A stretch of DNA of 49,733 nucleotides from Bigelowiella natans CCMP2755 (Eukaryota > Protista > Cercozoa). The notes beneath the pieces are model-generated. The model had not been told where the DNA came from, made no database searches, and saw only the letters and a list, made by a program, of their open reading frames with translations. Where the stretch lies: positions 1 through 49,733 of the forward strand of contig ADNK01003503.1 in the NCBI GenBank assembly GCA_000320545.1, read 5' to 3'. Positions within the stretch are counted from its first letter, which is position 1. The number at the start of each line of letters is the position of its first letter. Position numbers and translations under genes: made by a program. Positions 1 through 49,733 of the stretch are shown piece by piece.

Positions 1-3000
1 CGAAGTTGGAACCACCGTAAGAGCATACCAGTTCTACTTCATATGGTTCCGATTGCAATAAATCCTCCCAGCCCCATATCACCTGGTGTTGAGGCATTAC
101 CCACATCCATCTTGCGGTAGGAGCTGCTGCTGCTGCTCTTGCTGCTGCTGGATTACTAGACGATGGTGAAGATGGCATAAAAAATGTTCTTTTGGTTCTT
201 CTTGTCTGATGCTGCCGATGGTGTTTGATATACTGGCGAATCTTTATCGGAAATCGGGTATGATTTTCGATCATGTATGAAGATTCAGATAAAGGCTCAT
301 AATATACCACAACTTCTTGGGTGCTATCCAACTCGCAAATGTTGATTCGCATAACTCTTATATCAACTCCGTTGCTAATAGTTAGCACCTTATCTCCCAC
401 TTTGTCAAGGACAAATGGCTGCGAGATGAACCAAGATTCTGGTGCATTATTTTCAGATAATACTAAGCACACAAATTTATTCGATTTCGTATCTATCCAA
501 TACATAGGCGTTTGATCGCCGTGATGAAGCCATGGGTATTTGCTGTGAGGTGCTGCTTCTGATTTTATTTGTATTTTAGCTCCTGGTACGCCGCTTCTAA
601 TTACAACTCGCATACTAACTCCAATGATCTTGCTCGTGCTTAATATCCCTTTTCCCGCTCTCACAGAAACTACAATCTCCATCAGTGCATTGACTTTAGT
701 AGTCTTTGCCTCCTTCTCCAACTTATTTTGTTGATCAAGCTTTGCTGGGACAGCATCAAGCGGAGGAGGAGGAGGAGGAGGTTTTGTTGGCGAAGCCTGG
801 TGACTGCTATTTCCACTATGTGTGAAGTTATTACTATTTGTACAATAGTAATAGTTTGTGCTACTTCGGGGAGGAACACGATCATTGGGTAAAGATAACT
901 TTGTTTCAAGGTAAATTACACCATCACCAATAGCCTGATTCAGGTCTAAGGCATCAGAAAGAACAGACGCCTCCAACATCGTAAAGGGTAATGATAATGA
1001 AGGTGATGACTGTGGGGGTGGTGGCGGAAGTAACCGAATATGAATATGGTGAGAGATTCCTGATGGGAGGCTGGTGAAAAAGTAGTAGGAATAGCCTTTT
1101 TTCTGCTGCTTCTGCTGGTGCTGGTGGTGCTGGTGGTGCTGCTGCATATCTAAATCAGAGTGAACTGCAACCTGTCTACTGACTGCTGCCTTGTTATCAT
1201 CATCATTGTTATCATTAATATCATCAGAAGAATGGGCTACTGCAGTGGCAGCTACAGCATCAGCCGCATCTTCTCCCATTCCTTTATGCTGATCTCCTTG
1301 AAGCCCTACTAATTTACAAACTCTGGTGATAGATCTTCGCCTCCACTTGGCAAATGGTCCTCTGGACACCTTCCACGACGAATCCGAAGCCTTTTGATGT
1401 CGTGCATATTTCCATGAACTATCAATCTCAGTCTGACCATCCCATTGCCAAGGACCTGGAGGAAGTTTCAACTTTGCATGACTAACGGGGATCCATTCTT
1501 TCTTTCGCAAAACCTGTATGTAATGTGATGTAACCACACGCACCCATTGAACTCCGAAGCAGCAACAATAGTGACAACTACTATTATTGCTACTTCTATT
1601 GTTGCTTGATGATGATGATGATGACACTCCTGATGCTGACGTAGAAGATAAGATATCAGGAGTGCTAACAGGGTTTTGCGTTGCCAAGTGGTTTGTAAAA
1701 CTCTCAGCGGTCAGATTGGGACATGTTGTAGTTTGTAATCTGTAGTCGGTAGCTAGTGTCATGACAATCAACCCAGAATGAGTAATCTTCTGCTCTACAT
1801 TTACCAGTGCCTCCACAGCATCCTCCCCCTCCTCCTCGTTCCTCATTACTCCATGTCCAATGTTGCTGCTATTGCTTTTTCTCAATGCTTGTACTCTCCA
1901 TAATACGCGAGAGAGATTGCTTGTATTTTTTCTAATGCTTCTATCACCATTGTCACCGTAATAACCTTCTGATCTTCTCGATGAAGAATTAGAGGCAGAT
2001 GGTGACTTACTTCTAGATTGGCGTGGTGATGATTTCCTTGATGAAGAAGAAGGAAATGATGGGTAGTAGTCATGATGATGATAATGATCACGACAACTTA
2101 TCACTGGTATCCAAGGGGACCACTGCTGGGGTGGAAATCGCACCGCCACTCGTGCATCTTTATCATCTAACATGATACGGAATACGTCGCGCTGCTGTCC
2201 TGGTTTTATGCGTACTAAAGTTTGATGCTCTTGGTATGGCAATCGTATGCGTACTTCTATACTACGTGGTGTGTGGTTTCGAATGCGAAAAGGACTGTCA
2301 AGAACTAGCTCCTTACAAATGTACCATCCTTGGGATTTTCCTCTTTCTCTTCCACTTCCTCCTTTTCGGCTATTCGTAGCAGTTCTCAGCATCTTAAGAC
2401 TGGTCTTTGCAGTAGCATGCTTTCTCATAGAGGTACTACTCGCTCCTCCTCCTTCATGCATGTGATAGATACTACTTTCCCCATATGCGGTAGAAAATTC
2501 GACTTTGCCGTCTTGAGGAGACCCATTGCCGGTTTGAGACTTCTCAAGTTGGACATATTTTAAATGAGCTCTAAAAGTAAAAGCCGTGAGAGTTGGCATT
2601 TTTGCCAACTTTGAATCCATGGGGTCTTTGCTCATCAAATCACAAATCTTCCCTGTCATGTAAATTGTGTGCTGATTTGGATTGACACGATGACCAAGAT
2701 AACGACGTTTATGAAACGAAGCTGTAGCGTTGTCGTTCTCGTCATAACGTTGATAGCTGGTGGATTGCTGGGAAGATGATGAAGAAGAAGGATTAGGGGA
2801 AAAAGACATCCTCCTTTTACTGGCCGCTGCTTTAATCTTTTGATTGCGAATCTGCGTGAGATTTTCCCAATCCAATCGAGGACTTAACCACAAGTGATCC
2901 GACCACTGACCCGAGTAGTTGACACGTGAATGTGCTGCAGCAGATGGCAATGATGAAGATATTGACGATGATAATGATGATGATGATGATGATGTAGAAT

Positions 3001-6000
3001 TACGATGGCGCGTCGTCTCATTGCTCTCATCATACTTTGCCCTTTTTTTATCCTTCTGCTTTCTTATTGTGCGAACACGCACATTGTTCCAGTTTTGGAA
3101 ATGTATCGGAGCATATCCGACCTGGTGTGCCCCCACTTCCAGGTCGAAATACTTGCCCGGTAGGGAGGCACTTTCAAGCCTCACCACAACGCCTCTCGAA
3201 GATCTATTCTTAATGCAAAAGGTCGGTTTTATCGTGACGAGATGGGCACCTCTGCGTGATGTTATCTCCATCAACATGCTCCTTTGCCCGTGGGTTAGAG
3301 TCACAGGTACTAAAGGCAACAACGTCATTCCCACATCTCTCAATTTCATCCTTTGAATTGGCATGTATCCTTCCACTTGCATCGAAAAGTAGAAGTGTTT
3401 TTTTCCATACTGCTGTTGTAGTTTTGTACCTGTACTTAATGTGCCAATCGACCGTTTCCTGAACGAGTAATTACTGTTCTTACTCTCACGATCAGGCCCT
3501 CCTTCTCCTCCGCCTCCCAGCTTTTCATCTTCATTCACACTTTCCAATGGGGCTTCCAGACCATTTTCTAGTTGCATTGGATCAACTCCATTATACCAAA
3601 ACCACACTTTTTGTCCTGTGAGGTTCCTTATCACCCGTGTATGGAATCTACGTGCAGTGGGGATTAAAGTAGTAGTCTGGCGAATGGCACCATCTTGTCT
3701 GTGGTTATGTTTGAGGATATCTATCAACGAAATGACTGTGCTTATAAGCTGAGATTCTAGTCGTATGCGAATCTGTTTCTCGACTTTCATAGATAACGAC
3801 AGTATCATCAAAGGCCTTCGAGGATTGATGCTGCGAGGAGATGGAGGATCACGTGGTCCGCTGTCCCCCCTCCTTCCCGTCTTTGCTGCCCCACCATCAG
3901 AATGTACTACTTCCTGCTGGTGCTGTTCTATGATGATTGACACCGACCTTTTCAGCGTAAACTCAACCGAAAAAGCAGGCATCATGGGAGTCCACGACAC
4001 CCGCTTTGGATCATAGAAATCGGCAGCTATGTCAAGATGCGCTTTCAGCGCTTGTCCATCATAACCACCATCATTACTACCACTACCATCTAGGATGTTT
4101 TCTTCTTCTTTTTCTCCCCTTGTCGTCTTCGTCATTACCAACTCCCCTCCTTTAGCTTTAAAACCTGAGATCTTGGCTTGTAACAAAGGTATTCGATGAC
4201 CTGACCTGTCGTCAAGTAAAACCACCACCACTCCCTCAGAGATTATGGACATATATCGGTATATTACCAAAGGCGGAAGAGAAGAAGAAGGGGGAGACCT
4301 TCCTACACTGTCGTCATTATCGAGATTCTCGTTTATGCTGCTGTCAAGATGTTTCTCATCGACGTCGAATTTGCCTTTGTGACTTAAATTATTTGTATTA
4401 TCATATTCACTGTTTTGCTCAGAATCAACGCTAATCTGCGTAGCCTGCTGTATCTTTGAGTCGATAAATACATCATCTTCAAGCTCTTTATTTACTGAAA
4501 TACAACTACTTCCTCTTCTTCGCTTAGACTGAGCTCTAATGTGTGGGTCATATGCCCCCTTTCTATCAAGAGCAACTTCCATCTTGAGATTACTATCCCT
4601 TCTTCTGCTGCTGTTATCGATGATGCCTTCATCATTATCACCATCGTAGATATGGTGTCCATCTATCTCATCCTCACCATTATTGTTAGTGCTCGGCTTA
4701 GATTTTCCAGTAGTTCCTCCGAAGGCATTAGCCACTTTTAACATAATAAGCATGTTTTGGTATGACATTCTAATCTGCAACGACTGAGTGAAATTAGCCT
4801 CCACATAGCGTTCTATTTGTCCTCCTTTTGAGGTTGCTGCTGCTGCCGCCGATGATGATGGTGTAAACGCATCTCTGAGCACTAGATTCAAGGAGAAGGG
4901 ACTTACGAAGGAGAACGTACTTCCCATCCTACTCTCATGTTTAGCAATTTGGCGTGCATGGCACGTAAATACACGAGTATCAAATATGTCTAATACGGTG
5001 GATCCTGACCATACATCTTGATTTGAAGGTTTAAAATGATAATCGAGGCTACAAGAGAGTACCATAGCAAGACCTTCCGTAGTGTAAGGATCACTCAAGG
5101 CTACCATGCGAGCTCCACGAACATACATAATAATGCTTGTTCGGGCAACAACATTTACATCATCATCATCCTGCTGATGCTGCTGATGCTGCTGCTGGAT
5201 CAAATTAAGTCCTTCGCCATCAGTCAATGGCTTTAGATACTGTCTTATATCCGAATACAAATCTTCGAGAAGGAATCCACAGGGTTGATTCAGATCTATC
5301 TTAAAGGTATATTGAACCCTGCTATCATCGTTGATATCCCATGCTTGGAGGTATTCTAATACCACTTCACTCTTCTCGCAGCAGCGATTACTACTTTTGT
5401 TTTCCCCTGTTGCACTATAACCACCACCACCACCACCACCATCATCATCATTGTCATCGTCATCGCCACCCCCAATTATGTCATCCCAGGGACATAGCAG
5501 CTTTCTATACTTGAGTGGTACTGCTAACGCTCCTGATCGTGGTAATCTCTGATCTGTAACACTAACCGTTTTGAATGCAAAAGTATTGGAGGATCTACCT
5601 GGTTCCCATACATATCTCCATTGTAAACACTTCGACTCGATACTGGCTAATTGTTGGTAGTAGTAGCGGTAGAAATTATCACCATTGCCACCAGAGGCCG
5701 TCTGGCGTGCCCTGCTGTTTTTCGTTTTTGCCTCATCATCGTCGTCCTTCTGTAGCATATTGTCTTCATCAACTTTGTTGCTCCCCTTCTCCTCCTCCTC
5801 CTTATCCAGTAGCATTAATGACAACTCAGGAATTTCAAGCACAATCTCTCCAGCATGTGTAGCATACTTTGGATTTGCATACTTATACTCTACTCCCATT
5901 GAACTTGAGGAAGGAGCAGCAGCAGCACCAGCATCTTTTTCCTCAGAACTTGCTGCTGCTACATAATCGGCCTGGAGATTGAGATATAGCAGCCTAAGAA

Positions 6001-9000
6001 GTCTAATCAAATAAGGTTTACTTAGACGTAGAAAGACTTGCCGTCCTAGATTCTCATTATGGATATTCTCCTTGTCATCCTTCGCTTCCTCCTCATCCTT
6101 TATTATTTTGTGGATTAATCGTCCTTCTTCTTGTTTTTCTTCCGCAACTCCTCCTGTGATCTGGATCTCCGTTAATACCTGCGGTTCCTTGCCCTCAACC
6201 CACTCTAGAGCATTGAAACACATGCTTCTTACTACTCGCAACTTTAGATTATCCCCTAACTCACCCAAGGTTACGGAATTCGCATTGATATACGTACGCC
6301 ATATATCACGCGAAGACAAATTATCATCATACGGCCAGGTTGGTCCTTCCAAGTTAGGATTCGCTGCCGCAGCAGCAGCAGCAGCACCTTGTTTCTGTGC
6401 GGCGTAGTATCGAAGCTTTGCATTCTTCTCAAGGTCGTTCCAGATGTGGCAGTCACAAAGTGACATGACAACGTTCTCATCGACACTGCTTGAAACAACA
6501 GGCAATTTAAGAACAACGCGGCTAGCAGATATATCAAAAAGCTGTAAATGAAGCATTCTGTGCGAAATCTTCATTGTATCTCTGGCATAAGCGAAGACAG
6601 AACCTAAGATGCCCTGTGAGAAGTAGTCCCATAATTCCATCACAGGTTGATGTAAATACGTCACTTCAACCCCACGATCATCTCGCATGTGAAGTCCAAA
6701 TTTAGAATCATAACCGCAAGGAGGCCTTCGTTCCTCATCGGTGCGGATGTGCGACACACTCTCGAAATACACAGGATTTTGTCGCAGCAGCTGCTTCTGT
6801 GATATGCTCTCAGTATTAACCGAAATAGTGCTACTACGCCCCTCAAATTTTGTATCGATTGCATTTGTGTTGACAGTGGTGATGGAAGAGATATTCTTTG
6901 ATTCTTCTGTTTTCATCGTCGTTCCTGACTGCTTCTCATCCTTCGTGCTACTCTTCTTGTAATTATTATTATTATTGTTATACACGGCTAGTATCGTTTG
7001 GTTTGGACTGCCTTTTACACCGTGGATGAGAGACTCTAAAGCTACTGCTCCAATACCACCTTGGAACTTCCAGACCTTGGAGTATATATTGCGAATGAAT
7101 AAGAAATCAGTAGCTCTGAAACGTGCTAGAGCTCGTTTAGCTTTATTGAACACGATTTCAAATCGACCGACACAATATGACACATGCATCAAACACCGGC
7201 CGTCTTCGTCGTCGTCGTATTCGTCTGTACTTCTTTTTTTCTCATTTTCCTGCTTCATTTTTCCGGCGGCAGTATTGGTTGATGATGTTTCTTCTCGTTC
7301 CTTTTGTTGTTCAAAAACTCTGTATTTCTTCTCCCCCTCTTTCTCCCCTTCCTTTAGGCCATTCTTGTCGTTCTTCTTCTCCTTATTCTTTTCCGCATCC
7401 TGATTTCGCTGCTCATGTGCATTATCTTGATTTTGTTCTTGACGTCGTCGTGCTAACTTTTCTTTTTCTTCTTCATGATCACCGTCGTCACCAAATAGTA
7501 AGAACGACAATGTAGAGATAGTATCAGGATTCCATTGCAGCGCAAGTTGATCCATTTCAACCCACATATACATATCGCTTCTGCATGATGATGATGATGA
7601 TGCTAAGGACGCCTTCTCTTTTTGGTTATTGTTATATTCATATGCACCGTGGCATCGTTTTCGCGCCCACTTACGGCGTTTGGTTGTTTCTGGGCAATGA
7701 TTTGGAAAATAGAGGTATTGTATGGAAATAACTTGAGTATTGTGAGCACTCGTTTTTTCGTTCTTCTTCTTCTTCTTCTTCGCTAAGGAAGATGCAAATG
7801 ACGAGCCAAATGTAGAGGAGCGATGAGGGGAGAAGTGGTGATCGTAAGAGGATGCTAGAAAAAATTGGTCCGAGTCTGGTCCGTATTTATGATCCTTTAT
7901 TACCAATTCTTTCATGCAAACTTGCATATCCGATTCATCGTGCACCGTGTTTAGATATCGACCGCTAATTTCTGACCCAACTACACTGACAATAGGCTGA
8001 TATCGTCGCCGCAATAGCTGATCAATTGAGCTAGGATTGTTGCGGGAAGAAATAGTTGGCGGGGAGGAGGTTACTAGTGCTAAATAGTGCATTGTAAATG
8101 TACCATGAAGCCGCACGTTTAACTCAAAATGGACGTTTCTTTCATGTGCTGTGGCACTAGCATATGTGGTGATTCCTACCCATAAAACACATGAAATTTA
8201 TGAAAATAATCTAAATTTTATTTTATGGCAACGATGATGTTATATGACGTCCAAATAAGTTTCTGTGCGGTAGGGAATAGTTGTGATATATGCGATTAGA
8301 AAGATATGGAACGAAGTAGCTACATCATATTTTATGGATTATTTCCTCACAAAACTTGTAATAAATATTCGGGTTGTCTTTCGTTATTATCATCAACAAC
8401 ATCATCATTGAGTTGATTCTCACCTTTCTTTATCTCGTTTGCCTTTCTTGCACTAACCATAGCGACTTTGAGAATATCTGTCATCCAATATTGATATAAA
8501 CGAGAACCAATGCTCTCTGCCCATACCGCAGTCATGGAACAAATTTCCATTTGTGTCTTATTCCAACGATAATAATCATGATTTCGACTGTTCGCGTGAT
8601 TAATTCCTCGTTGTGTCCTTAAAACCAAGAGAGGACCTCTCTCCCTATCCTCCTCCTCCTCGCTCATCTCTTGCTTTTTTTTCGACCTGCTGCTGCTGCT
8701 GCTGGTGGTGGTGGTGGTGCTACATCTTCTAGTTCCTTTTTCAGAGACTACAAAGCTGTAGGGATCGATTTTCCTTTTGAAGATGACGATAGGCCTACTA
8801 TTTTGATTAATGTCCGTTGATGAAGTAGCGGTTATATCATGTACTACTAGGTTGGTATAGCTTATGAGCTGCTGCTGTTGTTGATTAGGGTTGTGGTGAT
8901 CTTCACCGTCGTCGTCTTTGCCATCGTCGTCGTCTTCTTCTTCATTGACGCAATTTGGTTGATCTCTAAGAGCTTTTGCCGCTACATGCGTGCCATGCTG

Positions 9001-11011
9001 TAACTGAATACCGACAATTTGCAACGATAACAGTTGAGTATTATTTTCACCACAGTAGGAGTATTGGTGCTGCTTATCTTGCTGGCCATCCTGATCATCC
9101 ATCTTCTTCATTTCATATTTTTCCAGCCACTGCTGCTGCTGCTGCTGCTGCTGCTTAATTAGATATATGTCTAACTCTTGCATATTGATCTGCAAGATTA
9201 GAGAAGACATTGCTCTGCTGCTGCTGCCAAGTGAGGAATGATGAGGCGGCGGGGGACTAATTCTTTCGTTGATATTGATTGTACCCTTCTTCTCTTTACG
9301 ATGACGATGATGATTATTATTAGGGCATGAGGAGGATGAGGAGGAGGACGAGGAAGCGACGTTATCTGGGACAGATAATCCTAATAAAGATACGTCAGTG
9401 GAGACTACAACATTGTTGTTGTCGTCATCGTCCTTGTCCTTGTCCTCGTCCTCTATTTTAATACCAAGACTGACGGCCTTACAGTAATACTCTGTAAGAT
9501 TCTGCACAAACACCGGGTTCCAAGCTATTGCCAGGGTGTGGCAATCGATATGAACAGCACTATCAACGCCTTCATACTTAGGACTATGGCGAGCAACAGT
9601 ATGCACTGTTGATGTTAGTAGTAGAGGTGAAGAAGAAGAAGAAGAAGAAGAAGAAGAAGAAGAAGAAGAAGAAACGATAATGTGCAACGGAGATTGTGGC
9701 CTGTAACGGGGATCTTTTGCTATGAGAGTTGACAACCGTATAATGTTGTTTGAGAATAATGGGTTAATCACCGAAGAATGTAACAATCGTGTAACAATCA
9801 GCGAAATCAACGCCGTTTTTCTCTGCTTTTGGTCAGCCTTCCTCTGGAGATCGCCATCATCATCATCAGTAGTGGTAGTAGTAGTTGTTGTTGTAGAAGT
9901 AGCAATATTAAAGTCTCCATCATCGTCACGAAGTAGGTTCACCGTTAGGGTGTTAATTACGAAAGAACCACGAAACAAGTCGCGTTGTTGATTTGTGCGC
10001 TCGTTTTCTTCTTTCAGCATTTGTGTGTGAAACCAGAAGTTTTCAATGTCTCTCATCTCATTGCAGTAGTTGGCCTCATTGGAGTCTCCTGCTTTCTTTT
10101 CCATTGTGCAATCATCATTTCCCCCAGTAATTGATCCACCGACTTTTTCATCGTCCTTGCCGCTCTCACCACCATTTGTTATTTCATTTGTTACGGCGTT
10201 GTTCCCGCTCTTGTTGTGATCGTTATTTTCACTAGTGGCATTTCTCTGATCTTTCTGCTGCAGTTTTATTTGCACGACTTTCTGCAGTTCAACAAATTTA
10301 GCCACTTGTCGCGCATAGGAATTTAGCACCCGATTACGCATCTCATTTATTCTATTTATTTTTATAAAAAACATTACAGGTGTTCCATAAGATACTAATC
10401 ATTTAAAACATGATCATCCAAATACACGATTAATATTGCGGAACTTCTCCAACAAACACCACCAGTTGTTACTGGACCGAATGATGCATGACAACGATGC
10501 ATGCTCACCATGACGGCGGTTACACAATATTATGCATTTCAAGAAACAAATGTTACAATAAACAAAAGAAACGAGTGAAGAAGGAAGACACTTTAGAGTA
10601 ATAACTACCACCACCTTAATATGGTCCCGAAAGCAGAGGGCGACAAATCAATTTTCAGGCTTTCCAACTCAGCAGACACGTCCAACTGTTATCCGTATTA
10701 ACGCCATAAAGCAAAGAAAATCACAGAAAAATGGAAAAGGTGTTAAGTGGAAGAAGGAAAAAATAACTATCAAATGATTGAAATGAGAACCCTTTTTCGA
10801 TTGTGACAAGAATTCATTTGGGATTTGGTGGTGTAACAACAATAAATACTCTCCCAATCTATACAAACAATGTAACAAATATATTCTTTGGTAGTGATGG
10901 TGGAGGTGAAAGACGTATTTTTATTTGCCAATTTGATTTTCTATAATCATCTCTTTATAATCCTCATTAGCCTAAAGCTATTTTCTACAATTGAGAGAGG
11001 GAGGAAGGGAG

Positions 11012-11048
<37 letters not shown>

Positions 11049-13715
11049 TATTCCCTTATCATGTTCGATGAAACATTATTACCTGGCTTATGTCTAAAGC
11101 ACTTTTCTGGTTGCACGATTCAATGGTGATACTTATGTTAAATTCGTGAATAATTTGTAGAGGAGTATGACGTTGCGGAGCTGCAACTGCTGTGGTAGTA
11201 TTTGGAGAAGTGATACTAGCGTTGGAAATGGGAGAACTAGAAGCATCTATATCTTTTATTTTGTATTCTCCTTGAAGAAAAGATTTAGAAGATTCCTTTA
11301 GGTAGTTCTTAAAATTCTGTAACATACGCATTTGCGCTTGCTTGATAGTTAACTTGTAGATTCCAATTTTGGCATGGTAGGAGGAGGAGGAGGAGGAGGA
11401 GGAGGAGGAGGGGGAGGAGGAGGAAGGGGAGGAGTGGGAGGAGGAGCGTTGGTGGGGAGGTGTTTTGGATGATGATGAAGAAACTATTTCAACTTCGTCG
11501 TCGTCTTTAATGAGTACAGTCTTTACAGTTAAATTTCCCAAGTCTGTGACAAGAATAGGGGTCGATTCCAAAGATTCATCGCATGGAAGGACTAGTCGAG
11601 GAGAATCAATGCGTATAAATATCAATCGAGATGAACTATGATGACCCCGAGAAGATGATGATAGAGACTCTAGTATATCTGCTTGTCGTTGTTGCTGCCA
11701 TGAAGACCAGCGTGTTTGTGCCGCCTTACCAGCTTTTGCTCCAATGACTGATGCTTCTAAGAAAAAATAATGGAAAGAAAAGGAAACAAAAACAAGAATA
11801 TAAGTAAATTGACACTATGAACAAAAATAGTGGTTATTATCTAGTAAGAAAGATGAGTTGGCAGATGCAACGTAAAGTAGTTTTTTCATCATATATTCAT
11901 CGACACTCATTTCTAGGAAAAACAAGAATCAGAGTAGGGAGGAAGAAGGATAATTATTGAGCATAAAACAAGAATCAAACACACAGTAGCAACCCATTGT
12001 AGCGGGACAACAACTACATTTGCATAATATGGGAACTCTTCCTCCTTCTTCTTCTTCTTCTTCTACAACTACTACTACTACTACTACTACTACTACCTTG
12101 AAGAAACCTGTAGAGTACACACCACCACAAAGGTTTATAGACTATCGTAATTTGCCGCATTTTCATTACAAATTCCAGCCTCACTAGTCCATTTATGGGT
12201 GTTTGTTTACGGTCTTCGTCGTTAACTTCACCATAGTCAGAAGTATTATCAGCTTCTTTTTTTCTTTCACCTTCTGCTTGTTTCTTCATTTCCTTCTTCT
12301 CCTCTTCAACGTAGCCACCCCACTCAGCTCCACGTCTAATTAGATCAATGTATAGTAGTTCTTGTCCTGACGATAAGCCTTTTTTACTACTTTCACCCAA
12401 CTCTTCTCGCCAGCCTCGAGGCTTTCTTGTTATTTTCTCCTCCTCTTCCTCCTGCTGATGTTCTTCCTCGATTCTATCTTTTTCTTTGTCTTTCTCCATT
12501 ATTTTTGTTTCATTGGTAGTATTCTTCCTTTCAGAATTAAGATGCCGTGATCTAGTTTCCCTTCTCATCGGATTTTTATCGGTAAACATCTTGGTTCCTG
12601 GAAAGATCAGCTTAGGGTACAAAGAATTCTTAACTATTTGATCTACAACAGCTAAGTGAGAGACTCCTAATCTTAGTCTTCTTGACCCGATCTGATCTTG
12701 GAGGAGGCATGAGGCAGATATTTCCATACTACCAACACAAGTGCTGTCATCATCACTACGTTGCAGACTCAAGTGAGCATCATGTAGACGAATGAATAGC
12801 TTCAAATTCATGAAACCGACTGGAAGCTAAGAATAGTCAGCAATAGTAGTAGAGGAGAACGAGGAGAAGGAGGAGGCGGCAAAGTAGAAGTAGTGGTAGT
12901 AGCCAAAAAGAAGGAGAAAAAATCATTCAACACAATTTTTGTCACTTTATATTTTCAATGTGGGTTCATCGAATATTAAGATCAATGTTTTAATCATCGT
13001 ATCATTTGTTTAACAAGCTGATAAATTGTTGCTACTGTCCTAATTAACAACGGTGGCGACGACGACTAGTCTATGTTGAAGTCCAATCATACTTTCGGTA
13101 ATAGTAATGGTGGTTCTTTTATCTATGTATCTTATTTCTCTCAACCATCATCCACCCCCTATCTATTTCTTTATACTGCTTCCACCGCTTCTATTATTAT
13201 TATATCTGTGACACATACCTTGGAACTTTGAATCGTGTCCTCAAGATCTATAGTCCTATACAACTCAAGCCGCTTATGAAGGATCAGCGGGAAAAAGAAA
13301 CAATTGCAAAAGATGATGATATTTTAGTACACTTTTTACCAACACACAAACACCCAAACACACACAATAAAGCGAACATAAAAATGTTTACTTATGTATT
13401 AGATATAAAAAATGTCTAAATGTCTAAATTTCAATATTTTGTAAGTATGAAGTGTAATCCACACCACCTATAAACAATCCCTAATGCTGTTCTCTATACG
13501 CACGCACACACATACACACACACACACACGCGCGCTTGCTTGCTTGCTTGGTTAGTTTTTCTTAATACTCATAACTTGCTCAGCACACCCACCTCTTCTG
13601 ATGTAAGTTCAAATTTTCCAGCCCAAATGTAAGTTTGGGCCCTTTGTTTCGACTCCGCCTCCACTTCAACCCGTGCAAGTTTTCGAAAGTAAATTATAGC
13701 CTCAGCCTATGTGTA

Positions 13716-13752
<37 letters not shown>

Positions 13753-13860
13753 TTGTAATTAACGTGGAGAATCTAATGGTTCTCATATTTTATGTTCCCC
13801 CAGTACACACGTTCCCGGTGTATTATTCCAAAATAGTAGTGCTTAACACTGCTGGACATA

Positions 13861-13894
<34 letters not shown>

Positions 13895-15378
13895 TACAGT
13901 TAGTTCCTCTTCAATCGCCTCGAGCTTGTTCTTTTCCTCTATGGTTAAATCCGCCAACCAAGAAGCTTCCTTGCGCCGGAACAACTCAACATAATTCCTA
14001 TGATGAGACAGATGAGTGATGCAGCAGTAGTAGCTAATTATCCAATGCGGATATTGTTGTTTTCGATGTTGTTATTGTTGTTGTCATCATTGATCGTCAC
14101 ATGTGGGTGACTGGTTTAGTATTTGCCGCTGCTACTTGAACTTTTGCGATGATATTGATGATATTGATGATGATGATGACGACGATGATGGTAATGATGA
14201 TGAAAGAAGATAGCTATACGAATAGAAAATGCAGACCTTTTTTGGTCAAAGAAAGTGTCATAATTGACACGTTTTCTTCGAAATTTGCCGGATATAGACC
14301 CATCTGAGTTGCGTGGTGAGCGAGCAGCGATCATCAAACGTACGGATTCGGTCGCATACTTCCACCACTGTCTTGATCGCAGTCTTGTCATGCTTATGTA
14401 CCATTCTCTTGTTCTTTCTTTGTCTACGGCAATATCTGGTGGAGGAAGGGGCAGCATTTTGGGTGGCCGAAGAGAGCCAACGCTGCCACCAGAAGCAGCA
14501 GCGGGTAATGATGATGAAGGAGTTTGATGATTTGGATTTCTCAGCACAGTCGTCACTTGATGGTGCAGACGCATCTTTGATATTCCAGATATTACTTGAG
14601 AAATATCGCGAAGCTGATAATTTTTTAATAATATGCACATATAAGCTTATGGCAGCTTAATAATGAATGCGTATTGTTATTCTATCGTGGCTCCTCCTCC
14701 TCCTCTTCCTCCTCGTTTAGCAGTCTATTATCTAGCATGTAGTTCACGGGGGGCAGCAGCAGCATTAGCAGTCTATTATCTAGCATGTAGTAGTTCACGG
14801 GCAGCACCAGCACCACCACCACCACCACCTGATCTTGAGTGAGAGATATTTTGAGGTTGTAGAGATCTATGGTAATATCACGCCGTGGTTGTGACAAATC
14901 ACGTAATGCAACCTGAATAGAAGTACAAAATAGCGAAGAATACTATCATTTTACGTCTGGTACTACTGTGAAAACAAGAACAACTCCCGAAAACAAACCT
15001 GCATCAGAAGTTTTGCTTGTAGATTGAGAGGATGAAGGATATAACAGAGTTTTGGCAATGTTCCTTCAGAAGATGACCTTTGTTGTTGCGGGATTGTAGT
15101 ATAAAGTCCTGATTTTACATACCCACCCTCCCTGCCCTCCTCCTCCTCCTCCTCCTCCTCCTCCTTTGCCACTTCTTTTTCTTCTTCTTCTTCTTCTTCT
15201 TCTTCTTCTTCTTCTTGTAATTCTTCTTCAAATATGCTGACAAGCCGCTCGACAGTCCAGTCAGCATCGTCTGTCGGCTAACATACACACAAACACAATA
15301 GGGGATATTCGCTTGTATCACACTGTCGGTTAGCTAGAAATTGATTGACATCTCTCTCTCTCTCCCTATCTCTCTCTT

Positions 15379-15419
<41 letters not shown>

Positions 15420-16731
15420 TCTAAACTCATAAAATGAAATGAATGAGAGAGAGGAGGGGGGGGGGGGGAGGATAAATTTGGAACAATACCCAGGGTTCTT
15501 CGTTAGGATTCCAGTAGAAGGCAAGACCTTCAACACGGCCAACCTGTCGATAATAGAAAAGCACAATTTTATGTTTGTTGTCATATAGATCAAATGCTGC
15601 CTGCTCCTGCTATCGATAGTACATTTGTTCTAAACCTTATGTACTCGCGCTTTGGGAACGACAAAGCACTCATTTCCATCCTTATCCGTGGTGCAAATTG
15701 TGACTGATTTCGTTGTCATTCCAAACCCAAAGCTTTTGCCCGTGAGAATCCCTTCGTCTTGGATGCGAATATGAATATTTTCAATCGTAATCTGGAAACA
15801 ATTTAAAAATACCAGCATAAAAATCAAATGATATAAATATTAGATGGTGAATTGTTTTGCTGACCCGCAGATTCGCAACAATTTTATTGAAAAGTGTCTC
15901 CTGAAGGTCTACATCTTTGTCTTGAAGTAGTTCTGATTCTCGAATCCTTTTAGATATATTTGTCAAGACTAAGCTTTTCACATATTCACTAATGTACATT
16001 ACCTTGCCCTTTTGATAGTTCTGTTCTGTTTTGCCTCATAAGAAGTACTCATTTTGATCAGTTTCGAAAATATATAGACCTGTGTGAGGAGAAAGAGCAT
16101 GACAACTTAAACAAGGACGAAAGCTTGCTTCTTTGAAGTTGCAACCGACCCCTTTGAGGCGAATGTGCACTGGACTGGTAGCAAGAGAACGCCAAGGTAT
16201 ATGCATCTCAAGTTCCTAGTGATGATTGATGAAAGTTATAATATCCTCATTCTACATCCAGGTAAGATAGAACGATACATGATATTGATCATGAAGGGTG
16301 TTAGGGGCAAGGCGGAAGAAGAGTCATACCACCTTAATACAACCAGCTGTGATCTTAAGGGGCATCTTAAGAAAATCTAGCGCGCTGTCTTTGAGACGGA
16401 GATTCTTCATAACGATGTTACCACTCCATACTGCCAACTATTGTATTATTATTCCCACATACGGCCATACATGGCAGAAGAAGAAGAAGAAGAAGAAGAC
16501 GACAACACAGCGACTACTCAAATACGGTGCACCACCGATGTGTACGTATACATTATAGAGTAGACGAAGAATTATCAACCTGTAGATTATTCCTATCGAT
16601 ACCATCGACATATTCCCCAAGGTATCTTTGAAGAATTTTCTTTATACATATATGGAGGAAGGATAATTATGAATGACAGCAGCTCAATTTATCAATAACA
16701 AAAGACGAACCTCGAGGATAGTCTCGAACAT
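1..16731 (-). CDS. VPS13: VPS13/chorein-family bridge-like lipid transfer protein, multi-exon, 3' end outside the window
   Basis: ATG at 16731. Spliced N-terminal exons read MFETILE|KILQRYLGEYVDGIDRNNLQ|LAVWSGNIVMKNLRLKDSALDFLKMPLKITAGCIK|ELEMHIPWRSLATSPVHIRLKG, the chorein_N pattern. Later VPS13-type motifs: ITIENIHIRIQD, WWKYA, IDSPRLVLP..TDLGNL, DFYDPKRVSWTPMMP, YMIENHTRFPIKIRQ, VIWGWED. ORFs 14116-14640, 12014-12811, 11059-11625 and 8347-10374 overlap exons; one frame was open wherever spot-checked from ~8175 to base 1. Confidence 0.92.
14716..14812. repeat. Imperfect ~48-bp tandem duplication in a VPS13 intron
   Basis: TTAGCAGTCTATTATCTAGCATGTAG...TTCACGGG occurs twice in tandem. Confidence 0.8.
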
Positions 16732-17294
16732 ATTACTACGATGAACTTAAATGTACAAATTGTTGTTCTTCGTAAGCATGGATAGCTCGGTGAAAAGTGG
16801 GCCTTAGAAAAGCAGCGATGTTAAAGTCGTCCTTTCTTCGGGACTGCTGTCTTGCTTTTCCAGGTCCCCCAACTTTTCTCTTATTCCTGGGCTATTGTTC
16901 CGAGAATGTGTTTATCGGAAATAATGGGATCATGTGGTTGTATCAGGAAGGTGAGGGAGACTATGGTAGGTGCACCATATCCGATGCCCTCGGTTCGGAA
17001 CCCCCCCGGTTGGTTCGATCGTTCGTTCTTGTTGTACCGGCAAGATCTACTACTACTACTACTAATGGTGGTTCTTTACCGGATTAATATTACCATTAAC
17101 ACATCATTTTTGTGTTTAATCATCCAACACTTATAACACTTTTCGTGGCGTAATTCGTGCAAAAAATAAATCGTCTAATAATTAAAAAATCGCCTCCTTG
17201 TTGCCAGTACACTACATGTAATGTCTTCAAAACCCAAATTTGTGCATTTCACAATCAGGTATTAGTATTCCTTTGGAGCGTCAGATTCTACGCA
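16732..17294. promoter_or_regulatory. Probable bidirectional promoter region between VPS13 and the sulfotransferase gene
   Basis: Divergent start codons at 16731 (-) and 17295 (+), ~560 bp apart; CpG-rich patch near 16980-17040. Inferred from position only. Confidence 0.5.
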
Positions 17295-18868
17295 ATGGGA
17301 TCTTTGCGCCCGATTCTCCTGTTCCTATCCTTCACTTTGAGCATTGCTGTGTGGATGAATCAAAATAATGAGCATCAACAACGACTCGACATTCAAGTAA
17401 ATGAGAAACAACCCCATAAATTTTTTGTTATCGCTATCCAGAGGTCTGGATCTGAGTGGCTAGGTAAGAATTCTCTGCCTTTCACTCAATCACTAGCTTT
17501 TCCTCATGCTTTAGTCATTAACATGAAGGTTCCCTCTTAAGGCATCACGACGACGTCATCTTCCACTACGGAGAATGTTGGCTGTATGAACAAAATAAAT
17601 CGGTTCATTGTCCGGCAATGATGATCCATCTTTTGTAGAAATCCGAAAAATCTGAAGCATTGCATTCAATGGATCAATGAGGTAAACATATGAATCCATG
17701 ACCTTTCGTACCCATAAGTACGCATTTCAGGAGAAACTACCCAGTAATTCATCTCTTGACGAGAAACTTGATCTGCTATATAGAACCAATACTCCGACGA
17801 AGGTAACGCGTGTTTTACAATGAAGCATTCTCTGAACCAAAAAAACTTGGGTAGGCATTGGCAATTGGGTTCAAATGGATGGTCAATCAAATTCCCGAAG
17901 GATATCATAAACTGCAAATGCTTTCGCATTATATCAACGCAAATAATGTTAGTGTTATTTCTTTAGGTAATCAAAGAAATATTATTGAGATTCATACTTA
18001 ATTCCTAGCCGGCATATGTATGAATGATATATCAATACTAGAACGCGAAAACCGTGTTCGGCATTGCTTCTCGCTCTTCGACGCGCACCAAAGGCACCTT
18101 CGTGGAGTCTCTGTACATAATGAGGCACATACATCTGAAAAGGCAAGTCTTACAAATCAGCATCTATCAATGTACTCCCCCTCCTGTTTCCCCATTCTCC
18201 TCACGATGTGCTAACGAACTATGCTTGGACAACGATAGAAAATCAAAGATGAAATCGTGTGGACGATAGGTATGAAAGAGTGGAATCATTGCATGCGCTG
18301 GTATGTCTAGCTTTGATCTCTTAACATAAAGATCAGCCATTAAATATAAAAGCTACTAATTTTTTTTAAAAAAATAGGTTCGACCATATGGAAAAAAATA
18401 GAGAGGAGCTTCTGTCATACATAGAACCTGGGAAAATCGTGCGAATTAAATACAGGGTTTTAAACAAAAGATCACTGAAGAAACAATTGGGCATACATAA
18501 ACTCATATGTGAATAAAAGTAGGAATACATATTATAAATATACAATTATGCACATATTTATTTATATATTTATATGTATGTATAATATTTCTTTATAAAC
18601 ATATGATATTTATATGCCATTGATACACGGCTGGCTTATTCGCGTTAATTAGGATTTGTGCTCGAATGAAACGGAAGAGCTTAGAAGATTACAGCTTTCT
18701 ATTGGTATCGGAGAGTTCAGAAAGTCGCAAGAAGTCCACGAACAAATGAAAATGCATAAATCTAATTTAAGTCGTCTTGTGAAGAACTGGGACGAGGTAG
18801 TTGAAATTCTTCCACATTATTGTTTGCGTGCGCCTATCAACAAAATATATTACTCGAAGAAGGCATGA
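17295..18868 (+). CDS. Stf0/NodH-like PAPS-dependent sulfotransferase with N-terminal signal/anchor, multi-exon
   Basis: Hydrophobic N-terminus MGSLRPILLFLSFTLSIAVW; 5'-PSB-like FFVIAIQRSGSEWL followed by a GTAAG donor (~17464); AIGFKWMVNQ; 3'-PB-like RENRVRHCFS; KIVRIKY; last exon ends at TGA 18868. Confidence 0.75.
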
Positions 18869-19626
18869 AGCAAAATGAATTAAATTTTCATAATTCTGTT
18901 ATATTTCCTGCTCCCATGTTCATAACTTAAAATCACTTCAGGTGTATCCAGAAATGGTGAAAATCTATCAAGGCTTTCCAATACAACAGTGGGTAACAGA
19001 AGCAGAGTGTCAAGGGACCTAATTGAACTCCGGTGCCCCGATATAGTGTGTCATAAGTATTAGCATTTAATCCATTATCCACTATCTTCCTGGATGCAAA
19101 CTAACCAAGCTCACAAATGTAGATGGGACAAAGATGCAAACCACTTTCTGCTCTAATAATCCTACTATTACTCTACTGCTACTACTCTACTAGTAGAAGG
19201 TGGTAGCAGTAGTACGTCCAATACTTACAGGATGAACAAATTTCTTTTTTTGCTACTAGTCCAGAGGCAGAATTGAATGTGCATTGTCATGTAGCATGTT
19301 GCTGCTGTCATGCAAGCGTACTCGGGATTTAGCTAGATCTACATCTAGAGATGTGCATGCAGCAACCGAACTGCTAGACTGGCCAATGAGAATCTCATGA
19401 TGGTGAACTTGATCGAAGGACCCGCATGCCCAACTAGTCTAGTACTGAGTGATCAAGGCCAGTCTAGCTAGCTAGCAGTGCACATCTAGAAAGCTTCTAG
19501 AGATCTCTAGATTGAACTTCGATGCATTCCAGCATTCTAGCATTTTCATGTGGATTGCACGTGCAGTGTGACATCTACTAGCTAGCTGTCTAGCTGTGTA
19601 GCTAGCTAGACATTCAAGTGCACCAC

Positions 19627-20238
19627 TGTGGTCAGTTTGCGACCACCAAATGCATGCAAGCGCGCATGCACATGCATGAGTGCAAATGGTGGTGCATGTT
19701 GTGCTTTGTTGTGTCCAACATTTTCATGTGAGCATGTTCATGTGGGTTCAGGCTGTTGTGCCCACATCTCAGTTGGCCACATGGGGGCATGTGACGTGAG
19801 TTGCATGCCCAGAAACATTGTCATGGGAGGGGGCGTGCACATCCTGAAACATCCTTCTCGGTCATTTCCCCAACCGTGGATGTTTCCAGGAGCACCCTCG
19901 GCATTTCACTTGCGACAAGGAGTCGGCCTACGTGTTGCAACATTGCAGGGGAAAATGGCCTGCATTTTCCCTGACATTTCAGGCAACTGCTGCTGCGTGG
20001 CATGTTGCTGCTGGGGACGCTGTGTGCCCAGCACGTGATGTGCATTGGCGCGCAACGCGCCAGTTTGGCATGCTCTGAAAGACCCGCAAGCAAGCGGTGA
20101 GCTTTCTCCTTTGGTGGCATGCTCATGCATGCTCACATCGTGTTGTCCATTCAACAGGGTTTTGGTTTTGTGGATTTGAAGCATTGTCAAAGCATGCATT
20201 GCACAGTTGTGTTGTCAGCGCTGCGCAATGCAACTGCA
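19627..20238 (+). repeat. 5' LTR
   Basis: TGTGGT...ACTGCA, 612 bp, ungapped alignment to 25895-26506 (~45 differences by eye, all transitions). Confidence 0.97.
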
Positions 20239-20239
20239 C

Positions 20240-20250
20240 TGGCAGCGGAC
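20240..20250 (+). promoter_or_regulatory. Primer-binding site, TGGCAGCGG (probably ancestral TGGTAGCGG, initiator-Met tRNA type)
   Basis: TGG one base after the 5' LTR; restoring CA->TA gives TGGTAGC, complementary to the ...GCUACCA 3' end of many eukaryotic tRNA-iMet. tRNA identity is an inference. Confidence 0.7.
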
Positions 20251-23200
20251 GAACTGCGTCAAGGGGAAGATCAAGGGAACTCATTTGGGGCTCAGGGGGA
20301 GCCCAGAAACCATGCAGAGGAAGCTGAGAGCAAGGAATCCAAGATTGAAAATCCGGAAGTTTCGACGGGTGGCCATGCGTCACGGGAAGGTGTCCCAGTG
20401 GCTCAGCCCGTGACTTCTGGACGTTCAAATGAGCTTGGATCGGGCGCCCGGCATTCCCTGACGGTGGATGAGGTTCTGGAGCAGTTTGGTGACCTGACTG
20501 TTTCAGCAGGCCGACGAGTTGCAAAGTGTGTTTTGCACTGCGACGGTGTTGACAAAGGTGTGTCTGGTTTGGTCAGAACGATGACTGCTGACTTGGAGTC
20601 GCGAGAGTTCGCATTTCATCGTTGTTTGGATGAGGGAACAACTTTGCGAACTTGGGCCTGCACGATGAAGAAATGCAGAGACCCAGATTGTGCTCCGCCA
20701 GGTGTGGTGGACAGGATGGAGCGGAAGGCCAAGCTGCAGCCTTCGGTCCGAGACATTGCGGGTGCCATCGACTCGTTTCGACGGCACTGCCCTGTCAAAG
20801 GCAAGCTGTGTGTGGCCACTGTGAGCCCGGCACAGTTCCGCAGGAATGCTCGTGGGCTTCACAATGAAATTGAAGCACACGCTGCTTTGGTCGGCCAAGC
20901 CGACTTGGGGTTCGGTTGTGAATGTCTCCAGACGTGTTTGTCCTCTCGTGCGCTTGAGAGGCTCCGTCGGGAGGCCACAAGGAATGCACATGCTTCTGAG
21001 AGCCCAGAGACCCAGTTTGAGATGGCTCTGCAGCACCTCTGCGATGAGGAGGATGAAGAGAAGCTTCAGCGCGACTTCGAGGATGAGCTCGATTTTCTTC
21101 GGCGAAAGCGGTGTCGATGTGTTGATGCGACACACCGGCAGTTTGGCGAGCTTCTTCTGGAGTTTGCTGGACTTCACTTTGGGCATGCTGACAAGTTGCG
21201 GTGCTTCCGGCGCTTGTTGGTGGGTCATCAGTCACGTGACAAGTTCATCGCGCCACTTGACGGATTTGCGCCGCACGACGTCGATGGACTTGTTGAGTTT
21301 TTGCGGCCACTGGAGGAGAGCCATTGCAAGTTTGCGGCTCATCCTCTGCACGCTGATGCATCCACAGTTGCAGGACCTGCGGTGCAACGCGAATGCGTGC
21401 ACTTTTCCAAACGTGGGAAGTGCAATTGCGGTGATGAGTGCAAATTTTTGCACATCAAGCAAAGTTCTGCAAGTGAGCAGAGTGAGCAGAAATCCAAGCA
21501 GTGCACCAAGGAGCAGCTTGATGAGGTGAAAAATCAAGACTGCAGGCTTTGTCTGAAAGGCAAGTGCCATCATGGGGACAAGTGCAAGTTCCGCCACAAT
21601 GCTGGGAGTCTTGATGCTGCTGGAGGGGCGAATGCTGATTTGGCCTCTCATGCCTGTGAGGAATCGGCGGATGCTCCAAGGCAAAACACGGAGGCATCGT
21701 TGCTGCAGGTCAACTCCCAGTCACTTCCCAAGTTGATGAAGGAAAGTGAGCGTCGTCACTGTGAACGAGACCCAAGTTTGAGGTCTCGGAAGAAAGCAAA
21801 ATGCTCCCTGCAGGCGGATGACGGCGCTGTTGCAGTGCTTGGGTCAATCGACGATGGCGCTCAACCTGCCACCATTTCAGAGGCTCCGTGCCAAAAGTTG
21901 AAGTCCTCTGGTGTCAGGTTTGGACGTGGGCCGATGGTGGGTGAGGTGGGTGGCCTTGGTTCATCGATTGAGAATGAAACTTTGCGGGAAGTCGATTTCA
22001 TGGTCCAGATCAAAAAACACAAAAAGCATGGAGCGCACGTTGAACTCCGAATTTGTGCTCTGGTGTCACCTGGACCGGTCTCGCAGGACTTTGCATTGGG
22101 CATGGGCACCCTTGACATGAATGGCATCAACTCTGTTGAGGATCCTGACCCAGCAAAGCGAATTGTCACCATTGATGGTGAAATCGTTGATTCACATCCG
22201 TGCAGCGTCGACGTGCTTTCGGCGACTGTTGTGACCGTCGTGGGCATGGATGTGCCTCCGATGGCAGCTGCTCCCGGCGAGATTTGCAGCATGGATGCTG
22301 ACGCCGTGGGAGAATTGCCTGGAGTGGAGGAGGCATCGTCTGCAGTTCGAAAAGAACCACAAAATGCCGTGGATCATGACTTTGTGAACAATCATGACCA
22401 CACGATCAATGCACAAGGTTTGCCTGATGTCGACATCAAATCGATGGCAAATCCCATCGAATCGGATGGAGTGCTTCTCCAGCGATCATCCAGCATTGCA
22501 CCGTCATCAGAGTTTGGCGACCAACGTGCAGTCGCTGACTCTGACTTGGCAAACGGCCACGTGCTGGACGTGCTTGATCGCTTGGAGAACGAGGTGGTGA
22601 CGAAGGAGAGCTTGCTGCCGGGTTCACAGCAATTCCATTGCCTTCGCACTGTCACTTGCCGCTTCCGGAAGTGTTTTGTCGTGAAACTGCCGGAGGTGGG
22701 AAAGCACGAGCTGCGGGAACCGCACGACGTCAAGCGATGGCTGAAGCCGGGCTGCAAGCCGGTTCGCCAGCGGCCTCACCACTTGGAGCCGAACAAACTT
22801 GAGCTCATGAAGCTCAAGCTCGACCAAATGGCAAGCGATGGGTCACGTCACGAGGTGACAAACGACACATCTGAGTGGGTGTCGCCAGCTTTTTGTGCAC
22901 ACGATGAAGGAAAAGCATCACCACGCGTCGTGGTGGCGATGGGTCGCTTGAACGAGCTCGTCGAGCTCGTGCACGCTGTTTGCCCTGTGACTCGGGACAC
23001 AACAAGAAAATCAATGAGTGCTCAATGGGTGACAGTCTCTGATGGCAAAGCTGCATGGAGACAGCTTGGGATGACTGAGTGTGCGAAAGTGGTGTTCGCA
23101 TTTGTTGCTCTGTTCGCGTCGTTTGCATCTGGCAAGCGACGGCTTGCCGATGGGGCACAAGAACGCTCCTCAAGTTTGGGTCGAGGAGATGGCCACAAGG

Positions 23201-25861
23201 TTCCTCGTTGGGACACCAAACGCTGTTGTGCATTTCGACGACTTCTTTGCCATTGGACAGTCGCCGATGCAAGCGCTTGCAGGTTTTGCCAAGTTTGTGC
23301 AACAGTGCGAAAAGTGCAACAATCATCAAAGTGCTGCCAAGTTGCACACTTTTCCCAAGCGACTTGCAGCAGTGGGTTTGATTGAGGAAGCGAAGACTCA
23401 CCATCCAGATCCCAAGCGCACGGTTGCTGTGGACAAGCCAGAGCGACCAACAAAAGGGAGGCGGTTCTCAAAGCATGTGCGCCGTCTTGTTGGTTTGTTC
23501 ACTTATTGTTTGGAACACACGAAAGGCTTCTGGCAAATCGCTGCGCCGATGAAGGATTTGCTCATGCAAGGAGCGGCACAAGCATGGACAGCGAAGCATG
23601 GTGAAGCTTTGGACACATTGAAAGGCATGCCAAAGAAGGCGGTGTTGTGTGCACCTGATCGTGAAGCTGCACCTGCAAGCCAGCCACTTGTTCTTGACAC
23701 TGACGCGTCTGATGTGGCTGGAGGTGCCACGCTTTCCCAGGTTGTTGGTGGGAGCGAACGCCTGCTGGCTTGTTGCTCGTTTGCGTGGAAGACAAACGAG
23801 AGGAGCTGGCACGTTGCACGAAAGGAGCTTGCGGCTGGAGCGAAGGGGCTTCACCGGTTCCAGCACATTGCTGAAGGCTGTCCGATTTCAATTCGCATGG
23901 ATGCGAAAACGGCGCGGCATTTCGCGCTGCACGGAGTGGACAAAGTGCAGCTGCCGCATGCAAGATTGAGCGCGGCACACTCTGGATGTCCGTTGGTGGA
24001 CATCCAACATGGAAAGGGGGAAAAGCACACCAATGTGGACCCTTTCTCGCGGCCGGATGCTGACGAAACTCGCGACGAAAGGAAGTCGCATCGTCAGTCG
24101 CTGGCCTCTCTTTTCCCGCTGCATGCGGAGGCGGCGAAGCAAGAGGAAAAGCTGGTGAAGTCTGAAGCTTCTCTCTCCTCTTGCTTGGCCAACGAGACGA
24201 TGATCGAACTCGAAGTCCCTCATCTCTCTGTTCATTCTGCAGAGTTGCAGCCTTGGGCGTGCTGTGCTGCAGAGGTCCAGGTGTCGACGACGCTGTCCAA
24301 CATCAACTTGGAGCAGCAGCGTCCCGATTTTGAGAAAATCATCGATGCTCTCGAGGACGAGAAGAATGCCAATCATCTTCTCGTTTCCTCCAAACACAAA
24401 ATGGCTTCTGGTGAGCTGTGTCACACGGGCTCCTTCCAAATTGGAGGAGACATCCCGCTGCAACTTTGTGCACCTTCTGGAAAACGACAGGAGGTGCTGC
24501 AGGCGCACCATGTGGACAGTGTGGCGAATCATCGCAATGCAGATGATCTCGCAAGGAAAGTTCTGCGCGGCTGTCACTGGGTTGGAGTCCAGAAAGCCTG
24601 TCGTGGATTTGCAAGGCAGTGCCAGGTCTGCACTCGTGCCAAAACGCGCACGAAACAGGCGCCGTGTCCACAACATGGCGATCGCGAAATTGATGGCACG
24701 ATTGCAGTGGATGCAATCGGCCCTGTCGACGGCGCTGAGCACTGCACGCAGACGCTGTGCGTTGTGGCCATTGGTCACATGCATGCAAGGGCAGTGAAGC
24801 GCACAAGCTCGGCGCGCACGGCGGATTTCATCGTGTCGCATGTGCTGAAACACGGATGCCCAAAGCAGATCATTGTTGACCAAGGGCCGGAAAACGTGGG
24901 CAAAACTGTGCAGCACTCACAAAATCGGCTGCGGCCAAAGTTTGTCAAGATGTCAGCTGAGAATGGCCAGGGGAACTCTGCACTCGAGCGGAAGCATCGA
25001 CCCATTGACAATGGGATCATGGCGATGCTTCTGCAAAGTTTGGAGGACCGGCACAACTGGCATGAACACTTGGAAATGATGACACTTGGTGTGAACACCA
25101 CAATCGATGAGTGTGGTCATTCACCGGCTCACCTCACGTTTGGACATCAGCCAAAGTTCGTGGCTGATGTGGAGAGCAAGTCGGTGGCGGCTCCAGGGAC
25201 CGGGGACCTCGATCAGAGGATCCAAGATCTGGAAAAGATGCGGCTGCTGCGTGCTGCTCTCAAGGAAAATTGTGAATTGGTGAAAAATTTCACGAGAAAC
25301 GAGAAGCTCAATGCTCAAGACGAGTGCAAAGCAGGGGACATGGTGTGGCTTTTCCGCAAGGAAAATCGCAAAGAAAGTGCTGTCACGAAAAAACGTGAAA
25401 TCAAAAAGACTGGCCCTGTGACTGTCGTGGCCAGGAGCAGCAAATCCCATGCCTGTCAAATCATCGACCCGAAGACGGGGCACAACAACAATGCACACGC
25501 GAAACACCTTTCGCCTCGTGGTGCACTTGCCCCGTTGCCAGAAGTGCGCCCGGCAGCTCCAGACATTGAGGACAATTTTGCTGGCGAGGATGATGAGGAT
25601 GCTGATGGTTCCTCCAGCTCGTCGGACTCCCAGGGGCCTCCTGGTGACCGGATTTCACGGGATGACGTTGTTCAAGGTGAACGCAATGGGAGACCAACCA
25701 ATGTTGGTCCGTGCATTTCTTGGATTTTGTGTTTTCGCAAACACGTGCCACTGCACAAACAAATTGGTGGCGGTGCAGTTGGTGCAAAAATTTTTTTTCT
25801 TCCCTTTTCTTCTGATTTTCTTTTGGCACGCGTGATCCTGCTCGTGTGTCATCATTGTTGA
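20251..25861 (+). pseudogene. gag-pol polyprotein pseudogene (Gag with two CCCH fingers, protease, RT, RNase H, integrase); frameshift at ~23115-23140
   Basis: ORFs 20119-23385 and 23081-25861. PR IDDGAQ; RT KPVRQRPHHL, SEWVSP, LPMGHKNAP, VVHFDDFF (HFDD at 23231-23242); RNase H LDTDASDVAGGATLSQ, RKEL; IN HH..H/CQVC, VDAIGP, VDQGPE, ALERKHR, GDMVWL. True start and stop uncertain because TAA/TAG codons have been erased. Confidence 0.93.
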
Positions 25862-25872
25862 GTCAGGGGTGC

Positions 25873-25894
25873 AAAAAATGGGGGGGGGGGGCAG
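25873..25894 (+). promoter_or_regulatory. Polypurine tract
   Basis: AAAAAAT, a run of G, then CAG, directly before the 3' LTR. Confidence 0.88.
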
Positions 25895-26506
25895 TGTGGT
25901 CAGTTTGCGACCACCAAATGCATGCAAGCGCGCATGCACATGCACGAGTGCAAATGGTGGTGCACGTTGTGCTTTGTTGTGTCCAACACTTTCATGTGAG
26001 CATGTTCATGTGGGTTCAGGCCATTGTGCCTGCATCTTGGTTGGCCACATGGGGGCATGTGACGTGAGTTGCATGCCCAGAAACATTGTTGTGGGAGGGG
26101 GCGTGCACATCCTGAAACACCCTTCTCGGTCATTTCCCCAACCGTGGATGTTTCCAGGAGCACCCTCGGTGTTTTGCTTGCGACAAGGAGTCGGCCCACG
26201 CATTGCAACATTGTGGGGGAAAATGGCCTGCATTTTCCCCAATGTTTCAGGCAACTGCTGCTGCGCAGCACGTTGCTGCTGGGGACGCTGTGTGCCCAGC
26301 ACGTGATGTGCATTGGCGCGCAACGCGCTGGTTTGGCATGCTCCAAAAGACCCGCAAGCAAGCGGTGAGCTTTCTCCTTTGGCAGCATGCTCATGCATGC
26401 TCACATCGTGTCACCTGTTCAACAGGGTTTTGGTTTTGTGGATTCAAAGCATTGTCAAAGCACACATTGCACAGTTGTGTTGTTGGCGCTGCGCAATGCA
26501 ACTGCA
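25895..26506 (+). repeat. 3' LTR
   Basis: 612 bp, TGTGGT...ACTGCA, followed by TSD ACCAC. Confidence 0.97.
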
Positions 26507-26993
26507 ACCACAATCTGCACCAGTGCAATGCATGTCCAGATGTCGTGGTCACATCACGGTGCTCACATGCTGGCATGCTAGCTCTCTGGCTCCAGAGCTG
26601 ACCAGCCAACTGCAGCGTGCTGGCATGCTCTGGTGCTGCATGTCCAGATCGCATCCAGAGATGTCTGGGTGTGCCTGCGCTAGCCAGCTAGCTGCGTGCT
26701 GATGTGACCTAGTTGGCTAGCTAGGACGGCATCACAGCATGCTGGCATGTCTGGATGTGTTGTCCATGTCTAGATGTGCACAAACAATTCCAGATTTGCA
26801 TGCCCACCTCTGGACCTAGCCACAGCTAGGTGGTGCCAGCTCCAGAGCTAGCTAGATGTGTCTTCGTCCTCCTCCAGCTGCTGTGAACACTCTGGACCTG
26901 TCAACTCAGGAACAACTCTGGAACTCCGGAACCATCCACAGCTCCAGAGCTGTCTAGCTGCGTGTGCCAGTTGTGCCCCAGCTGCCAGTCCAG

Positions 26994-28430
26994 CATTGAA
27001 CATTGAACATTGAACATTGAAAAAAACATTGATCAAAACTGCGTGCGCCAGAACCACATGGGAGACAGGCATGCTGGCATGTGCACGCAGCAGAGCCTCA
27101 ACAAACATCATTGCAAGGACTTGTCATCATCCTGTTGAAGGTGAGTCATCCGGGAGTGAAGGCAAACAGCCGTCAATTGTCAGGTCATGGGAGCAGTCAG
27201 AATGTGTCCAAACTCTGACAGCTCAGAGTCAGGAAGGAAAAACTAGCTAGCTAGGAGCGCCCAACGGGGAGAAACCAGACTGGCGATCAGACAGCAGCGA
27301 AATCATCGAGAAGAACAATGGTTCGACGGAAAGCCCTGTCGATTTCTTTGTCAGTGGAAGTGTCACAGAAGAAACACCAGACGTGGTCTAGCAGTGTGCG
27401 TGTGTTGGCCAACTAGCCAAGCTCCAGAGCTAGAGAGCTCCAGAGCTGATCAAAGACCAGCAATGCCAGAATGCACGCACCGACGCGAAAGAACCGTGAG
27501 ACCGTGAGCATCAATGATTCAACCAATGCACCTAGCTAGCTAGCTAGCCAGGCTGTCAGGCCAACTCTGCTGGTCCAGAACTAGCTAGATGGCCAATTCC
27601 ATGGTCTTCTGACCGTCACCGGATCTTTGCTGACAAATTGAAGTCGCCTCTGGTGCCGATCGTCCATCATCATGATTCATGGCATGTGCGTGTCGTCAAA
27701 GAAGCACGGTGAGCACAGATCAATGAACAATGAACAATGAACAATGAACAAAGCGTTGATCAAAAACTGCATGCGCCAGAACCACATGGGAGACAGGCAT
27801 TTGCACGCAGCAGAGCCTCAACAACACTCGTGGCAAGGCTGGATCCAAAATGAATTTCACAGATGATTTCCTTCGGATCGTTTCAGTCAATGAACAATGA
27901 ACAATGATGATGAACTGCATTTCCAAAAATTCTGAAAATGTTGCGAGACATTTGCAGTCACACTCACAAAAATGAAGACAATGAACAATGAACAATGAAC
28001 AAAGCGTTGATCAAATCTGCATGCGCCAGAACCACACGGGAGACAGGCGTTTGCACGCAGCAGAGCCTCAACAACACTCGTTGCAAGGACTTGTCAGCAC
28101 CCTGTTGGTGATGAGACACAAAAACCAGCTAACAAGCCATCAGAGGCTCCAAAAAAGCCGCGTGAAGGGATGAAGTTGCCATGGCTACCCATCTGAAGCG
28201 CCGGAGCCGGAACAAGGGATGAAGTTGCCATGGATGCTGTTTGTTGGTGCCGTTGAAATGTGAGTGGATTGCAACTGAAACTGGCAATTGGAGTGGCGAA
28301 CAGCAGCAAAATTGTCAAGCAGGACAATGGTTCTACGGAAAGCCCTGTCAATTTCTTTGTCAGTCGAAGGGACACCAGATCTGGCCCCCAAAGCAAGGCA
28401 GAACTGACAATTCCCTTTTTTCTTCACAGA
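26994..28430 (-). mobile_element. Cluster of three related truncated elements with heptamer-repeat tails (probable non-LTR retroelement 3' ends)
   Basis: Copies at ~26994-27370, ~27721-27838 and ~27979-28430 share TTGATCAAA..CTGC.TGCGCCAGAACCAC..GGGAGACAGGC..TGCACGCAGCAGAGCCTCAACAA; each starts with (CAATGAA)n or (CATTGAA)n. 27316-27360 also matches 28325-28369. Orientation and class inferred from the tails. Confidence 0.6.
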
Positions 28431-29052
28431 AACGCTTCTCAGTAGGTCTAGGTTGGGATGAAACTGTCAAAAGTAGATGATGTCCTTGTTCAACACGCAG
28501 AACAATTTTTATTTGCGACATGATTTTGATTAAGACATCCGAATGTCTAAAAAGAAGCACAGAATCTGTGATGGAAAGTGGATAAAGATGTTCTTCTGTG
28601 TGTTTAAGTAAAATCCCATGGAATATGTTAAGATTACCCATTTGACCTCACTAATTTCAGACTAAATGACAGAAGACATCACATTCCAAGATGTTCTAAT
28701 TAAGACACAATATGTCTATAGGTAAAATGAAACAAATTCAAATTTACATGAATTTTTGCATTCGATGAAAAATAATATTTATAAAGGTGGCCATTTCCAA
28801 CATCTGATAGATTTGAGATATCTCCTGTAGTTTTGAGAGAAGCTTGTTATACACTATACGTTCTTATCACATTAAAGACAATCTCGAAAGAGGAATTTTT
28901 GAAGAAATAGATACTTCATCGAAGACGAGTTTCATAGATGTGATCTTATGGATGAAAATTCAGCTTAAGGCTGAATAATTCCTATATTAAATGTCACTCA
29001 GGGTTTTCTTACCCCTCCTTCCTATAATCTAGATCGGGATTTTAACACGTAT

Positions 29053-32000
29053 ATGAGTAACAATAGGGGTAAGAGAGCCATAACTCACACAAATAGCCGC
29101 AATGTAAGTAGAATTCCTCGAGCTACCAAGGAAAGAAATAGTCGATCGAATAATTCCAGCACCATCTCGAACGCTGCGAACCCGGCCTCTCGCGCATCGC
29201 GTCGTTCCGGACGAAGTGGAAGGAAAAGACGTCTTCAATCTGAAACAAAGGCTCAAGGGTCCTCATCTGCGAACGCTGTATCAAAATCGCAGAGTAGCAG
29301 TAGCAATGCGGATGCGAATGATGATGATGGGCACATCTTTGTTGCTGTTCGTCCTCGCCCGCTCACTACCCAGGAGCTAGCCAAAGGGAGCTGGACGTGT
29401 GTGGAAGTACGGGGAAAGAAAGTTGTACTTCAAGACCCTAAAGATGCTACCTCAAAGGATCCACTTCATAGAACACGTGCTACAAATTTCTCCCTGGATG
29501 CAGTTTTTACTGCGGAGGCGGACCAAAAGAAAGTGTTCGACGCAACTTCGAAAAGGATCATAGGAAGCATCCTTAACGGAAAGAATGGAACTATATTTGC
29601 CTATGGGGCCACAGGTTCAGGAAAGACATACACTATGACAGGGACTGCGAAGAATCCAGGGCTGATCCCTAAAATAGTGTCAAGTCTCCTAAAGAGGCTA
29701 GAGCATGATCAACTTCCCTTTCGAATAAAAGTTTCTTATATCGAAATTTACAATGAAACTATGCGAGATCTTTTAACTGATCCAGACGGAAGACAACGAC
29801 CGGTTGCTTTGCGTGAGCATCCATCTAAAGGGGTAATGATAATGGGGTGCCAAGCACGAGAAGTACAAACAGAGCATGAAGTAGATGCAGTCATAAAAGA
29901 AGGCGATTGTAATCGTGCCACAGATAGCCATAGTCTGAATAAGACATCTAGTAGAAGCCATGCCATCTTCCAGATGAAAATCTTGGTAGGAAATAAGAGA
30001 GTACCGATAAAACTCTCTCTCATAGATCTAGCAGGAAGCGAAAGAGCCAAAAAAACAAAGACGGATAAGAAGATGCTTAATGAGGGAGCCAATATCAATA
30101 AATCTCTCCTTACTCTAGCCAAGTGTATAACAGCTCTTGGAATGAAATCCAAAAAGGGTCTTTTCATACCCTATCGTGATAGCAAACTAACACGAGTACT
30201 GAAGGATTCTCTTTGCGGTGACTGCTCAACCTCAATGATAGCTTGTATATCTTCTTCTTCGTGTCAGGTAGTAACAATAGTGCTCACTATCATGCAGATA
30301 AACATGAAACTGACGATACCAAAAAACAAATACTGAATATAAGTATCATATTTTCAGCATGCATGTAATAGTTATCCATCTCCTTTGTTGACATTTTCAA
30401 AATCTAAACAGTTTGACGAGACAAGAGAAACTTTGACGTACGCACATCGAGCTAGAAATGTAAAAATAAAACCTTTGGAGCAAACTCGAGTTAAGATACA
30501 TCGAGAAGAGTATAACAAAATGGTGGGAGAGATGAAAGAAGAGTTGGGTAGGTTAAGGAGTACAATTGGTTATAGCGACATGAATAAGCAATTAATTGAG
30601 ATTGAAAGAAGTGGGTCAGATACAAAAGACTCACCAGCTTCAGGGATAAAGGGAAATCCTGTAAATTGTAATAAGGAAGCAGCACAGAAACTTGCAGATG
30701 AACTTGTTCAAAATTTTCAAGATCGCATTCAAGCACGACAGAGTATGTTGGAGCTGAGAGAACAATCAGCCTCAAACATGACTCAAGTAAGTGATTTACA
30801 GCATCAGCTGGGAGAAATGGCAAGAAGGTTGCCTACGGATTCTAAAGCAAAAATTAAAACTGTTTATAAAATGAGAAAGCAAAAAATAAGAGACATAACT
30901 AAGATGTTGCGGAAGCTTGGGGAGGGGGAAAATACCAACACTAAGATGTACAATGAAATGAAGGAAGAGCTCCAAAAACTTGAAAGTCAGGGCCATATGT
31001 TAATGGAAAAAGCTGCTAGGTCAAAATGGTCAAAGGAGGGTAAACATGTGTTACGTTCAACGATAGAGAGGTGCATGATGGAACTGAAGAATGCTGAACA
31101 TGAACTCCATGCGCGATTTCTAATGAGCAAACTCACATCCCAGGAGTCGGCCATAAAATCGCAACAACAGCTCCTGAAAAAACACAATATATCCTTTGTA
31201 CCTCTAGATGAAAGAATGAAGATTTACAATGATTTGCACAAGGAGTTCAGATTTGGTAGTAAGGCACCAAAGCTAGAATTTGGTGCACATAATGCTGAAA
31301 TGAAGAAGAAAGTAAAGATGCAGAAGAGAAGTGGAGAAGGTCGACAGCTGTTACAAAATGTATCCCAGACTAAGAAATCCTCCTCAAAAGCCAATACGAC
31401 CAAATCAACACACTTCGATAAGGCGAAGCTCTCTGCAGCAACTGCAGCAGCAGCATCCCGACGCAACAGACGCCGTGTGCTAAAAACAGCAAAATCAACA
31501 CCTTCAATGCGTATCAATAGCAAAATTAGGTTTGATCTCAAGTCGAACAACGCACAAAGGAAGAACCGAAACCATCTAAAAAATTATAGGAGATCCCAGC
31601 AGAAGAGCATAAGTAGGAGAATGTCTCGATGGGCAAGAAGGGCACCAAGTGTAAGCGGGGTAAGAAAAACAGCTCCAGCTGTTGGAAGAAGAAGAGGATA
31701 CTACAAGGCTCGATCCACGGTAGCTCGGAAAGACAGTAGAAATAATAGAACTGGTGTTAGTGTTATCAAAAATAGCAGCTTTGCCGCAGCAGCTGCTCGG
31801 GCTCCTCCAGGTAAGATTGACTCTATCGGCAAGGTAAAAAGTCATCTAGGATTCAGCAATCGCCCATCTCCATCTCTTCTGAATAGTAACTTGAAAGAAG
31901 CACAGTCTTCGCCATCTTTTTCGACCGGATATGCTGGTTTGGCCCTGAAGCAAAAACAGCAACGAAAGTCACGGCGAGCTCGTTCCAGAATTTTGCAGAG

Positions 32001-32130
32001 ATTAAATAATCGCAGGAAATCCGAAACACCATCACAAAGTCCACACGTCAGTTCGCTACAAAGAAATACTGTGAAGCCAAAATCCTATGCAGCCTATGCA
32101 GCAAATAAAGGGTACCCAGACGCAAGATAA
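29053..32130 (+). CDS. Kinesin-8 family (KIF18/KIF19-like) motor protein, two exons (29053-30267, 30412-32130), ~977 aa
   Basis: AYGATGSGKTYTM, SSRSHAIF, LSLIDLAGSERA, EGANINKSLL, IPYRDSKLTRVLKDSL, MIACIS; GT..AG intron 30268-30411 joins in frame to FDETRETLTYAHRARNVK; coiled coil then basic tail. Confidence 0.95.
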
Positions 32131-32893
32131 GCAGTTGTGTGTTGATTCAGTTGTTATCACTAACAAAATTGGCGATGTTATTACTACTTGCATCTGATCG
32201 GGCAGCGCTGATGGATACACGGATGTAATAATGAACGCGCGTCTCAAATTCTTCATTTCGATGTGTGTGTGTGTGTGTGTGTGTGGATTTGCGCGTCTAG
32301 TCGTGCGTCGGCAGCATCTCTAGATCTGTGCATGCAGCGCTAGATAGCGTAGCAGTATCGATTGGTGCAAATCCCGCGACACGATGCGCACGCACTACTG
32401 TATACTACTAGTCTAGCTAGACAATGTTTGGCGGTGGCACATGCACACATGCAGTTATGCGATAGTCACAAAATATGCATGCACGTGCGTGGCATGAATG
32501 ATTGCACAATGCTAGACATGCACTATACAGCGCTTGAGTCTGGCTAGACTGGCGGAGTGTGCGACTGAATGGGAGGATGAACAACTTTGATTCAAATATG
32601 TATGGCCATGTGCTTGCTGCAGCACAATTGCCAAGCTAGGAATGAGCAAAGCCAGCAAGCATGAAGCGGATGTAAATGCGTCTTTCGCTGATCTCCTCGA
32701 TCAATCTAGACATCAAAATGGTCAGGCTGAATTGAGCACAAACATGCGTCCATAGACATGCTAGCATGCTAGCATGTGCAGCCTAGATGTGATCAACGTA
32801 CACAATGATTCTCAGTGTTGTGGACATGCTTGCGCACATGCTGTCTAGCTGGTAACTACAATGTGTCATCTAGTCATATTTGCGCGTGCATGC

Positions 32894-33064
32894 CAGGGAT
32901 TGTTCCAAGGGTGCAAATATGGGTGTAAGCTTGCAACCTTAAGCGCTGACATTTGCACCTTCGCGAGAACAATTTTTTGCATTTTGCTTTGATTTTTTTC
33001 ATTTGCTCTTATACCCTGAGTCTCTAATTTTTACACCCTCAAATCTCCGCTAGAATGATCCCTG
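32894..33064. mobile_element. 171-bp MITE, hAT-like termini
   Basis: Left end CAGGGATTGTTCCA; reverse complement of right end CAGGGATCATTCTA; internal GGGTG(T/C)AA / TT(A/G)CACC motifs; candidate 8-bp TSD GTGCATGC at 32886-32893 and 33075-33082 (right copy offset by 10 bp). Confidence 0.65.
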
Positions 33065-33729
33065 CTAGCCTAGTGTGCATGCAGCGCGCTAGCTGTGCTA
33101 CAGTGCATCTTCACAATGGATGCCATTACTTGTTTGCAATGCTAGCATGACCAAGATGATTTTTGTATCATGTTTCACTGAACTAAGCCACCCATTCCAA
33201 AGAATAAGGAATTATTGCACAATGAGCGCTTTGCATTACTAGTAGCGGAGACCAACAGATTCAACATTAGCGCTGTAGCCGCTGCATTGCACAGGTAATA
33301 AGGATGACTATTGAACAAATTTAATTGATTAATTACACCCATCTTACAGCAGCTTTCCTGATGTGGCAAGTGTAGTAGATACTCGGTTTATAGTCTTTTA
33401 TTAGTCTTGCCTACAAATACATTTGAAATAGCCACAGTGTTGCCTTGAGCACTTGGAAAGTTATTTGCGAAAGTTATTTGGCGACTAGAAAAGTGTCGGC
33501 ACGAGCGAGAGCGAGAGTGCGTGCGCTGCAGTGATGTGTACGCCACTTCAGCTGTTGCATGTCCAAGTCTTTATCTATCCGTTGACCATGACCATTATAA
33601 TAGTATCTAGTGCTGGTTTCTGCTGGAATATTTCAATACCAGAATCATCGTAATAAATTCTTTATTATTTACAGTTAGTTTACAATTTAGAGATTTACTC
33701 GACCAACCAAACAAAATATTTTATGTTTC

Positions 33730-34402
33730 TTAGGTGGTTGTGTAGTAAAGCACGGTGGATGAAGAATTGTCAACACGATGACATTACCCTTGTTGATAAT
33801 AACGGTACGAATCTTCAAAAGAAGGGTTGTAAAAACAAAAAATAGGCTATAAATGACCTGATTCTCTTTGCTTTCTTTCTTGATGTCGCATTAGAACTTC
33901 CGTCAGTTGTATTATTTCTTATTCTTTTGGTGTTGAAATTGCTCAACCTATCCCTGAGCAGCCTAAAAATAAAAAGGAAATAAATAAATGAAAAGTGATA
34001 TTAGAGGTGTACGAGGACTGAAAGTGCGGTGGTTTTAAATCAGCTTTCAATATAGTGTTAAACTACTGCTGCTGCTACTTATCAATTTAGAATCCCACAT
34101 CAACACTACTACTCATACTAAATAGAAAGGATAAGATTTGATTCTTACGACTCTTGATTAATGATGATGCATTTGTATCTATTATTTCACAACCTGATGT
34201 GTTTCACCAGAGCTTTCTTTTCCTCAATCTTAACGGCTAATCTACAAGATGATAACATTCAGTGAGAATAAGAACATCACACAATCACAACTATTAAAAA
34301 TCAATTATACTTCTGGATACTACTACGACCGACCGACCAAAAATAGCAGGTGGTTTATTGTTATTGTCCTTCTACGCTAAGATCTCATCAGCTTTAAGTA
34401 AA

Positions 34403-34449
<47 letters not shown>

Positions 34450-35233
34450 ATTATGTTGGTGTTTTCAGATAGATAGACAGACAGACAGATGGACGGACGG
34501 ATAACAACCAACCACCAACGATCGATTGATCTATTATTCAGCAACACTTACACACACACACACACACACGAGTGGTTATATTTATGGATATGTACTCTAT
34601 GTGTTTGTGTTTGATATAAGCAGCACGTACTCAATAAGTGAATTTAGTATTGATAGTAATAAGTATTAGCAGCATAATTACATATATGCTGCTGCTGCTA
34701 CTGTGCCTATATCTTATAATCAATCCTGCTTCCTACCACTCACTATTTGATATCATTACTACTACTACTGCTACTAATACTACTACTACTACTACCACCT
34801 AGTGCTACTACAATTCCTACAATAACGTACTACTACCACCTAGTGCTACTACAATTCATACGACAATAACGTACAATTAAAGTACACTCTCCTCGGTTGT
34901 TCCATTGATTTCTCGCATTCTTATTTTCCCAGTATATCTACCTAATTATCTACCGCTTATGGGTGTAGTCCATGGCCTTATTTCTTAGTTTCAACAGCCT
35001 CTCCAACTTGTAACGCCGCTGCTGCTGTAATCCCTTTCCTCTCTGGTACATTCATTAGGTCATAATATGATGATGATGATGATGATGATGATGCTTATAA
35101 TGAGAGGATTGCGATGGTTTTGATAGTGGTGATGACATTCATCAAATGCAAATTTTAACTTAAGATATTCTTCACTCTCCATCAGCGACCAATCATTAAT
35201 AAACATCCTCAGCGTTATGGTATTACTTGTTTA

Positions 35234-35276
<43 letters not shown>

Positions 35277-36000
35277 CCTACTACATGAAATATCAAGCAG
35301 TAAGTAATAATCATAATAATGAAGCAATTGGTTCTTTTTCCTCGAGAAATGCTACTATATACACCAAAACTACGCAATTCCTACTTCCTTCTCTTCAAAG
35401 TGACCAAACAAATGATAGTTCTTTAGCTGTTTCTCAACTTCTACTATAGAGGATTCCTACAATATAATAATATGCAATACGACGAGGCTAAGAAAATGCA
35501 ATTTGATTAGTGAGCAATAATCGTAATGTGTATTATTACGATTAAGAGGGAAAAGAATAATAAGAAGGAAGTGCGTGTTTTATACTAATATGATGATTCT
35601 TCAACACCATCATTATCATCGACTACATCTATGATTATCTATATATTATAATATTTTTAGATCACAGGAGGCTACTACGACGACATTGTAGAACTGACAA
35701 GTACTTTATGCATTGATATCAAACATTCATTGCACTCTTTCCCTATTTAACCCCCTCCCTCCATCACAACAATAGTCATAACACATTATACCCTCAGTTG
35801 AGAAAAGTGAATGCCTTGAGAATAAGCAGCACTCACACTCTAAACAAGCATCATCATCACCATCATCATCACCACAAGTGTAATAACGACCAAAAAAAAA
35901 TGCAGCAGCAGCAGCAGCGATTGCTTAACCGACACACTGAGTCATCATTATCTGCAGCACTGCTACTGTGCATGGATGTAATGTGTCTCCATTGTCATCG

Positions 36001-36033
<33 letters not shown>

Positions 36034-36794
36034 CACCATTGCTGCTGCTGCTACTGCTACTACCACCACTACTACTGCTCCTATAGCACACATAATTGTA
36101 GTAGCACCTTTAATTTGACCGTGAAACTGTTTAGGAGGGCCTTGATTGCTTTCTCTCCTTCCTTCTCCTTCTCATCTGCTTCCTCCTCTTGAATAGAGTT
36201 GTCTTTGATTCCTTAGTAGTGGTAGTTGAAGTACCAGTGTGGGAACAAGTAAGTAGCAGACAGACAAGCACACACAGACAGACAGGATATTACTCCTGAA
36301 ATCATCACCGTCTCGTAGATTAGATAGCTACCACACTATTACTACTACTACTACTACTTCTACTACTACCACTGCTGTTCCTACCGCTACTGTAACAACT
36401 ACTAGCAAGAATAACTTCTATTTTCCTTCCCAAAATGAAGCAGTCTCTTGGTTGATTTATTGATTGATTTATTCATTCATTCTTGTTGTTACCGTTGATT
36501 CAATCATCATCATTGTCATTGCTCAATTCTTAGTCATCATGAATCCCATTACTTATTTTATTGTTGGTCGAGGTGCACTTTCCCCTCTTTTGCAGTTTCT
36601 CCTGAATGACACTTCGCTTGCTGCTATTGCTTCCACTTTTGTTTTCTCCTCCTTCTGTGGTAGTGAGGGATAAGTATTTTATGCTGTAACATGATCCTTT
36701 TCTTTGCAATAACAACAACAACAACAACATCTATTTCTATTACTACTACTACTGACCATTCTATTTTTTAAGATTACTAATACATTATTCATTA

Positions 36795-36834
<40 letters not shown>

Positions 36835-37421
36835 CCCCCCCCCCCTGTCTATTTATGATTCTTACTCTGCTGCTCCTGCTGCTGCTGCTTCTTGTTACCC
36901 TTTTGCTGCTTTCGAACGGTGCTGGTAGTTTTATTTACTACGTCGTCATCATCATCACAGACGGTCATTGCCAGTGTTTTTTCTTTATTTCTCATCGTTG
37001 CAGCAGCAGTTTGATTTATTTTTTTCCTCGAAATCTTACGACTGGTGTCGTGCATCTTCCATGAAATGTTTTTCTGTTAAATGAATAAATTAAGAGAAGA
37101 AGCGAAAAACGGTATAATACCATTATTTAGCATGTAAGTTCTCTGCAAACAATGAAGTGTTACATTGCTAACAACAATGAAAATATTCTACCAAGTATAA
37201 GTACGTGCAATTTAAGGGTGGTTATAATTATACCGCGATCTTGTCAAGCGATTTTTGCCGCTTTCGGCAAGTTGTGCACACTCTCTCCCCCTCCTCTTCT
37301 TCCACGCCAAAGCTATTAACTTTCCCCACCTTTTTGTCCCTGTTAGGATAGTATAGTATAAGATCAAAAGAAAGACAACATAGCAGTTAGATAGTCAATC
37401 AATCAAAATGAACAAAGAAGA

Positions 37422-37453
<32 letters not shown>

Positions 37454-37559
37454 ACATCGTAGGAGAAGGGGAGGAGGGGGAGGATTAATGCTAAAAGATT
37501 AAGTAATGACTGGCAGAGAGCAGTATGAATCATCACTAGCAGCTAACATGGCAAATATA

Positions 37560-37600
<41 letters not shown>

Positions 37601-38651
37601 ACACCAGAATCATTGAAATACTACTATTACTACTACTACTACTACATGCTGGTTATTATACACAACACTTCCATAAAACTACGTTTACAACAATGGTGTG
37701 ACGACGACAACGGCAACAAAAAGTAAAAGCTTGTTTTGGGTTCTCTCTCTTATTATTATTATTATTAATACCTCTTATTATTATTATTATTAATAATACT
37801 ATTATTATCATGATAAACCTTGTTTTGTGTCCTCTCTTATTATTATTATTATCCTCGGATGTTGATTTGTCATTTTGACACAGTAGTAGTACTACGGTAG
37901 CACCGCACACTATGCAAGCATTCTTAAACCGACGACGACGACGACGACGACGACACGGATCATATTGACGACATAAACGATTAGAATCGCTGTTGGAGAA
38001 CTTGTTATTTTCATCATCATGATCATCATCATCATCATCATCATCTTCATCTTGATTTTTATCAAAGTCGAAGTTAAAGTCGTTTTCGTCATCGTCATCA
38101 TCGGTGGTCCGAGTAACGACAAATGTTCTTCTTCGAGTTATCCTTCTTGTTGTCCTCCTCCTCCTCCTCCTTGTTTTCTTGTGGATGATGATGGTCATGT
38201 TTCCCCCTACCTTCTTCTCCTCTTCCTTCACTCGATGATCATAACCAGTAGCAGAACCAAGTGAAGCTTTGTTTGCGCTGTTAGGTGATGATGATCCCTT
38301 CTTCTTTCTGCGCCTCCTTGACGTCATCATCTTTAATGATGAATCATCAGGACGACGCTCGATGTTGTTGCCATTATCGTTGACACTAGCTTCTTCTTCC
38401 TCCTCCCGGCTTTCATCCTCATCCTCCTCATCATCATCATCTTCATCGGTTTGGAACTTCCTCACTAATGGTATAAGTTCTTTCTCGTATAAATCCTCTC
38501 GATCTCCATCATCGTATCTGTATGTGGATTATAATTAAACAAAATTAGCATGCATATGAAAGAGAATACAATTTGCTACTACTACTGCAAAAAAAAGAGC
38601 ATGGATAAAAATCAATAGTACTCACCAACATACAAGAGCACTCATGTAGAG

Positions 38652-38682
<31 letters not shown>

Positions 38683-38685
38683 TAC

Positions 38686-38718
<33 letters not shown>

Positions 38719-40362
38719 CAGTAGATAGTGTGATGATGAGTTGATAATATTACCGGATGCAATAGAGGAGTCTGTTTGTCCCTGCCTCGATTTCAACAGC
38801 GTCTACTTTGCCATAAAACACGCCGTGGTTTGGAAACATCTTACACATAGATGTTCCGATAGGAAATCTGATGATGCTGCTGCTGCTACTGCTGCTCGCA
38901 GATGACGGTTTCCTTGTGCTTTCTGGTTTGTTACCAACTGGTGGTGGTATTGATGATGATGATGATACTACTAGTAGCGGAACACCTTCGTCCGTATTCT
39001 TCTTCTTCTTCTTCTTCTTCTTCTTCCTCTTCCTATCATCATTATCATCCTGAGCACTAATAACTCTTGTTGCACTAATACTCCTTGCTGCTGTTGTTGT
39101 CATTGCCGTTGTTGTTGTTGTTGTTGTTGTAAAAGAAGAGGCTGTTATTGGTGATGATGTTGGCCCTCCACGCACTCTACTTCCCTCTCCTGTTCTCCCT
39201 CCTCCTCCTTCTCCTCCTCCTCCTCCTCCTCCTCCTCCTCCTACACTGCCATTCTTTGAATTCTTAATTTTATCGACTTTTCCCCTGTTTAATTTTTTTA
39301 ATTCTAAATTCTTTTCTTTTTTGACGTATACGGGAAATATATGCTTGCGCTGATGATGCAAAGGCGCGGACTTCTCCTTGTTGAATTTGCCTGAACTACC
39401 AGCTGTAGCAACCGTTGCCACCGAATTGCTCATCTTGTCCTTAGCAGATGATACGACATATCTCATCATCACCGGTGATGATGATGATGATGATGATGAT
39501 GATCGGTATTTCGCTGCTGGTGCTAGTGTTCCCGCAGAGCTAATCATCTCAGGACTAGCACTAATGTTACTAGGAGAAGTTGTTGCTGCATTAGTAGTAG
39601 TAGTCGTGGAGGGAGATGAAGTAAAGAATGTTGTACTGATTGATGTTGATGACGTGGCAGGACCAAAAGTAGAAGTAGAAGTAGTAGAAGTAGCAGAAGT
39701 AGTAGTCAGGACACCGTTTTTTGGACACTTGTTCTTATCGGCTGCAAGAGCTGAAGTAGCAGGAACAGTGTAAAGAAGATGATGATAGCCAGCAGTTTGC
39801 TGCTTCATCATCTTCTTCCTCGTCTTCTTCTCCGGTTCTTGTAGTTGCTGTCCATTTCCCTTGATAAGAGGGCAAATAAGAAAATGAATAACCTCTTAAT
39901 ATGCACATTGAGTTGTTGTTCACTGTCATCAGACTACTAATAATGCGTATTGCTACTACTGCTTCTTTGTCTGTTATCACTATTACATACAACATACTGC
40001 TGCTTCTTTGTCTGTTATCACTATTACATACAACGTAATAAATACTTTCACCTCTTATTATCGTCGAGATTTTCTCTCGATACATCTAATATTATTTTCC
40101 CATCAGTTGACCTTTCGTTTTCCTACAGCTTCTCCAGGTTTGACAGCAGCAGCATTCGTGGATATTTCTCGTGCAGAAACTACTGAATAGGGATTGACTG
40201 CTGGTGTCTCTTTTTCATTCTTTTTCTCCGTGGAACATTGCTCTTTACATGTAGCAGCAGAATAATTTAAACTAACACTGTCGATCCTATTGTCAATGCT
40301 TTGCCGTGATGACGACCTAAGCAGCAACAACAAAACGATGATGACAAATGTGCTGCTTTTAT

Positions 40363-40400
<38 letters not shown>

Positions 40401-40720
40401 TACAATCACATTTACTACGGTATCATCTTCGTTTTGCACAATACCGCCAATGACGCATCACTCTTAGTCTAATAATGCAAGAGATGAAGATAGGACACCA
40501 GCCTTGGTAAAAAATGAAGTCAACATCCCCCTCCTCCTCCTCTCTCTTGCTGCTATTCAACTCCAGCACTCACCTCTTGCATCTCATTGATATATATTTT
40601 TCTATAGACTACATTACCCTCGGTGTAGAGGGCTGCCTGACACGGTGGCAGAGAGAGTAAAAGGATTCGTTAGATCCTTTGATGGAGAGGAAACTTGTGT
40701 CTGGTAACTTTGCAATGGTG
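33730..40720 (-). CDS. Multi-exon low-complexity protein with a Tudor-like (PTM/DIR17-type) domain; gene limits approximate
   Basis: ORF 38750-39811 ends FPIGTSMCKMFPNHGVFYGKVDAVEIEAGTNRLLYCIR and splices to YDDGDREDLYEKELIPLV (~38520-38465), a Y.DGD.EDL Tudor-like motif. Other exon-like segments at 40103-40290, 37656-38465, ~37230-37310, ~36850-37075 and ~33860-33962. Confidence 0.55.
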
Positions 40721-40924
40721 GGGTCTCTGATGAGAAAAGAAGAAGTGGGCTATTTGGAATATGATGAAGAAAACTTATGATGATGATGATGTGAGCTTAT
40801 TTTATGAGTATAATAACTCAATAAAGCTTTTCCTATTTAAGTAAATCAAGAATCATCAATTTATCTACTCGAGCATTTTGATGTAGTGCTGCTTCTATGC
40901 CTCTTGTACATCCCCCCCCCCCCT

Positions 40925-41002
<78 letters not shown>

Positions 41003-41749
41003 CTCTAACTCTCTCCTCCCTGCTCCCTTACTCTCTCTCTCGATTCTTTTAGCACCGTATGGTATGAGCTTACGTCCTGTAACCTAAAAAATGAACAATA
41101 TCTCACAAGCACGGCGCGAGCACATGACATATCCGCACGCACGTTGGCACCACGTTTGAACTTGTATCTGTTCATTACCATTCATTACTATTATCATTGT
41201 TTTGTTCGCCTACTACTACAACACACCGCAAGTTTCTCCTTGAAGGAAGTGCATGTCTTGGGATTGCACATAGTACGCATCTAATAGAAAGATAACATCA
41301 TTGGAATGGAAAGGCAGTCCATATGTAAGAAGAGAGCAGCGATTTGGTACCTCATAGAATTTCGCAATGAGATCTGGTCTTCGGACTCTAACAATATCCT
41401 CAGACTCCCAGGTGTATCTGATGAGGAAGGAGAGAGAGAAGACAAAAAAACATCATGTTATTCTAGCAATCCTCGTGACATTGAAAGTTAGAGACATCAT
41501 TTGTGTTCGAATTTTTGTTGCTAATACAATCTGAAGCCCCTCCATCGAATCATAAAGGAATAAGGCCCGTCGTCATTGCCCGGATTGATACTCCGTCGGC
41601 TTATGATCTCCTCCATCACACTCGGCAGTCCTCCGACGGCTTTCCCTCCTGTCAATGATCAAGTTCAGCTGTTCCCGCGTTCTTCCCGCTCACAGTGCAG
41701 TGAATTGTTGCAGCTCGTTTTTGCCAGTGTCAGTTGTAAATCTGTTGTC

Positions 41750-41965
41750 GTCATTGAAAATGACATGCACTTCTGTCTCCAGATCCTTTCAGATGTAGTC
41801 TGTTTGTTTCTTTTTTGGAGTCATGCCATTTTGGCATCCTAGCTAGTTGATCTGCTAGTCACAGTCCTCACTGAAATCAGTTCGAGGCACTGCATTTTGC
41901 ACACTGCAAGTGTCTTGCTACACTTTGGAAATGTAGTTTTTCATCATTGTTTCATTGTTTCATTG
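41750..41965 (+). repeat. Dispersed repeat copy 1 (TpA-mutated), ends in TTTCATTG-type repeats
   Basis: Aligns with ~46715-46975 (AGTCCTCACT.AA..AGTTCGAGGCACTGCA...TTTGGAAATGTAGTTTTT.ATCATTGTT). Confidence 0.75.
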
Positions 41966-42230
41966 GATGAGGGTTGGTGCTCCTTGTGCAAGTCCCACAA
42001 AGACGTCCCCATCCAACACCTTCTGTTTTCTTGTCAAGGAACGTCTGACATCAGACACCGTTTTTGGAGCAGGGTTCGTCACCTCATCTCTCGTCATCTA
42101 GCTGAACCTCGTGATGAGGTTGTCAACCTGCGTGTTTTTTCGTCCATGTCTTCACTGGAAAAATTGCGCTCTTGCTGGTGATGCAGGTGGGCCATCAATC
42201 ATCGTTCATGATGACTGGATGCGTGCAACT
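41966..42230 (+). mobile_element. Non-LTR retrotransposon ORF2 C-terminal fragment (CCHC zinc-finger region)
   Basis: WCSLCKSHKDVPIQHLLFSCQGTSDIRHRFW fits the C-x2-C-x(n)-H-LL-x2-C...R...W motif at the end of LINE ORF2 proteins. Confidence 0.65.
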
Positions 42231-43732
42231 GTGAGTCTGGCTAGCTGGCACATGGCTAGACAGCAAGCTGGCCTAGTGGCAGGAATGAGCAGGCACATGC
42301 TCACACCACTAGACCGGCCCACCTAGCCCACCTAGCCACGCTAGCACGCTGATGACACGTGCAGCAGAGACACAGTCTGGCAGTGTTGTCCAGTTGTGTA
42401 CACATCCACGATGCGCATGCCAGCATGTGTCATTTTGTCCCTTTGCGTGTGTTCTCGTGTTCTCTGCAACGCATGTGCACATTCAAATTTCCACGTGCAC
42501 CAGCTGCGCCACGCACGTCTGGACGTGTCTGCTTGATGTTCATGCGAAGGTGAGGAGTGCACATTGGCACACGTGTGCAGGCAGACTAGCAGGCTTCACA
42601 TGGAGCAATTTGCAAAATTAGTGAGTTTGTGTGAACAAAACTTGTGAAGGCGTTGACATGTTGCTGTCATTGAGCAAGCTAGCAAGGCCAGAAGGTGGCG
42701 CTCACAGAGCCAGAGAGACACAGTGCTCAGAGTGTCATGTGCGTCTGTGATGACACACATCTTTTTTTCTCTTCATTGCACACCGCCACGCACGTGGCGC
42801 AACGTGCTAGCGTGACACTTTTCATGTGGAATCACAGTCCCCATGCGTGCAAGCCGTCTGCGACATGTCCATCAACCACTTCACATGTCTGGATGTGCCC
42901 CCGTGCAACCACGTGAGCACGCATGTGTCGTAGTTTGTTTGGTGCATGTGTGGACGTGAACAGAGCATGTGTGCTTTTCAAGTGCACCTGAAGTGCATGG
43001 GTGCATGTGTTCTCTTTCGATCGTGCACTAGCTGTCAGCATGTGGACTTGTGGTCCCCATGTTTTGACACAATGCTAGAATGCCCAGCTAGCGCGCAGCT
43101 AGCGATGGTGCGGATCGATGTCAGCAATTAACACGATGCATGCGCACCCATGCACCGTGTAATGCGTGCAATAATGTGTGTGCATGTGCAGCATGCGCTG
43201 CTGTGCCCATCCATGGTCTCGACCGTGCGCTCATCTAGTCATGTACATTTGTCTAGATTTGAAACAATGTCATTGTTGTTGTATTTCCATCGATCAACAC
43301 TAGAACACAACGAATGCAATGGTCTACAAATGCTGCCCCAATGTTTCTCTGGGGCATACATGGTAGAGATCATGGCTGCAATCCCTACTGCACACGGACG
43401 CAATCCATGCAAGTCGCATTAATTATAGTACAGAACCCATGCTAACAAATCATGCCTTCACAAAAATATTCTGGATGAAGTCTCAAGGTCTAGCCTTCGT
43501 TACGACTGAGAGCATCATAGCAGTAGCTTATTTCATTTTAAGGTCGCTTGGTTGAGAATACGCCATCGTAGTGGTATTGTAACCAATCGACGAATAACAT
43601 GCCGGGATTTTCTTCTTTGGGTCAAGGACGTGCTGATACATGTAACAATAACACAACCGGGTCAAACACTGAATGAAGTAAATGTATCTCATAAATTAGC
43701 TAGTGTAAAATATACGTTAGGTACATATTGAC

Positions 43733-43780
<48 letters not shown>

Positions 43781-43836
43781 GCACATACTAGTTGTGCGCG
43801 CATGTGTATGTGTTTGTGCATGATCATTACATCCGT

Positions 43837-43881
<45 letters not shown>

Positions 43882-44039
43882 TATAATAATAATAATAATA
43901 ATATGCACATATTACTTGTGCGCGCGCGCGCGCGCATGTGTGTGTGTGCATATTATCCTTAAACTAAACTAAATATCATCTGATGGCATGATATCCAACA
44001 CTGTGTGATTATTTAAGGTGGCTTATAACAAAGATAATG

Positions 44040-44377
44040 TATTTATTACGATAATCTTGCACATTTCGAATGTATTGAAGACGATATTGTGAGCATGGGA
44101 ATCTGCCATTTCCACCTATATTGATTAAATCATATGATAAGGAGTCCACACACACGCACACACAAAACAATAAGACTGTTCATAAATATCATCTTTCTTC
44201 TATGCAACGACATATTCATCGTTGTGGTCTGTCATTTTCTTACTGTTCGTGTCGTTTGATCTATGCTGGCGTGCATTAGATCCATCTTCCCACTCAGTTC
44301 ATCCGTCAAATTTGCGACAATTTCCTGGTTAAATAATGTTGAAGGCAGTAGTAAAAAAAAACCGTTTGTTTTTCCTA

Positions 44378-44411
<34 letters not shown>

Positions 44412-44930
44412 CTGTTTTTCCAAATGCATCGATGATGGTTCTTTTAGCAGGTACCATATGACTGTCGACAGAGTCCATCTTCGTATTCATTTCATGCGTA
44501 TCTGTAAATGGCATATTATATAAATTATAATTGCAAATATTATAATCTTTACTGCTGCTATATAAACTACATATGGAAAATGAGCTGCTGCAGCTGCTGC
44601 TACTATCACTACCATTACCTAGGGTAAGCGCTGCCATCAGATTATTCATTGATCCTTCAGTAAGTTTCACACCACAAAAATATCCCACAACATCAAAATA
44701 AAGCATCACAACCAATAAAATCACAGGAAAAAGGGTAGGACAGACAAGTATGATATTTGGAAGCTTGTGTAATGATCACATTATCATTATCATCAACTTG
44801 AGGATGATTGTGTGATTATGATTACCTGTAAGATCTTTTAGAGTCTTCATATCATTATTAAGACTTGTCATCTAACAACATAGGACAACCGTAACGAGAC
44901 GAGAACGAATAGCTCAACGGCTTTATGTAT

Positions 44931-45016
<86 letters not shown>

Positions 45017-45127
45017 GTGTGTGTGTTGAAGTGAATGCAACCGAGTGCGTACTTTTTTAGTCACCTTTGAATTCGCCCCAAGGGCGAGAGCAGCGAGAAG
45101 AATGACAATTAAAGCCAATAGCACCAT
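44040..45127 (-). CDS. Small multi-exon protein with signal peptide and coiled-coil-like segments, function unknown; 3' end approximate
   Basis: ATG 45127 MVLLALIVILLAALALGANSK; exon-like pieces MTSLNNDMKTLKDLT, MNTKMDSVDSHM and EIVANLTDELSGKMDLMHASIDQTTRTVRK separated by microsatellite-containing introns. Confidence 0.45.
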
Positions 45128-45190
45128 GTTTATACATGTGATGATAAGCACCCTACAATTCAATAATGCACAACAGAGAGAGGGGGGAGG

Positions 45191-45233
<43 letters not shown>

Positions 45234-45727
45234 GGCCATGAGAGAGGGGAAAATAGTGATGGACCCCCGTAAACACAAGTGCGAAATATCACGATATTTA
45301 GAATTATACACAGCACACAGCACACATCACAAAAACACACCCACACAAAAACGTTAACAAGTGCGCTACTAACATATTTTGATTAAGTTGTTTCTATGTT
45401 TAATTTAGGATAAAAGGAAAGCAATCTAAGAGATAGATCAAAAAGATGTGTAAGATAAAAACAACAATGGATATGCTTATTTTTAAGTAAACTTTATAAA
45501 TCGACACACTTCCGCTGCCATTTCTCCAGAATCTGATGGATAATTTACAGTTAGTGGAGGAAATGTATCCCATAGTAGATATAAATAATCATATGTATGA
45601 ATCAATGTATCATCCCATCATCGATATAAATAATATGTAAATGATTCCACATAATACACGATATATGACAGAGGATCCATAAACATGTGTACACATGTGT
45701 GATGTACGTGCGTGTGTTGGGGGGGGG

Positions 45728-45762
<35 letters not shown>

Positions 45763-46165
45763 CATTGATTATTGGGTTAAGTAGTGAGAGTTAACCTCAG
45801 ATATCGATGATTTCTCTAGATCCTCCTTTATTTTCATGTAATCTCCTCCTAATACGAAGTGGACATTATGTGCAATATAACCTGTATATCCTTAAACAAC
45901 TCCTCTGCGTTACAGAGTTGTTTCACTCCCTGTAAATCTTAAATATTTTTGGTGTCTGGTAGTTAATTTGTATTTTGTAAGATTATGTAGATCTATCTAT
46001 GAGGAGGAATATAGAAGATGAAACCAAGCCTTCTTAGAATGTTTCGTCCTTGAAATGATCATACGAGTTGACATTTAAGTGCACGTTCGCATTCATCATA
46101 GACATATTTAGAATTATTTCATTTCACTGAACACATGATTGAAAGAATGGATGGTATTCGTAGTC

Positions 46166-46238
<73 letters not shown>

Positions 46239-46714
46239 CGTATTTGCTCGTCATTCAATGTCCACCTTGCACGTCGCACAAAGCTCCACCCTTTGCCTCC
46301 TCAATCATTTGCAGTCTATGAAGAGTAGTTATCAAAAGCTCATTTGAAAAGTAAATTTATTTTAGTAAAATCTCTTCCCTTCTTTAAATTCCCGATAATA
46401 TCCATTATGTATACCCACTTTCTGGCACAGGCCCTACTCTCCTATCAATTAAACAATTAATGGGAGGGAGGATCTTCGTCACGTTGAGGAGCTGTTCCTT
46501 CTTCAAATGTTAAGACATTATTACTCGATCACTTAGGTTTCAAATTCTCAGCACTTTTGTTGTGCTTCTTGATGTCGTAGGAACCAGACCCGCTGAAATA
46601 TGTAGGTCGAATGCGATAGATGGGGTACCTTATGTGGTTCTTCCCATTGCGAATTTGAGTCTAGATGACGATCTTTTTCATCAATTATCTAGAGCATCAT
46701 TCGCAATGTTGTAA

Positions 46715-46975
46715 GTTACAAAATGACATGTATTTGGAGATGACGACAAAAATACATCCCTGAAAATGTAAAAGTGGCATGCCTTTGGAGTTGACGACAG
46801 CTATATTGTATCCCAATAGCTAGATTATGTCAATTTAAAAAAAAAAACCTGCTAGTTTACTAGTCATAGTCCATGGTAGTCCTCACTAAAGCTAGTTCGA
46901 GGCACTGCACAGTTTCGTACACTGCTACAAAGCCGTCTTGTAACATTTTGGAAATGTAGTTTTTTATCATTGTTC
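46715..46975 (+). repeat. Dispersed repeat copy 2 (TpA largely retained)
   Basis: Homologous to 41750-41965 but with TA at several aligned sites where copy 1 has TG or CA. Confidence 0.75.
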
Positions 46976-47825
46976 CTTGTGGTATTGCTTTATGGCCTAT
47001 AGCCAAACTGCGAGCCACCTCAATCATTAATTAACAAAGCAACAATGCTACAAGCTTGCTATTTTCATCTGGATAACGTGAGCTAGCAAGAAAGAGACTT
47101 CTCCGTAGTAGCTATTAGCGGTTGGGCTCGGGGCATAGTTCGCCTGCCTATTCCTTTTGTTCATGGTTCTAACTCGATCCTTGCAAAACGCAACAACAAA
47201 CTGTACTTTTGGGTAGCGCCTCGTCGCCCTGATCTACACGCTCGTGGATCAACGATTCAAGTGTGTAGGCGGCGTATGGCGTGTAGCGCCTTCGAGGAAG
47301 CTCTTAGTCAGCGGTATAACTATAGTGTACATCGATCGAATCATGCTCGTTTCACCTGTCGCAACCGTCTCTATGGCGTTTAGTACGAGTTGGTACTGCA
47401 TTCCTCACTTAGATTTGAGTGCAAACATCTTATGTGGCACTGCATTACAAACAGCAACGGCATAAACTTGGAAAAGTATAATAAGGTGATCAGCCGCTGC
47501 TTTGCATAGCTGCATTATGATGACCATTTAAAAGATTTTATCACTTCAATGCATCCGGCCTCATAAGGTGATTTCTTGTTGCGTTGTAGTTATCCGCAAA
47601 CCAGCGGCTACAGCTCTCATGTTATATCAATTCGTCTCTGCTATATTGCGCATTTTTCGTGCGATTGAAAGATTTCTATTTCCAGTGATACAAGAATATT
47701 TTTTATAACAGGCAAGGCGGGTGTTGTCGCGTGCATGTGTTATAGCCCCCATGCTAGCATGATGAATCCAGCGTATATATCATTGATAGCAGTGCATTGT
47801 GAACAGATAAAAAATGCACATATAC

Positions 47826-47862
<37 letters not shown>

Positions 47863-48051
47863 CTAAGACTAGAATAGCAAGAAACAAACACACCAAACTT
47901 GATAATAGACTACATTTCCAAAAATGCTAAAAGACATATTTGCAAAGTACGAAACACGGTGCCTCAAACTAAATGCAGAGGATTGTTGGGTGAAACCAGC
48001 ATGATTTAAAATTCGGCAAGCTAGCAAGACATATCTGCATTATTAATTTTG

Positions 48052-48368
48052 TTAACCATCTGAAAACTGTGCTATTGCGCCTGATATTCCAGCTCCCAAC
48101 ACTGAGGCTGCACTGAGAAGTAGCGCGAACGTAATGTTGATTCCAAACACTTTGAGATACAGCCCCTCTTTGCCGTTTCTTATACGTTCGATGCTGGAGT
48201 CAATGGCATGAATGAGCCGTTGGACCGTGAATTCGGAGTTGACGACCTCCTCGAGCCTAAGCATATTTTCCTGGGCTCTAGGTAGCTTGTACTCGCCGAT
48301 CTTAGTCGGAAGGAGTGCAGCGTTGTTTTTTTTAGCGTGGCTGCTATGATTGCTTACGGAATTTCTAC

Positions 48369-48399
<31 letters not shown>

Positions 48400-48906
48400 G
48401 TCGTCCTCGCCATCAAGAGTAGAGGCTACGGTGGAGCGATAACCACTATTCCACAGGGATCCTGTAGCCACCTCCTCCATCGCCTTGGAACGCTCAAACT
48501 TCTGCCTAGTCAGTGCAGCAATAACCTCCTCGTTAAGTGTCATGTTCGCGTACGCAGCAATCCCAAGTATTGCTAAAGTGTAAAATGCAAGGACCAACAA
48601 AAGAACGAATCCTACTATACTGTACGTATCATCGATATCGTTCATAAGAGAATTGGCGAAGACTGTGATAGCCATAAACAATGTCAGGGTCACGAGGGGC
48701 CCAATCATGACTTCCATAGGAAATATTTCAGTTAATTCAGATGCGATCTTTCGATGCGCCGTCCTTCGGAACCGGAGCCACTCGAGCATATGTTCAAGAT
48801 TATCAGTGGGGAAGATAAACCTAATATGATGTGGGATCCGGCAAGTAGAAAGGATTAAGAAATTCGTAGCGAACACATACACACAAAACAGGCATACTCA
48901 AACACA

Positions 48907-48961
<55 letters not shown>

Positions 48962-49614
48962 TTCATATTCTGAGGAAAAAATAAGTTGCATTATTCCCTG
49001 TTGATTGGGTTTTTTTTTTGTGAAGGTTTTTGGATTTTGTCAAACCACAAACCCCCCCCCCCCCCCCCCCATCTTTTTTTTTTCTTTTTATCTTCTCTGC
49101 CATACGAGAGGTCGTATCGGAGGCTGCCTTTCACGTTTGTCATATCCAAAAACGCGGAGAATTGCCATAGGGCTAGAACTGCCCGCTTGATCCACTTATT
49201 CAGGCAGTAGACCAGGAGCGAGCTGATCGGAACTGTGACCAACGGGTAAAGTAGGAAGATAAGCAGCCCGAAAAACGAAGTATCGCCTGTAGGGGGGTGG
49301 CCGCGGAGTGAGCGCACGACGGTCGGCAGGGTTCCAATGACCACGCCAGCAGAGACGGACAAAATCACTGATAGCCAATTCGATTTGGCGCAGCAGGCAC
49401 GCGAAACACAGTCGTTCTCAGAGACCCACTTGTAGAAACTCTTTGTCGTCTCGAGCTGGAAAGAGGTTAGGATCGTGCCGCCGCCCACGTCCTCCCCCCC
49501 ATCGGCTAGTAAGAGTGACTCTGAAAAACTGTCAATCTGACGAAGCCGCGAGATGCGCATTTTTTCGAAAAGCTGCACGGTGAACTTGAGGTTATCGGGC
49601 TGGAAGTCTTCACC
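48052..49614 (-). CDS. Multi-pass membrane protein, PHTF-like / 7TM ion-channel superfamily candidate; 5' part outside the window; exons 49106-49614 and 48052-48820
   Basis: GT..AG intron 48821-49105 joins in frame (..RYDLS|FIFPTDNLEHMLEWLRFRR..); at least five hydrophobic segments; C-terminus LKVFGINITFALLLSAASVLGAGISGAIAQF. Family call is from recalled motif resemblance only. Confidence 0.65.
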
Positions 49615-49733
49615 CTACCCACAGATCAAACGGTTGTATCAATCGTGTGTGGAGATTCCTTCAAAGTGTGTTAGCCATGTGTTCGTTAGGAAAACAATGG
49701 TAAGGTATATTTAATTATTTGCTTTATAAAAAT

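What the first reader, a model, noticed from the sequence alone, without database searches (positions are those of the whole stretch)
19270..28430. Repeat-targeted TpA->TpG/CpA hypermutation: a candidate 'reverse-RIP' genome-defence system
Seen: across the 6.9-kb gypsy element I found only two TA dinucleotides by eye (19929-19930 and 23504-23505), where several hundred are expected, while CpG is plentiful. The 1088-aa ORF has no Tyr and the 926-aa ORF has one. Conserved Tyr positions are His (TAY->CAY) or Cys (TAY->TGY): RT YxDD->HFDD, RT PY->PH, RNase H AYYS->ACCS, integrase YYW->CHW, CCCH finger YGD->CGD/HGD. Both T->C and A->G outcomes occur, so the A of TpA is changed on either strand. Adjacent host genes have normal TA and Tyr. 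Established: fungal RIP and 5mC decay are C->T and RIP creates TpA; ADAR/APOBEC editing of retroelements is strand-biased. Neither fits. Inference: a chromosomal mutator acts on repeats. Candidate mechanisms are a DNA adenine deaminase (TadA-derived DNA editors prefer TA), an adenine modification that decays, or error-prone repair by a Pol eta-like enzyme (A->G at WA/TA motifs). I know of no named pathway for this, but could not search the literature.
Basis: partly seen in the sequence, partly recalled or inferred. Interest (0 to 1): 0.96.

Follow-up and report, generated by a model that had tools for sequence, protein, structure and literature searches.

The report
Known TA-erasing hypermutation of a retrotransposon
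A jumping gene in the alga Bigelowiella natans has had every TA step in its DNA rewritten to TG or CA after it inserted; the effect is real and striking, but a 2026 preprint already reported this mutation process in the same alga, so this is a clean new example and not a discovery.

Summary
Window 19627-26506 is a Ty3/gypsy LTR retrotransposon (5-bp target duplication, TG..CA LTRs) with 2 TA in 6.9 kb, where about 375 are expected.

Intact sister copies in the same genome are 99.3-99.7% alike, have identical LTRs, one 1812-aa ORF and about 500 TA. At those sites the window copy reads TG 219, CA 220, CG 20 and TA 0. Its two LTRs carry different TG/CA outcomes, so the change came after integration, at DNA level, on either strand.

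A preprint already reports this process in B. natans from mutation-accumulation lines (Mettrop et al., bioRxiv 10.64898/2026.01.13.699255). This scan had also met it on another piece of the genome (s1-417266).

"Repeat-targeted" is not supported. At least five near-identical young copies are untouched, some lying inside erased DNA, and the preprint's main target is single-copy.

Details the preprint does not mention:
- A slower second-tier target at ApT.
- Slow CTA/TAG contexts, with CTAG slowest.
- No strand-coordinated runs of outcomes.
- No new in-frame stop codons, so long ORFs survive.

The enzyme is unknown; a DNA adenine deaminase is the best guess. Raw reads could not be checked.

The parts
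19627..26506 (+). Ty3/gypsy-type LTR retrotransposon copy, TpA-erased (2 TA left)
   Evidence: Matches the natural intact copies L003/L004/L005 end to end at 83% identity. Pfam finds RNase H and the integrase zinc domain. Of 499-501 family TA sites, 0 are kept.
19627..20238 (+). 5' LTR (TG...CA ends)
   Evidence: It keeps one TA, at 19929.
25895..26506 (+). 3' LTR
   Evidence: Compared with the 5' LTR, 38 of 102 TA-site columns differ (TG versus CA). Seven of 509 other columns differ: 5 at ApT and 2 forming one TG/CA pair.
19622..19626 (.). Target-site duplication ACCAC (left)
   Evidence: Read directly from the sequence.
26507..26511 (.). Target-site duplication ACCAC (right)
   Evidence: Read directly from the sequence.
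20240..20254 (+). Primer-binding site; TGGCAGCGGACGAAC here, TGGTAGCGGACGAAC in intact copies
   Evidence: The one difference is a TA->CA change.
20119..23385 (+). 1088-aa ORF covering the gag/CCCH-finger/N-terminal pol part, with no Tyr
   Evidence: It aligns to residues 2-951 of the intact 1812-aa ORF at 76% identity.
23081..25861 (+). 926-aa ORF covering RT, RNase H and integrase, with one Tyr; in a different frame from the first ORF
   Evidence: It aligns to residues 950-1812 of the intact ORF at 80% identity.
19300..19626 (.). Left flank: TA-poor, CTAG-rich island DNA
   Evidence: most surviving TA are CTAG.
26507..28420 (.). Right flank: DNA with no TA outside CTAG up to 28129 and few beyond (three more by 28420); includes a 430-bp dispersed repeat at 27979-28405
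41700..43200 (.). Second TA-free (CTAG-only) island in the window, holding a 147-bp dispersed repeat at 41819-41965

Best explanation
**Shown.** A Ty3/gypsy element integrated here (target duplication ACCAC). Afterwards, as chromosomal DNA, it lost essentially every TpA to TpG or CpA. This is the TpA hypermutation already reported for Bigelowiella natans.
- Each TA site was hit once, on a randomly chosen strand.
- Neighbouring sites were hit independently.
- A slower second tier changes the A of ApT.
- TA sites flanked as CTA or TAG are slow, and CTAG is the slowest.
- No new in-frame stop codons arise, so long ORFs remain while all Tyr codons and many Ile, Leu and Val codons are rewritten.

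**Inferred.** Targeting is a property of the locus or its state (silenced foreign DNA). It does not depend on sequence or copy number.

**Most likely chemistry, inferred.** An enzyme deaminates adenine to hypoxanthine in duplex or transiently opened DNA, with a strong preference for T on the 5' side. Hypoxanthine is read as G at the next replication. The enzyme is probably a zinc deaminase of the TadA/ADAT fold.
For: **Direction and timing**
- Natural sister copies L003/L004/L005 are 99.3-99.7% alike and their LTR pairs differ at 0-1 position. They hold 499-501 TA. The window copy has TG 219-220, CA 220-222, CG 20 and TA 0 at those sites. L002 and L006 show the same pattern.
- The window's two LTRs differ at 38 of 102 TA-site columns. 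All 7 other differences are of hypermutation type: 5 at ApT and one TG/CA pair.

**Specificity**
- A>G per A is 0.41-0.56 after T, 0.11-0.19 in NAT contexts, and 0.02-0.10 elsewhere, which is similar to the reverse G>A rate.
- CG outcomes concentrate in ATAT, TTAT and ATAA contexts, as ApT second hits predict.
- In the partly converted LTR L028, 13 of 22 CTA/TAG sites are kept against 0 of 29 others (p = 1e-6). In saturated copies, 5 of 49 CTAG sites are kept against 9 of 2416 others (p = 4e-6).
- A followed by C is chosen about 1.6:1. From my own knowledge, this matches TadA's native U33-A34-C35 substrate.

**No strand runs.** The z-score for adjacent identical outcomes is -0.8 to +0.6 in three copies.

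**State-dependent targeting**
- Copies are bimodal: 100% or about 0% of TA kept, with two intermediates at 23-29%.
- Intact copies abut erased DNA with a sharp border.

**Independent experiment.** In mutation-accumulation lines, 230 of 231 new mutations in two viral inserts were A>G or T>C, and the authors report that all of these fall on TpA. The rate was about 6e-7 per site per generation. It occurred only in some lines, and the main target is single-copy.

**Organism and candidates.** P0001 is named jgi/Bigna1/147227. The genome holds at least 6 loci with the cytidine/adenosine zinc-deaminase (CDA) fold and one ADAT1/ADAR-type gene.
Against: - No enzyme is tied to the process. TA is its own reverse complement, so sequence alone cannot say whether the A or the T is the chemically altered base.
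- The preprint's candidate, ADAT2/ADAT3, is an essential tRNA enzyme with no shown DNA activity in this alga.
- State-dependent targeting is inferred from which copies escaped. No chromatin, small-RNA or expression data were available.
- Raw reads for this locus were not examined.
- Copies agree on TG versus CA at 0.60-0.64 of sites, above the 0.5 expected without bias. The ±2 context only partly explains this.
Confidence: 0.6

Rival explanations
1. The thymine, not the adenine, is the altered base. An oxidase or other modifying enzyme converts T at TpA to 5-hydroxymethyl- or 5-formyl-uracil, which mispairs with G and gives T>C on either strand.
For: TA and AT are both self-complementary, so every tally fits 'T next to A' as well as 'A next to T'. 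From my own knowledge, 5-formyluracil causes T>C changes, and dinoflagellate 5hmU favours TpA.
Against: No Tet_JBP domain was found in a six-frame search of the genome. This is a weak negative, because the control genomes did not ring either. From my own knowledge, no case is known of oxidised thymine driving saturating mutation.
Confidence: 0.12
2. Error-prone repair synthesis by a Pol-eta-like polymerase at WA motifs, recruited to silent chromatin, produces the A>G changes.
For: From my own knowledge, Pol eta gives A>G at WA motifs.
Against: The rate at AA is background (0.05-0.08) while TA is saturated, although a WA motif includes AA. Outcomes show no patches or runs. Complete conversion of about 500 sites with almost no other changes does not look like patch resynthesis.
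Confidence: 0.04
3. The editing occurred before integration, on the element's RNA or cDNA (ADAR-like or APOBEC-like), and is not a chromosomal process.
For: From my own knowledge, ADAR prefers a U on the 5' side.
Against: - The two LTRs of one insertion, identical at integration, carry different outcomes at 38 of 102 TA-site columns.
- Both strands are hit equally, 219:220.
- Flanking non-retroelement DNA is also TA-free.
- New mutations arise in chromosomal DNA-virus inserts.
Confidence: 0.01
4. The family is intrinsically TA-free through composition or selection, or the TA-free sequence is an assembly or base-calling artefact.
For: The 430-bp repeat beside the element is TA-poor in all 12 sampled copies, so some families do spread in TA-poor form.
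Against: - Intact gypsy copies in the same assembly have TA observed/expected of 0.87-1.03.
- Independent erased copies differ in TG/CA outcome.
- Illumina mutation-accumulation data show the process live.
Confidence: 0.02
5. A homology-dependent process like RIP: repeats are sensed by copy number and then mutated.
For: Erased DNA in the sample is mostly repetitive. The two partly converted copies are short solo-LTR-like pieces, as a length threshold would predict.
Against: - Among the five copies L003, L004, L005, L008 and L009, which are 99.3-99.7% alike, 100% of TA is kept at every family TA site aligned.
- The preprint's 186-kb target is single-copy, and other multi-copy viral inserts are not hypermutable.
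- If the intact copies were targeted at the measured rate, then by my estimate zero LTR TA differences in about 500 sites would cap their age at about 200 generations.
Confidence: 0.08

Closest known systems
TpA hypermutation of integrated viral DNA in Bigelowiella natans (Mettrop et al., bioRxiv 10.64898/2026.01.13.699255, April 2026)
   Same: Same organism, same TpA->TpG/CpA spectrum on both strands, and foreign or selfish DNA as the target. The authors also found 124 TpA-depleted clusters and an excess of reverse-transcriptase and DDE domains among TpA-poor predicted genes.
   Different: - Their text has no occurrence of LTR, gypsy or retrotransposon, no comparison of copies within a family, and no mention of CTAG.
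- They state that hypermutation occurs only at TpA. Here a slower ApT tier and slow CTA/TAG contexts appear.
- Their targets are only partly depleted (TpA observed/expected 0.45). This element is saturated.
Fungal repeat-induced point mutation (RIP)
   Same: It acts on DNA, is specific to a dinucleotide, hits either strand, runs to saturation, and inactivates mobile elements. The window shows the same all-or-none look among copies.
   Different: - RIP changes C>T at CpA and so creates TpA. This process erases TpA.
- RIP creates stop codons. This process creates none in frame (TAA/TAG fall from 145/78 to 0/0).
- RIP needs duplication and a premeiotic stage. Here near-identical copies escape, and the preprint saw the process in lines kept by single-cell bottlenecks, which I take to be asexual growth.
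APOBEC3/AID and ADAR editing of retroelements and viruses
   Same: Hypermutation with a neighbour-base preference used against selfish nucleic acids. ADAR also prefers a U on the 5' side of the edited A.
   Different: Those act on single-stranded cDNA or on double-stranded RNA before or without integration, and they leave strand-biased, clustered changes. Here the change follows integration, is strand-symmetric (219:220), and shows no runs.
TadA/ADAT2-ADAT3 tRNA adenosine deaminases, amphioxus ADAT2 DNA editing (PMC10354150), TadA-derived base editors, and fungal sexual-stage A-to-I mRNA editing by TAD2/TAD3
   Same: The edited A is always preceded by U/T (tRNA U33-A34). The mild preference here for C on the 3' side fits the UAC loop of bacterial TadA (the resemblance rests on my own knowledge). 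The genome holds ADAT3-like and several TadA-like genes.
   Different: No activity on chromosomal DNA at defined loci is known for the natural enzymes. No link between any of these genes and the process has been tested.

Membership tests
B. natans TpA hypermutation (Mettrop et al. 2026) | Changes are A:T>G:C transitions at TpA, giving TpG or CpA | tested here: met
   Of 499 TA sites, 219 became TG, 220 CA, 20 CG and 0 stayed TA. A>G after T is 0.41-0.56 against 0.02-0.10 elsewhere, apart from ApT.
B. natans TpA hypermutation (Mettrop et al. 2026) | Acts on chromosomal DNA of foreign or selfish origin in Bigelowiella natans | tested here: met
   The LTR pair diverged after integration. The element is a gypsy retrotransposon. 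A family protein is named jgi/Bigna1/147227.
B. natans TpA hypermutation (Mettrop et al. 2026) | Measured new-mutation rate about 1000 times background at the locus | not testable with these tools
Indirect evidence: TA sites are 100% converted while the LTRs show 0 differences of any other class.
Fungal RIP | C>T at CpA (TpA created, CpA/TpG lost) | tested here: not met
   The direction is the opposite: TA is lost and TG/CA observed/expected rise to 1.4-1.6.
Fungal RIP | Triggered by sequence duplication | tested here: not met
   Five copies that are 99.3-99.7% alike keep all their TA. A single-copy target is reported.
Pre-integration deaminase editing (APOBEC/ADAR type) | Strand-biased changes shared by both LTRs | tested here: not met
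   The TG:CA split is 219:220. The LTRs differ at 38 of 102 TA-site columns.
Ty3/gypsy LTR retrotransposon | LTRs with TG..CA ends, target duplication, primer-binding site and polypurine tract, and RT-RNase H-integrase order | tested here: met
   Searches show 612-nt LTRs, the ACCAC duplication, the primer-binding site and a G-run before the 3' LTR. One search finds RVT_1 (weak, 20 bits), RT_RNaseH and Integrase_H2C2 in that order in the intact copy, plus CCCH fingers.
TadA/ADAT-fold DNA adenine deaminase as the agent | A specific deaminase shown to act on TA in DNA | not testable with these tools
   Only a census was possible: 6 CDA-fold loci and one A_deamin gene. No fusion to a chromatin- or DNA-binding domain was visible in the open frames read.

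The most novel reading that the evidence does not exclude
The process is a switch-like marking system. Once a locus is flagged, independently of its sequence or copy number, a DNA adenine deaminase converts TpA quickly, then ApT, and finally CTAG.

The same process would then have produced the TA-free DNA, rich in CATG, TGCA and CTAG, that fills many intergenic islands of this genome. It would also have produced the many long unannotated 'genes' called there.

Intact gypsy copies escape because they are not yet flagged. Their lineage may have survived earlier light editing: at about 50 sites the old copies read a mix of TG and CA where all young copies agree on one form.
Probability: 0.35. Interest if true: 0.7.

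Novelty: already known. Interest (0 to 1): 0.4.

Why it matters
A natural system that erases TpA in chosen stretches of chromosomal DNA is the mirror image of fungal RIP. If an adenine deaminase drives it, it would be the first natural eukaryotic DNA adenine editor used for genome defence. That credit belongs to the 2026 preprint.

This locus adds a clean natural experiment: one retrotransposon family with both pristine and fully erased copies, and an LTR pair that serves as an internal clock. From it come several testable rules:
- A target hierarchy of TA, then AT, with CTAG last.
- No strand coordination between neighbouring sites.
- Escape of near-identical copies.

It also carries a practical warning. 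Erased DNA loses TAA and TAG in all six frames, so gene finders will call long spurious ORFs there.

Tried and rejected
- **Genome-wide scan.** All statements about islands rest on about 60 sampled loci.
- **Thymine oxidase.** No Tet_JBP match was found. This is uninformative, because the controls did not ring either.
- **Hypoxanthine repair.** Neither Endonuclease V nor AAG-type glycosylase was detected. These are weak negatives in an intron-rich genome searched exon by exon.
- **Relatives in other species.** Only B. natans itself and distant gypsy elements were found, so the signature could not be sought in other species.
- **Context model.** A two-factor model (-2 and +1 positions) fitted to strand choice was not identifiable. 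I used the raw contrasts instead.
- **Another note's lead.** A self-comparison of 41000-47500 did not recover the 'two copies of one repeat' mentioned in a separate note.
- **No reconstruction.** Natural intact copies served as references for pairwise tallies.
Full report
**Observation**

Window 20001-26000 holds one TA in 6 kb, where roughly 50-55 per kb would be expected from base composition. TG and CA are at 1.4-1.6 times expectation and CpG is at 0.74-0.98. Host DNA on either side has TA at 0.79-0.83 of expectation.

The two long ORFs have 0 and 1 Tyr.

**What the element is**

It is a Ty3/gypsy-type LTR retrotransposon at 19627-26506.
- The LTRs are 612 nt (19627-20238 and 25895-26506) with TG..CA ends.
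- A 5-bp target duplication, ACCAC, flanks it.
- A primer-binding site follows the 5' LTR, and a G-run precedes the 3' LTR.
- Pfam finds RNase H and the integrase zinc domain.
- A natural intact sister copy carries one 1812-aa ORF with CCCH fingers, a weak RT match, RNase H and integrase.

The organism is Bigelowiella natans. A family protein in the public collection is named jgi/Bigna1/147227, and earlier notes of this scan say the same.

**TA loss is derived, not intrinsic**

The genome (91.4 Mb) holds about 12 young LTRs and about 25 old ones of this family.

Copies L003, L004 and L005 are 99.3-99.7% alike. Their LTR pairs differ at 0-1 position, and their TA is at 0.87-1.03 of expectation.

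At their 499-501 TA sites the window copy reads:

| Outcome | Sites |
|---|---|
| TG | 219-220 |
| CA | 220-222 |
| CG | 20 |
| TA | 0 |
| Other | about 40 (rest of the 499-501) |

L002 and L006 show the same pattern. The young copies keep 496-497 of 498-499 TA relative to each other.

**The change came after integration**

The window's two LTRs were identical when the element integrated. They now differ at 38 of 102 TA-site columns, typically TG in one and CA in the other. They differ at only 7 of 509 other columns.

By my reading of the listing, those 7 are five ApT changes and one TG/CA pair. None belongs to any other class. In L002 the 24 non-TA differences are 15-16 ApT changes, three TG/CA pairs and 2 others.

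So TA sites went to completion while ordinary mutation left the LTRs essentially untouched. This rules out editing of RNA or cDNA, intrinsic composition and selection.

**Spectrum**
- **First tier.** A>G per adenine is 0.41-0.56 after T, which amounts to one hit per TA site.
- **Second tier.** The rate is 0.11-0.19 for A followed by T (NAT contexts).
- **Background.** The rate is 0.02-0.10 elsewhere, matching the reverse G>A rate. That background reflects subfamily divergence.
- **CG outcomes.** Across 13 erased pieces (2465 sites), CG outcomes concentrate in ATAT (47), TTAT (27) and ATAA (18). Second hits at ApT would give exactly this.
- **3' neighbour.** An A followed by C is chosen about 1.6:1.
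- **CTAG inside the element.** In the window copy all eight aligned CTAG sites were converted.
- **Slow contexts.** In the partly converted solo-LTR-like piece L028, 13 of 22 CTA/TAG sites are kept against 0 of 29 others (p = 1e-6). In saturated copies, 5 of 49 CTAG sites are kept against 9 of 2416 others (p = 4e-6). CTAG is therefore the slowest context. This helps explain why CTAG is the only TA-containing word left in the flanking islands.
- **No strand runs.** The TG or CA choice at neighbouring sites is independent, with z between -0.8 and +0.6 in three copies and a longest run of 7-10. This argues against processive action on one exposed strand, and against a transcription or replication asymmetry.
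- **Agreement between copies.** Copies agree at 0.60-0.64 of sites. They are therefore largely independent, with some site bias left unexplained.

**Consequences for coding**

In the window element, TAA and TAG fall from 145 and 78 to 0 and 0, while TGA rises from 80 to 144. The process cannot create a new in-frame stop.

This explains the 25 ORFs of at least 120 aa in all frames across the TA-free stretch 19628-26702; one search's 26th ORF is the kinesin gene outside it. It also explains the two long Tyr-less ORFs. Tyr fates are H 37, C 27, R 6 and 1 kept.

'AYYS' is ACYS in the intact copy. HFDD is native to the family and not a product of the process.

**Targeting**

Copies are bimodal. They keep either 100% or about 0% of TA, apart from two short pieces at 23-29%. 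Intact copies lie directly against, or inside, erased DNA with a sharp border (L004, L008, L009, L016, L018, L020).

The preprint measured about 6e-7 mutations per site per generation. I estimate this as roughly 1e-5 per TA site. At that rate, zero TA differences in about 500 LTR TA sites of the young copies would cap their age near 200 generations if they were targets.

It is more likely that they are not targeted.

**Literature**

Mettrop et al. (bioRxiv 10.64898/2026.01.13.699255, April 2026) ran mutation-accumulation lines of B. natans.
- 231 of 302 new nuclear mutations fell in two regions: a single-copy giant-virus insert and a virophage insert.
- 230 of those 231 were A>G or T>C, and the authors report that all of these fall on TpA.
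- The process appeared only in some lines.
- The authors found 124 TpA-depleted clusters genome-wide, with reverse-transcriptase and DDE domains enriched.
- They proposed ADAT2 (Bn78255) with ADAT3 as the candidate enzyme.

Their text has no occurrence of LTR, gypsy, retrotransposon or CTAG, and it describes no comparison of copies within a family. This scan had already reached the same verdict on another piece of the genome (s1-417266).

**Mechanism**

The best-supported chemistry is deamination of adenine to hypoxanthine in DNA by a zinc deaminase with a T preference on the 5' side.

From my own knowledge, all TadA/ADAT substrates have U before the edited A, and bacterial TadA's loop reads UAC. 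That fits the mild preference for C on the 3' side.

A six-frame census finds the following:
- Two TadA-like paralogues (C980, C3623).
- A further TadA-like gene (C3286).
- A short fragment (C3588).
- A dCMP-deaminase-like gene (C570).
- An ADAT3-like gene (C1679).
- One ADAT1/ADAR-type gene (C2414).

None showed an obvious fused reader domain in the frames I read.

Endonuclease V and AAG-type glycosylase, the usual hypoxanthine repair enzymes, were not detected. These are weak negatives.

TA and AT are self-complementary, so a thymine-directed chemistry (5hmU or 5fU) cannot be excluded from sequence. No Tet_JBP domain was found, but that search was uninformative.

**Wider pattern**

In about 60 sampled loci, islands of 0.6-3 kb with no TA outside CTAG are common around short dispersed repeats.

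The 430-bp repeat beside this element is TA-poor in all 12 sampled copies, with only five TA/TG/CA-mixed sites. It therefore spread after losing its TA.

**Limits**

Raw reads were not checked. No genome-wide scan was possible. The enzyme and the targeting signal remain untested.

Noticed in passing
window 41700-43200: A second island with no TA outside CTAG (GC 0.52, TG/CA observed/expected 1.75/2.0). It holds a 147-bp repeat at 41819-41965, and the search returned its scored maximum of matches to that repeat at 93-100% identity.
   Followed up: partly
window 43600-43950: An extremely TA-rich stretch (up to 58 TA per 200 bp, GC 0.18), partly palindromic, lies only about 400 bp from the TA-free island. 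The erased domain therefore has a sharp edge.
   Followed up: no
window 27979-28405; L032-L042: A 430-bp dispersed repeat (over 600 first-look candidates for the 1.9-kb query that holds it; most scored matches fall on this repeat) is TA-poor in all 12 sampled copies (0-4 TA each). Only five sites are mixed for TA/TG/CA. It seems to have spread after its TA was erased.
   Followed up: partly
L003:1647-7085 (intact sister copy), residue about 983: The apparently active family carries HFDD where reverse transcriptases normally have YxDD. This is unusual for an element with identical LTRs and an open 1812-aa frame. It could be a fixed relic of an old TAT>CAT change, which I did not test.
   Followed up: partly
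L001/L002/L006 versus L003-L005, whole element: At about 52 sites all three young copies share TG or CA while at least one old copy has the opposite form; at 42 of them the old copies are mixed TG and CA among themselves. Either the young lineage lost about 10% of its TA to the same process and kept transposing, or the old subfamily had gained those TA. The direction is unresolved.
   Followed up: partly
L004, L008, L009, L016, L018, L020 (flanks of intact copies): Intact young copies are often inserted into or next to TA-free DNA, including old erased copies of their own family. This suggests an insertion preference for such regions. Pfam found no chromodomain in the intact ORF.
   Followed up: partly
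whole genome (G000): Six-frame searches found no Endonuclease V and no AAG-type purine glycosylase, the two usual enzymes that remove hypoxanthine from DNA. This is a weak negative in an intron-rich genome.
   Followed up: no
window 29053-30336: An ordinary host gene next to the island: a kinesin motor domain (Pfam E = 1e-94) with normal TA content.
   Followed up: yes
G000 contigs C980 and C3623 (L055, L056): Two closely related small TadA-like or guanine-deaminase-like genes with the same C-terminal tail. The preprint does not discuss them as candidates.
   Followed up: partly

Follow-up and report, generated by a model that had tools for sequence, protein, structure and literature searches.

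The locus described here raises the question of how the two long terminal repeats (LTRs) of one element can come to differ by transitions alone, mostly as TG in one repeat and CA in the other. The window analysed is a 49,733-nucleotide stretch of the Bigelowiella natans CCMP2755 genome (contig ADNK01003503.1), to which all coordinates refer, and it contains a 6,880-bp element that retains only two TA dinucleotides (at 19929 and 23504) and has a near-normal CpG observed/expected ratio (0.80-0.85). The best explanation, and one that we hold to be very probable, is a single LTR retrotransposon insertion that was then driven to saturation by a local, DNA-level mutator of TpA. The mutator process itself is already known, TpA hypermutation of integrated viral DNA having been described in this species (Mettrop et al., bioRxiv 10.64898/2026.01.13.699255, 2026). 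New here are the timing and saturation obtained from LTR pairs, the strand-random and non-processive nature of the hits, the slow conversion of CTA/TAG and the off-target hits at ApT, as well as pristine copies with 514 TA inside TA-free islands, which point to switch-like, copy-specific targeting.

The element and its pair of LTRs

The element is a Ty3/gypsy-type LTR retrotransposon, with TG...CA LTRs, a short target site duplication (TSD), a primer-binding site, a polypurine tract and the order reverse transcriptase (RT), RNase H, integrase, of which the RT match (RVT_1) is weak and seen solely in an unmutated copy of the family. All of its features lie on the forward strand. The 5' LTR (19627..20238, 612 bp, TG...CA termini) keeps one TA (19929, context CCTACG) and the 3' LTR (25895..26506, 612 bp) keeps none; they are flanked by perfect 5-bp copies of the TSD ACCAC, at 19622..19626 (read directly from the sequence) and 26507..26511. 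One base past the 5' LTR lies a primer-binding-site-like stretch, read from the sequence at 20240..20257 and starting with TGG; both this start and this position are typical of LTR elements. A polypurine tract consisting of an A run and then a G run (25872..25894, likewise read from the sequence) adjoins the 3' LTR. An open frame covering the gag to RT part (20119..23385) has no Tyr codon and has lost recognition by Pfam, its counterpart in an unmutated copy showing CCCH zinc fingers and RVT_1. A second open frame (23081..25861) covers the RNase H to integrase part, with RT_RNaseH_2 at ~23585-23893 and Integrase_H2C2 at ~24473-24649, and, owing to a 7-nt insertion, is out of register with the single 1812-aa ORF that unmutated copies have. 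The sole TA of the internal region (23504..23505, context CTTATT) is also the sole surviving Tyr codon. In all, 29 ORFs of at least 100 aa are present. There is no sign of expression, no RNA reads having been found on 22701-25900 in the ~6% of one RNA run that was sampled, which stops short of a claim of silence.

Compared without gaps, 19627-20238 and 25895-26506 (612 bp each) differ at 45 bases, all by transitions, with no transversions, no indels and no differences of the G:C>A:T type. These 45 differences comprise 19 adjacent doubles, every one of them TG versus CA (10 CA/TG and 9 TG/CA), and 7 single T/C differences, one of which is TA versus CA at 19929. Random placement of 45 differences would be expected to produce ~3 adjacent pairs, and produced at most 10 in 20,000 trials. 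A preliminary description of this locus had reported about 19 such swaps without transversions or indels, a perfect TSD and one site with TA versus CA, all of which is as found here. It had also reported six single T/C differences; the count is correct for those besides 19929, but background drift is not their source. Each of the six is a T>C change at CA[T]N, found in the 3' LTR and absent from the 5' LTR, and together they form an off-target class of the same mutator.

Relative to the young subfamily of the same family, 7 transversions and ~31 transitions are common to both LTRs, and together with the perfect TSD these show that there was one insertion. Assembly artefact does not account for the pattern, since independent DNA runs made in 2021 and 2025 yield contigs that match parts of the element, as well as the junction of 3' LTR and flank (26454-27023), without differences.

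The ancestral state at the swap sites

Double decay of methylated CpG, in which the two LTRs lose a former CG in opposite ways, one to TG and one to CA, would also leave TG/CA swaps; until composition was examined, it was the reading to adopt by default. Our reference for the ancestral state consists of real unmutated copies from the same genome rather than a built consensus or an ancestral or repaired element, and these copies represent a younger subfamily, ~7% diverged at non-TA sites, and not the direct ancestor. Twelve sister LTRs, at least 99.67% identical among themselves, hold 49-52 TA each (~51 per LTR); fifteen others hold 0-4 and two hold 13-15. Three full copies are unmutated, with 514, 514 and 511 TA, a GC content of 0.463 and a CpG observed/expected ratio of 0.99, versus 2 TA and a GC content of 0.542 in the mutated element. 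The preliminary description had raised the possibility that an unmutated copy carries CG at the swap sites. We find TA at 18 of the 19, the nineteenth being TG in the reference copy; given this and the 51 TA per sister LTR, TA and not CG is ancestral.

The 514 reference TA sites are now TG (224), CA (224), CG (20) or TA (4) in the element, and the 5' LTR taken separately has TG at 28, CA at 19 and TA at 2 of the 51 TA sites of the unmutated sister LTR. Decay of CpG is further contradicted by a CpG count that is higher in the mutated element (399) than in the unmutated copy (358) even as TA drops from 514 to 2, by the many CpG that are intact in both LTRs, and by the fate of the 74 Tyr codons of the unmutated 1812-aa ORF, of which 37 have become His, 27 Cys and 6 Arg, with 1 still Tyr. 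The unmutated copies refute this reading, and we regard the chance that it explains the swaps as vanishingly small. The same conversion strips TAA and TAG from all six frames (461 combined in the unmutated copy, 2 in the mutated element) and so creates many long false ORFs; this loss of stop codons is probably behind many unannotated, TpA-poor gene models in the list given by the preprint.

Timing and saturation of the conversion

Under the explanation that we favour, a single insertion event, marked by a TSD of 5 bp, would have placed a Ty3/gypsy-type element in CTAG-rich spacer DNA ~2.5 kb upstream of a kinesin gene, and with it ~514 TA, ~51 of them in each LTR. A local mutator acting at the DNA level would then have altered one base per TA on a strand set by chance, a hit on the upper-strand A giving TG and a hit on the lower-strand A giving CA, and conversion would have run on until 99.6% of TA sites were gone. 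Independent hits on the two LTRs would leave ~40% of TA sites discordant, with TG in one repeat opposite CA in its partner. Per site, such a process outpaces ordinary mutation ~3x10^4-fold, and it would therefore have reached saturation before any ordinary difference arose between the LTRs.

The two LTRs were converted separately, after insertion. At reference TA sites the pair reads TG/TG 19 times, CA/CA 10 times, TG/CA 9 times and CA/TG 9 times (Fisher p 0.23), so that the proposal of the preliminary description that each LTR was resolved independently holds. Its estimate of ~38 original TA per LTR, based on 50:50 odds, does not: the sister LTRs place the starting number at ~51, and concordance is 62% rather than 50% (29 concordant sites and 18 discordant, with ~22.6 discordant expected under independence). 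Judged on this concordance alone, up to about a quarter of the conversions would be allowed to predate insertion. Site-specific strand bias is a likelier cause of the excess, given that unrelated copies show a similar one (60-64%) and that the strand hit varies strongly from site to site (chi-square 198, 47 df); concordance above 50% is owed to this bias together with some subfamily differences.

These data also bear on editing before integration, whether of RNA by an ADAR-type enzyme or of cDNA by deamination as with APOBEC3. Retroelements are classic targets of such systems, which share with the present case a deaminase-style, clustered transition damage, and ADARs prefer a 5' U. The discussion of the preprint says likewise of ADARs (bioRxiv 10.64898/2026.01.13.699255). 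However, edits made before integration on a single template would be identical in both LTRs and asymmetric between strands, whereas here 18-19 sites are discordant and TG and CA outcomes number 224 and 224. Moreover, DNA beside the LTRs that does not belong to the element is also converted, and TpA mutations arose in resident DNA during culture (Mettrop et al., 2026). For three quarters of the sites or more, pre-integration editing is thus refuted, and as a general explanation we give it very little credence.

Three mutated LTR pairs were compared: discordant sites number 18 in the pair with neither transversions nor indel columns, 18 in the pair with 1 transversion and 5 indel columns, and 17 in the pair with 2 and 19, respectively. 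The swaps therefore do not scale with transversions, an outcome on which the preliminary description had placed weight, and a discordance that is flat across pairs of unequal wear indicates a saturated plateau that is unusable as a clock. The discordant LTRs, the fall from 514 to 2 TA and this plateau agree with its view of mutagenesis that followed insertion and was fast and saturating.

Tables in the preprint give a hypermutation rate of 1.1x10^-5 per TpA per generation and an ordinary mutation rate of 3.46x10^-10 per site, both from laboratory lines and viral inserts and not from the present element (Mettrop et al., 2026). Copies of the present family probably fall outside the callable genome published there. 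At these rates ~5x10^5 generations are needed to go from 514 to 2 TA, a span in which each LTR should gain ~0.11 ordinary changes. Dating the LTR divergence of 7.4% naively instead yields ~10^8 generations, which is too old by at least 15-fold (range 15- to 200-fold); the warning in the preliminary description that ~7% divergence overestimates the age was justified. To take the element as old and its LTRs as the product of ordinary drift is the standard way of reading such divergence. The lack of transversions, indels and G:C>A:T differences is at odds with it, given a species baseline that is AT-biased with a Ts/Tv of 7, as are the confinement of the differences to TA or ApT off-target sites and the flat discordant count across pairs of different wear, and the mutation spectrum refutes ordinary drift, which we consider exceedingly improbable. 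The dating of retrotransposons by LTR divergence is unusable in this genome, where a saturated pair shows 7-12% at any age.

Specificity, chemistry and targeting of the mutator

Mutated and untouched copies of one family constitute a clean natural experiment on the rules of the mutator, from which strand choice, site context, off-targets, domain limits and the identity of the targeted copies can be read. These rules narrow the search for the enzyme, which may be a natural DNA adenine editor. Conversion affected 99.6% of TA sites versus ~2-5% of A/T in other contexts, giving TG, CA and rarely CG. Hits were strand-symmetric (TG 224, CA 224) and single-site: runs tests on the order of TG and CA outcomes gave z = 0.44, 0.72 and -0.64, and processivity was rejected, these tests being negative in both LTRs and in three full copies. 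CTA/TAG sites convert slowly and CTAG slowest, yet they do convert; absolute immunity of CTAG was rejected, as all 9 CTAG of the unmutated copy were converted in the element and 7 of 9 in copy C976. This context rule is given only in its combined form (C before T or G after A), as the palindromic target makes a flanking pair '+1' on one strand and '-2' on the other, and strand choice does not separate the base before T from the base after A. Off-target hits fall at ApT.

The process described in the preprint is alike in converting TpA to TpG/CpA on both strands, locally, in foreign DNA and with host genes untouched. It also shows rare T>C at ApT (in the NCLDV list, T>C at ATG or ATT makes up 4 of the 5 mutations outside TpA) and few hits with G after A, G at +1 being disfavoured equally there and here (Mettrop et al., 2026). 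It differs in that the preprint concerns mutations newly arisen in two viral inserts that still retain half of their TA, along with TpA-poor gene models and 1-kb windows, whereas the present element is a retrotransposon in which the process has reached its end state, whose own LTRs supply the date and which can be compared with untouched sister copies; the main text of the preprint makes no mention of LTRs, retrotransposons, CTAG, sequence context or saturation (bioRxiv 10.64898/2026.01.13.699255). Fungal RIP is similarly a defence-like, DNA-level burst of transitions that follows insertion, approaches saturation, shifts base composition and ruins transposons. RIP, however, lowers GC through C:G to T:A changes at CpA, while the changes here are A:T to G:C at TpA and raise GC from 0.463 to 0.542. 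Nor is duplication a trigger in this genome, where twelve LTRs of at least 99.67% identity and three full copies are unmutated. The main target in the preprint is single-copy (Mettrop et al., 2026).

With regard to chemistry, TpA is palindromic, such that sequence alone does not separate deamination of A from a process directed at T. We give about an even chance to adenine deamination (A to hypoxanthine, read as G), possibly by a TadA/ADAT-like enzyme acting on DNA. The tRNA adenosine-34 deaminases (TadA, ADAT2/3), like the TadA-derived adenine base editors, convert A to inosine, read as G, and the natural context of the tRNA deaminases is an invariant U (U33) before the target A with the following base free, matching the strict T before the target here. 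Their natural substrates are instead tRNA loops, and to our knowledge activity on chromosomal double-stranded DNA on this scale is established for no natural TadA or ADAT member. An ADAT2/3 pair features in the preprint (Mettrop et al., 2026). The present genome contains no fewer than five TadA-type loci, with candidates on C980, C3623, C3286, C1679 and C3588, and one A_deamin locus, on C2414. These loci and the tRNA context both count against the alternative of a post-insertion process on thymine, in which, for example, the T before A would be oxidised to 5-hydroxymethyluracil or 5-formyluracil and pair with G, resulting in T>C. 5-Formyluracil does mispair, and in a palindromic target every observed change can be written as T>C. 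An exon-by-exon search of low sensitivity found no TET/JBP-type gene above the Pfam cut-off (best 23.5 bits versus 34.9), an absence that is weak evidence, and on the whole we think a thymine process unlikely.

The affected region is a bounded TA-free island (~19340-28480) that is larger than the element, and sister copies were spared. In its right part (26507..28480) 30 TA are left, 25 of them in CTAG, with no non-CTAG TA from 26507 to 28129, and a five-fold enrichment of CCAG and CTGG marks converted CTAG. This part includes a copy of a ~430-bp high-copy repeat (27978..28405), all sampled copies of which are TA-free. The left fringe (19340..19626) is CTAG-rich and has 3 non-CTAG TA in 286 bp versus ~19 expected; a sharp left edge at the 5' LTR was accordingly withdrawn, the last 286 bp of the left flank holding TA almost solely in CTAG. 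TA density is normal again beginning at 28510, and the mutator has left the kinesin gene at 29053 untouched.

An island that extends past the element on both sides, and mutated sister copies that also have TA-poor flanks, are what would be seen if the element had simply landed in a constitutively hypermutable region. Against such a position effect, one pristine 514-TA copy, at C236:64628-71488, sits between DNA with 1 TA per 1.5 kb on each side, with a sharp change at the junctions, and 6 of 8 unmutated insertions are in TA-depleted DNA; their LTRs allow fewer than ~900 generations of exposure at the measured rate. A purely positional cause is, in our estimation, quite improbable. Low-level targeting of the unmutated copies was not apparent either, ~11 independent substitutions among three copies including 2 TA to CA, without excess. 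Across the family, new copies lie mostly in old TA-free islands (6 of 8) and are pristine there, older copies are saturated, and hardly any are intermediate. Two solo LTRs, at C3272:52158-52763 and C3707:3055-3664, are 73% converted. We infer that targeting is a switch-like state of individual loci. It is a tentative proposal, to which we give somewhat less than an even chance, that repetition, foreign origin and position are each insufficient and that a switch-like state of the single insertion directs the mutator, whose extended fingerprint (strict T before A, slow CTA/TAG with CTAG slowest, ApT off-targets, no processivity) could, if this reading is true, identify the enzyme, which would be a natural A-to-G editor of chromosomal DNA.

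Apparent new TpA changes in the partly converted right flank in later cultures were rejected, as they consist of TG/CA swaps clustered on individual short contigs and reflect cross-mapping of sister copies or of the other LTR. One clean candidate read difference is present at 22737.

One insertion and two separately converted LTRs

The element at 19627-26506 is bounded by a perfect 5-bp duplication (ACCAC), its LTRs have TG...CA termini, a TGG-initial stretch follows immediately on the 5' LTR, and the 3' LTR is preceded by a polypurine tract; RNase H and integrase zinc-domain matches place it in the Ty3/gypsy group. In an ungapped alignment its LTRs (19627-20238 and 25895-26506) differ at 45 of 612 bases, all transitions, comprising 7 single T/C differences and 19 adjacent double differences in which TG is aligned with CA (10 in one direction, 9 in the opposite), where about 3 adjacent pairs would be expected for 45 randomly placed differences (maximum 10 in 20,000 trials). 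This confirms the preliminary description, which had reported about 19 TG/CA sites, a perfect target-site duplication and no transversions or indels, and its interpretation is also supported. Independent DNA runs (2021 and 2025) yielded contigs in which pieces of the element and the 3' LTR/flank junction are recovered with zero differences.

The proposed direction of change, from TA to TG or CA, is settled by the composition of the element alone: TA occurs twice in 6,880 bp (19929 and 23504), versus a CpG o/e of 0.80-0.85. Sister copies agree. With the LTR as query, 49 matches were found in the same genome, and among the 29 near-full LTRs examined TA counts were 49-52 in twelve (mutually at least 99.67% identical), 0-4 in fifteen and 13-15 in two. 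Three full unmutated copies (514, 514 and 511 TA; GC 0.463; CpG o/e 0.99) each encode CCCH fingers, RT, RNase H and integrase within one 1812-aa ORF. Site states were referred to one real unmutated copy, rather than to a consensus or repaired element. That copy has TA at 18 of the 19 swap sites and TG at the nineteenth, which, with the composition of the element, refutes an origin of the swaps by CpG decay. Its 514 TA sites are TG (224), CA (224), CG (20) or still TA (4) in the element, its 74 Tyr codons have become 37 His, 27 Cys and 6 Arg with 1 surviving, and its stop codon has become TGG.

The two LTRs have in common all 7 transversions, as well as ~31 transitions, relative to the young subfamily; together with the target-site duplication, these shared changes establish a single insertion whose two LTRs were then separately converted. 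At 47 sites both LTRs are converted, with the states TG/TG (19), CA/CA (10), TG/CA (9) and CA/TG (9). Independent resolution in each LTR, as had been proposed, is consistent with these counts (18 discordant sites versus 22.6 predicted; Fisher p 0.23), but the supposed 50:50 odds are not, concordance being 62%. We explain this excess by site bias, together with a few sites already non-TA in the element's own parent, rather than by mutation before insertion, because unrelated mutated copies show a like concordance (60-64%) and the strand chosen depends strongly on the site in a comparison of 15 mutated LTRs (chi-square 198, 47 df).

Saturation and the dating of insertions

The TpA mutation process itself is already known in B. 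natans (Mettrop et al., bioRxiv 10.64898/2026.01.13.699255), where the same change arises during a mutation-accumulation experiment. Added here are LTR pairs as evidence of post-insertion action and saturation, a plateau that invalidates dating, a strand-random single-site mode, a slow CTA/TAG/CTAG rule, an ApT off-target class, and pristine copies within TA-free islands.

We compared three mutated and three unmutated LTR pairs of the family. Unmutated pairs differ by 0-1 base, and the mutated pairs, of the element and of copies on contigs C976 and C2965, have 18, 18 and 17 discordant sites at 0, 1 and 2 transversions and 0, 5 and 19 indel columns. Swaps thus do not scale with transversions: their number is a plateau independent of ordinary wear, which makes LTR dating invalid. 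The tables of Mettrop et al. (206 TpA mutations, ~5,980 callable TpA, 3,132 generations) give 1.1x10^-5 per TpA per generation, ~3x10^4 times the 3.46x10^-10 per site elsewhere; at the TpA rate the passage from 514 to 2 TA takes ~5x10^5 generations, a rough time given that the rates are laboratory averages on viral inserts. Over that interval 0.11 ordinary changes are expected per LTR, consistent with the zero observed. The 7.4% LTR divergence would naively date the element to 1.1x10^8 generations, versus a ceiling of ~7x10^6 generations (95%) from the zero ordinary LTR differences, so that the predicted overestimate of age is borne out, at no less than 15-fold.

Strand, context and off-target changes

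The 224:224 balance of TG and CA, and their random order along the element (z -0.64 to 0.72), indicate that the mutator strikes single sites on either strand; both RNA or cDNA editing and damage coupled to the transcription or replication strand are excluded by the same observations. Conversion is slow at TA with C preceding T or G following A. In a 73%-converted solo LTR all 13 remaining TA belong to this class (survival 13/22 versus 0/27 elsewhere; p 2x10^-6), in saturated copies it is enriched 5.4-fold among surviving TA (p 0.004), and by our hand count G follows A in just 23 of 226 new mutations of Mettrop et al. CTAG, with the slow feature on both strands, should be the slowest class of all, accounting for the 25 of 30 right-flank TA that reside in it. 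Outright immunity of CTAG is rejected, since all 9 CTAG of the unmutated copy have undergone conversion in the element and CCAG plus CTGG reach 23 per kb in the right flank versus 4.3 elsewhere. Part of the CTAG that remains may also have been inserted later. CTAG density itself is 18.5 per kb at 18600-19626 and 12.5 per kb at 26507-28500, versus 2.6 elsewhere and zero in the element, and many former CTAG of the right flank are now CCAG or CTGG.

The six plain T/C differences between the LTRs are not background: they are all T>C, all in the 3' LTR and all at CA[T]N (A then T on the opposite strand). Of the five non-TpA mutations that Mettrop et al. list for the viral region, four are T>C within ATG or ATT, and private non-TA changes in full copies favour A:T>G:C over G:C>A:T (81 vs 54 and 87 vs 34), against the AT-biased baseline of the species, with a pyrimidine favoured after A. 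We read the six as off-target strikes of the TpA mutator, at ~1/100 of the on-target rate. Second hits turn ~4-7% of TA sites into CG. The LTRs of the C976 copy (738-1342 and 6991-7596) received unequal doses: the 5' LTR has 39 CpG, 7 of 51 TA sites now CG and many additional A>G/T>C changes, as against 26 CpG and a CG outcome at no TA site in the 3' LTR. At 22737, three later DNA runs (2021, 2025) each have a sole covering contig, with G in place of A; the site, G[A]TG, is of the off-target class and one old copy has G there. The change may be later than the reference, or alternatively reflect paralogue cross-mapping.

Spared copies, TA-free DNA and candidate enzymes

In contrast to repeat-triggered fungal RIP, the mutator spares young near-identical copies: the young subfamily is wholly unmutated, which disfavours a RIP-like trigger. 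Nor does position alone suffice. A pristine copy with 514 TA and LTRs 1 base apart (C236:64628-71488) lies inside an old saturated copy, within its truncated 3' LTR, with 1 TA per 1.5 kb on either side and a sharp change at the junctions. TA-depleted DNA hosts 6 of 8 unmutated insertions (chance 2x10^-5 if such DNA is 10% of the genome). At the measured rate their LTRs permit less than ~900 generations of exposure, and no TA excess was found among the differences of the three full unmutated copies. As neither repetition nor position suffices, targeting seems to work like a switch specific to each copy, perhaps delayed for a time once the copy has inserted. The transposon nest around this copy (C236:56243-76886) includes another pristine copy, oppositely oriented and 3.7 kb beyond the first, and sampled DNA adjoining the nest copies (63128-64627, 71489-72988 and 73746-75245) is TA-free.

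TadA (tRNA A34 deaminase) is the best match at at least five deaminase-fold loci of the genome (C980:65331-65633, C3623:3017-3217, C3286:4241-4645, C1679:96915-97226 and C3588:86000-86131), the first two being close paralogues with an HAE...PCPMC motif. A further deaminase-fold locus (C570:97110-97790) matches PF00383, and one A_deamin (ADAT1/ADAR-type) gene (C2414:14438-15741) has ~135 residues of unassigned sequence N-terminal to the domain; TET/JBP gave no match in this genome at or above the cut-off. The natural context of A34 deaminases is U33-A34-N35, strict for T before the target and looser for the base after it. Loci and context fit, though they do not prove, the proposal of ADAT2 as the enzyme by Mettrop et al.

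The TA-free domain extends beyond the element. On the right, non-CTAG TA is absent from 26507-28129 and TA density is normal again from ~28510, ~540 bp short of the kinesin gene start codon at 29053; on the left, the final 286 bp before the element hold only 3 non-CTAG TA. Mutated sister copies have a TA-poor flank of 0.4-1 kb. Across all six frames of 19627-26506, TAA and TAG codons number 2, versus 461 in the unmutated copy, and with the remaining stops TGA only, 29 ORFs reach 100 aa or more, on both strands; TA loss in such islands is a likely origin of false gene models. A second TA-depleted, CA/TG-rich stretch lies at 41500-43000 (TA o/e 0.18-0.37, GC 0.52). At 27978-28405 there is a ~430-bp repeat with hundreds of candidate genomic copies, of which all 11 sampled have 0-4 TA. 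Among them TG or CA is nearly fixed in 70 shared columns, versus only 7 TG/CA swap columns, so the family multiplied when already TA-poor, either as a mutator escapee or as a saturated copy still spreading.
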